The translations under genes and the position numbers were made by a program. Below the pieces are notes generated by a model, which was given only the letters and a program-made list of their open reading frames with translations, was not told the DNA's origin and made no database searches. Below, one piece after another: positions 1 through 40,310 of a stretch of DNA of 40,310 bases (position 1 is its first letter; every line of letters starts with the position of its first letter). Source of the stretch: Candidatus Minusculum obligatum. Its GTDB lineage: Bacteria > Patescibacteriota > Minisyncoccia > Phycocordibacterales > Phycocordibacteraceae. The stretch covers positions 376,769 to 417,078 of the forward strand of contig CP174360.1 in NCBI GenBank assembly GCA_045401155.1. Reading direction: 5' to 3'.

Positions 1-327
1 GTTTCGGAACCGGAGGCCGAGGAGGTTGTCGTCGAAGCGGCGGCCGATTCTGAGGAATCCACAGAACCCTCAGAGGGTTTCCAGGACTTGTTCCTGCGCC
101 TTGAAACCTCGCCGGCCGAAGGTGTTACGACCGGACAGCTCCTGGTCGTTGCCAGGGAAGGTCGCTCAACAGACTCTGAATGGGGCAAAGCCTGGTTCAC
201 AATGACGGATCAGGGCGTGTCCGCCGCAGAGCGCATCGATGAACTTTTGGAAGAGATTCTGGGTATGGAAGGTCCGGTTCGCAGAGTTCTGCTGGATCGG
301 ATTACCGAGAAGACTTCCAAGGTCTGA
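1..327 (+). CDS. hypothetical acidic protein, C-terminal part (ORF open to window edge)
   Basis: Frame 1 has no stop from nt 1 (VSEPEAEEVVVEAAADSEE...) and runs into the listed 88..327 ORF, ending at TGA 325-327. Hand count gives about 63% G+C in nt 1-60 versus about 30% in nt 601-660. It is followed by its own terminator. No motif recognised. Confidence 0.4.
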   Translation, partial: VSEPEAEEVVVEAAADSEESTEPSEGFQDLFLRLETSPAEGVTTGQLLVVAREGRSTDSEWGKAWFTMTDQGVSAAERIDELLEEILGMEGPVRRVLLDRITEKTSKV

Positions 328-339
328 TGGTTCCAAGGA

Positions 340-380
340 CGGGGATCGTGCACATAGCGCGATCCCCGTTTTCTTTTCTG
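340..380 (+). terminator. intrinsic terminator after the GC-rich first ORF
   Basis: 9-bp stem cggggatcg (340-348) / cgatccccg (360-368) with an 11-nt loop, followed by the T-rich run ttttcttttctg (369-380). Confidence 0.8.
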
Positions 381-395
381 TTACAATCTTTGTAT

Positions 396-1349
396 ATGGT
401 ATTAGGACTAGGAATGTGGGGGCTGCTGCTCGTGATGAGTCTTGTAGTACTTGTAAAAGGCGCAGACTCATTTATTGAAGCTGCAGAGAAGATAGGGAAA
501 GCATTAAAGTTCTCTCCATTTGTTATTGGAGTGCTTTTGGTTGGTATCGGTACGTCACTTCCAGAGTTTGCAAGTTCCATAGCTGCACTCTTTACAGGAA
601 ATGTGGAAATTATTACTGCAAATGCTGTTGGTTCTAATATCACAAACATTCTTCTTATTGTAGGAATACTTGCGGTTCTTGCTAAAAAATTTGTAATCAA
701 ACAAGATCTTTTAGCTTCTGAACTCTCTTTGTTTGTGGTTTCTACCTCACTGTTTATTGGAGTTGCATTTGATGGAGTGATCACAATGCTTGAATCGACA
801 CTCCTTGCAATAGCATTTCTCATTTATCTTTTCTATATATTATTGGGAAATAGCGAGGATGCGCCTGCGGTTGCTAAATATAAGGCAGAAATTAGTACGG
901 GGAAGGTTACTGCAGGTACCATAGCAGCTTTTGTTATTGGTCTTGGAGCAGTACTTCTTGGAGCACGATTCCTTATTGAGTCAGTGGTAGCAATTTCAGA
1001 TATTTTAAATATTGGTACAGGTGTTATTGCAATTACTATTATTGCGCTTGGTACGTCACTTCCAGAGCTTTTTGTATCACTTTCAGCCCTTCGGGGAGGA
1101 AGCACAGAAGTTGCTATTGGAAACATTTTTGGATCAAATGCCTTTAACCTTCTTTTTGCGGTAGGTATTCCAGGTATTTTTGGTCACTTGGTACTCGATC
1201 CAACAACATTGCACATTGGTATTCCAATTCTTGCGGTTGCTTCATTTATTTTTGTAATTTCAGGTATTGCTAAACGTATTTATCGTTGGGAGGGGCTCAT
1301 GTTTCTTGTCTACTACGCATTCTTTGTAATTAAAGTAATTGGATTTTAA
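396..1349 (+). CDS. Ca2+/Na+ (CaCA, YrbG-type) antiporter
   Basis: Polytopic membrane protein with the duplicated alpha-repeat motifs GTSLPEF and GTSLPEL. Start moved from 327 to ATG 396 because a terminator occupies 340-380 and TACAAT (382-387) lies 8 nt upstream of ATG 396. Confidence 0.8.
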   Translation: MVLGLGMWGLLLVMSLVVLVKGADSFIEAAEKIGKALKFSPFVIGVLLVGIGTSLPEFASSIAALFTGNVEIITANAVGSNITNILLIVGILAVLAKKFVIKQDLLASELSLFVVSTSLFIGVAFDGVITMLESTLLAIAFLIYLFYILLGNSEDAPAVAKYKAEISTGKVTAGTIAAFVIGLGAVLLGARFLIESVVAISDILNIGTGVIAITIIALGTSLPELFVSLSALRGGSTEVAIGNIFGSNAFNLLFAVGIPGIFGHLVLDPTTLHIGIPILAVASFIFVISGIAKRIYRWEGLMFLVYYAFFVIKVIGF

Positions 1350-1369
1350 TGTGCTAATGTAAAAAGGAA

Positions 1370-2548
1370 ATGCACATTTTCTCTAAAAATCTTTGGGTAT
1401 TGTTTGGAAGTCGACTTATCACACATGCGGGACTTTCTGTAATGGGAGTCTTTCTTCCTACGTTTATTTATCTTGAGTATGGGGGATCATTGCAGGTTGT
1501 GGTGTGGGCATTTGCGGCGGGGTTTGGGCTGCATTTTCTTTTAACACCACTTTCAGCTCGCTTGATAAAAAGTGTGGGCATGAAGAAACTTATGGTTATA
1601 GCCCTTGTGCCATTTCTTGCGGTTGCGCTAACAGCACTCGCTCTTTGGGATTACAACCCGACACTTATGTTGATTGTGTACATGCTTTCTTGGGCTGTAT
1701 ACCGATCACTCTACTGGGTTCCATATCACGTGGAGGTCGCAGAGTATTTGGATAATGAGCATAGGGGGCGCCAGGTCTCAGCACTTACAAACCTAAGTTC
1801 AATAGTCTCAGTCATTGCACCGTTTATAGGAGGTCTCATTATTGAGTTCTTAGGATTCTCCTGGATTTTTGTTGCAGGTATTGTGCTTGTGATTATTGCG
1901 GCAATACCACTATTCCTTATGGAAGAGGTGCATGAGGAATATGAGTACTCATATGTGGAAAGTATGAAAGATCTATTTTCAAAAGAAAAGAGAGATCTTT
2001 TGTATGCGTATGCAGGAGACGGCGCACAGACAGTTGTGTCTGCGGTATTCTGGCCAATCTTTATCTTTATAATTCTTGATGGAAACTTTGCGGCAGTTGG
2101 AGCAGTTTCTTCTCTTGTTATCTTGGCGACTATTATCCTCGCAACGTTTGCAGGAGAGCTGGTGGATCGTATTTCTAGAGCACAAGTAATTATCATCAGC
2201 ACCATTATTTACACGACTGGTTGGTTCCTTAAGAGCTTTGCATCTACTGCGCTACATATTTTCTTATTTGACGCATATCACAATGCAGGAAAGGCAGTAA
2301 ATCGTGTTGCATTTGATGTGGGAAGTTACGCACATCTTGCAGATAATGGGCATTATGTAGATGAGTACACGGCATTTAAGGAAATGGCGCTTAACATTGG
2401 AAGAATTCTGATGCTTATTTTAGGAGGAGTCTTTTCACTGCTGTTTGGTCTCAAGGTTGCCTTTGTGCTTGCTGCATTTGCATCACTTACCATGGTTCTG
2501 GTAAATTCTGCGATGAGAAAACATGATCATTCTCGTAGACAAGCCTAA
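1370..2548 (+). CDS. MFS-type transporter
   Basis: 392-aa ORF with about 12 hydrophobic segments and an MFS-like loop between TM2 and TM3. No specific substrate motif recognised. Confidence 0.6.
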   Translation: MHIFSKNLWVLFGSRLITHAGLSVMGVFLPTFIYLEYGGSLQVVVWAFAAGFGLHFLLTPLSARLIKSVGMKKLMVIALVPFLAVALTALALWDYNPTLMLIVYMLSWAVYRSLYWVPYHVEVAEYLDNEHRGRQVSALTNLSSIVSVIAPFIGGLIIEFLGFSWIFVAGIVLVIIAAIPLFLMEEVHEEYEYSYVESMKDLFSKEKRDLLYAYAGDGAQTVVSAVFWPIFIFIILDGNFAAVGAVSSLVILATIILATFAGELVDRISRAQVIIISTIIYTTGWFLKSFASTALHIFLFDAYHNAGKAVNRVAFDVGSYAHLADNGHYVDEYTAFKEMALNIGRILMLILGGVFSLLFGLKVAFVLAAFASLTMVLVNSAMRKHDHSRRQA

Positions 2549-3158
2549 GGGCATTACCTCATTTGATGCCATTCGACAGCTTCGCAGAGAGCTTGGAATA
2601 AAGAAAATGGGGCATGCAGGAACACTTGATCCACTTGCAAGTGGCCTTTTGATTATTGCTACAGAAGAAGATACAAAAAAGCTAGAGCAGTTTTTAAAAC
2701 TTCCCAAAACATATGAGGTTGGTATTAGGTTGGGGGAGAAGAGAGATACAGGAGATTTAGAGGGAGAAGTTATTGAGTCTTGTGAAGTGGGGGAGGTAGA
2801 TGAAGAAAAGGTTCAAGAAGTATTAAAAAATTTTGTAAAAGTACACACGCTACCTGTGCCTATATATTCAGCAATAAAGGTTAATGGGCGACCGCTGTAT
2901 TGGTATGCAAGAAATAATGAACCGGTAGAGATTCCAGAGAAAGAGATGGAGGTTACAAAAGCAGAGTTTTTACGTATTGAAAATAATGAGGTCTATCTAT
3001 CTCTATCTGTATCAAGTGGAACGTATATTAGAGCGCTTGTACAAGAGTTTGGAAGAATGCTTGGATATCCTGCAACAACATCTTATTTGCGACGTATAGA
3101 AGTGGGGGATTTTAATGTAAAAGATGCAAAGAAAATGGAGCCGTTGCGCGAGGCGTAG
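2523..3158 (+). CDS. truB: tRNA pseudouridine(55) synthase
   Basis: N-terminus MIILVDKPKGITSFDAIRQLRR and the catalytic motif GHAGTLDPLASGLLIIAT are typical of TruB. Confidence 0.9.
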   Translation: MIILVDKPKGITSFDAIRQLRRELGIKKMGHAGTLDPLASGLLIIATEEDTKKLEQFLKLPKTYEVGIRLGEKRDTGDLEGEVIESCEVGEVDEEKVQEVLKNFVKVHTLPVPIYSAIKVNGRPLYWYARNNEPVEIPEKEMEVTKAEFLRIENNEVYLSLSVSSGTYIRALVQEFGRMLGYPATTSYLRRIEVGDFNVKDAKKMEPLREA

Positions 3159-3177
3159 GCTCCAAAGGGTATGTTTC

Positions 3178-3441
3178 TTAAAGCAGGCGAGGCGTATAAG
3201 GTTCTTCTTCTTTTTTAAAAACGCTTATGCCGAGGCTGAAAAAACTGTCTCGGTAACTTTCGTCGATACCAAGCTTTTTTTGTACGGCGTCTACGACGCT
3301 GCCAAAAAGAATTCGCTTAGCACCAGATTGTTTTCGAGAGTCAATTTCTTCTCTGCATGCCGTTAAGAAAGAAAACGGCATATGCGATTCGACGCCAAGG
3401 TTTTCTGCCCAGGTCTCGAGGTGTCTTTTTATATTTGCCAT
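3178..3441 (-). CDS. hypothetical protein (87 aa)
   Basis: Strong SD (GGAGG at 3446-3450, 4 nt before ATG 3441). An extended -10, TGgTATAAT, lies on the minus strand at 3472-3480, giving a leader of about 30 nt. No motif recognised. Confidence 0.55.
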   Translation of the reverse strand: MANIKRHLETWAENLGVESHMPFSFLTACREEIDSRKQSGAKRILFGSVVDAVQKKLGIDESYRDSFFSLGISVFKKEEEPYTPRLL

Positions 3442-3489
3442 CACTCCTCCTTTCTTGGCAATTCCAAAAATATTATACCACTTTTGTGG

Positions 3490-3948
3490 TTAGTTTGTAA
3501 ATAATGTACCTACAACCTCTTTTACATCATTTCCATCAGCTTTTCCTTTAAGGTCTTTCATAAGAGCACCCATAAGCATTCCTGCTTTTGCAGAGTCTTC
3601 AATCTGAAGCTCTTCCTTTTTTACTTTTGCAAGTTCAAGAATTTCTTCCTGACTCATCATCTCTGGGAGATATTCCTCAATAATGTCGAGTTCTTCGCGT
3701 TCGTGTCTTGCAAGATCAAGTCGTCCACCTTGTTCAAATTGAGTAATTGAATCTTTTCGTTGTTTTGCAGCTCGAGTGATTACCTCAAGTGCTTTCTCAT
3801 CTGAAAGCATTCCATCTGGCTTTTCTTTTGATGCCACAAGTTCATTTGTAAATGATGTAAGGAGGGCACGAATGGTACGAAGCTTTACTTCGTCCTTTGC
3901 TTTCATTGCGTCCGGTAATTCTTTCTTCAGTGTTTCGTGGATTGTCAT
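3490..3948 (-). CDS. GatB/YqeY domain protein
   Basis: 152 aa; MTIHETLKKELPDAMKAKDEVKLRTIRALL... matches the YqeY family pattern. Confidence 0.8.
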   Translation of the reverse strand: MTIHETLKKELPDAMKAKDEVKLRTIRALLTSFTNELVASKEKPDGMLSDEKALEVITRAAKQRKDSITQFEQGGRLDLARHEREELDIIEEYLPEMMSQEEILELAKVKKEELQIEDSAKAGMLMGALMKDLKGKADGNDVKEVVGTLFTN

Positions 3949-3985
3949 GACAAAATTTTAGCACAAAAGGGCTATACTGGAAGAC

Positions 3986-6619
3986 ATGCGTAGGTATCCA
4001 TGGCATTCTCTTTCTATACCCGAAGTAATCGGGCATTTTACAAGTAATGGAGAAATGGGGCTTGATTCTCATGTTGCAGGTATTCGTTTACGAGAGTATG
4101 GGAAAAATGAAATAACAAAAAAGGCAACGGAGAGCTTTTTTAGTAGGTTGTTGCGCCAGTTCCAAAGTCCTATTGCATACGTACTTATCTTCGCGGGTGT
4201 TGCAGCACTGTGGCTTGGAGAGGGGGTAGATGCAGGAGTTATTATCGCAGCGCTTTTAGTAAATGTAGTTATTGGTCTTATTCAAGAAGGGCGTGCAAAT
4301 AATGCATTTGAAAAATTAAGCGAAAGCGAAGAGCTTCATGCACTTGTGGTTCGAGATGGAAAGCGTCTTGAAGTTTTGGCCGAAGAGCTTGTAATTGGGG
4401 ACATTATTATCGTAAGTGCAGGAAAGCAAATTCCCGCAGATGTACGCCTCATTAGTGCTTCAGACCTTTCAATAAATGAGGCTGCACTCACGGGAGAGTG
4501 GATCCCTGTCCCAAAAACAATAGAGGTGCTTGGAGAAAATATTCCTCCTGCACGTAGAACCAACCTTGCATTTAGAGGCACTACAGTTGTGACAGGCAGG
4601 GGAAAGGGGATAGTGGTTGCAACAGGAGATGAAACAGAGCTCGGAGTTATTGCAGATGAGCTTCAGGTTGAAGAGCGAACAAAAACACCTCTTGAAAAAA
4701 ACATGGAGGGTATCGCTCGATTTATTTTAATACTGGTATTTCTTTCAGCACTCCTGCTTCTTGTGTTTGGTGTATTTCGTGGAGAGCCATTTACAGAGAT
4801 GCTTTTGGTGGCAATTGCTATTTCTGTATCCGCGATTCCCGAGGGGCTTCCTGCAGCTGTAACAGCATCTCTTGCTATTGGAATGGAGCGGATCTTAAAG
4901 TATGGAGGATTAGTTAAGAATCTTCTCGCGGCAGAGATTTTAGGTACTACTACATATGTGCTTACAGATAAGACAGGAACGCTTACAAAAGGACGCATGG
5001 CGCTTGTTGAGTATGCGCTACTGCATGAGCGCACTAAAGAGACAGACAGCTCTCACGTACAAGAATTGCTGCGTGCAGGAGCCTACGCTTCAGATGCGGT
5101 AATTGATGAAGAGCAGGGTGAGGGGAAGGTGGTGCATGGACGGCCTATAGAGCGTGCAGTAGTGCTCTCGGCAATGCATGCAGGGATTCCGCCTATCACA
5201 GAAAAGCAGATAGTTTCGATTCCATTTAGCTCAACACGCCGTTTTGGAGGTGCTGTTGTAGAGACAGATGACACACAGACATTCTTTATGTCTGGAGCCC
5301 CTGAATCTCTTTTAAAATTAAGCACGAGTATTTTTGATGGTATTAGAGAACGAAATATAACGAAAGATGACCAGGAGGTTTTTGAGCGATATTTGCGTGA
5401 GTATACAAAGAATGGGTTGCGCGTTATTGCTGTTGCAAAAAAGGAATTTAAAGATGGCGGTGCGCAGAAGGTTCGCACAAACGTAGATAATGCCATTACG
5501 GACGTTACGTTCATGGGGCTTTTGGTATTTGCAGATCAAATTAGAGAAGATGTTCCAGAGGCGCTTGAGCGTATAACAGACGCGGGAGCGCGTGTGGTAA
5601 TGGTAACGGGAGATAATCCAAATACTGCAGCATACATTGCAAATGAAGTGGGTCTTACAAAAGATATAGAAAAAGCAATTACGGGTACAGATATTGACCA
5701 GATGGATGATAGAGAGTTGCTTCATGCTCTGCGTGAGCACAAGGTATTTGCACGAGTGTTGCCAACGCAAAAGCTTCGCTTAGCACGAGTGTTGCGTGGT
5801 GCTGGAGAAGTTGTGGCGATGACAGGGGATGGAATTAATGATGCGCCGGCACTTCAAGCAGCAACTATTGGTATTGCGGTAGGGAGTGGTACTGATGTTG
5901 CAAAAGAGGCTGCAGACCTGGTGCTTTTGAATAATTCTTTTGCAATTATTGTAAATGCGATCGAAGAGGGTAGGCGGCTTCGGGATAATATTAAAAAAAT
6001 TGTTACATTCCTTCTCTCAACAAACTTTAGTGAGGTGCTGCTTGTTGCTGCAGCACTTCTTGCAGGATTACCTCTTCCAATTCTTCCTACCCAGATTCTC
6101 TGGGCAAATATCGTAGGGGAAGGGTTTATGAACTTCGCATTTGCATTTGAGCCGGCAGACAAAAAGACAATGAGACGTAATCCAAAAGATCCTGAGATTA
6201 CAAATATTCTTTCACGTCATGTGCTTGAGTTTATTTTTATGGCAGGACTTATTACGGGAGGACTGCTTCTTGTGTTGTACTTCTACTTACAGTCAATCGG
6301 TACACCTATTGAAGAGATACGTACCATGATGTTTATCGGAATCTCATTTGATGTATTCTTCCTCGCATTTTCAATGAAAAGTTTTAGTAAGCCAATTTGG
6401 CAGATTAATCTTTTCTCTAACAAGTACCTTATTTTCTCGTTTTTCTTCTCGCTGTTTGTGCTTTTCTTGGCAATATCTGTTCCGGTATTTGCAGGATTAC
6501 TTGAGATTGTGCCACTTACAAATCTTGAAATTGGATTGCTTGCGGTGTTGGGAGTGTTGAATGCTGTGGTGATTGAGTCTTCAAAATGGCTTCTATTTCG
6601 AGGTAGAAATGCTGCGTGA
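3986..6619 (+). CDS. cation-transporting P-type ATPase (type II, Ca2+/PMCA-SERCA-like)
   Basis: Contains the DKTGTLT phosphorylation motif, PEGLPA in TM4, the TGDGINDAPAL hinge and TGD/TGE motifs; 877 aa. Confidence 0.9.
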   Translation: MRRYPWHSLSIPEVIGHFTSNGEMGLDSHVAGIRLREYGKNEITKKATESFFSRLLRQFQSPIAYVLIFAGVAALWLGEGVDAGVIIAALLVNVVIGLIQEGRANNAFEKLSESEELHALVVRDGKRLEVLAEELVIGDIIIVSAGKQIPADVRLISASDLSINEAALTGEWIPVPKTIEVLGENIPPARRTNLAFRGTTVVTGRGKGIVVATGDETELGVIADELQVEERTKTPLEKNMEGIARFILILVFLSALLLLVFGVFRGEPFTEMLLVAIAISVSAIPEGLPAAVTASLAIGMERILKYGGLVKNLLAAEILGTTTYVLTDKTGTLTKGRMALVEYALLHERTKETDSSHVQELLRAGAYASDAVIDEEQGEGKVVHGRPIERAVVLSAMHAGIPPITEKQIVSIPFSSTRRFGGAVVETDDTQTFFMSGAPESLLKLSTSIFDGIRERNITKDDQEVFERYLREYTKNGLRVIAVAKKEFKDGGAQKVRTNVDNAITDVTFMGLLVFADQIREDVPEALERITDAGARVVMVTGDNPNTAAYIANEVGLTKDIEKAITGTDIDQMDDRELLHALREHKVFARVLPTQKLRLARVLRGAGEVVAMTGDGINDAPALQAATIGIAVGSGTDVAKEAADLVLLNNSFAIIVNAIEEGRRLRDNIKKIVTFLLSTNFSEVLLVAAALLAGLPLPILPTQILWANIVGEGFMNFAFAFEPADKKTMRRNPKDPEITNILSRHVLEFIFMAGLITGGLLLVLYFYLQSIGTPIEEIRTMMFIGISFDVFFLAFSMKSFSKPIWQINLFSNKYLIFSFFFSLFVLFLAISVPVFAGLLEIVPLTNLEIGLLAVLGVLNAVVIESSKWLLFRGRNAA

Positions 6620-6633
6620 TACACTAGCTACAT

Positions 6634-7680
6634 ATGGAATTTGCATCTATTGGAATCATTGTAATTGCACTCATTGGTCTTGGAGTTATTGTGCTACAGG
6701 TGTTCATGCTCACGCGTCTTTCAAAAAAGGGTGGGGATGATAATTCTTTTGTACTGTTGCAGCAACAGCTAAACGAGCTTTCTCGTATGGTGGATGGAAA
6801 AGTGGAGAAAATGGGAAAGGACATGCATGAGTCTATGTATAAGCAGGCTTCAGATTCTCAAAGACTTATCAAAGACATCACGCAGGAAATTACATCTGTA
6901 AAAGAGCTTGGGCGACAAACTGCAACCTTTGCAGAACAGCTGAAGAGCCTTCAGGATGTTCTAAAGAATCCAAAGCAGCGTGGTGTGCTTGGTGAGTATT
7001 ATCTTGAGACAGTATTAAAGAACGTGTTGCCTCCAGGAATGTATCAGATGCAGTATGGATTTAAGGATCGGGAAGTTGTAGATGCAGTAGTTTTTATAAA
7101 AGATAAGGTCATTCCAATTGATTCAAAGTTTTCTCTTGAGAATTACAATCGTTTTGTAAATGCTGCCGAGCAAGACAAAGATTCATATGAAAAGGCGTTT
7201 GTGAATGATCTAAAGCTTCGTATTAGCGAGACTGCTAAGTATATTCGCCCAGAGGAGGGGACGATGGACTTTGCATTCATGTTTATCCCATCTGAAGGAA
7301 TATATTACGATCTTCTTGTAAACTCAGTTGGAGGAGGCGAGGAGAATCTTATTCAAAGAGCGGCTGCAAAACATAAGGTTATTATTGTATCTCCAACATC
7401 ATTCTTAGCGTACCTACAGACTGTCCTACAGGGTCTTAACGCGCTTCAGATTGAGCAGCGTGCTACAGAGATTCAAAAGCGTGTAGAAGAGCTTGGAAAA
7501 CACCTTAAAAAGTATGATGAATTCTATCAAAAGCTTGGAAATACACTCTCCACGACTGTTTCGCACTACAACAATGGATATAAGGAATTAAAGAAGGTGG
7601 ATAAGGATATTTACCGTATTTCTGAGTATTCTACGGATATTGAGCCAGAAGAGGTTTCAAAACCCCAATTAGAAGACTAA
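6634..7680 (+). CDS. rmuC: DNA recombination protein RmuC
   Basis: N-terminal TM segment, a coiled-coil and a C-terminal RmuC nuclease-like region (VDAVVFIKDKVIPIDSKF..., FMFIPSEGIY). Confidence 0.8.
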   Translation: MEFASIGIIVIALIGLGVIVLQVFMLTRLSKKGGDDNSFVLLQQQLNELSRMVDGKVEKMGKDMHESMYKQASDSQRLIKDITQEITSVKELGRQTATFAEQLKSLQDVLKNPKQRGVLGEYYLETVLKNVLPPGMYQMQYGFKDREVVDAVVFIKDKVIPIDSKFSLENYNRFVNAAEQDKDSYEKAFVNDLKLRISETAKYIRPEEGTMDFAFMFIPSEGIYYDLLVNSVGGGEENLIQRAAAKHKVIIVSPTSFLAYLQTVLQGLNALQIEQRATEIQKRVEELGKHLKKYDEFYQKLGNTLSTTVSHYNNGYKELKKVDKDIYRISEYSTDIEPEEVSKPQLED

Positions 7681-7689
7681 AGACCCCGT

Positions 7690-7875
7690 TCACGAAGAAG
7701 GGGGCCTTTTGATCACTTCTGAGCCTGCAAAGCGCGCAGGATCCTGTATCATAAGTTCCGTGGCAGCGTCTTTGATACTGCCACGTTTTTCCAGCAGGTA
7801 ATCTGCTTGAGTGCAGGACGTGCAGGGCCGATCGGGCCACTGGCACACGTGTTCATTTATAGAAGAACTTTTCAT
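7690..7875 (-). CDS. hypothetical 61-aa Cys-containing protein (uncertain; overlaps a plus-strand terminator)
   Basis: ATG 7875 is preceded by GGGAGA (7881-7886) with a 5-nt spacer. Sequence is MKSSSINEHVCQWPDRPCTSC..., in a GC-rich islet. No downstream terminator seen on the minus strand. Confidence 0.3.
   Translation of the reverse strand: MKSSSINEHVCQWPDRPCTSCTQADYLLEKRGSIKDAATELMIQDPARFAGSEVIKRPPSS
7759..7790 (+). terminator. intrinsic terminator about 80 nt downstream of rmuC
   Basis: 8-bp stem cgtggcag (7759-7766) / ctgccacg (7778-7785) with an 11-nt loop, then ttttt (7786-7790). Confidence 0.7.
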
Positions 7876-7940
7876 TTTGGTCTCCCAAAGGTTGCCTAAT
7901 ATGTACCATACGTACAAAGCTTCATGTTGTCCATATGTGC

Positions 7941-7968
7941 TTGATTTTTATCCTAATTTCGTTATAGT
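7941..7968 (+). promoter_or_regulatory. rplU promoter (TTGATT - 16 nt - TATAGT), leaderless geometry
   Basis: -35 at 7941-7946 and -10 at 7963-7968, with ATG at 7978 only 9 nt after the -10. No SD is present. Confidence 0.55.
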
Positions 7969-7977
7969 ACTCCCACT

Positions 7978-8295
7978 ATGAATACGGCTGTAATTAAGAC
8001 CGGTGGTAAACAATACGTTGTCGAGGAAGGCAGCGTTATTACCATTGAAACGCTATCTGATAAGGAGTATCAGGAAGGAGATGCTATCTCATTTGATGAG
8101 GTGCTTCTTATGGATGACGGATCTAAGGTTTCTCTAGGAACTCCTACTGTAAAGGGGTCTGTATCAGGAAAAGTTATTGATGCAGGACTTGGAAAGAAAG
8201 TGATTGTAGAACGATATAAGAATAAGACTCGATATCACAAGAAGCGAGGTCACCGACAGCCATTCCTCAAAGTGAAGGTAGAGAAGATTGGGTAA
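7978..8295 (+). CDS. rplU: 50S ribosomal protein L21
   Basis: MNTAVIKTGGKQYVVEEGSVI... with a C-terminal YHKKRGHRQPF, the classic L21 pattern. Confidence 0.95.
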   Translation: MNTAVIKTGGKQYVVEEGSVITIETLSDKEYQEGDAISFDEVLLMDDGSKVSLGTPTVKGSVSGKVIDAGLGKKVIVERYKNKTRYHKKRGHRQPFLKVKVEKIG

Positions 8296-8326
8296 CAAAA
8301 ATAGAGCCGAGAGGCTCTATTTTTTG
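8296..8326. terminator. bidirectional intrinsic terminator
   Basis: Sequence aaaaa-atagagcc-gaga-ggctctat-tttttt lies between convergent rplU and the DedA-like gene. Confidence 0.75.
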
Positions 8327-8934
8327 TTAAAGAAGGTTTCTTTTATTGTTGGTAGTAGTATCCAAAGGATTAATATTCCAAACGCAACATATGTAAATGT
8401 GTTTGTAGAACGAGTTTCTTCTGGAAGCAGGTATATTGCAAAGCAGATTGTACTAAACCATCCAAAAGACCATGGAACAGCTTCAAGTAAGTAGTTTTTT
8501 ATATTTCTTCCGCGTAACCCTTCTGAAAATGCTGTAAGTGAAGCAAGGTTTGGGTGCCAAAAAGTTAAGGGTATTGAATGAGGTTCAGGATCCTTACCAT
8601 TGGTTTTTGTGCGAATATATTTTCCTAATACAAAAGAAAATGTATTCGCAATAAGTGCTGCAAGGTATCCAGAGATAAGCCAGCCCCAAAGTCCTTGAGA
8701 CAGTGCATATTTTGCTGTAAGTAGAGAAATAAGTCCTAGAGGGAGAAATGCATTTAGTAAGATTGTGTTTTCAAAAGCAAGAGCTAAAAGCAGAAAGGCT
8801 GGATTTTCTGTTAAGAGAAGTATTTCTTTAAAAAAGACAAAAACCAAAATCCCCGTAATTAGGGTCATCCATTTGGAAAGGATTGAAATTCTAGAGCTGT
8901 CCAAGCTTTGCAGAAATTGCTTTGCAGAAATCAT
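8317..8934 (-). CDS. DedA/VTT-family-like membrane protein
   Basis: 205-aa polytopic protein. The region LALAFENTILLNAFLPLGLISLL...FVLGKYI resembles the VTT/DedA core. Confidence 0.5.
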   Translation of the reverse strand: MISAKQFLQSLDSSRISILSKWMTLITGILVFVFFKEILLLTENPAFLLLALAFENTILLNAFLPLGLISLLTAKYALSQGLWGWLISGYLAALIANTFSFVLGKYIRTKTNGKDPEPHSIPLTFWHPNLASLTAFSEGLRGRNIKNYLLEAVPWSFGWFSTICFAIYLLPEETRSTNTFTYVAFGILILWILLPTIKETFFNKK

Positions 8935-9527
8935 TTTCTATTCGTAAGAGCATTTCTAAGCGTCTCTTGATCTGAGTACTCAAGCTCAGTTCCTGTTGCA
9001 AGCCCGCGCCCAAGAAGAGATATTTTTACACCATCTGTAAGTGGAGAAATAAGATCAAGCACATGATCTTTTGTCTGCTCTCCCTCAACAGTCGCAGAGA
9101 GTCCAAGTACTACTTCTTCAAGACCTTTTTCTTTTCTAAGAATTAGTGCCTTTTTAAGAAGATCTGCACGAACAGGATTTCGTCCCGTGATTGGTACGGT
9201 CCCGCCAAGTACTACATAGTACCCATTAAAGAGTCCTGACTTTTCTACAGCGAGAAGGTCAGCATCCTTTTCTACAATCATAAGCACTGTATTGTCTCTG
9301 CTTGTATCAGAGCAATACTTACACTCAAGTGTGGTATCCGTGTGGTGCAGGCCGCAGATAGGGCAGGCGTGCACGGTATCTTTTACGTTTTTGATAAGAT
9401 CTCCAAACTCACGAAGGTCTCCTTTAGATCGCTTTAAAAGACCGTATACGAGACGGCGTGCTTGTCGTGGTCCAATGCCGGGTAATTGCTCAAAATGATA
9501 GATGAGCTTTTCTAAACTATTCTGCAT
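8931..9527 (-). CDS. recR: recombination protein RecR
   Basis: HhH motif LPGIGPRQARRL, a C4 zinc finger (CPICG...CKYC) and a Toprim-like C-terminal half. Confidence 0.9.
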   Translation of the reverse strand: MQNSLEKLIYHFEQLPGIGPRQARRLVYGLLKRSKGDLREFGDLIKNVKDTVHACPICGLHHTDTTLECKYCSDTSRDNTVLMIVEKDADLLAVEKSGLFNGYYVVLGGTVPITGRNPVRADLLKKALILRKEKGLEEVVLGLSATVEGEQTKDHVLDLISPLTDGVKISLLGRGLATGTELEYSDQETLRNALTNRK

Positions 9528-10899
9528 GATCTTCTATTGGTGCTCCCGCAAGTGCATCAAATTCACTTGTCTCAAGATCCATAAAGGTAACACGCTTCTC
9601 ATCAAAGTAGAGTTCAGCTGATCCCACAGGCCCATTTCGATGCTTTTCAACGAGGATTTCAGCAATGTTGTTTTTATCTGCCATTTCATTCATCTTATCT
9701 TCTCGGTGAATAAACATAACCACATCAGCATCCTGCTCAATAGATCCTGAATCTCGAAGATCTGAAAGTCGTGGTCTTCCACGTCGTTGCTCCACAGCAC
9801 GAGAGAGCTGAGATAGGGCAATCACGGGCACATCAATCTCACGAGCAAGTGATTTAAGAGATCGAGAGATTTCCGTAACCTGCTGTACCACAGAATCACT
9901 AGCCTTAGTGTTTGTAGGGCTCATAAGCTGCAGGTAGTCAACCACAATCATCCCAATACCGTGCTCGCGCTTTAGACGTCTGGCGGTGGCGCGCATAGCA
10001 AGGATATTATTTCCTGGCTTATCATCGATAAAGATAGGTGCATTTGAAAGTGTCTCAAGAGCATCTCGAACTTTTGCAAAATCATCCTCACTACTAATAG
10101 ACCCGGTACGAAGCTTCCAGGAGTTAACGTAACTTTCAGAGGCCAGCATACGCTCTACAAGCTGCTGAGAGCTCATTTCAAGGGAGAAGATACCTACGGG
10201 TACGTTATGCTTTACTGCTGCATTACGAGCGATATCAAGCGCAAGAGAGGTTTTACCCATAGAAGGTCGGGCAGCAAGGATAATAAGATCAGATGGTTGG
10301 AATCCTGATAGGAGACTATCAAGCCCTTTAAATCCACTTTTAACTCCACGAACGTTGTCCTTACTTTTTGAGAGTTTTTCAATATGATCCCATGCCTGGG
10401 TCAGGGTTTCTTTAATAGGGATGAATTTGTGTGTGGCAAATGCATTTCCAATATGCATGATGCTTTTCTCAGCAATATCAAGCATCTCAGCCGGGTCGTT
10501 TGATTCATCGTGTGCTTTCTCTGTGATGGTGTACGCAGCATCAATAAGAGATCGCATAATGTACTTTTCAGATACGATCTGCGCGTAGTGTCCAATGTTT
10601 CCTGCAGATGGAGTTTTTTCAATAAGCTCTGCAAGATAGGCTCGTCCTCCAACTTGGTCTAGATGTCCTTTGTCTTTTAACTTTTGTGTAAGAGAAAGTA
10701 GATCGATAGGCTCTCCTTTATCAAGGAGTTCAAGCATCATATTGAAAATAGTTTTGTGCTTTGCAGCATAGAAAGAATCTCCGCGCACAAGATCGGTAAT
10801 GTCGTGAAGAGACTCTGGGCGAACCATAATAGATCCCAAAAGTGCTTGCTCACTTTCTATTGATTGTGGTGGGACTCTACTAAAGCTTTGCTCTGACAT
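9517..10899 (-). CDS. dnaB: replicative DNA helicase DnaB
   Basis: N-terminus PPQSIESEQALLGSIM, Walker A ARPSMGKTS and the RecA-like C-terminal domain; 460 aa. Confidence 0.95.
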   Translation of the reverse strand: MSEQSFSRVPPQSIESEQALLGSIMVRPESLHDITDLVRGDSFYAAKHKTIFNMMLELLDKGEPIDLLSLTQKLKDKGHLDQVGGRAYLAELIEKTPSAGNIGHYAQIVSEKYIMRSLIDAAYTITEKAHDESNDPAEMLDIAEKSIMHIGNAFATHKFIPIKETLTQAWDHIEKLSKSKDNVRGVKSGFKGLDSLLSGFQPSDLIILAARPSMGKTSLALDIARNAAVKHNVPVGIFSLEMSSQQLVERMLASESYVNSWKLRTGSISSEDDFAKVRDALETLSNAPIFIDDKPGNNILAMRATARRLKREHGIGMIVVDYLQLMSPTNTKASDSVVQQVTEISRSLKSLAREIDVPVIALSQLSRAVEQRRGRPRLSDLRDSGSIEQDADVVMFIHREDKMNEMADKNNIAEILVEKHRNGPVGSAELYFDEKRVTFMDLETSEFDALAGAPIEDHAE

Positions 10900-10959
10900 A
10901 GAGAGATTATATCAAAGGTGGGGAAGAGACGTCCTATGTGGACACGGTGGATAGTCTGT

Positions 10960-12360
10960 CTATAACTTTTCTACAATAGGTCCATTCTCAGAATCCTTAA
11001 CAGTGTAGCCTTTTTCTTGTAGTTGATCTCGAATCTGGTCTGCCTGTGTAAAGTCTTTTTCTTTACGAAATGCCTCTCGTTTATCTGCCAGTTCCTGTAT
11101 TTCGTGAGGAATGTGTTTTTTGATTCTTTCTCCAAAGATCTCAAGGCCAAGCGCTCGGTCCATGCGAAGAAGTGTTTTTTTCTTAGATCCTTTGTTTAGA
11201 TCTTCATCTCGAATCATCTCCCACATCACTGCAAGTGCTTGAGGAGTATTTAGGTCATCAAACAGCGCTTCCTTAAATCGGTTTAAATAAAGACTGGCGA
11301 TGTACGTTTCTTTTTCTTTTTTCAAAGAATCTGCAAAAAGGTAAAGGCGGTTAAGTGCTCGCTCAGCTCCCGCAAGTGCTTCTTTTGTAAAGTTTTGGTG
11401 AGTTCGGTAATGAGCTTCAAGGAAAAGGTAGCGAAGTGCGAGTTTGTGATCTACATCTTTTAGGTACACAGTATTACCAATAGACTTAGAAATCTTTTCT
11501 CCATCGATATTAAGAAATGCGTTATGCATCCAGATTTGTGCAAAAGTCTTTCCAGTTACTCCTTCACTTTGTGCAATTTCATTGTTGTGGTGTGTGTAGA
11601 TGTGATCTTCTCCTCCTGTGTGAATATCAATCTGCTCGCCAAGCTTACTGATTGCCATTGCAGAACACTCAAGGTGCCACCCAGGGAACCCAACACCCCA
11701 TGGAGAGTCCCATTCCTGGAGACGTTTTTCTCCCTTAGAGAATTTCCAAAGTGCAAAGTCTTGTGGGTTTCTTTTATCACCCACATCTACCCGAGCACCT
11801 GCCTTAAGATCTGCAAGGTTTACACCTCCAAGTTCTCCATATTTTGAAAATGTTTTTACATCGAAATACACGCCGTCTTTTGTTTTGTACGTGTGTCCAC
11901 GCTCTTCAAGCGCTTCAATGATTTCAATTTGCTCTGGAATATGATCTGTTGCTTTAGGGAAGGAGTAGCGGCCCGTTACGATGTTGAGCGCGTCAAGGTC
12001 TTCCATGAATGCTCTTGTGTATTCGTGCGTAATGCTCTCTGCACTGCGACCTTCTTTTTTTGCCGCTTCTTCCATTTTGTCATCTCCAAGATCACCATCA
12101 TCAGTTAGGTGACCCACATCAGTGATGTTAATGACATGTTTTGGCTTATACCCCGCAAAGGTAAGTGTGCGATGTAGTGTGTCTGCAAACACATATGCGC
12201 GAAGATTTCCGACATGCACCGGTCCATATACGGTTGGTCCACATGTGTAAACAGAAACAGTATTTCCTCTAAGAGGTTTTAGAATTTCTTTTTTCTTACT
12301 CTTTGTATTGTAGAGCTCTATTTCTCGAGCTTTTGGTTGTAGGAGTCGCCAAGAAAACAT
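10960..12360 (-). CDS. cysS: cysteine--tRNA ligase
   Basis: CGPTVYGPVHVGNLR (HIGH-type motif), KISKS and WHLEC. Start set to ATG 12360, 1 nt after the corA stop. Confidence 0.9.
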   Translation of the reverse strand: MFSWRLLQPKAREIELYNTKSKKKEILKPLRGNTVSVYTCGPTVYGPVHVGNLRAYVFADTLHRTLTFAGYKPKHVINITDVGHLTDDGDLGDDKMEEAAKKEGRSAESITHEYTRAFMEDLDALNIVTGRYSFPKATDHIPEQIEIIEALEERGHTYKTKDGVYFDVKTFSKYGELGGVNLADLKAGARVDVGDKRNPQDFALWKFSKGEKRLQEWDSPWGVGFPGWHLECSAMAISKLGEQIDIHTGGEDHIYTHHNNEIAQSEGVTGKTFAQIWMHNAFLNIDGEKISKSIGNTVYLKDVDHKLALRYLFLEAHYRTHQNFTKEALAGAERALNRLYLFADSLKKEKETYIASLYLNRFKEALFDDLNTPQALAVMWEMIRDEDLNKGSKKKTLLRMDRALGLEIFGERIKKHIPHEIQELADKREAFRKEKDFTQADQIRDQLQEKGYTVKDSENGPIVEKL

Positions 12361-12361
12361 A

Positions 12362-13276
12362 TTAGAGCCATTTCTTATATATAAAGTACGTAAAGAACAA
12401 GATAGTGAAGCCAAACATGATACCCATCACAATCCAGAAGTCTCCAGGAGCTCCTACGATAGGAATATAACTCGTGTTCATTCCAAAGATACTTGCGATA
12501 AGAGAAAGCGGGAAAGTAACAAAGGCCATAATTGTAAGCACCTTCATCACTTCGTTCTGCTTTGTAGTTAGGAGGGAGTTGTTTGTCTCCCGAAGTCCTG
12601 CAGCCATCTGCAAGTATGAGTTTGTTGCTGTTTGGGTACGCTGATGCTCTCCAAGAAGCGCTTTTGAGTACATGGTGAAGTGTTTCCCAAAAATATTTTC
12701 AGCTTGTCGGTCAAAAGATTCAAGCACTGTGGCATGTGTCTCAAGAAGGATATTAAAGTTACGAAGTACGGTACTTACCTTTGAGATCTCAAACACCATT
12801 TCTTTTTCTTTTCCTTTAAACATTTCATCTTCAATACGACGAATTACATCTCGTTGATAATCAAGCTCATGAAATACTCCGGCGTATAGCTTCATAACAA
12901 TCTTGTAGAGAAGTTCTCCAGCATGGTGCATTGCAGGCTCATTATCAATAATGGTCTCTGTCTCAAGTGTTTTGTGAAATTTGTGAATAGGGTCTACTTC
13001 GTCATAACGCACGGTAATGATGTAGTTCTTTCCAAGAATAAAATCTACTTCCTGAGAGCTGCTTTTTGTATGTGAGTGTCGCTCAACAGGGAAGTGGAGG
13101 ATGAGATAGAGGTAATCGTCTCCTGAGATTACAGATGGTTTTAGCGTCGGTGCTTGAAGTTCTTCAACAATAAATGGGTCAATAGAAAATTCTTTAGAAA
13201 TTTGTTCTAATTCTTCTACATTTGGGGATTCAAGGTCCACCCACGAAATACCATCAAGCTCCTGACGCTTTATCAT
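12362..13276 (-). CDS. corA: magnesium/cobalt transporter CorA
   Basis: Two C-terminal TM helices with the GMN motif (IFGMNTSYIP). Start set to MIKRQELDG (ATG 13276). Confidence 0.85.
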   Translation of the reverse strand: MIKRQELDGISWVDLESPNVEELEQISKEFSIDPFIVEELQAPTLKPSVISGDDYLYLILHFPVERHSHTKSSSQEVDFILGKNYIITVRYDEVDPIHKFHKTLETETIIDNEPAMHHAGELLYKIVMKLYAGVFHELDYQRDVIRRIEDEMFKGKEKEMVFEISKVSTVLRNFNILLETHATVLESFDRQAENIFGKHFTMYSKALLGEHQRTQTATNSYLQMAAGLRETNNSLLTTKQNEVMKVLTIMAFVTFPLSLIASIFGMNTSYIPIVGAPGDFWIVMGIMFGFTILFFTYFIYKKWL

Positions 13277-13336
13277 TGGCGTAATTATAGCATCAACCTT
13301 TGACGGAAAAGTCGTCTCTTGCGATACTTCTTGATA

Positions 13337-14560
13337 ATGGAAGATACTCCACAAAAACAAACACCGCTTGTCCGATTTGCGATGATTGGAGCACTTATTT
13401 TTGTACTTGGATTTGGTTCAGGAGTTGTTGTAAATGGGGGAAAGGGACTCCAGGCATTTTCAATCCCATTCTTTGGTGTTGACGGGACTCCACAAGAAGA
13501 TGTAGATCTCTCTACATTCTGGAAAGTGTGGAATACACTTGATAGTAAGTTCGTGCACAATGCGAGCTCTACACCGCCAACTGCAGATGAGCTTATCTAT
13601 GGAGCTGCTATGGGTCTTGCAGAAGCATATGGAGATCCGTATACCATTTTCTTGCCTCCTGTTGAGTCTGAAATGTTTGCCGAAGACATTAGCGGAAACT
13701 TTGAAGGTGTAGGAATGGAGATTGGTGTGCGCGATGGCATTCTTACCGTAGTTGCGCCCCTTAAGGGAACGCCCGCAGAAAAGGCTGGACTTATGTCAGG
13801 AGACAAGATTATTGCCATTGATGGTGTGTCTTCTGAGCGCATGGGAAGCGACAAGGCGGTAACGCTTATTCGTGGAGAGCGTGGCACTATCGTTACATTT
13901 ACTATTTTGCGTGGGGAGAATGAGATCCTAGAAATTCCAGTGACCCGTGATGTTATTGAAATTCCAACTATTGATACAGAGCTGCGAGAGGATGGAGTAT
14001 TCGTAATTGCGCTATATAACTTTGGCGCAACATCTCCAGAGTTATTTAGAAATGCACTTCAAGAATTTATAGATGCAGGTACACCAAACCTTGTTATTGA
14101 TCTTCGAGGAAATCCAGGAGGATTTCTTGAAGCTGCGGTAGATATGGCTAGCTGGTTCCTTCCAGATGGTGCCGTGGTGGTGCGAGAAGATCTTGGAGAA
14201 GGAGTAAAGGAGAAGGTGCAGCGATCTCGAGGGTACGATGCATTTAATGAAAACCTAAATCTTGCCGTACTTATTGATGGAGGAAGTGCCTCAGCATCTG
14301 AGATTTTGGCAGGAGCACTAAAAGATCATGGAGCTGCAACCATTGTAGGAATGCCAAGTTTTGGTAAGGGTTCAGTGCAGGAGCTTATAAATATTACAAG
14401 TGACACATCTCTTAAGGTGACCGTAGCGCGATGGCTTACACCGGATGGAGTCTCAATTTCAAACGGAGGCTTGATTCCTGATGTAGAAGTAGAGTATGAT
14501 CCTGATACCGATATAGATGAGCAGCTTGAAAAGGCAGCCGAATTATTGCTAAGTAGATAA
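13337..14560 (+). CDS. S41 family C-terminal processing peptidase (PDZ-containing)
   Basis: N-terminal TM segment, a PDZ-like region (GDKIIAIDG) and an S41 core (DLRGNPGG, GGSASASEILAGALKD, FGKGSVQ). Confidence 0.85.
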   Translation: MEDTPQKQTPLVRFAMIGALIFVLGFGSGVVVNGGKGLQAFSIPFFGVDGTPQEDVDLSTFWKVWNTLDSKFVHNASSTPPTADELIYGAAMGLAEAYGDPYTIFLPPVESEMFAEDISGNFEGVGMEIGVRDGILTVVAPLKGTPAEKAGLMSGDKIIAIDGVSSERMGSDKAVTLIRGERGTIVTFTILRGENEILEIPVTRDVIEIPTIDTELREDGVFVIALYNFGATSPELFRNALQEFIDAGTPNLVIDLRGNPGGFLEAAVDMASWFLPDGAVVVREDLGEGVKEKVQRSRGYDAFNENLNLAVLIDGGSASASEILAGALKDHGAATIVGMPSFGKGSVQELINITSDTSLKVTVARWLTPDGVSISNGGLIPDVEVEYDPDTDIDEQLEKAAELLLSR

Positions 14561-14561
14561 T

Positions 14562-15005
14562 ATGAAAGTAGTACTAACGAAAGATATAAAAGGACTTGGA
14601 AGAAAGGGAGATGTGATAGAGCAGAAGGACGGATACGTACTTAATTTCCTTATTCCTCAAGGATCTGCGGTTCCAGAGAATAGCTCTATGGCTAAGGTGG
14701 TTATGCAAAAGAAGGGAGAAGCTGAAGATCGAAAAGAGATGCAGCACGAGCTTCTAAATGACACTATCAAAGGGCTTGATGGAGAGCGTCTAGTTTTCTC
14801 TAAGAAGGTAAATGAGCAAGGAGGTCTATATGACAAAATTGATGCTTCTGAAATTCTTGCAAAGATTGCAGAGCTAAAAGGTGTAGAGCTTCCGGAAGAA
14901 GTTGTCGCTCTTGATGCACCTATTGAGACTCAGGCTGATACTGAGGTTGTGATTTCAAATGGAGAGGTAGAGGCAAAGGTAACTATCGTAGTTGAGGCAG
15001 CGTAA
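14562..15005 (+). CDS. rplI: 50S ribosomal protein L9
   Basis: MKVVLTKDIKGLGRKGDVIEQKDGYVLNFLIPQG is the typical L9 N-terminus. Confidence 0.9.
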   Translation: MKVVLTKDIKGLGRKGDVIEQKDGYVLNFLIPQGSAVPENSSMAKVVMQKKGEAEDRKEMQHELLNDTIKGLDGERLVFSKKVNEQGGLYDKIDASEILAKIAELKGVELPEEVVALDAPIETQADTEVVISNGEVEAKVTIVVEAA

Positions 15006-15024
15006 GTAAAAATTTAAGAGATAC

Positions 15025-15051
15025 TAAAAAAGCCCCGAGAGAGGCTTTTTT
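15025..15051. terminator. bidirectional A-tract/T-tract terminator between rplI and rpmA
   Basis: Sequence aaaaaagcc-ccgagaga-ggctttttt; the stem is short and GC-poor. Confidence 0.6.
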
Positions 15052-15052
15052 G

Positions 15053-15325
15053 TTAGACAACGTCTACAACTTTTTTAATTGTCTGTTGTCCGTTAAATCG
15101 GGTCTTTCGAGTATTTCGGAAGGCTACAGTTCCGTCAGTTACAGCATATAGAGTGTGATCTCGTCCCACCTTTACATTTTTTCCAGCCTCGATCTTTGTT
15201 CCACGCTGGCGCACGATAACAGCACCTGCTTTTGCAGTTTGTCCGTCTCCAAGCTTAGTTCCTAGATACTTAGGATTACTGTCTCGAAGGTTTTTTGCTG
15301 ATCCACCGGCTTTTCTATGTGCCAT
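15053..15325 (-). CDS. rpmA: 50S ribosomal protein L27
   Basis: [22 protein letters not shown]...IVRQRGTK is canonical L27. Confidence 0.95.
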
Positions 15326-15345
15326 ATGCTATATAATTAAGTGTG

Positions 15346-15681
15346 ATGAATATACCAGAGACCGCTAAAAAACTCAAGCAGTTATTAGATGGAGATTTAT
15401 TCATATTTCTAGCCTTTATTTTGGCTTGTTCATTGAGTTTTTCCTTTGGATATCTTGCGGGTAGGGAAGAGAAGGCTCTTCCTGTTTCTATAGATACTTC
15501 AGCAGCTGTATATAAGGCCACAAGTGAAGAAAAGAACTTCGTGGCATCCGTTTCTGGCACTAAATACTATTTGCCATATTGTTCTGGCGTATCTCGTATA
15601 AAAGAAGAAAATAAAATCTGGTTTGCAGACAAAGAGGATGCAGAGCTTGCTGGGTATACTCCTGCAGCAAATTGTTTTTAA
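15346..15681 (+). CDS. membrane-anchored sunset-domain-like protein
   Basis: N-terminal TM helix and a C-terminal KYYLPYCSG...FADKEDAELAGYTPAANC (Cys-containing, Ada-Zn-like 'sunset' pattern recalled from memory). Confidence 0.5.
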   Translation: MNIPETAKKLKQLLDGDLFIFLAFILACSLSFSFGYLAGREEKALPVSIDTSAAVYKATSEEKNFVASVSGTKYYLPYCSGVSRIKEENKIWFADKEDAELAGYTPAANCF

Positions 15682-15683
15682 AT

Positions 15684-15796
15684 AAAAAAACACAGCCGTG
15701 TGGGGCTGTGCGGATGAAAGAGCGAGCAGGAAGGGGCGCTGGCTGGGGGGCGCTTGGGACGCGCCCCTTCCTGTCTGTCGGCGCTCATTCGCCAAC
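15684..15796 (-). ncRNA. candidate small RNA (GC-rich rod-like hairpin plus terminator)
   Basis: Minus-strand promoter is TTGACA (15825-15830) - 16 nt - TATTAT (15803-15808). There is a perfect 13-bp helix (15727-15739 / 15761-15773) and a terminator hairpin (15691-15697 / 15704-15710) followed by a U-tract (15684-15690). No convincing ORF. Confidence 0.4.
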
Positions 15797-15802
15797 GTTT
15801 GT

Positions 15803-15830
15803 ATAATAACATTTATATAGATATTGTCAA
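15803..15830 (-). promoter_or_regulatory. near-consensus sigma70-type promoter for the candidate sRNA
   Basis: TTGACA, a 16-nt spacer, then TATTAT, read on the minus strand. Confidence 0.55.
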
Positions 15831-15871
15831 TACCTATTGAAGTTTTATTTATAAGCTATAATCAAAGCATT

Positions 15872-16459
15872 ATGGAAAAAATATCAATACGAAAGGCATA
15901 TAAAACAGCATGGAATAAGTTTATGGAGCGTCCATGGTTCCTTTTTTCTCTAGGAGTTGGAGTATGGGTGCTGTTATTCCTTGGAAGTTCAAGCAATGCT
16001 GCCTTTACAGCACTTGGATACATTATTTATGGAGGATACCTTGGCGTGCTCATGATGCACATGAAAGGAGAGCAAATTGTCTTTGATGATCTATTTTCGC
16101 TAGATAATCGGTGGATCTCTTTTGTGTTTATGGGGATGATCAAAGCTGTATTCCTTCTTCTAGGTTTTCTCCTATTTATCATTCCTGGAATATATCTGAT
16201 GGTGAAGTGGATGTTTGCTGAGTACCTTGTAATTGAGAAGGGGATGCGTCCAATGGAGGCACTTCGAAAGAGTTCTGAGATGACAAAGGGGCATCGTTGG
16301 AAATTGTTCTTCTTTGCGCTCGCTTCGATTCTCGTAATGTTGGTTGGAACACTGCTTTTGTTTGTAGGAGTAATTCCCGCGGGAATTATTGTAGTGCTTG
16401 CAACAATCAGCATTTACAAAAAGCTTCTAAATTCTTCTAATCAAGAGGTACAAGCATGA
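15872..16459 (+). CDS. hypothetical polytopic membrane protein (DUF975-like)
   Basis: 195 aa with 4-5 TM segments. Start set to MEKISIRK (ATG 15872), 9 nt after TATAAT (15857-15862). Confidence 0.5.
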   Translation: MEKISIRKAYKTAWNKFMERPWFLFSLGVGVWVLLFLGSSSNAAFTALGYIIYGGYLGVLMMHMKGEQIVFDDLFSLDNRWISFVFMGMIKAVFLLLGFLLFIIPGIYLMVKWMFAEYLVIEKGMRPMEALRKSSEMTKGHRWKLFFFALASILVMLVGTLLLFVGVIPAGIIVVLATISIYKKLLNSSNQEVQA

Positions 16460-17058
16460 TCGTATTAGATATTGAAGCTTCAGGAGTAAATCCAGAGAAA
16501 CACTCTATTGTTTCTATTGGAGCACTGCACTTAGAGAATCCAACAAACCAGTTCTATGATGAGTGTCGTGTATGGGATAGTGCACATATTGACCCTCAAG
16601 CGCTTGAGATTAATGGGTTTACAGAAGAGGAGCTTCTAGATCCAAATAAAAAAAGTGAGGCAGAAATTGTAAAAGCATTTATTGCTTGGGCAATGGATAT
16701 AGAAGGGGACAGGACGCTTGCAGGACAAAATGTATCATTTGACCGAGACTTTGTTCGTCTAGGAGCACAGCGTGCTGGTATTGACTATCCATTTGCATTT
16801 AGAACTATTGATTCACATTCATTGGGACAGATGCACATGATTAAGGCAGGAATTACACCTCCGGTTGCAAATCATCGATCAGCTCTTGATCTAGATGCGA
16901 TTCTTAATTATTGCGGTATTCCAGATGAGCCAATGCCACACAATGCCCTCACTGGTGCCATGAGTCATGCAGAAGTAATCTCCCGATTGCTTTATGACAA
17001 AAAATTACTTCCGGTATTTGATGAGTTTGAAATTCCGTGGAAAACAGAAGGGAAGTAG
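16456..17058 (+). CDS. DEDDh 3'-5' exonuclease (DnaQ/RNase T-like)
   Basis: Exo I motif VLDIEASG, Exo II NVSFDRDF and Exo III H-x4-D (HNALTGAMSHAE). Confidence 0.75.
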   Translation: MIVLDIEASGVNPEKHSIVSIGALHLENPTNQFYDECRVWDSAHIDPQALEINGFTEEELLDPNKKSEAEIVKAFIAWAMDIEGDRTLAGQNVSFDRDFVRLGAQRAGIDYPFAFRTIDSHSLGQMHMIKAGITPPVANHRSALDLDAILNYCGIPDEPMPHNALTGAMSHAEVISRLLYDKKLLPVFDEFEIPWKTEGK

Positions 17059-17078
17059 TGTGTTAGATTTATTGCTAT

Positions 17079-17783
17079 ATGCGAGAATTCATTCAGAAAG
17101 TACGAGAAGAGTGTGATGTAAAAGTGCCGGAGGTTATTGAGCCAATGGTATGTAAGCCAGTTGAGATCGAGCCTTGGCGTGTATTTAAAATCATGAGCGA
17201 GTTTGCTGATGGTTTTGAGACACTCCAAAAGTACGGTCTTGCAGCAACATTCTTTGGAAGTGCTCGGTGTTCTCTTGGAGATCAAATTTATGATGATGCT
17301 GAAGAGCTTGCAGGGAAGCTAGCACTTCGTGGCTTTACTATCATTACAGGTGGTTCTCATGGGATTATGGAGGCTGCAAACAAGGGTGCGTATGAGGCAG
17401 GAGGGCAGTCTGTAGGGATGAATATCGAGCTTCCAAATGAGCAGACTTCTAATCCGTACCTTACTGATTCAGTGGAGTTTGACCACTTCTTTTCTCGAAA
17501 AGTGATGCTTACGTTTGCTGCGGAAGTATACGTATATTTCCCAGGAGGATTTGGAACTATGGATGAATTGTTTGAAATTCTTACGCTTGTACAGACAAAA
17601 AAGATTAAGCAGATTCCAATCGTATTGTATGGAAAGGAGTACTGGCAGCCAATTCTAGATCTCATTAAAACGCAATTTGCAGAGAAGCATAAAACTATTT
17701 CTCCAGAAGATATGGACCTCTATCATCTTGTAGATTCTGTAGATGAAGCGTACGAATATATTATAGAAAACGCTAAGTGTTAA
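17079..17783 (+). CDS. LOG family / TIGR00730 Rossmann-fold nucleotide-binding protein
   Basis: GGSHGIMEAANKGA and PGGFGTMDELFE motifs. Confidence 0.85.
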   Translation: MREFIQKVREECDVKVPEVIEPMVCKPVEIEPWRVFKIMSEFADGFETLQKYGLAATFFGSARCSLGDQIYDDAEELAGKLALRGFTIITGGSHGIMEAANKGAYEAGGQSVGMNIELPNEQTSNPYLTDSVEFDHFFSRKVMLTFAAEVYVYFPGGFGTMDELFEILTLVQTKKIKQIPIVLYGKEYWQPILDLIKTQFAEKHKTISPEDMDLYHLVDSVDEAYEYIIENAKC

Positions 17784-17785
17784 AT

Positions 17786-17812
17786 AAAAAAGCCCCAGAG
17801 AGGGGCTTTTTT
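17786..17812. terminator. bidirectional intrinsic terminator
   Basis: Sequence aaaaa-agcccc-agaga-ggggct-ttttt lies between the convergent LOG and DoxX genes. Confidence 0.75.
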
Positions 17813-17828
17813 ATTATGTGTTTAGAGT

Positions 17829-18245
17829 TTACGCTTTCGGTGCAGGGCATTTCTTTAGTGCCACCTTGTGAGCTCCATATACACTGACGTATAGAAGACC
17901 TCCGATGATTGCCGCATTCTTTAGGAATTGGATCATCTGATTTGGATCTTCAAAGTTTGTGTGGAAGATAAGCGTAACCACAATAAGGAATGCTGAGATC
18001 ATAAATGCAGCAAACCGTGTCCAGAGTCCAAATAGGATCATAAGACCACCTCCAAGCTCTACGATGATGGCAATGATGATTGCAATTTCAGGGAAGGGTA
18101 CGTTAAACGCTTGTGCGTATCCTACTGACCCTGCAAAGTCCATAATCTTTCCAATACCACCCATGATAAATAGAGCGGCAATAAGAACTCGTCCTAGCAC
18201 AGGAGCCCATAGCTCGTATCCTTTTGATTCGTGTACGTTAAACAT
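17829..18245 (-). CDS. DoxX family membrane protein
   Basis: 138 aa with 4 TM segments. LGRVLIAALFIMGGIGKI and the overall layout are typical of DoxX. Confidence 0.7.
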   Translation of the reverse strand: MFNVHESKGYELWAPVLGRVLIAALFIMGGIGKIMDFAGSVGYAQAFNVPFPEIAIIIAIIVELGGGLMILFGLWTRFAAFMISAFLIVVTLIFHTNFEDPNQMIQFLKNAAIIGGLLYVSVYGAHKVALKKCPAPKA

Positions 18246-18303
18246 ATTTTTAATTATTTATTGTATGTAGATATTTTATCATTTCGTATATACTCTAGGG
18301 AAT

Positions 18304-19011
18304 ATGAAGATTGGTGTATTTGATTCTGGAATGGGAGGATTTTTGATCCTTGATGCACTTACAAAAGTGCTGCCAGAGTATGATTACGTATTCTATGGAG
18401 ATACAAAAAATCTCCCATATGGAGAAAAGTCTGAAGAAGAAGTACTGGCTCTTTCTAGAAAAGCCTTCAAGTGGCTTTTTGATCGTGATGTGGCACTTGT
18501 TATCGTTGCGTGTAATTCAGTATCTTCAAGCGCCTTAGAATCGCTCACAGAGGATCTTAAAGGCTCAGATAAGAATACTTTTGGTGTAATACTACCTACT
18601 GTAGAAGAAGTTAAAGCTTCTGGACTTAAGGACGTGCTTCTTATTGCTACAACACATACCATTAACTCTAAGAAGTATGACAAAGAGCTTGTTGACTCCT
18701 CTGTTGCACTTACATCGATCCCAACTCCATCTCTAGCATCTCTTATAGAGGGTGGAAAGTATGAAGAAGCTGTAGAGGTTGCCTCAGAAGCGATTTCTAA
18801 AGGGGAGTCAGAAGGGGTTATTTTAGGATGTACGCATTATTCAAAAATAAAAGATGATCTACGTGCACGGTTTCCAGACAAGAAATTTTTCTCACAAGAT
18901 GAAATTATTCCAAATACATTAATTAATTATTTAAATAATAATTCTGAAATTTCAGAAAAACTATCAAGGGGAGGAGGGGTGCAGTGTTATCGAACAGGAA
19001 AGCTATTCTAA
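18304..19011 (+). CDS. murI: glutamate racemase
   Basis: IGVFDSGMGG, the YFGDT-like YGDTKNLPYG, and the catalytic Cys motifs VACNSVSS and GCTHY. Confidence 0.9.
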   Translation: MKIGVFDSGMGGFLILDALTKVLPEYDYVFYGDTKNLPYGEKSEEEVLALSRKAFKWLFDRDVALVIVACNSVSSSALESLTEDLKGSDKNTFGVILPTVEEVKASGLKDVLLIATTHTINSKKYDKELVDSSVALTSIPTPSLASLIEGGKYEEAVEVASEAISKGESEGVILGCTHYSKIKDDLRARFPDKKFFSQDEIIPNTLINYLNNNSEISEKLSRGGGVQCYRTGKLF

Positions 19012-19072
19012 TCCTTTTATTGTTGTTTGGTGGCTTTAATACTATGCGTGTCGCACAATATATCTTTTGCGA

Positions 19073-19252
19073 CTAAGCAGCTTTAACACGCCTTCTTATA
19101 TAAGAATCTGCTTCAGCTTTTGTTGAAGTTGTTTTTGTTGAAGTTCTTTCAAACTTAAAAGTTGCTGAACCAGCATTTACAACAACTGACGCAGCTGGTA
19201 TCCATCTTCCGGTACTTGAATCTTTATATGATTTTGTATTTATTTTTTTCAT
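19073..19252 (-). CDS. hypothetical 59-aa basic Ser/Thr-rich protein, third gene of the lexA operon
   Basis: ATG 19252 lies 4 nt after the stop of the upstream ORF, with AAGGT 8 nt upstream. Sequence is MKKINTKSYKDSSTGRWI...TKAEADSYIRRRVKAA. The TKAEA-type C-terminus is reminiscent of DUF2188-like small proteins (weak, from memory). Confidence 0.5.
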   Translation of the reverse strand: MKKINTKSYKDSSTGRWIPAASVVVNAGSATFKFERTSTKTTSTKAEADSYIRRRVKAA

Positions 19253-19256
19253 ATTT

Positions 19257-19979
19257 TTACCTTGGCTCAATTGTAACACTTCTATTGTTTAAAATTGATT
19301 CTGCCTTGATGTCCACGCAAAGAATTAATTGTGTTACCAAATGATAGTATCTTGAAACTTCTTTTTTAGGTATTGTGTTTTTAAACGATACGCTGTGAAC
19401 AGCAGAATGTCTAAGGCTTAAAAGATTTTTGAGATGCTTGTAAAAAATATTTTGTATGATGACGCAAGTTTTAACATTATCTTGGCCATCTTTGTAAACA
19501 AAACAAAACTTGTTATTTTTCAATTCTTCCAAAAGGTTTTCATTAAAAATTGCTTTTAAGACAGCAAAAGCTTCATCTAGGTTTTGAAAATTAATTACCT
19601 CACGTAATAGTTCACTTTTAGTAATTTTTTTATCTATTATATCCAAAACTCTAGGTAGTGAGTATTTGGCAGTTTTCCCGCTAAATTTAACTTCTTGAAG
19701 TCTTTGTATTATTTCTCCAGAGTCCGTGTTCTCGCTCTCAAGTAGTTCACAAACAATATCAGCAAAATAAACTTCAAGAGAAGTTATGAGCGACACTATA
19801 AATTGCTTACGACCTTCTGCAATAGTGTCGCGCTTACCTTTCCCTTTATATTTTTCAACTTGTCTGTGGACGTTCCAAATCGCATCAGATTTTCTGTGAA
19901 AAGAAGAAAAGGGTCGTGCAGACCTGCTTTGTCTTGCAAGCCTTTCTTCAATTATTCTTTCTATTGCCCATTCCTGCAC
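19257..19979 (-). CDS. HEPN-like predicted RNase (R-x4-H motif), second gene of the lexA operon
   Basis: GTG 19979 lies 3 nt after the lexA stop. The 240-aa sequence looks mostly helical. It has LSLR190-HSAV-H195S near the C-terminus (codons 19395-19412) and an upstream SLEVYFADIV helix, as in RiboL-PSP/Abi-type HEPN families. The gene is AT-rich. Confidence 0.5.
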   Translation of the reverse strand: MQEWAIERIIEERLARQSRSARPFSSFHRKSDAIWNVHRQVEKYKGKGKRDTIAEGRKQFIVSLITSLEVYFADIVCELLESENTDSGEIIQRLQEVKFSGKTAKYSLPRVLDIIDKKITKSELLREVINFQNLDEAFAVLKAIFNENLLEELKNNKFCFVYKDGQDNVKTCVIIQNIFYKHLKNLLSLRHSAVHSVSFKNTIPKKEVSRYYHLVTQLILCVDIKAESILNNRSVTIEPR

Positions 19980-19982
19980 AAT

Positions 19983-20633
19983 TTACTTCTTCTTAATAAT
20001 ATCAATCACCTTCCCGCTAATCTGGAAGTCATCCTCAGGATGAATCATGATAGGTGTATATGACTCTGTAGAATCAGCCTCTAGAAGGATACGCTCCTCT
20101 TCCCTGTCGAGCTTGTATCTTTTGATAGTTGCCATACCATCAATTACGGCAACAATAATGTCTCCATCTTTAGGAACAATCTGAGATTTGTCCACGATCA
20201 CAAAGTCACCATCCTCAATGGTTAGATTTCCACGTACTTTTGCCTTATTCATTGAAGATCCACTTGCTACAAGCGCATATAGGTCCTGACGACGCTTTGG
20301 AAGCAATGTGGAAGATACTTTTAGGTACCCTTCAGTACGCTCTTCAGCAAAGATGGTCTGTGGTCCACAGTTAGCGGCTCCCACGATAGGAATTGAGTAG
20401 AATACGCTCTTAACGCCTTCAGCAAATCCTCGCTTCACAGGCTTAATCACTCCTTTAGCTAGATCTAGTTGAATAAGACCCGCTTTTTCTAGTTGTCCCA
20501 AGTGGTACTTAACAACCTGAGGTTTTCCTTCCTGGCCAATAAATTTAGCAATCTGTCGGAGACTATGTACTCCAAGATCTGCTTTCTTACGACTTTTAAT
20601 AAGGGTTAATAGCTGTGCTTGTGTTTCGTGCAT
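19983..20633 (-). CDS. lexA: LexA repressor (wHTH + S24 peptidase)
   Basis: N-terminal LexA-type wHTH (LRQIAKFIG...VKYHLGQLEKAGLIQLD). S24 domain with the Ser nucleophile in GSSM (S127) and the Lys in TIKRY (K171). Linker is VGAANCGP. Confidence 0.85.
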   Translation of the reverse strand: MHETQAQLLTLIKSRKKADLGVHSLRQIAKFIGQEGKPQVVKYHLGQLEKAGLIQLDLAKGVIKPVKRGFAEGVKSVFYSIPIVGAANCGPQTIFAEERTEGYLKVSSTLLPKRRQDLYALVASGSSMNKAKVRGNLTIEDGDFVIVDKSQIVPKDGDIIVAVIDGMATIKRYKLDREEERILLEADSTESYTPIMIHPEDDFQISGKVIDIIKKK

Positions 20634-20641
20634 ATACGTAA

Positions 20642-20669
20642 AGTATATACGGGGTGTAAAGAGTGTAAA
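20642..20669 (-). promoter_or_regulatory. lexA promoter (TTTACA - 16 nt - TATACT) with embedded repeats
   Basis: -10 at 20642-20647 lies 8 nt from ATG 20633; -35 at 20664-20669. Three tandem 9-mers GTGTAAAGA/GTGTAAATA/GTGTATATG span 20654-20680. An ATATAC-N5-GTATAT inverted repeat lies at 20632-20648. Confidence 0.5.
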
Positions 20670-20690
20670 TAGTGTATATGGGGATAGTAA

Positions 20691-21173
20691 TTATGCGTCC
20701 CACATATCAAATATTTCTCCATCTATAGCGTATTCAATAGAATTAATGCTTTCAAATTGCAGCATTGTTTTTTCAATAGATTCTTTAATTAAAAGTTGTT
20801 CAAATGCAGGAGCATTTAGATATGTAAGTGCTGGCTTTCTAAAATAGAGCACTGCTCTCCCCTCCTCTATTTCTAGCTTTTCATATGTCTCTATAAGAGA
20901 TAGTTCATTTTCATGAATAAATGGAGAAAAGTATCCAACCTCCTGAGACTTTGGTCCCTCTAGAAGAAGTGTGAGTGTCTTTTCTTCTACATGCTCAGTG
21001 TCTTTTGGTAAAGATCGCAATACAGGAGCTTGTATAGGCTCCAGATTCTCATTCTCTAATGGGAAGTAGAGTGCTACGCGGATATCATCCGCTTGCTTTT
21101 GATGATAGATAAAATAGTTAAACCCAAAGAACAACACAACACCTGCAATAAGTACGTATAGTGTTTTCATCAT
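20691..21173 (-). CDS. GerMN domain-containing membrane-anchored protein
   Basis: N-terminal TM helix and a GerMN-like body (VLRSLPKD...LLLEGPKSQE...AVLYF...SIEYAIDGE). Start set to ATG 21173 by analogy with the lexA promoter geometry. Confidence 0.6.
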   Translation of the reverse strand: MMKTLYVLIAGVVLFFGFNYFIYHQKQADDIRVALYFPLENENLEPIQAPVLRSLPKDTEHVEEKTLTLLLEGPKSQEVGYFSPFIHENELSLIETYEKLEIEEGRAVLYFRKPALTYLNAPAFEQLLIKESIEKTMLQFESINSIEYAIDGEIFDMWDA

Positions 21174-21190
21174 ATACATAAAGTATACAT

Positions 21191-21222
21191 CAAAATAAAA
21201 GAGCGCCTTTGATATAGCGCTC
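21191..21222 (-). terminator. intrinsic terminator (minus strand)
   Basis: Stem gagcgc (21201-21206) / gcgctc (21217-21222). On the minus strand it is followed by TTTTATTTTG (21200-21191). Confidence 0.7.
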
Positions 21223-21287
21223 CCACAATTTATTTGTTCATTTTTATAGTTGAATCTCTTTATGCAACTTACCTTACCAAGAGGCCC

Positions 21288-21473
21288 TTAGGCCTTCTTG
21301 CTTGTCTTATTTCGGTTTTTGCCGAAAAGGTAATCGAGGTCTTCGTCTGTGACGAGACCGAAGTGTTGGTCAGCAGGACCGCACAACTCTTCCATGAGCT
21401 TCTCAAGCCACCCGCCGTCTTTGAAGGCGGGTGTCGTGGAAGAAACCCTGCCTTTTTTACCTCTGGTTTTCAT
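21288..21473 (-). CDS. hypothetical 61-aa protein (GC-rich islet)
   Basis: ATG 21473 with GAGGAG (21484-21489) 10 nt upstream; a terminator lies at 21191-21222. Sequence is MKTRGKKGRVSS...DLDYLFGKNRNKTSKKA. No family recognised. Confidence 0.4.
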   Translation of the reverse strand: MKTRGKKGRVSSTTPAFKDGGWLEKLMEELCGPADQHFGLVTDEDLDYLFGKNRNKTSKKA

Positions 21474-21540
21474 TAGAGATCATCTCCTCTTCATCTAAAA
21501 GAACAGATGCAAGAGTACAATATATATTTATGTTGTCAAT

Positions 21541-21570
21541 AAAAAGAGGAGGATCACGTAGATCCTCCTC
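21541..21570 (-). terminator. intrinsic terminator (minus strand)
   Basis: Perfect 10-bp stem gaggaggatc (21546-21555) / gatcctcctc (21561-21570) with a 5-nt loop. On the minus strand it is followed by TTTTT (21545-21541). Confidence 0.75.
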
Positions 21571-21596
21571 AAGGTGTCCATCTCGCCAAAGATGGG

Positions 21597-21728
21597 TTAC
21601 TTCGAACGCCGTTTCTGACGGAAGCGGGGTTCCCGCCCCTTCGTATATCCCGTATCCCGCGGCTGTGCCATGTCGCCCGGCTGCGGACCCTTCGTGAGAT
21701 CGACGTCAGAGTCTTTCGAAATGTTCAA
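21597..21728 (-). CDS. hypothetical 43-aa basic protein (not in the ORF track; TTG start)
   Basis: Hand translation gives (M)NISKDSDVDLTKGPQPGDMAQPRDTGYTKGREPRFRQKRRSK, ending at stop TAA (21597-21599). GGAGG (21734-21738) lies 5 nt upstream of TTG 21728. A private terminator lies at 21541-21570. Hand count gives about 62% G+C in 21601-21660. Confidence 0.3.
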   Translation of the reverse strand: MNISKDSDVDLTKGPQPGDMAQPRDTGYTKGREPRFRQKRRSK

Positions 21729-21793
21729 TGCAACCTCCCCTTATTTGGTGCAGAGGCACTTTATAATACAAAACCAAATACCACGCAAGTGGA

Positions 21794-22363
21794 TTAAAAG
21801 GCTGATTCTCCTTCAAAATCAGGCTCAACAATTGCCCATTGCCGTGATTCAGGAACAAGCTTTAAGTATACGCTCTTCCCTTCTGAAGGCTGCTCGCTCA
21901 TAGATTGTCCTTCTGCTCTATCTGCATAATTAAATACCACCACGTACTTGTGTCGTAGATTTGGACTTACATTTGTAGACTGTGGAGCAATACGATCCCC
22001 AAGGAAATATGCATCATGTGTTCCTACGTATCCTTTCTCCGTACTTAGTGCCGCAACAGCATAGAAGAAAGTTCCAGACCCTCCTGTTTCTTGCGTCAAA
22101 ATAAATGCCACGTCTTCATCTCCATCTCCGTCTAGATCTGTAAACAATTCATTTCCAAAAAATCTTGTGACTACAGATGCAGCAGAGTTTTTAATGGGAG
22201 TTTCAGAAACGCCATTTACGAGTGTTACTTTCTCTCCATCAATGATGTATGAGGTATTTTTATAATCAAATCCAGCTTCATCTTCTACCGTGTCATTGCG
22301 CAAAATAAAGTATCCTCCAAATACAATACCGATAAAGATGAGTGCGCTGATTGCTGTTTTCAT
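21794..22363 (-). CDS. hypothetical membrane-anchored/secreted protein
   Basis: N-terminal TM/signal segment and a DLDGDGDEDV acidic loop. No family recognised. Confidence 0.5.
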   Translation of the reverse strand: MKTAISALIFIGIVFGGYFILRNDTVEDEAGFDYKNTSYIIDGEKVTLVNGVSETPIKNSAASVVTRFFGNELFTDLDGDGDEDVAFILTQETGGSGTFFYAVAALSTEKGYVGTHDAYFLGDRIAPQSTNVSPNLRHKYVVVFNYADRAEGQSMSEQPSEGKSVYLKLVPESRQWAIVEPDFEGESAF

Positions 22364-22372
22364 ATAATGAGT

Positions 22373-22861
22373 TTATTTAATAAATGAATCAAAGAATACT
22401 GCATGGCAAGTATATCCTCCCGGGTTCTTTTGTAAGTAGTCTTGATGGTATCCCTCTGCAGGATAAAAAGCAGAGAATTCTTCAAGGCTTGTCACGACAG
22501 GATCTTTCCAAACACCTGAGTCATCTACAATTTTTATAAACTCTTCTGCTTCTTTCTTTTCTTCTTCATTTTGATAGAAAATGGCAGATCGATATGAAGT
22601 TCCAACATCATTTCCTTGTCTATTTAGTGTAGTTGGATTGTGAATTCTAAAGAATTGATCAAGAATTTCTTTATAGCTTATCTTTTCAGGATCGTAGGTG
22701 ATCTCTAGTGCTTCTGCATGTCCTGGGTGATTCTCGTATGTAGGATTTTCATTCTCTCCCCCACTGTATCCAGTTTCTGTGTCTATAACACCATCTATTT
22801 TTCTAAAGATTTCTTCCATTCCCCAGAAACATCCTCCTGCTATGTATGCTTTTTTGTTCAT
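22373..22861 (-). CDS. msrA: peptide-methionine (S)-S-oxide reductase
   Basis: GGCFWG active-site motif and a YHQ(D)YL C-terminal region. Confidence 0.9.
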   Translation of the reverse strand: MNKKAYIAGGCFWGMEEIFRKIDGVIDTETGYSGGENENPTYENHPGHAEALEITYDPEKISYKEILDQFFRIHNPTTLNRQGNDVGTSYRSAIFYQNEEEKKEAEEFIKIVDDSGVWKDPVVTSLEEFSAFYPAEGYHQDYLQKNPGGYTCHAVFFDSFIK

Positions 22862-23268
22862 ATATCAAATGGTGATTTACCTTGTTTAATTAAATTCTCA
22901 ATGGGAAGAAAGAGCGGACGAGGAATCTCTTCCCAAGAAACCCACTCCCATCCCTCACATTTATCTGGCTCACAGGTGGTTACGTCTCCACTTTCATACT
23001 CTCCAACCATAAAAAGAGTCACGTAGTGTTTCTCTTCATTAAAAATATCATTTGTCGTAGCAAGATGACGTACGTTTGTAATTTTTACACCCGTTTCTTC
23101 ATATGCTTCCCTGCACGCACATTCTTCTGGTGTTTCTCCAAGCTCAAGATGTCCCCCTGCTAAATGCCAGTCTCCATCTCCATGACTCTTATCTCCCTTT
23201 CGTTTCCCAATAAGAAACTTTCCATCTTTTACGATAAACACTCCAACGCCGATTCTAGGGTGACTCAT
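22858..23268 (-). CDS. NUDIX hydrolase
   Basis: Nudix box GGHLELGETPEECACREAYEETG. Start set to MSHPRIGVG (ATG 23268), 1 nt after the upstream stop. Confidence 0.85.
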   Translation of the reverse strand: MSHPRIGVGVFIVKDGKFLIGKRKGDKSHGDGDWHLAGGHLELGETPEECACREAYEETGVKITNVRHLATTNDIFNEEKHYVTLFMVGEYESGDVTTCEPDKCEGWEWVSWEEIPRPLFLPIENLIKQGKSPFDI

Positions 23269-23269
23269 A

Positions 23270-24349
23270 TTAGTGATGATGGTGATGCCCACCCTTCTCT
23301 TTGCCTGTTAAGAAAAATACAGCCATAAAGGTAGTAAGCGGTACTGCCAGAACAATACCGATCGTACCAATTGCAGTTCTAATAATCTCTGCTGCAAATA
23401 ACTCTCTATTTAAAATTAAAGATAGCTCTGTGGTTGAGTGCGCAAATACAAGAAGGAGTGGCAAACTTGCTCCAGCATATGCAAGAGCCAATGTGTTCAC
23501 CAGAGCGCCCACATGCTCTTTTCCAATGGTCATTGAGCGCTTGAGTGCCTCTTGCTTAGAAAGTCCGCTCGCGAGCAATTCTCGCACTGCTGAGGCTTGT
23601 GTTACTGCAACATCATCTAGTACTCCGACCATTCCGATAATAATGGCGCTTAGGAAGATTCCTGAGAGATCAAGTGCTCCATCTGTAAGGGTGTTAAGAA
23701 ATACACTTGATTCAGCAGCAAAGCCTGAGATCTTTGCTGCGTATGTGGTTATAAATGCGAGTGTGGCAGCAACCACAACAGCTGCTGAGGTTCCTAAGAA
23801 TGCTGCAAACGTAGTTTTAGATATTCCATGGGTTAATCCCATCACAATTGCCAAAATACTTATCGCAATAGCGCTTCCTGCAACAACTGGTGAGTAGCCC
23901 TGCAAGATAAGCGGCACGAGTACAAAAATAATGAGTGCAACGCTTGCAATAAGAGCCGCAATTGCTCTAAAGCCAGAGAATCCTCCAAGTACGACAACCG
24001 CAACAACTGCAAGGAGAGAAATTAAAATAAGACTAGCTCGTCTATCTGGCTCACCAATTGCATATATAGATTCACCTTCAAAAGATTGAATCTTTGTTAC
24101 GAAGAATGTATCCCCCACTCTGCTTGTGAAGTAGTCATTGGTAAGCTCGAGAATTTCTCCCGCATCTTCTCCTGTAAGCACTTCAACTTTAAGATCCTGA
24201 AGTGTGGTCTCTTGTGTGAATCCTGGAAGAGTTTCTGTACGAGGCATCTCTGCCTCAAGCACCTTCACGCGAAATTGCTCGGGCTGCTGTGCAAAGAGAA
24301 GCCCCGGAAATAATAAGAGTCCAAAAAGTATGGGGATGAATTTAGTCAT
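23270..24349 (-). CDS. YibE/F family membrane protein
   Basis: Signal/TM segment, an extracytoplasmic N-domain and a polytopic C-terminal half typical of YibE/F. It ends in GGHHHHH. Start ATG 24349 overlaps the upstream stop (ATGACTAA). Confidence 0.65.
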   Translation of the reverse strand: MTKFIPILFGLLLFPGLLFAQQPEQFRVKVLEAEMPRTETLPGFTQETTLQDLKVEVLTGEDAGEILELTNDYFTSRVGDTFFVTKIQSFEGESIYAIGEPDRRASLILISLLAVVAVVVLGGFSGFRAIAALIASVALIIFVLVPLILQGYSPVVAGSAIAISILAIVMGLTHGISKTTFAAFLGTSAAVVVAATLAFITTYAAKISGFAAESSVFLNTLTDGALDLSGIFLSAIIIGMVGVLDDVAVTQASAVRELLASGLSKQEALKRSMTIGKEHVGALVNTLALAYAGASLPLLLVFAHSTTELSLILNRELFAAEIIRTAIGTIGIVLAVPLTTFMAVFFLTGKEKGGHHHHH

Positions 24350-24584
24350 CCAGATGCTTGGTGAAATGCTTTTTAATGGTCTCATCAAGTGCATTTTTAA
24401 AATCAATTGCGTGCTTTGGCGTAAGGATAACTTCTGCCATAAGTTGTCCCTGCTCGGCATTTGGGCGCACGTAGGCAAACTGTAGTGTCACAGAGTCATT
24501 ATTGACCGTAATTTGTGTTGCATTAGAGAAGTGCGGCTTTGCATCAAGTGGCACTTGAATTTGTACTTGTCGTTTATCTTCCAT
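24342..24584 (-). CDS. DUF3467-like small protein
   Basis: 80 aa, MEDKRQVQIQVPLDAKPHFSNATQITVNNDSVTLQFAYV...; pattern recalled as DUF3467. Confidence 0.5.
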   Translation of the reverse strand: MEDKRQVQIQVPLDAKPHFSNATQITVNNDSVTLQFAYVRPNAEQGQLMAEVILTPKHAIDFKNALDETIKKHFTKHLDD

Positions 24585-24585
24585 G

Positions 24586-24789
24586 CTAATTCCAGAATGC
24601 AATTGCATCGTAGAGTCCTACAAGGAAATCAACAATCCAATTCCATCCAACCAAGATTAGGTTCCATACGAATTGGATATTTGCCTGCCCTGCAGGAGAC
24701 TCAATAATGCTTTGTAGTGAGATGCCAAAGAAACTTAATATTAAAAGGATGGCAATTACTAAAATGATCAATTTGATTATATGTGACAT
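24586..24789 (-). CDS. small membrane protein (67 aa, two TM segments)
   Basis: Hydrophobic ORF packed between the M23 stop (24791) and the next start (24584). Confidence 0.5.
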   Translation of the reverse strand: MSHIIKLIILVIAILLILSFFGISLQSIIESPAGQANIQFVWNLILVGWNWIVDFLVGLYDAIAFWN

Positions 24790-24790
24790 G

Positions 24791-26104
24791 TTATAGATAT
24801 GATAACGGATTTAGGTACGCTTCGCGAGGAGCGACGGGGATATATGCGTTTGGACAGTTTGTAGATGCCTTCACATCTCCAAAGCGAACAATCTGTACTC
24901 CTTGGCTTGCGAACACTGCAAAGTGAAGATGCGGCCCTGTTGAGTACCCAGTATTTCCTGAGTATCCAATTACATCTCCAGTACTTACACGCTGCCCCTC
25001 ACTTACTTGAATGTCAGAGAGGTGGGCGTACAGCGTAGAAAGACCATTAGCATGCTCAAGAAGAACCCACTTTCCATATGAGTAGCAGCCACGGTACTGA
25101 TCTGTATTTCCTGTCCCCTTTACTACTCCTGCAAGTGCTGCTTCAAGTGGTGTTCCAGTGGAAGCTCCAAAGTCGACACCATTGTGTCCTCGTCCGCTAT
25201 AGATCTGCGCGTTTTGTGTCGCAAATGGTGTATTCCCAAAGTACTGTGTAATACAGAAAATATTTCCATACCAACTCTCTCTATCTCCACAGCGTCGCAT
25301 AAAATCAGCTGAAAATGGCCATTTGAGTGTTCCTGATCCTACTTTCGGGATACTACTCGGATCAATGGCAACCTGAAGCTCTGTTTCAAGTGCAGCAAGA
25401 TCTTTTTCAAAGGCTGCACGAGCCTCTTCTTTTTCTCGGATAAGTCGCTGATACTCACTTTCTTTATTTTCTGTTTGATCGAGCAATTGATCTTTTTGTC
25501 GCTTTGCTACATCAAGACCATACTTCTCACTTGAAAGGTCACTTCTAAGTGCTGCGAGCTCTTTCTTCTTTCGCTCCTCTGTCTGCCTATCACTTGCAAG
25601 TGCTGCCTGTACTTGTGTGATAGATGCAATACTCGCTTGGAGTGCTCCTTGGAACTGTAGAAGAATGCCTGTTTCGCTCCACACGTCAGACACTTTGTCT
25701 TCTGAAAGAAGTTGTTCGATCAAAGTCTGTGCACTTGCCTTATGTATTTCTCGAAGCGATTTTGCAATTGCTTGTTCGTGTCCTGCCATCACCTCTTGGT
25801 TTTTTGAAATTTCTTGTGAGAGTTCTTGAAGTGTGAGGTTTGCATTTGCAATACGGTTCTCTGTCACGCGGATATCTGCCGCAAGCTTATTGCGAGAGAG
25901 ATCAAGTTCTTTTATAGCACTCTGTAGACTACTTTTTTCTGCACCCACCACTTGGAGCTGTTGCTGGTATTCAGCAATCTGACGTTCAATCTCAGCAATC
26001 TGATTATTTCTATCTTGGATCTGTGCTTTTAGATCATCAATATTTGCTGCAAACACAGGAGTTGCAGTAAAAAGGAATAGTAAGCTGACAAGCACGTACT
26101 TCAT
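24791..26104 (-). CDS. M23 family metallopeptidase with N-terminal coiled-coil (EnvC-like)
   Basis: Signal peptide MKYVLVSLLFLF, a long Q/E/L-rich coiled coil, and the M23 motifs HNGVDFGA and GNTGYSTGPHLHF. Confidence 0.85.
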   Translation of the reverse strand: MKYVLVSLLFLFTATPVFAANIDDLKAQIQDRNNQIAEIERQIAEYQQQLQVVGAEKSSLQSAIKELDLSRNKLAADIRVTENRIANANLTLQELSQEISKNQEVMAGHEQAIAKSLREIHKASAQTLIEQLLSEDKVSDVWSETGILLQFQGALQASIASITQVQAALASDRQTEERKKKELAALRSDLSSEKYGLDVAKRQKDQLLDQTENKESEYQRLIREKEEARAAFEKDLAALETELQVAIDPSSIPKVGSGTLKWPFSADFMRRCGDRESWYGNIFCITQYFGNTPFATQNAQIYSGRGHNGVDFGASTGTPLEAALAGVVKGTGNTDQYRGCYSYGKWVLLEHANGLSTLYAHLSDIQVSEGQRVSTGDVIGYSGNTGYSTGPHLHFAVFASQGVQIVRFGDVKASTNCPNAYIPVAPREAYLNPLSYL

Positions 26105-26147
26105 CACGCTCTAGTATAGCAAATGCTCCACAAGTAAAAATAGTTAC

Positions 26148-27473
26148 TTACCCTATCTTTTCAAGTGCATTCTCGATTCGTGCAAATGATTCCTCCTTCC
26201 CTAGAATTGAAAGAAGTGAGAACGGATCTGCTGATTTATCACGTCCTGAAAGAGCATATCGAAGTGGCCAGAGTACGTCTCCACGACCGACTTCTGAGGC
26301 ATAGTCCCATATTGACTCCTTTAGTATCTCAGGATCGCTCCAGGCCTCATTTTGAGCCTCTGTGAAGGTGTTTTTTACGTACTCTAGGTGTTTTTTTGTG
26401 TCTTCTAGCTTCCCTTTTCCTTTAAATAGCAAGTTCTCTTTTTCATACTCTGGAGTTTCAAAGAAATATGAAAATTCTTCAGCTGTGAATTCGCTGAACT
26501 TGTGTAGTCGCTCACGAATAATTGGAAGCATTTTCTCAAGACGATTTTGTGAGAATTGAGGAAGTTTTTCTAACTCTGTTATGTCTAGAGAATTTAAATA
26601 TGTTTTGTCATCTAGATTTTGCAGATGCTCTTTATTGATCCAATCTAGCTTCTCAAGAGAAAAGATGGCTCCTCCTTTTTGTACACGCTCTAGCTCAAAC
26701 TCTTTGATAAGTTCATTGAGTGTGAATATTTCTTGCTCATCCTTTGGGTGCCATCCAAGAAGTGCAAGATAGTTTATAAATGCCTCTTTTGTGTACCCCA
26801 TAGCAAGATACTCTTCCACAGAGGTTGCTCCATGTCGCTTTGAGAGCTTCGCTTTATCTGGTCCTAGGATAAGTGGAAGGTGTGCATAGATTGGTCGCTC
26901 ATATCCAAGCGCTTCTTGGATGAGGATTTGCCGTGGTGTATTTGAAATATGATCCTCTCCACGGATTACGTGTGTGATTTTCATTCGCGCATCATCCACC
27001 ACAACCGCTAAGTGATAGAGTGGATCTGTTTTGCTTCTGGCAATTACAAAGTCTCCAAGCTCAGTGGTATCAAAGGTTACATCTCCTCGGATAACGTCAT
27101 TGAAGGTAATTTCTTTCCCAGGATTTCTAAGGCGTACCACCTCTACCATCTTCCCTTCTTCATTTTTACTTTCTTCTTCACTTACGTATGCCTTATCACC
27201 TGCAATAAGCTTCTCAATTGCATCAATGTGAAATTGTACATCTTCACTTTGTCGATACAACTCATCGTGTACAAGACCAAGGTTATTAAGTCCCTCTAGA
27301 ATATTCTCTTCGAATTCTTTTGTAGATCGCTCTTTGTCCGTGTCTTCACTACGCACGATAAAATCTCCTCCATGCTTTTTTGCAAATAGGTAGTTAATCA
27401 GTGCAGTTCTAGCAGTTCCAACGTGGAGAATCCCTGTTGGAGATGGCGCTATTCGTGTTCGTATCTTATCCAT
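26148..27473 (-). CDS. gltX: glutamate--tRNA ligase
   Basis: RIAPSPTGILHVGTARTAL (HIGH-type motif) and KLSKR. Start set to MDKIRTR (ATG 27473). Confidence 0.9.
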   Translation of the reverse strand: MDKIRTRIAPSPTGILHVGTARTALINYLFAKKHGGDFIVRSEDTDKERSTKEFEENILEGLNNLGLVHDELYRQSEDVQFHIDAIEKLIAGDKAYVSEEESKNEEGKMVEVVRLRNPGKEITFNDVIRGDVTFDTTELGDFVIARSKTDPLYHLAVVVDDARMKITHVIRGEDHISNTPRQILIQEALGYERPIYAHLPLILGPDKAKLSKRHGATSVEEYLAMGYTKEAFINYLALLGWHPKDEQEIFTLNELIKEFELERVQKGGAIFSLEKLDWINKEHLQNLDDKTYLNSLDITELEKLPQFSQNRLEKMLPIIRERLHKFSEFTAEEFSYFFETPEYEKENLLFKGKGKLEDTKKHLEYVKNTFTEAQNEAWSDPEILKESIWDYASEVGRGDVLWPLRYALSGRDKSADPFSLLSILGKEESFARIENALEKIG

Positions 27474-27993
27474 TGATTTCTGCGTAGTTGAAGAGAACAG
27501 CAAATGGTACACACCAGTACATCACATAGCGGTACTCATTAAGATCTACTCCTTCAGGCACAGTATAGTTAATATTTCCTTTTGTGCCACGTATCTCTCC
27601 AAGATCAATGAAATCCTTTCCTTCAATATCCTTACTTAGATATACGTGAAGATTTGGACCATTGATAGTCTCAAAATCCTCATACCGAATGATGGTTTCT
27701 TCCAGATTTTCAATAATCCGTACCGATCCACTTGCAGGGTGTCCAAATGTCCCCATCACAGGAAAGGCTCCTGAGATTGAGATCATCTCTGGAGTCTCTT
27801 CTTCCATTTCTTTTACCTCATCCTTCATCTCTTCCATGAGCATGTCCATTTCCACTTTCTGCTCTTCCGTTAGATTCTCCACGCCACTTGGAACAGTGTC
27901 ATTTACCTCCTGAACATTAAAGAGTGGTCCTACGAAGTAATATAGTGCTCCAATAATGGCGATTACGATGATTGTGATGATGAAGTTTTTCAT
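27466..27993 (-). CDS. DM13 domain-containing protein
   Basis: N-terminal TM segment and a C-terminal GSVRIIE...YEDFETINGPNLHVYLS pattern typical of DM13. Confidence 0.6.
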   Translation of the reverse strand: MKNFIITIIVIAIIGALYYFVGPLFNVQEVNDTVPSGVENLTEEQKVEMDMLMEEMKDEVKEMEEETPEMISISGAFPVMGTFGHPASGSVRIIENLEETIIRYEDFETINGPNLHVYLSKDIEGKDFIDLGEIRGTKGNINYTVPEGVDLNEYRYVMYWCVPFAVLFNYAEING

Positions 27994-27997
27994 ATAC

Positions 27998-28237
27998 TTA
28001 CAATACTATATTTATAAGTGCCACAAGAGCGACCAGTGCCCAAATGCTATTTAGAATTCCCGGCTGACTTGATCTGTCACAAAAAGAAATGATGGCGATA
28101 CCTGCCGCACCAGTAAGATTAAGGAGTTGGTACCAAATTGATGTTGCCTCAAGTACAGAAAAACTCACAAGTGTGTAGGCAAGCAGTATTGCCCCTGCGC
28201 CGTACCACCCTACTGTTTCTGCAAAAAGTTTATTCAT
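27998..28237 (-). CDS. small membrane protein (79 aa; CBU_0592-like)
   Basis: Three hydrophobic segments. ATG 28237 overlaps the murG stop (ATGAATAA). Confidence 0.45.
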   Translation of the reverse strand: MNKLFAETVGWYGAGAILLAYTLVSFSVLEATSIWYQLLNLTGAAGIAIISFCDRSSQPGILNSIWALVALVALINIVL

Positions 28238-29381
28238 CTTCTTCTCGTTTATGTGAGAGTCCAATTCGTACCATCTCTTCTGCAATGATCTTCCCTGCCT
28301 CAGGTCGTGCAAACTGCTTTGCGGCTGAACTCATCACCATTTGTTTATTTTTATCTCTAAGAACTGTAAGTGCTTGAGAGGCAAGAATTCCAGGACTCAT
28401 GTTTTCCTGCTCAAGTACAATGGCTGCTCCAGATTTTGCATACGTGTATGCATTTGTTCTCTGATCATGACTTATTTTCTCTGGAATTGGAATCAAAATA
28501 GACGGCTTACCCCAGAGCGCAAACTCTGAAATAGCGGTAGCGCCAGATCGAGAAATAATCACACTTGCAACAGATGCTGCCTGTTTAAGCGATTCTTCAG
28601 AAAGGTATGGATACGGGTGGTAATGATCCTTATATTCTTTTTCATGCAAGATCACACTGCTCCGTGCTTCTACATCTTTGATAAGATCTTTCCCTGTTTG
28701 ATGTATCACATGCGCATGTGGAAGCAGTGTGGTAAGTGCATCTACAACTGTCTGATTTACGTACTGACTTCCTAGGGATCCTGTAACTACAAGAATCACA
28801 GGTAGATCATCCTGTATTCCTAGAAGCTCTCGAGCGCCTTCAGCTTCAAGAGTTTGTAGCTGCCTTCGTACCGGTGTTCCTGTATATGCGATTTTATTAC
28901 GCACTTTCTCTGGCCAGTACTTTGTTACCTCTTCAAATGAAATGGCGATACGGTATGCGCCTTTTGCAGCAAGAAGGTTTGCTCTTCCTGGCTTTGCATC
29001 TGATTCATGAATAATCACAGGAATACGAAGAATGTTTGCGGCAACCGTAACAGGCACACTTGCAAACCCTCCCTTACTGAAGACCGCGTCAGGATAGATT
29101 CTAAAGAGCATCCAAAATGCCTTTAGTGTCCCCCACGCAGTCACAAATACACCCGTAAAGTTTTTAAGATCGAAGTATCGTCGTATCTTCCCCGCAGGAA
29201 TCTTTACGAACTCAATATTGTTCTGGAATAGTGCAGTGTTGTTGTATTCAGCTGGCGCAAGGTAATAGAGCTTTGGTGGAACCAGTTTCTTTTCTCGCTC
29301 AATATTTCGGATCTCTTCTGCCACCGCAATAAGTGGATAGAAGTGCCCTCCTGAGCCTCCGCCTGTGAATACAAATTTCAT
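28230..29381 (-). CDS. murG: undecaprenyldiphospho-muramoylpentapeptide beta-N-acetylglucosaminyltransferase
   Basis: FTGGGSGGHFYPLIAVAEE N-terminus and a GT28 layout. Confidence 0.9.
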   Translation of the reverse strand: MKFVFTGGGSGGHFYPLIAVAEEIRNIEREKKLVPPKLYYLAPAEYNNTALFQNNIEFVKIPAGKIRRYFDLKNFTGVFVTAWGTLKAFWMLFRIYPDAVFSKGGFASVPVTVAANILRIPVIIHESDAKPGRANLLAAKGAYRIAISFEEVTKYWPEKVRNKIAYTGTPVRRQLQTLEAEGARELLGIQDDLPVILVVTGSLGSQYVNQTVVDALTTLLPHAHVIHQTGKDLIKDVEARSSVILHEKEYKDHYHPYPYLSEESLKQAASVASVIISRSGATAISEFALWGKPSILIPIPEKISHDQRTNAYTYAKSGAAIVLEQENMSPGILASQALTVLRDKNKQMVMSSAAKQFARPEAGKIIAEEMVRIGLSHKREEDE

Positions 29382-29830
29382 TATGCTTCTACACGAGTGA
29401 ACTCAAGCACTCCTCCTCGATCTAGGTAAATAAGGACAAGTTTCTCTTCTGTTACTTCTACAATCTCAAAGTACAGAGATCCTGCGTCATCTTGAAGCTC
29501 AAGATACTGCTTCCCCTCTCCCGCTTCATATGGGAATGCCTCTGGAAGGTTCTCTACAGTAAATGTCACATACGGTCCATTTGTAGTTGCATCTTCCATT
29601 CCCTCATAGGCATCCATATACCCTCCATTCTCATAGATAGTTCGGATAAAGTTTGGATCTTCAGTAGATTGCCATACTCCAACAATAGAATCATTTGGAA
29701 GCGATGCTTCAACCACCTGTTCCTCCTCCTGTACTTCTGGAGTCTCCATCTCATTGTTTTGCATAAAGAAGTAAAATCCTCCTCCAACAATAATGAGTGA
29801 AAGAATAACGATAATAGTATTTTTATTCAT
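29381..29830 (-). CDS. hypothetical membrane-anchored acidic protein
   Basis: N-terminal TM helix and an acidic beta-rich body. Its stop shares 1 nt with the murG start (TAATG). Confidence 0.5.
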   Translation of the reverse strand: MNKNTIIVILSLIIVGGGFYFFMQNNEMETPEVQEEEQVVEASLPNDSIVGVWQSTEDPNFIRTIYENGGYMDAYEGMEDATTNGPYVTFTVENLPEAFPYEAGEGKQYLELQDDAGSLYFEIVEVTEEKLVLIYLDRGGVLEFTRVEA

Positions 29831-29834
29831 GATC

Positions 29835-30941
29835 TTAATCTTTTTTACTGTACGCTGATATCCTCAAAATTATACCAACGGATGCCAATGCAACCAAAAG
29901 GGCTGTTCCTCCGTGACTTACAAAAATAAGCGGAAGTCCCGTAAGCGGAAACACTCCGAGCATGGCTCCAATATTTAGTACTGATTGATACGTAATAGAA
30001 GACACGATTCCAACCACAATAAGAGCAGCAAAATGATCTGGTGCCCGTGTAGCGATATTCATGCCTCGCGTAAAGAGTGCGATAAGAAGTCCAAGAAGAA
30101 TAATTGCCCCAATGAATCCAACTTCTTCTGCATATACAGCAAATACAGAGTCTCCTACGGGCTCTGGCAGATAGCTAAACTTCTGTACGCTCTGTCCTAT
30201 TCCACGACCAAAGAGTCCTCCGGATCCAATAGCAATGAGAGATTGTTGAATCTGATAACTTGCTCCAAGCGGATCACTTCCTGGCTGAATGAATGTAAGA
30301 ATTCGCTCAAGTACATATGGACGAATCGCAGCAAGCACTCCAACTCCAGCAACACCAAAAAGAGACAAGATACCAATATCTCGCCAAGGAGCTCCTGCCG
30401 CAAAATACATTGTTACTGCAGTTGCTATTAGCACCAGTGCTGTTCCTGTATCTGGCTGCAAAAGAAGCACAAGCACAGGCACACCAAGAATAATTGAAAA
30501 TGGAATAAGGCCAGTGCCCATTTTCTTTACGTGTGTTTTTACAGTTGAAAGATACGCTGCAAGGTACAAAACCAATCCAATCTTTAAGAACTCTGCAGGC
30601 TGCACAGAAAACCCTCCAATATCAAGCCAGCGCGTGGCTCCATTTGCAGTTACCCCAAGACCTGGAATAAATACGAGTGCAGTTAAGATAATGCCTCCTA
30701 GGTATCCATAAAACGCAACCTTCTTATAAAACTTATGCGGAATAAAGAGCGTGACGGTAAGTGCTATTGCCCCCAGAAAGAGCCCTAGGATAAGCTGTGT
30801 GGCGAACAGCTTAGATACAGAGACACTCTCTCGTGGAAGAAGCCCGAGACTTGCTGAGGCAAAGGTTACAAATCCAATAGCAACAAGAAGTCCTATTGTG
30901 ATTAAGAAGGTTTTATCTACCTTTTGAAGAAGCTTTGTCAT
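29835..30941 (-). CDS. ftsW: FtsW/RodA/SpoVE family cell-cycle protein
   Basis: SEDS-type polytopic protein; YLPEPVGDSVFAVYAEEVGFIG is equivalent to the LPE-HTDFIF motif. Start set to MTKLLQK (ATG 30941). Confidence 0.85.
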   Translation of the reverse strand: MTKLLQKVDKTFLITIGLLVAIGFVTFASASLGLLPRESVSVSKLFATQLILGLFLGAIALTVTLFIPHKFYKKVAFYGYLGGIILTALVFIPGLGVTANGATRWLDIGGFSVQPAEFLKIGLVLYLAAYLSTVKTHVKKMGTGLIPFSIILGVPVLVLLLQPDTGTALVLIATAVTMYFAAGAPWRDIGILSLFGVAGVGVLAAIRPYVLERILTFIQPGSDPLGASYQIQQSLIAIGSGGLFGRGIGQSVQKFSYLPEPVGDSVFAVYAEEVGFIGAIILLGLLIALFTRGMNIATRAPDHFAALIVVGIVSSITYQSVLNIGAMLGVFPLTGLPLIFVSHGGTALLVALASVGIILRISAYSKKD

Positions 30942-30949
30942 GCTTTCTT

Positions 30950-32014
30950 TTATCCAATAATCGCAAGAGTCACTCCAATAATCGCAAAGATTAATGTCAC
31001 AATCCAATATCGCATTGTCACCTTATAGCTTGGCCACCCAATAGCTTCAAAGTGGTGGTGCACTGGCGCAATTTTAAATATCTTTCGTTTAAATATCTTT
31101 TTAGAAGCAACTTGCAACACGTTTGCTGCAACCGTTCCAATAAGCGGAAAGGCAATAATTGGTAGTACTGCAATACCAATTCCCTCTCCCAAGGTATCCG
31201 TCATGATGGCAATAGTTGCAAGTGCCATCGTAAGTGCCATAGACCCTGTCTCTGTCATATAAAAACGTGCAGGTGGCACATTAAACCAAAGGAATGCAAG
31301 GGTCGCTCCAGCAATAGTTGCTGAAAATGCTGCTAGGTCATACTGTCCTTGGAAAAATGCAATCGCGGCATACGCTCCAAAGATAATTGAAAAGATTCCT
31401 CCTGAAAGTCCATCGATTCCATCAATCACACCTCCTGCATAAATAATCAGTGTTCCAATCACAAAGAACGGAATGATGAGAATCCCAAGCTCAAGTGGCG
31501 CCATAAATGGAATACCCACTGATGTAATCTCAAGCTTTTCATAAAACCACCAAGCAGCCAAAAGAGATGCTCCTCCTACAGCCGCAAGTCGTACAGGAAG
31601 CGAAAGCCCCATATTCCCTTTTGTCACATCAAGAAAATCATCAACAAGTCCCACAATAGCTCCTAAGAAAAACAAAGCGGCTGGTACCCACGTCTGACTT
31701 CTTGTAAGGAAGTCAAAATTTGGAGCAATAGTTTCAGGTGCCAAAAGCGCAAATACATAAATACCAAATAGTGTAATTGCTACAGACCCCCAGATAAGAA
31801 TCCCTCCCATACGAGGAGTTTTTGTTTCTTCGTCTCCTTTTAGTGCATCAAATACAGGAGTTGCTCCTCCTCCCATTGCCTTTCCTTTTCCTCCTTTCTT
31901 CTTCCAAACTTTATACTTGTATAAAAAATGCGTGAGAATTGGAGCGGTTCCAATACCCACGATAAATGCAATAACTGCGGGAATAAATACTTTTAGAATC
32001 TCGGGCTCAACCAT
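30950..32014 (-). CDS. mraY: phospho-N-acetylmuramoyl-pentapeptide-transferase
   Basis: VDDFLD, DGIDGLSGG and APVHHHFE motifs. Confidence 0.9.
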   Translation of the reverse strand: MVEPEILKVFIPAVIAFIVGIGTAPILTHFLYKYKVWKKKGGKGKAMGGGATPVFDALKGDEETKTPRMGGILIWGSVAITLFGIYVFALLAPETIAPNFDFLTRSQTWVPAALFFLGAIVGLVDDFLDVTKGNMGLSLPVRLAAVGGASLLAAWWFYEKLEITSVGIPFMAPLELGILIIPFFVIGTLIIYAGGVIDGIDGLSGGIFSIIFGAYAAIAFFQGQYDLAAFSATIAGATLAFLWFNVPPARFYMTETGSMALTMALATIAIMTDTLGEGIGIAVLPIIAFPLIGTVAANVLQVASKKIFKRKIFKIAPVHHHFEAIGWPSYKVTMRYWIVTLIFAIIGVTLAIIG

Positions 32015-32032
32015 ATCTATATACTATACACC

Positions 32033-32962
32033 CTAAAAAGTGGGAGTATAGGTAAAGTGTTGAAGGGTTTTTTCTGCGAGATTTCTTACATCAGCAAAAC
32101 GTCCTTCTTTCGTTGACCCTAGTACCACAATGGCAATAGGTCGCTGTGGCGCAACTTCGATTAGAACAGCCAAATTACCTCCTGCAAGATCTGTGTACCC
32201 TGTTTTTGCTCCCACAAGACCCACGATCTTGCCCGCTAACTCATTCGTGCTGCTTGCAATATGCGTAAACCCTTCAGCTGAAGTATATGTGCCCTGCTCT
32301 TTGCTTGCATCAATAAGCAGATCTCGATGCTCGTCATATAAAACCTTTAAAAGGTGTGCTACGTCTATTGCAGATCCATATGCTCCACCAGTATATTGAT
32401 TTGCATCAAGACCAGTTCCGTTTAGTGCATATGTTTGTGGAAGCGAGAGTGACACTGCAGCTTGTGAAAGCAGTGTTGCTGGGGTCTTATTCTCTCGCTC
32501 ACTAACTGCACGCGTAAGTGCGTATGCCCCATCGTTTGAAGAAGAAATAAGTGTGAAGCGTGCAAGATCTCCAACCTTCCATGTCTCAGATACAAGCAGC
32601 GCGCTATCTCCCTCAGGAGATAGATCTTCTGGTGTGATACGAATATATCCATTCTCCCCTAGCGTAGAAACCGCTGTATATACAGAAAGAAGTTTTGTAA
32701 CTGACGCTAGCGGAAGCGGTGTTTCTTCTGCAACTCCATAGAGTACTTCGTTATTTTTTATATCAAATACAACAGCCGCATCTGCCATGAGGCTAATATC
32801 ATCAAAAGCGTTTGGAAGAGAAATTTCTGGAGCAGTCTCTGCAACCTTCTCTTTTGCAGGAGCAAGGTATGAAATACCAACAAGAAGTCCAATTAACAAC
32901 AAGAGAAGTCCTCCTCCTGCGGCAATCTTGTATCCATTCTGCGTATTATTCTCGTTCATCAT
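32033..32962 (-). CDS. D-alanyl-D-alanine carboxypeptidase (S11 serine PBP)
   Basis: SVTK, SSN and KTG motifs are all present (ASVTKL, SSSNDG, AKTGYT). N-terminal TM anchor. Confidence 0.8.
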   Translation of the reverse strand: MMNENNTQNGYKIAAGGGLLLLLIGLLVGISYLAPAKEKVAETAPEISLPNAFDDISLMADAAVVFDIKNNEVLYGVAEETPLPLASVTKLLSVYTAVSTLGENGYIRITPEDLSPEGDSALLVSETWKVGDLARFTLISSSNDGAYALTRAVSERENKTPATLLSQAAVSLSLPQTYALNGTGLDANQYTGGAYGSAIDVAHLLKVLYDEHRDLLIDASKEQGTYTSAEGFTHIASSTNELAGKIVGLVGAKTGYTDLAGGNLAVLIEVAPQRPIAIVVLGSTKEGRFADVRNLAEKTLQHFTYTPTF

Positions 32963-33497
32963 CTTTTTCTTTCAAAGTTTCCTCAAGAGCTGCCAGCTCT
33001 TTTGTAAACTCTTCATAATTTGGAAGATCTTCTTTAGATTCTACACCTAAATGTCCAAGAGCCTCTGTTGTTGGCTTGTACACATAGCTTCGAGAATCTT
33101 CAGGATTTACCATGCGCGTCACAAGACCACGCACAAGAAGTGTACGAAGTGCTGCTCCTGCATTTACGCCACGGATATACTCAATATCACTTCGAGTGCT
33201 TGAACCTTTGTACAAGAGAATAGCGAGTGTCTCAATTCCAGCTTTTCCAATGCTTCCAGAGAGATCTTCTTTTTGCATTTTTTCTAAAATAGCTGATGCG
33301 CCTTCTGCAGTTCGAAGCTCCGCATGTGTTTCTGTACGCACAAGAGAAAGCCCCCTGCCTTCAAGCGTACTTGAGAGCACGGTAAGATTTTGTTTTATTT
33401 CAGCCTCAGGCACTTCAAAAAGCTTAGCGAGCTGCTTTATTTCAACAGCTTCGCCCCGCATAAACAGTACAGCTTCTATTTGAGCGCTTAATTCCAT
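32946..33497 (-). CDS. scpB: SMC-Scp complex subunit ScpB
   Basis: IEAVLFMRGEAV...; tandem wHTH pattern. Confidence 0.8.
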   Translation of the reverse strand: MELSAQIEAVLFMRGEAVEIKQLAKLFEVPEAEIKQNLTVLSSTLEGRGLSLVRTETHAELRTAEGASAILEKMQKEDLSGSIGKAGIETLAILLYKGSSTRSDIEYIRGVNAGAALRTLLVRGLVTRMVNPEDSRSYVYKPTTEALGHLGVESKEDLPNYEEFTKELAALEETLKEKDDERE

Positions 33498-33512
33498 ACC
33501 TTGAGTATATCA

Positions 33513-34259
33513 CTATTCATACTTTGGAATATTTGCTCTTACATTTGTTGCAGAGAGCTCAATATCTTGAAACTGTCCTTGCTGCACCACACTCAATGCA
33601 CCTTGCTTTACGAGCTCAAGCATTGCCAAGAAACTTACAACCACATCTATCTTTTTTGCATTACCCACACCAGCAAAATCTTTAAAACTCATTGAGAGTG
33701 AACTCTGAATTCTGTTTGAAAGATGTTCCATCATCTCCTCAAGAGACATTACCTTTTCTACTTTTGCTTTTGGAATAGGTTTAAATTGCTTTTGGGTTCG
33801 CACAAGTAGACTTTGAAGTGAGTCTTTTAACACTTCTTTTGTAACTGTATCATCTGGTACAAACACAGGCTCAACCTCAGGCGTATACTCTCTTCCAAAA
33901 AGAATACTCTTCCCCCACCTCGGAAGTAGATTAAGTGCAATCCTTCTAAACTTTTTATATAACTTTAGGCGTCGCTCAAGATCTTCTACATCACTTTCTT
34001 CTTCTTCAGTAAGCTCAAGTACTGGAAGCAGGTTTTTGGACTTTATAAGGAGCAGTGTTGCTGCAATCAAAATAAAGTTTGCAGTCTCTTCTACAGGAAA
34101 GTTTTCTTGATTATTTACGTACTGGATGTAGTCATCTGATACTTGCGCAAGAGATACATCACTTACGTGGAGTTTTCGTTTTTCAATCAGTGTTAAGAGC
34201 AGGTCAAACGGACCTTCAAATGATTCTGTTTTAATTTGAAAGTTAGTCGTTTGATTCAT
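33513..34259 (-). CDS. scpA: segregation and condensation protein A
   Basis: FEGPFDLLLTLIEKRKLHVSDVSLAQV is typical of ScpA. Confidence 0.85.
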   Translation of the reverse strand: MNQTTNFQIKTESFEGPFDLLLTLIEKRKLHVSDVSLAQVSDDYIQYVNNQENFPVEETANFILIAATLLLIKSKNLLPVLELTEEEESDVEDLERRLKLYKKFRRIALNLLPRWGKSILFGREYTPEVEPVFVPDDTVTKEVLKDSLQSLLVRTQKQFKPIPKAKVEKVMSLEEMMEHLSNRIQSSLSMSFKDFAGVGNAKKIDVVVSFLAMLELVKQGALSVVQQGQFQDIELSATNVRANIPKYE

Positions 34260-35589
34260 CTTGAGAAAGAAGAGTGTCGATGCGGTTCATATCTCGAGGG
34301 AATAGTGTCGCCTCTTTAATATTTGTTACGTTCAGGAATTTGGCGGTAAGTCGCTCAAGTCCCATTCCAATTCCCCCGTGCGGCGGCATTCCGTACTTGA
34401 ATGCTTGTAGGTAGAAGTGGAATTTATCTGGATCAAGCCCTTTATCTTTAATACGCTCGATAAGCTCATCATAATCATGCACACGCTGCCCTCCAGAACA
34501 CATCTCAAGACCTCTAAAGAGAAGGTCGAAGCTTCGTGTAAACTCAGGATTCCCCGGATCTTTTGCGGTATAAAATGGCCGCTTACTTGTTGGGAAATGT
34601 GTCACAAACACAAAGTCAGAATTTAGATTCTTGTGTGCGTACTCGCAAAGGAATCGCTCATCCTCTGGCTCAAGATCTGGCTCATCTGTCTTATCTTCTC
34701 CTGTTTCTTTCTTGATAAGCTCTTGCGCTTCTCGAAGTGTAAATACAGGGAATGTCTCTGGTGCCTTAGGGGCCTCAACCCCCATAAATTTTAGATCTTC
34801 CATTCGCTCTTCCTCTACTTTCTTTGTGATGTACCTAAGAAGCTCTTGGGTCATATGCATCACATCTGTGTGATCTTTCACAAATCCCATCTCAAAATCG
34901 AGCATTGAGATCTCACTTAGGTGCCGTGTTGTAGCGCTCTTCTCTGCACGGAACATCTGTCCAGTAGTAAATGCTCGCTCAAATCCCCCAACCATAATTT
35001 GCTTATACAGCTGTGGGCTGGTCGCAAGATATGCAGTCTTTTCATTAAAGTACTCAACTGGAAATACTTCTGCTCCACCTTCTGCATCTCCTCCCACAAG
35101 CTTTGGAGCTTGGAATTCTGTAAATCCTTCTTGATTGAGAAACTCTCGGTATGCGGTGATAATAGTCGCCTGCGTCTTAAAGATTGCCTGTGCTTTCTTT
35201 GTGCGGATTGTAAGCGGACGATAATCAAGGAGCGTATCTAGATTTAGATCTGCATCCATATCAAATGGAAGCTCATGTGCCTTACTTAGCACTCTCACTT
35301 CTTTAATACCAAACTCAAGATCTCCATTGATCTCATCTCGGCGCATCTTCTCTGGTCGCTCTTTCACTTCTCCTGTTACAGCAACAGCGTATTGTTCGCG
35401 AAGCTCTTGCGTCTCAGGAAGCGCTGTTTCGTTGTAGTCATTTGAAGCAACAGCCTGTACATGTCCGCTTCTATCTTTAAGCACAAGGAACGCCACCTTT
35501 CCATGGTCTCGTGTTGTCTCTACCCATCCATTGATGGTTACGTCTTTTCCAATATGATCTTTTAGATCTCCAATTAGTACTCGTTCCAT
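34243..35589 (-). CDS. aspS: aspartate--tRNA ligase, archaeal/type-2 (possibly non-discriminating)
   Basis: Class IIb layout of 448 aa. SPQLYKQ and FRAEKSATTRHLSE (motif 2 region) point to AspRS rather than AsnRS. Motif 3 is GIGMGLERL. Confidence 0.75.
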   Translation of the reverse strand: MERVLIGDLKDHIGKDVTINGWVETTRDHGKVAFLVLKDRSGHVQAVASNDYNETALPETQELREQYAVAVTGEVKERPEKMRRDEINGDLEFGIKEVRVLSKAHELPFDMDADLNLDTLLDYRPLTIRTKKAQAIFKTQATIITAYREFLNQEGFTEFQAPKLVGGDAEGGAEVFPVEYFNEKTAYLATSPQLYKQIMVGGFERAFTTGQMFRAEKSATTRHLSEISMLDFEMGFVKDHTDVMHMTQELLRYITKKVEEERMEDLKFMGVEAPKAPETFPVFTLREAQELIKKETGEDKTDEPDLEPEDERFLCEYAHKNLNSDFVFVTHFPTSKRPFYTAKDPGNPEFTRSFDLLFRGLEMCSGGQRVHDYDELIERIKDKGLDPDKFHFYLQAFKYGMPPHGGIGMGLERLTAKFLNVTNIKEATLFPRDMNRIDTLLSQDESND

Positions 35590-35590
35590 A

Positions 35591-36559
35591 TTATTTTACG
35601 CCTATTGCTTTCTTTGCTTCTTCTAACTTCTTATCTGCCACCTTCTGTGCCTTCTTCGCCCCCCTTTCTAGTATCTTATCTATCTTCTTTGGATTGTTGA
35701 GCAGGTTTAGATACGTTTCTCGCATTGGGCGAACAAGACTCTTAATATTTTCCGCAAGAATCTCTTTTGATTCCTTGTATCCAATATCTCCAGATTCATA
35801 TCGCTTCTTTAGATCCTCTAGCTGATCCTTACTAGAGTGTCTATGCAGCTTAAAGGTGATATCTGTCTCTGGGTTAAGCGGCTCCCCTTTTGGTGTTGAG
35901 TCAGACGTAATGCTCATCACTGCTTTATCTATTTCCTCATCTGTGCCAAACAATGGAATTACATTTCCATAGCTCTTACTCATCTTCTCTCCATCTATTC
36001 CGGGAATTACGCCAACTTCTTCTGGAATCATTTCCTTTGGAAGCTTAAACGTCTCTCCAAAAATGTTGTTGAATTTCTGTGCGGTATCTCGAGCAAATTC
36101 AATATGCTGCTTTTGGTCTTTCCCTACTGGCACTACATCTGGAGAATACAGAAGAATATCTGCTGCCATAAGCATTGGGTAATCAAAAGTTCCTACAGAA
36201 ATTTCTTTATTCTTTGCTTCTGCATCCTTAAAGGCATGCGCACGCATGAGGTACGGCATGGTGGTGATGGTATTAAAAATCCATGCAAGCTCAGTGTGCG
36301 CTGACACATCAGATTGTTTAAAGATAGTTACGTTATTTGGATCAAGCCCAATAGCAACATAGGCAGCCACTAACTCTCGTGTGCGAGAGTGCATTTCTTC
36401 TTTGTTCTGCACAAAGTTTAGAGCATGGTATGTAGCAAGCATTACATACATCTCATGCTCTTTTTGAAGATCTACAAATTGCTTCATAGCTCCAAGGTAA
36501 TTACCCATATGAAGATCTCCTGTTGGTTTTACACCTGAAAGTAGTACTGGCTTTGCCAT
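35591..36559 (-). CDS. trpS: tryptophan--tRNA ligase
   Basis: GVKPTGDLHMGNYLG (HIGH-type motif) and KMSKS; 322 aa. Confidence 0.9.
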   Translation of the reverse strand: MAKPVLLSGVKPTGDLHMGNYLGAMKQFVDLQKEHEMYVMLATYHALNFVQNKEEMHSRTRELVAAYVAIGLDPNNVTIFKQSDVSAHTELAWIFNTITTMPYLMRAHAFKDAEAKNKEISVGTFDYPMLMAADILLYSPDVVPVGKDQKQHIEFARDTAQKFNNIFGETFKLPKEMIPEEVGVIPGIDGEKMSKSYGNVIPLFGTDEEIDKAVMSITSDSTPKGEPLNPETDITFKLHRHSSKDQLEDLKKRYESGDIGYKESKEILAENIKSLVRPMRETYLNLLNNPKKIDKILERGAKKAQKVADKKLEEAKKAIGVK

Positions 36560-36581
36560 ATATAGAAACTATAGCAGAAAA

Positions 36582-36605
36582 CAAAAAAGCCGCGAGGGCT
36601 TTTTC
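36582..36605 (-). terminator. weak A/T-flanked terminator after tRNA-Tyr
   Basis: On the minus strand: aaaaAGCC-ctcgc-GGCTtttttgtttt. The stem is short. Confidence 0.45.
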
Positions 36606-36609
36606 TTTG

Positions 36610-36692
36610 TGCGCCGGGAGGGATTCGAACCCCCGTAGGCCTAAGCCGGGAGATTTACAGTCTCCTGCGATTGACCACTCCGCCACCGACGC
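36610..36692 (-). tRNA. tRNA-Tyr (anticodon GUA), class II long variable arm, no encoded CCA
   Basis: Hand fold: acceptor GCGTCGG/CCGGCGC; D arm GCGG-AGTGGTCAA-TCGC; anticodon arm GGAGA-CTGTAAA-TCTCC; 14-nt variable arm; T arm GGGGG-TTCGAAT-CCCTC; discriminator A. Total 83 nt. Confidence 0.9.
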
Positions 36693-36721
36693 AAGTTAGA
36701 GCACTATACCGTAAAACGCTC

Positions 36722-37957
36722 CTATTTCAATGCCAAAACCACAATATCTTTTTTACCTTTCTTTAGGAGTGCAATTCCGTTTTTAAACGCCAACGGATTA
36801 ACAAGCGCGCCGATATTTGTGATTTTTTCATCATTAATAGCAATACCATTTCCTTCGATAAGACGCTTCGCTTCCCCTTTAGATTGTGCTAGTTGAGACT
36901 TAATAAGCACATCAATAATTGCGTCCTTTGATGTCACAAGAAGACTTGGTGCGTCTGCTATAAGCATTTTCTTAGTAACAGAATCTATATCTTCTAGATT
37001 TCCTGAGAAAAGCACCTCAGATGCTTTCTTTGCAGCGTACGCATCCTTTTCTCCATGTACGCGCTTTGTTACTTCAAATGCCAGCGTCTTTTGCGCATGT
37101 CGGTGCTGTGGCGCGTACTTGTCTATCGCATCTCGAATTTCTTCATGAGTTAACTCCGTGTAGATATTCAGAAGATGCTCTACCTCTTGGTCATGTGCGT
37201 TCATCCAGAATTGATAAAACGTAAATGGAGATGTCTTCTCTTTATCAAGCCATACGGCATTTCCCTCACTCTTTCCAAACTTCTTTCCAGTTGAATCTGT
37301 AACAAGTGGCATAGTGAGCCCAAAGGCGCTATCACCATCTTTCTTTCGAATAAGTTCGATACCTGAGACAATATTTCCCCACTGGTCTGAAGCACCAATC
37401 TGCATATCGCATTCGTACTTTTGATGTAAATGATAGAAATCATATGCTTGAAGCAATGCGTATGAGAACTCTGTATATGAAATACTGTTTTCTTCTGTTT
37501 CAAGACGATCTTTAATCAAGTCCCGTTTAATAAGAGAGTTCACTGTAAAGTGCTTTCCAATATCTCGAAGGAAATCAAGAAGATGTAATCCCTCAAGCCA
37601 GTTTGCATTGTTTACTACCGCAAAATCTTTTGTTCCAAAAATTTTTTGAATTTGTTTAATCTGCGCTTTTGCATTGCCCTCAATAGTCTTCTTGTCTTGA
37701 AGCACACGCTCACTCTTCTTTCCAGAAGGATCTCCTACCTGTCCTGTAGCACCTCCAATAAGAATAATTGCCCGGTGCCCATGATCTGAGAGCCGCTTAG
37801 CAAGCATAAGCGGAGCCAAGTTTCCAATCTGTAGAGAATCAGCACTTGGATCTATTCCAAGATAAAACGTTCGTTTTTCTTTCAAAACGTCATCTATTTC
37901 ACCACCAGCAACCTGATGTATGAATCCTCGATTCTTTAGCTCCTGCTTTAAGCTCAT
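36722..37957 (-). CDS. tyrS: tyrosine--tRNA ligase
   Basis: GIDPSADSLQIGNL (HIGH-type motif), KFGKS and a C-terminal S4-like domain. Confidence 0.9.
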   Translation of the reverse strand: MSLKQELKNRGFIHQVAGGEIDDVLKEKRTFYLGIDPSADSLQIGNLAPLMLAKRLSDHGHRAIILIGGATGQVGDPSGKKSERVLQDKKTIEGNAKAQIKQIQKIFGTKDFAVVNNANWLEGLHLLDFLRDIGKHFTVNSLIKRDLIKDRLETEENSISYTEFSYALLQAYDFYHLHQKYECDMQIGASDQWGNIVSGIELIRKKDGDSAFGLTMPLVTDSTGKKFGKSEGNAVWLDKEKTSPFTFYQFWMNAHDQEVEHLLNIYTELTHEEIRDAIDKYAPQHRHAQKTLAFEVTKRVHGEKDAYAAKKASEVLFSGNLEDIDSVTKKMLIADAPSLLVTSKDAIIDVLIKSQLAQSKGEAKRLIEGNGIAINDEKITNIGALVNPLAFKNGIALLKKGKKDIVVLALK

Positions 37958-37979
37958 AGTGCTGTTATTTTAGCAGAAC

Positions 37980-38008
37980 TTGACAGAATCAAACAACATC
38001 ACTATTGT
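37980..38008 (+). promoter_or_regulatory. promoter TTGACA - 17 nt - TATTGT upstream of the GNAT leader
   Basis: -35 at 37980-37985 and -10 at 38003-38008, with ATG at 38015 6 nt after the -10. Confidence 0.5.
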
Positions 38009-38014
38009 GAATGT

Positions 38015-38092
38015 ATGACTAATTTTAGTTACATTTCAAACAACATGTTCAAAACCCTTGTGGAGGGCGGACTTTATGTTGTTTGTGTGTAG
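38015..38092 (+). CDS. candidate leaderless 25-codon leader ORF (MTNFSYISNNMFKTLVEGGLYVVCV)
   Basis: ATG lies 6 nt after the -10. The ORF overlaps a 10-bp hairpin (38037-38046 / 38076-38085) and ends at TAG 38090-38092, 25 nt before a terminator. Coding status unproven. Confidence 0.25.
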   Translation: MTNFSYISNNMFKTLVEGGLYVVCV

Positions 38093-38116
38093 CTGAATCT
38101 ATCTAAATCTCTCGGG

Positions 38117-38147
38117 AAGCCTCAGCTGCACAGAAGCTGAGGCTTTT
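38117..38147 (+). terminator. intrinsic terminator about 40 nt upstream of the GNAT start (attenuator candidate)
   Basis: 11-bp stem aagcctcagct (38117-38127) / agctgaggctt (38135-38145) with a 7-nt loop and a T-run through 38147. Confidence 0.7.
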
Positions 38148-38185
38148 GTACAGCAATTGAACCTTACAAAGCATGGAGAATACAC

Positions 38186-38779
38186 ATGGAAGACCACATC
38201 ATTGTCGTTCGGGGCAAAACCGTTGATCTTGCGGTAGTTCAAGAGATGTACATCCCTGAAATTATGCACATGATCAACGATCCTCGCGTAGCGAAGTTTA
38301 TTACCGCACGCCCGCCCATCTACCCCGCTGAGGAAACAGAGTGGCTAAAGAATCTTGAGAAAAATAAAAACGATGTCGTTTTCGCGGTTCTCTTGAAGAA
38401 GCCTGAGGGTGGTCATGAGTTTTTGGGAATCATGGGAACACACATCCGACCAAAGACAAACGGAGTTGCCGTAACGGGCGCCATACTCAAGTACGACTGC
38501 CTTGGCAAAGGATATGGGTCTGAAGCAAAGATGCTCCAGCTCTTCTATGCCTTTCGCTTCCTTGGATTAAATAAGATTCGGAGCACTGTCCTCTCAATCA
38601 ATCCTAGGAGCAAGCGCTACCTTGAAAAGGCAGGGTATAAAGTCACCGGCGCATTCAAAGATGAAGATGTCCGAGACGGCGTACCGTGTGATGAAATCCA
38701 ACTTGAACTTTTCCCGAAAGAATGGGAGGAGATTTGGAAAAACTATAAGAAAAAACACAACATGAAAGATCCTTTCTAA
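38186..38779 (+). CDS. GNAT family N-acetyltransferase (RimJ/RimL-like)
   Basis: Acetyltransf_3-like layout with LGKGYGSEA (acetyl-CoA loop) and NPRSKRYLEKAGYK. SD GGAG (38175-38178). G+C is higher than the neighbours. Confidence 0.75.
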   Translation: MEDHIIVVRGKTVDLAVVQEMYIPEIMHMINDPRVAKFITARPPIYPAEETEWLKNLEKNKNDVVFAVLLKKPEGGHEFLGIMGTHIRPKTNGVAVTGAILKYDCLGKGYGSEAKMLQLFYAFRFLGLNKIRSTVLSINPRSKRYLEKAGYKVTGAFKDEDVRDGVPCDEIQLELFPKEWEEIWKNYKKKHNMKDPF

Positions 38780-38786
38780 CCTAGAA

Positions 38787-38812
38787 CTAGCCGCAGCAAT
38801 GCGGCTAGTTTT
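38787..38812 (+). terminator. intrinsic terminator after the GNAT gene
   Basis: Stem ctagccgc (38787-38794) / gcggctag (38801-38808), then ttttat. Confidence 0.7.
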
Positions 38813-39743
38813 ATATGCTAGTTATCGGTCGAGATTGAAGTAAATAAAACTGCTTTTCTGAGAAGGCCCATTCGAAATCTTGAAATGTTCCAAAAAGCTC
38901 TTCAAGATCATGCGCTACTCTCAAAAGTACTTCTATTTTCTGTTTATCAAGTAAATTTGAATTAGGATTTTGCATTGTGTGCGACTCAACAGAGTGGCCT
39001 CTGCCATGATGCAAAATTTTATTTTGACGTCTTTTTGATACAGAAAACACCTCCCCTGTCTTCTTTGAAACAAAGTAGCTCTCCGGAACAATTAGTCCTG
39101 AAACCAAAGTTTCTCCAAGGCCTCGACAAGCTTCAATAACCAGCTCCTGATCATTCCCAGTAATTGGATTTTTAGTAAAGCAGACCCCAGCAATATCGGC
39201 AGGAACCATCTCCTGTATTACCACAGCCATTTTTATATCAGAAATTGAATTTTCAGACTTCTTTGCATAATAATATACTCCTGGCGAGAAAATAGATGCC
39301 CAGCATTTTTTCACATAATTCTTTAGCTCGCTTCGAGGCACGTTTAAAAAAGTGTTAAATTGTCCAGCCCATGCCTTTTCTACCCCATCTTCACAACTTG
39401 CACTTGACCTAACAGCGTACAGACTTCCGCTTTCTTGTTTTGTAATAAAGTCGGTTAATTCTATGTTTACATCTTCAGGAAGGTTTCCAGATTCATAAAG
39501 TTGCCGCAGCTCATCAAATTGCTTTTTCTTTATAAGACCGCCTTTTGCGAGGCTTTCATTTAAAAATTCTTGAAACGTTTTCAAGCAATTTGTTTCTTGG
39601 AATAAAGAAAAAGCAGAATCAGCAAGTACAAATGTTTTGGGAATACTATATAGAAGGCTGCTAAATGAAATTATTGAGTTCGCCTTTCCTCCGAAACTTG
39701 GAGAATTTTTTACATCCTTGCTGTTAAATAAAAATTTATTCAT
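38811..39743 (-). CDS. PEP/pyruvate-binding (PPDK_N, ATP-grasp) domain protein
   Basis: GGKANS..., YAVRSSASCEDG...AWAGQF, VVIQEMV, CFTKNPITG and LLQSRPIT are hallmarks of the nucleotide-binding domain of PEP synthase/PPDK/rifampicin-phosphotransferase-type enzymes. Confidence 0.8.
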   Translation of the reverse strand: MNKFLFNSKDVKNSPSFGGKANSIISFSSLLYSIPKTFVLADSAFSLFQETNCLKTFQEFLNESLAKGGLIKKKQFDELRQLYESGNLPEDVNIELTDFITKQESGSLYAVRSSASCEDGVEKAWAGQFNTFLNVPRSELKNYVKKCWASIFSPGVYYYAKKSENSISDIKMAVVIQEMVPADIAGVCFTKNPITGNDQELVIEACRGLGETLVSGLIVPESYFVSKKTGEVFSVSKRRQNKILHHGRGHSVESHTMQNPNSNLLDKQKIEVLLRVAHDLEELFGTFQDFEWAFSEKQFYLLQSRPITSI

Positions 39744-40310
39744 CTTTTAAGAGGATTTCACCTTTTTCTGCATCAAGGCAAATCTTTTGACCGTCTTTTA
39801 TTATAGATGTTGCGTGTTCAACACCAATGCAGCAAGGTTTTTTTAATTCTCGACAAACAACAGAAGCGTGGCTTAACAAGCCCCCCTCTTCAGTAATAAC
39901 CGCTGCTGATTTTTGAATTGCATCCATGAGATCAAAATCTGTCCCTATTGCCACCATAATATCTCCCGGTTCTACCTTTTCGCCATCTTCATAAGAAAAA
40001 ACTATACGTGCAGTTCCTTCCACACTGCCAGGAGAGGCACACATGCCACGCAATGCCTCACACCTTTCTTCAGAAAATGAATCTTCTTGAATTTCAAAAA
40101 ATCTTTCACTCAACCCTTCTTTACTTAACACATCTATATCTTCCACTCTTGCTAAGACTACGCCCTCTTCTTTTCTTTTTGAAAGAAGAGATTTTGAGAC
40201 TGATAACCCATCTCTTAACAGTCTCCCAAGATCATTTAATGAATAGAAGTTTAAGTCATCTCGCTCCACGCCAGTTCTCTTGGCAATTTCTTCTAAAAAT
40301 TTAAACCGTA
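39736..40310 (-). CDS. PEP-utilising enzyme mobile (swivel phosphohistidine) domain protein, N-terminus outside window
   Basis: GxASPG...G.ARIV followed by ITEEGGLLSHASVVCRELKKPC (phospho-His motif). The frame stays open upstream of the listed GTG 40269 to the window edge. The stop overlaps the next ATG (GATGAATAA). Confidence 0.75.
   Translation of the reverse strand, partial: RFKFLEEIAKRTGVERDDLNFYSLNDLGRLLRDGLSVSKSLLSKRKEEGVVLARVEDIDVLSKEGLSERFFEIQEDSFSEERCEALRGMCASPGSVEGTARIVFSYEDGEKVEPGDIMVAIGTDFDLMDAIQKSAAVITEEGGLLSHASVVCRELKKPCCIGVEHATSIIKDGQKICLDAEKGEILLKDE

Follow-up and report, generated by a model that had tools for sequence, protein, structure and literature searches.

Background

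The genome of Candidatus Minusculum obligatum (assembly GCA_045401155.1, contig CP174360.1) exhibits three minus-strand genes in a row: a lexA-like gene, a 240-aa ORF and a 59-aa ORF (the latter referred to as "mini"). They lie in a stretch of 40,310 nt (positions 376,769 to 417,078 of the forward strand), hereafter called the window, which was analysed as a whole. A first-pass annotation had read this trio as a LexA repressor heading a HEPN-like RNase and a small protein, and had proposed an SOS-triggered toxin or abortive-infection module. This raises the question of whether the association with LexA belongs to a conserved system or is peculiar to a single strain, in organisms for which almost nothing is known on the SOS response or defence.

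Organization of the locus

The coordinates, start and stop codons and the R190/H195 codons given in the first-pass annotation are all correct, and its description of three genes "almost fused" behind a shared promoter region is accurate (Table 1). The lexA stop codon is followed by ATT and then by the GTG start of the HEPN gene; the HEPN stop codon is followed by 4 nt, with AAGG just before the ATG of mini. Both the GTG and the ATG starts are backed by homologue alignments.

Table 1. Features of the lexA-HEPN-mini locus; positions are those of the window.
Feature	Position	Strand	Remarks
lexA-like ORF	19983-20633	-	216 aa; stop TAA 19983-19985
240-aa HEPN ORF	19257-19979	-	GTG at 19979; stop TAA 19257-19259
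59-aa mini ORF	19073-19252	-	ATG at 19252; stop TAG 19073-19075
R190-H-S-A-V-H195 codons, R-x4-H predicted catalytic signature	19395-19412	-	conserved in homologues
Promoter-like site TTTACA-16 nt-TATACT	20642-20669	-	upstream of lexA ATG
Three direct repeats T[A/T]TACAC, 9-nt spacing	20655-20678	-	overlap -35 element; candidate LexA operator
Inserted cassette, HEPN + mini	19073-19982	-	low GC; absent at the same position in 6/6 related strains
Dif-like palindrome, 28 bp, T[T/A]GTCGCAAAA GATATA TTGTGCGACAC	19048-19075		distal insertion boundary

A scan of positions 18200-21300 for sigma-70-like consensus sequences reveals one good minus-strand site, the best of this region, which adjoins lexA and matches 10 of the 12 consensus positions. 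Since its -10 element stops 8 nt short of the ATG, the lexA mRNA is expected to be near-leaderless. The promoter region is kept 5' of lexA orthologues. The same scan found no minus-strand promoter-like site in 19980-20630; no terminator-like site was found between the lexA, HEPN and mini genes, and an Rfam search of 18000-22000 returned nothing. This layout makes transcription of the HEPN and mini genes from the lexA promoter likely, and the three genes are probably co-transcribed.

The sequence TTTACACTNTTKACA is present 5' of lexA in five related loci (L002-L006) and occurs in the window only at the direct repeats listed in Table 1. Given its position over the -35 element it is a candidate LexA operator, although conservation of the promoter alone could explain its presence. 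Through such a site, the LexA-like protein may control the lexA promoter.

Three tightly packed genes with one promoter-like site are what one would expect of a dedicated growth-arrest or abortive-infection system wired to the SOS response, in which the LexA link is under selection. The position of the cassette within the lexA transcription unit, upstream of a conserved 28-bp site, also fits this reading. However, the tight packing is not special, because a gap of this size is the norm here: among the 35 same-strand neighbour pairs of the window the median gap is 4 nt, and 20 pairs lie 5 nt or less apart. In such a streamlined genome of the CPR (Candidate Phyla Radiation, Patescibacteria), tight packing can mimic a dedicated operon.

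The LexA-like repressor

The first gene product combines an N-terminal winged helix-turn-helix (wHTH) with an S24 autoprotease domain (Peptidase_S24, E-value = 2.9e-21). The Ser-Lys dyad (S127 and K171), the Cys89-Gly90 pair and the motif VG[AS]ANCGP are invariant among 21 LexA orthologues. We take the Cys89-Gly90 bond to be cleavable by reference to UmuD. The first-pass annotation had called this protein a convincing LexA. Its S24 domain and the S127 and K171 residues bear this out, but the protein scores 87.2 bits against TIGR00498, below the cut-off of 110.95 bits, and its N-terminus matches LexA_DNA_bind with an E-value of 0.14 and HTH_20 with an E-value of 2.8e-4. As neither the TIGR00498 cut-off nor a LexA-type wHTH supports the full name, we use "LexA-like", and we classify the protein as a LexA-like S24 autoprotease repressor. 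At least 562 orthologues are found in Patescibacteria.

The HEPN protein

The 240-aa protein matches PF18735 (RiboL-PSP-HEPN) over residues 57-225 with 34.7 bits (E-value = 2.2e-8), above the gathering threshold of 28.4 bits, and 45 of 48 homologues match the same family. E69, R190 and H195 are invariant in the 48 aligned homologues. At the sequence level the guess of a HEPN domain made from the R-x4-H signature thus proved right: the second gene encodes a HEPN protein of the RiboL-PSP type in which the R-x4-H motif is conserved. The protein is predicted to be a toxin and a metal-independent endoribonuclease acting via E69, R190 and H195; these three residues are offered as targets for mutation.

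Homologues are rare. A word-index protein search returned the query alone, or four proteins when an 8-sequence profile was used, and an exhaustive phmmer search was needed, which collected 82 representatives from 1.84 billion proteins. The motif R[HN]xxxH / LRHxxVHD (family consensus LRHxxVHD) is present in nearly all of these. One copy (L010) is frameshifted and another (L011) is truncated; the context at L015-L017 is a defence island that includes Cap15, an AAA_15 ATPase and a serine recombinase.

The AlphaFold model is mostly helical (pLDDT 94.7). It matches the BFVD model of a phage protein named "MAE-28990/MAE-18760-like HEPN domain-containing protein" (probability 1.0, TM 0.54/0.61, E-value = 5e-3), but a Foldseek search against the PDB gave no significant match (best E-value 0.18; HEPN toxin 7bxo_F, probability 0.30). 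PDB searches with the single sequence and with the profile returned nothing. The PADLOC-DB 2.0 models matched neither the HEPN protein, the mini protein, P0122 nor P0203.

The HEPN protein might instead be a benign RNA-processing or RNA-binding factor with the mini protein as its cofactor, given that some HEPN domains are non-catalytic or take part in the processing of RNA (PMC3710099) and that the gene neighbourhood is of the housekeeping kind. We regard this as highly improbable. The catalytic triad-like residues are invariant, and the family is patchy, with presence or absence varying at the strain level. This patchiness, the broken copies and the defence-island context are hallmarks of conflict systems and therefore argue against a housekeeping role.

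The mini protein and its pairing with HEPN

The mini protein exhibits no match to Pfam, PDB, PHROG or PADLOC, in agreement with the first-pass annotation, which had placed it in no recognised family. No Pfam match was listed at E-value ≤10, a range in which few matches above about 0.1 pass the HMMER filters, and a PDB search with the mini profile also returned nothing. Its homologues share the motifs G-[RK]-W-I-P and K-x-E-A-D, by which we define it as a new, previously undescribed family of about 60 aa. We have the impression of a resemblance to DUF1508/YegP-like units, on which we make no claim.

At the three closest homologue loci (L007, L018/L019 and L020), all of them on short contigs, the HEPN gene is directly followed by a 62-65-aa mini homologue (BLASTP E-value 4e-11). 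The gap between the two genes is +4 nt in the window, +2 nt in L007 and -4 nt in both L018/L019 and L020. The pair is kept at all four loci despite unrelated flanking genes. Upstream of it there are a tRNA-Gln and a divergent membrane-protein gene in L020, a Cys-rich small ORF in L019 and non-coding DNA in L007. Since these three loci are also paired, we conclude that the conserved unit is the HEPN + mini pair, a TA/Abi-like unit judging from its recurrence at four independent loci. In this recurrence and in its two small co-oriented, overlapping or nearly adjoining genes, the pair has the layout of a type II-like toxin-antitoxin system.

More distant HEPN homologues lack mini, the gene being located beside small membrane proteins in L012-L017 and alone in L008 and L009, and the mini partner is thus specific to one subfamily. 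A locus search with the HEPN subfamily alignment recovered one genome locus and three metagenome loci, all of the mini-less branch.

The mini protein is presumed to be an antitoxin or regulator that would neutralise the HEPN protein. This is a guess made for economy, as its fold is unrecognisable and its charge is not conserved. The single-sequence model exhibits a pLDDT of 65 and no recognisable fold, a Foldseek search with this low-confidence model returned noise only, and the pI varies from 5.8 to 10.6 across homologues. What emerges is a two-gene HEPN module with a new partner family of about 60 aa (GxWIP, KxEAD).

Neighbourhoods of lexA in related strains

The other contexts of the HEPN gene give no support to an association with LexA: an S24 gene is located upstream in none of nine. 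Conversely, a HEPN or mini gene follows lexA at none of six orthologous loci, including that of a strain with a 98% identical LexA, where another gene is found downstream. In three relatives (L002, L003 and L006) lexA is directly followed by the 28-bp site, the intervening slot being empty, and in three others (L001, L004 and L005) the slot harbors unrelated cargo. Genes are joined to the 3' end of lexA in L004, where the next gene starts 5 nt after the stop codon, and in L005, where it overlaps lexA by 11 nt. Such cases suggest that cargo may have been brought under lexA control more than once, and could be taken in favor of the dedicated SOS-wired system. The L005 protein contains a motif RRNIIVH, but it is not detectably related to the HEPN family (hhalign probability 0.18%); neither it nor the L004 protein exhibits significant similarity to HEPN relatives by BLASTP or hhalign. 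With both directions of the comparison against it, a system in which LexA, HEPN and mini are held together by selection appears quite improbable.

The first-pass annotation had itself named homologues unlinked to lexA or S24 repressors as the finding that would count against its cassette, and such homologues are what we observe. Its expectation of conserved neighbours holds for the mini gene next to HEPN at the three closest loci and fails for lexA and S24 genes, as well as for the mini-less distant homologues. As far as the compared genomes tell, LexA and HEPN were joined by accident in this one strain and do not form a conserved system triggered by SOS. The link, conspicuous when one sequence was viewed alone, dissolved on comparing relatives.

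An insertion next to a dif-like site

The cassette exactly fills the space between the lexA stop codon and the 28-bp dif-like palindrome, of which the first three bases provide the TAG stop codon of mini. With a GC content of 0.332, compared with 0.415 for the whole window, the cassette ranks among the lowest 1.3% of 907-bp segments. The conserved 28-bp site reads GTCG[CT]AAAAGATATATTGTGCGACAC. The window shares an identical 26-nt block of the palindrome with L001, L002, L003 and L006, amid diverging flanks, and the block does not recur elsewhere in the window. The cumulative G-C skew of the window reaches its maximum at 19000, at this palindrome, which is probably situated at the replication terminus and may function as dif. 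The palindrome was also considered as an intrinsic terminator or stable RNA hairpin and rejected: the fold z-score is -0.72, a U-tract is missing and the loop does not vary in sequence.

A second dif-like site was not found at the lexA-side junction, where the best match covers 15 of 28 positions and is within background. The window contains no Xer gene. It is also devoid, over its 40 kb, of integrase, transposase and phage genes, consistent with the first-pass observation that no integrase or phage gene is nearby. Searches of phage, plasmid and IMG/VR sequences gave no relatives, so that a prophage or plasmid origin is not supported.

Expression and origin of the cassette

We favor, as reasonably probable, the reading that a TA/Abi-like HEPN + mini pair was horizontally acquired behind lexA and is probably expressed by read-through from lexA. 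A solo RiboL-PSP-type HEPN protein, a predicted endoribonuclease, would be encoded together with a partner of about 60 aa, coupled to it in translation, that most likely binds and restrains it in the style of a TA or abortive-infection system. The cassette would have entered a strain-variable slot, bounded on one side by the lexA stop codon and on the other by the dif-like site at the probable terminus. Translation of the HEPN gene would proceed by coupling across the 3 nt that separate the lexA stop codon from the GTG. Read-through from the lexA promoter is probable because the insert came without any upstream DNA and is located within the transcription unit of lexA; the level of the cassette would therefore rise upon LexA-like self-cleavage. 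SOS-inducible read-through is plausible in this strain, and toxicity or abortive infection triggered by SOS may be its outcome.

Autoregulated lexA operons are known to have appreciable basal transcription. The cassette might accordingly be independent of LexA, being an ordinary selfish TA/Abi module whose position is irrelevant and which is served either by a constitutive basal level of lexA transcription or by a fortuitous promoter in the 3' end of lexA. The HEPN-mini pairs of L007, L019 and L020, which are free-standing, agree with such a view. However, the consensus scan offers no promoter-like site within lexA, and the insert begins at most 3 nt ahead of the GTG and hence has no promoter of its own. 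We consider independence from LexA rather unlikely.

A bolder extension of the read-through reading is that the slot after lexA is a cassette-exchange site for promoterless cargo under a DNA-damage-responsive lexA promoter, the HEPN + mini pair being a new TA/abortive-infection family. The cargo seen so far consists of HEPN + mini, a 260-aa membrane-anchored protein in the strain with the 98% identical LexA, and the RRNIIVH protein of at least 360 aa in another strain. We hold this extension to be distinctly unlikely. If it were true, each strain would possess its own SOS-induced effector, and a slot that puts exchanged cargo under the SOS response would offer a simple expression platform of natural origin.

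Comparison with known systems

The PF18735 family is distantly related to AbiD/AbiF (Anantharaman et al. 2013, PMC3710099). The window protein resembles its members in passing the HMM threshold, in the R-x4-H motif and in its predicted all-alpha core. The contexts that gave the family its name, a fusion to endoRNase L-PSP and a ParB operon, are absent here; instead, a solo 240-aa protein is accompanied by a small downstream partner, an arrangement undescribed for the family. PF18735-type HEPN domains are present in the validated defence genes PD-T4-2, PD-T4-5, PD-T7-3 and ApeA (PMC10952713). Among them, PD-T4-5 works through abortive infection and is distantly related to AbiF/D (PMC9519451). 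The common feature with these genes and with AbiD/AbiF is a PF18735-type or related HEPN domain, in PD-T4-5 within a TA-like setting (PMC10952713, PMC9519451). In contrast, the PADLOC models miss the window protein and its homologues, whose defence role is putative.

Dif modules often carry TA genes (PMC6449649, PMC12907356). As in Xer/dif modules (IMEX, Acinetobacter dif modules), a small accessory module here lies directly against a dif-like 11-6-11 palindrome at the probable terminus. One recognisable site is seen instead of two flanking ones, the window is devoid of Xer genes, and the dif function is putative.

Toxin genes regulated by the SOS response in E. coli include tisB, symE and those of the dinB-yafNOP operon. 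The E. coli LexA regulon includes TA operons, in which a toxin gene lies behind a LexA-repressed promoter and DNA damage raises its expression (PMC2701414). The present locus is similar in this layout, but the pair is located inside the lexA operon itself as a recent insertion, its link to lexA is not conserved and the operator is a candidate.

Small labile proteins from neighbouring genes bind and inhibit the HEPN toxins RnlA and LsoA (PMC3710099). The window pair is not related to these systems in sequence: RnlA possesses extra N-terminal domains, and RnlB is unrelated to the mini protein (59-65 aa), whose neutralising role is putative. By analogy, a HEPN RNase with an adjacent small inhibitor, as in RnlA-RnlB and LsoA-LsoB, may nevertheless serve as the working model for the HEPN + mini pair.

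Gene layout and the LexA-like repressor

Three minus-strand genes, encoding a LexA-like repressor, a predicted HEPN ribonuclease and a small protein (hereafter the mini protein), were found at the positions assigned to them by the first-pass annotation. The GTG and ATG starts of the HEPN and mini genes are backed by alignment with homologues, and no terminator-like site was found between the three genes. The gaps that had made these genes look almost fused are real, but same-strand neighbours in the window are separated by a median of 4 nt, and by 5 nt or less in 20 of 35 pairs. Near-fusion is therefore the norm of this genome and no mark of a special relationship.

The first gene product, earlier taken for a convincing LexA, exhibits a Peptidase_S24 domain (2.9e-21), and its residues Ser127 and Lys171, as well as a VG[AS]ANCGP segment, are invariant among 21 orthologues. 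However, its N-terminal HTH is weak and its score against TIGR00498 (lexA), 87 bits, is under the model cut-off of 111 bits, so that we name it "LexA-like". It has 562 relatives at E-value ≤1e-10, the named ones all from Patescibacteria or Kaiserbacteria, and is a LexA-like repressor conserved across the lineage. Where LexA has its Ala-Gly bond, the protein has Cys89-Gly90. Since UmuD cleavage occurs at Cys-Gly, self-cleavage of the LexA-like protein at this bond is plausible by analogy. A TTTACACTNTTKACA element lies upstream of lexA in relatives, overlapping the -35 element; within the window it is confined to the lexA upstream region, where T[A/T]TACAC is repeated three times. The element is a candidate operator, although conservation of the promoter by itself could account for it. 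At the promoter-like site of lexA (20633-20669, minus strand), and in orthologous loci as well, only 8 nt separate the -10 element from the ATG, so the lexA mRNA would be leaderless or nearly so.

Features of the window and of related loci (L001-L006, loci encoding LexA orthologues; L007-L020, loci of HEPN-protein homologues)
Feature	Location	Strand	Remarks
lexA-like gene	window 19983-20633	minus	216 aa; stop TAA 19983-19985
HEPN gene	window, GTG 19979 to 19257	minus	240 aa; 3 nt beyond lexA stop
Mini gene	window, ATG 19252, TAG 19073-19075	minus	59 aa; AAGG upstream; 4 nt beyond HEPN gene
Sigma-70-like site TTTACA-16-TATACT	window 20669-20642	minus	directly upstream of lexA; top-scoring in 18200-21300
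dif-like element TTGTCGCAAAA-GATATA-TTGTGCGACAC	window 19048-19075; L001 8786-8813; L002 6666-6693; L003 6660-6687; L006 1872-1899		
Degenerate dif-like copy	L001 8759-8786		18/28 positions; right arm intact
Germane-domain gene	window 20691-21179	minus	162 aa
Gene of unassigned function	window 21794-22363	minus	189 aa
GC-rich segment	window ~21545-21745	minus	~200 nt; GC 0.59 vs 0.41
Small ORF	window 21288-21473		61 aa; after GC-rich segment
After lexA	L002, L003		doxX directly; slot empty
After lexA	L006		convergent murI, then doxX; slot empty
After lexA	L001 6730-8705		DUF1153, ParB-like gene, Trans_reg_C regulator, then doxX
After lexA	L004 2014-2796		unrelated 260-aa protein, N-terminal membrane segment; 5 nt beyond stop
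After lexA	L005 6100-7179		unrelated protein of at least 360 aa; 11-nt overlap with lexA
Mini ORF	L007 (homologue P0122)		begins 2 nt beyond HEPN stop
Mini ORF	L018, L019 (P0123)		4-nt overlap with HEPN gene
Mini ORF	L020 (P0125)		4-nt overlap with HEPN gene
Upstream of HEPN gene	L007		non-coding DNA, 277 nt
Upstream of HEPN gene	L019		end of Cys-rich small ORF
Upstream of HEPN gene	L020		tRNA-Gln (678-749, ending 26 nt before HEPN gene) and divergent membrane-protein gene
HicB-like antitoxin gene	L018 1119-1355		shortly downstream of HEPN-mini pair
Decayed HEPN-family copy	L010 3839-4502		frameshift giving two overlapping ORFs
Decayed HEPN-family copy	L011 233-1199		C-terminal half only

The HEPN protein and its small partner

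The second gene product matches PF18735 (HEPN_RiboL-PSP) with 34.7 bits (gathering threshold 28.4). A word-index search returned the query alone; phmmer, run exhaustively against 1.84 billion representatives, yielded 82 homologues, nearly all solo and 215-250 aa long. In an alignment of 48 of these, 45 of which match PF18735, E69, R190 and H195 are the sole invariant residues, the latter two within the motif LRHxxVHD. From this alignment AlphaFold gave a largely helical model (pLDDT 94.7, pTM 0.91). Foldseek found nothing significant in PDB; in BFVD it retrieved a phage "MAE-28990/MAE-18760-like HEPN domain-containing protein" (probability 1.0, TM 0.54/0.61). The earlier assignment to HEPN is upheld. 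The HEPN_RiboL-PSP family is characterized by an Rx4-6H motif, some members being fused to endoRNase L-PSP, and is distant kin of AbiD/AbiF (Anantharaman et al., PMC3710099).

The mini protein, as noted before, belongs to no recognised family (no match in Pfam, NCBIfam, PHROGs, PADLOC or PDB). A 62-65-aa ORF homologous to it (BLASTP 4e-11) follows the HEPN gene at the loci of all three nearest HEPN homologues, with G15, W17, I18, P19, K45, E47, A48 and D49 invariant. By this conservation the mini gene is a genuine conserved gene, and, as its homologues trail the HEPN gene in all three, the conserved unit at the sequence level is HEPN plus mini. The basic charge is not conserved (pI 5.8 to 10.6 among homologues), and a single-sequence model is poor (pLDDT 65), with several short strands and a C-terminal helix. 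In L018 the adjoining HicB-like gene makes a cluster of two TA-like modules.

The more distant HEPN homologues examined (L008-L017) lack the mini gene. Those in L008 and L009 are solo, P0127 (L012-L014) begins 1 nt after a gene for a 190-aa membrane protein, and P0203 (L015-L017, 1-8045) is flanked by two small membrane proteins instead, in a defence-island-like region with Cap15 (CBASS effector), DUF2779, an AAA_15/AAA_21 ATPase and a 554-aa serine recombinase. Beside the remnant in L011, an ORF of 188 aa carries an HLHLF motif and resembles, by eye, an IS200/IS605-type transposase.

The link to lexA

Gene order on both sides speaks against the dedicated LexA-HEPN system initially proposed, by the very sign, homologues unlinked to lexA or S24 repressors, that the first-pass annotation had named as refuting it. 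No S24 gene precedes the HEPN homologue in any of nine other contexts, and the six sampled loci encoding LexA orthologues (85-98% identical) carry other cargo or none behind lexA. Of the neighbours whose conservation had been in question, the mini gene is retained in L007, L018/L019 and L020, but lexA is not: judged by gene order, the LexA link is not conserved. The cargo proteins of L004 (where LexA is 98% identical) and L005 show no detectable relationship to the HEPN family; that of L005 has an R-x4-H-like motif, ELRTRRNIIVH.

What directly follows lexA differs between strains: the slot on its 3' side is filled in L001, L004 and L005 and empty in L002, L003 and L006. The upstream side varies too: in the window, two extra minus-strand genes lie between msrA and lexA, both missing from L001, L002, L003 and L006, with the Germane gene present in L005. 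The GC-rich segment in this region lacks a long ORF, ends in a strong stem-loop and U-tract (GAGGAGGAUC...GAUCCUCCUCUUUUU; fold z = -2.6) and has no Rfam match; it may be a new structured RNA. The 61-aa ORF has promoter-like and terminator-like sites of its own.

A dif-like element at the insertion

A 28-bp element, TTGTCG[C/T]AAAAGATATATTGTGCGACAC, lies 14-55 nt past the lexA stop in L002, L003 and L006 and beyond the cargo in L001; in the window its first bases are the TAG stop of the mini gene. Since it abuts that stop and is near lexA in relatives, the HEPN-mini segment exactly fills the space between lexA stop and element. This segment has no upstream DNA of its own, and its GC content (0.332 vs 0.415 for the window) is within the lowest 1.3% of equal-sized windows. 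The element, in which inverted arms of about 11 nt each flank a GATATA centre of 6 nt, is invariant in five loci with divergent flanks, occurs once in the window and forms no stable RNA hairpin (fold z -0.72). Within the window, cumulative G-C skew is highest at 19000, where gene orientation converges. These features suggest that the element is probably the chromosomal dif/Xer site at the replication terminus, adjoining lexA; no Xer gene is present in the window. For the insertion, dif/Xer and homologous exchange via the conserved flanks are equally good candidate routes. The degenerate copy in L001, which immediately precedes the intact site in tandem, recalls duplicated sites from Xer-mediated integration.

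A prophage remnant, the other reading considered in the first-pass annotation, is not supported. As stated there, no integrase or phage gene is nearby: Pfam-scanned window ORFs include no integrase, transposase or phage gene, the others being housekeeping or of unassigned function (DnaB, RecR, several aminoacyl-tRNA synthetases, MurG, FtsW, ScpA/B, MsrA, a NUDIX protein, a LOG-family protein and RNase T among them). Nor did tblastn find HEPN relatives in phage or plasmid records, or in IMG/VR.

Proposed mechanism and comparison with known systems

On balance we favour a horizontally acquired cassette, a predicted HEPN RNase with its partner, residing within the lexA transcription unit. Transcription from the lexA promoter would run through all three genes, with HEPN translation coupled to lexA termination (TAA, 3 nt, GTG) and mini translation to the HEPN gene. 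RecA activation, by DNA damage or induced by phage, would then raise both products, and titration or degradation of the small partner would let the predicted RNase act. On the evolutionary evidence, selection maintains the pairing of HEPN with mini but not that with LexA. It seems rather improbable that the lexA-dif gap serves as a slot for cassette exchange, placing strain-specific effectors under SOS control; three different, tightly coupled cargoes speak for it, in seven strains only.

In Acinetobacter, modules lie beside dif sites, often with TA genes (PMC6449649, PMC12907356). The window likewise has an accessory module adjoining a dif-like site, but with only one recognisable site, no second one bounding the HEPN-mini segment. 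The validated defence genes PD-T4-2, PD-T4-5, PD-T7-3 and ApeA share the PF18735 HEPN domain with the window protein (PMC10952713), PD-T4-5 acting by abortive infection (PMC9519451); as no PADLOC model matches it, the window protein is not a member of these systems. The HEPN family has been described before, as have toxin pairs with a HEPN member and toxins under SOS regulation; what is new is the family of small partners, together with the location in a lexA operon beside a dif-like site. SOS-raised expression and release of the predicted RNase would have their closest analogues in RnlA/RnlB-type toxins, a model for HEPN with a small partner (PMC3710099) and so for the HEPN-mini pair, and in the many LexA-regulated TA operons (PMC2701414), to which we liken the cassette in the lexA unit.
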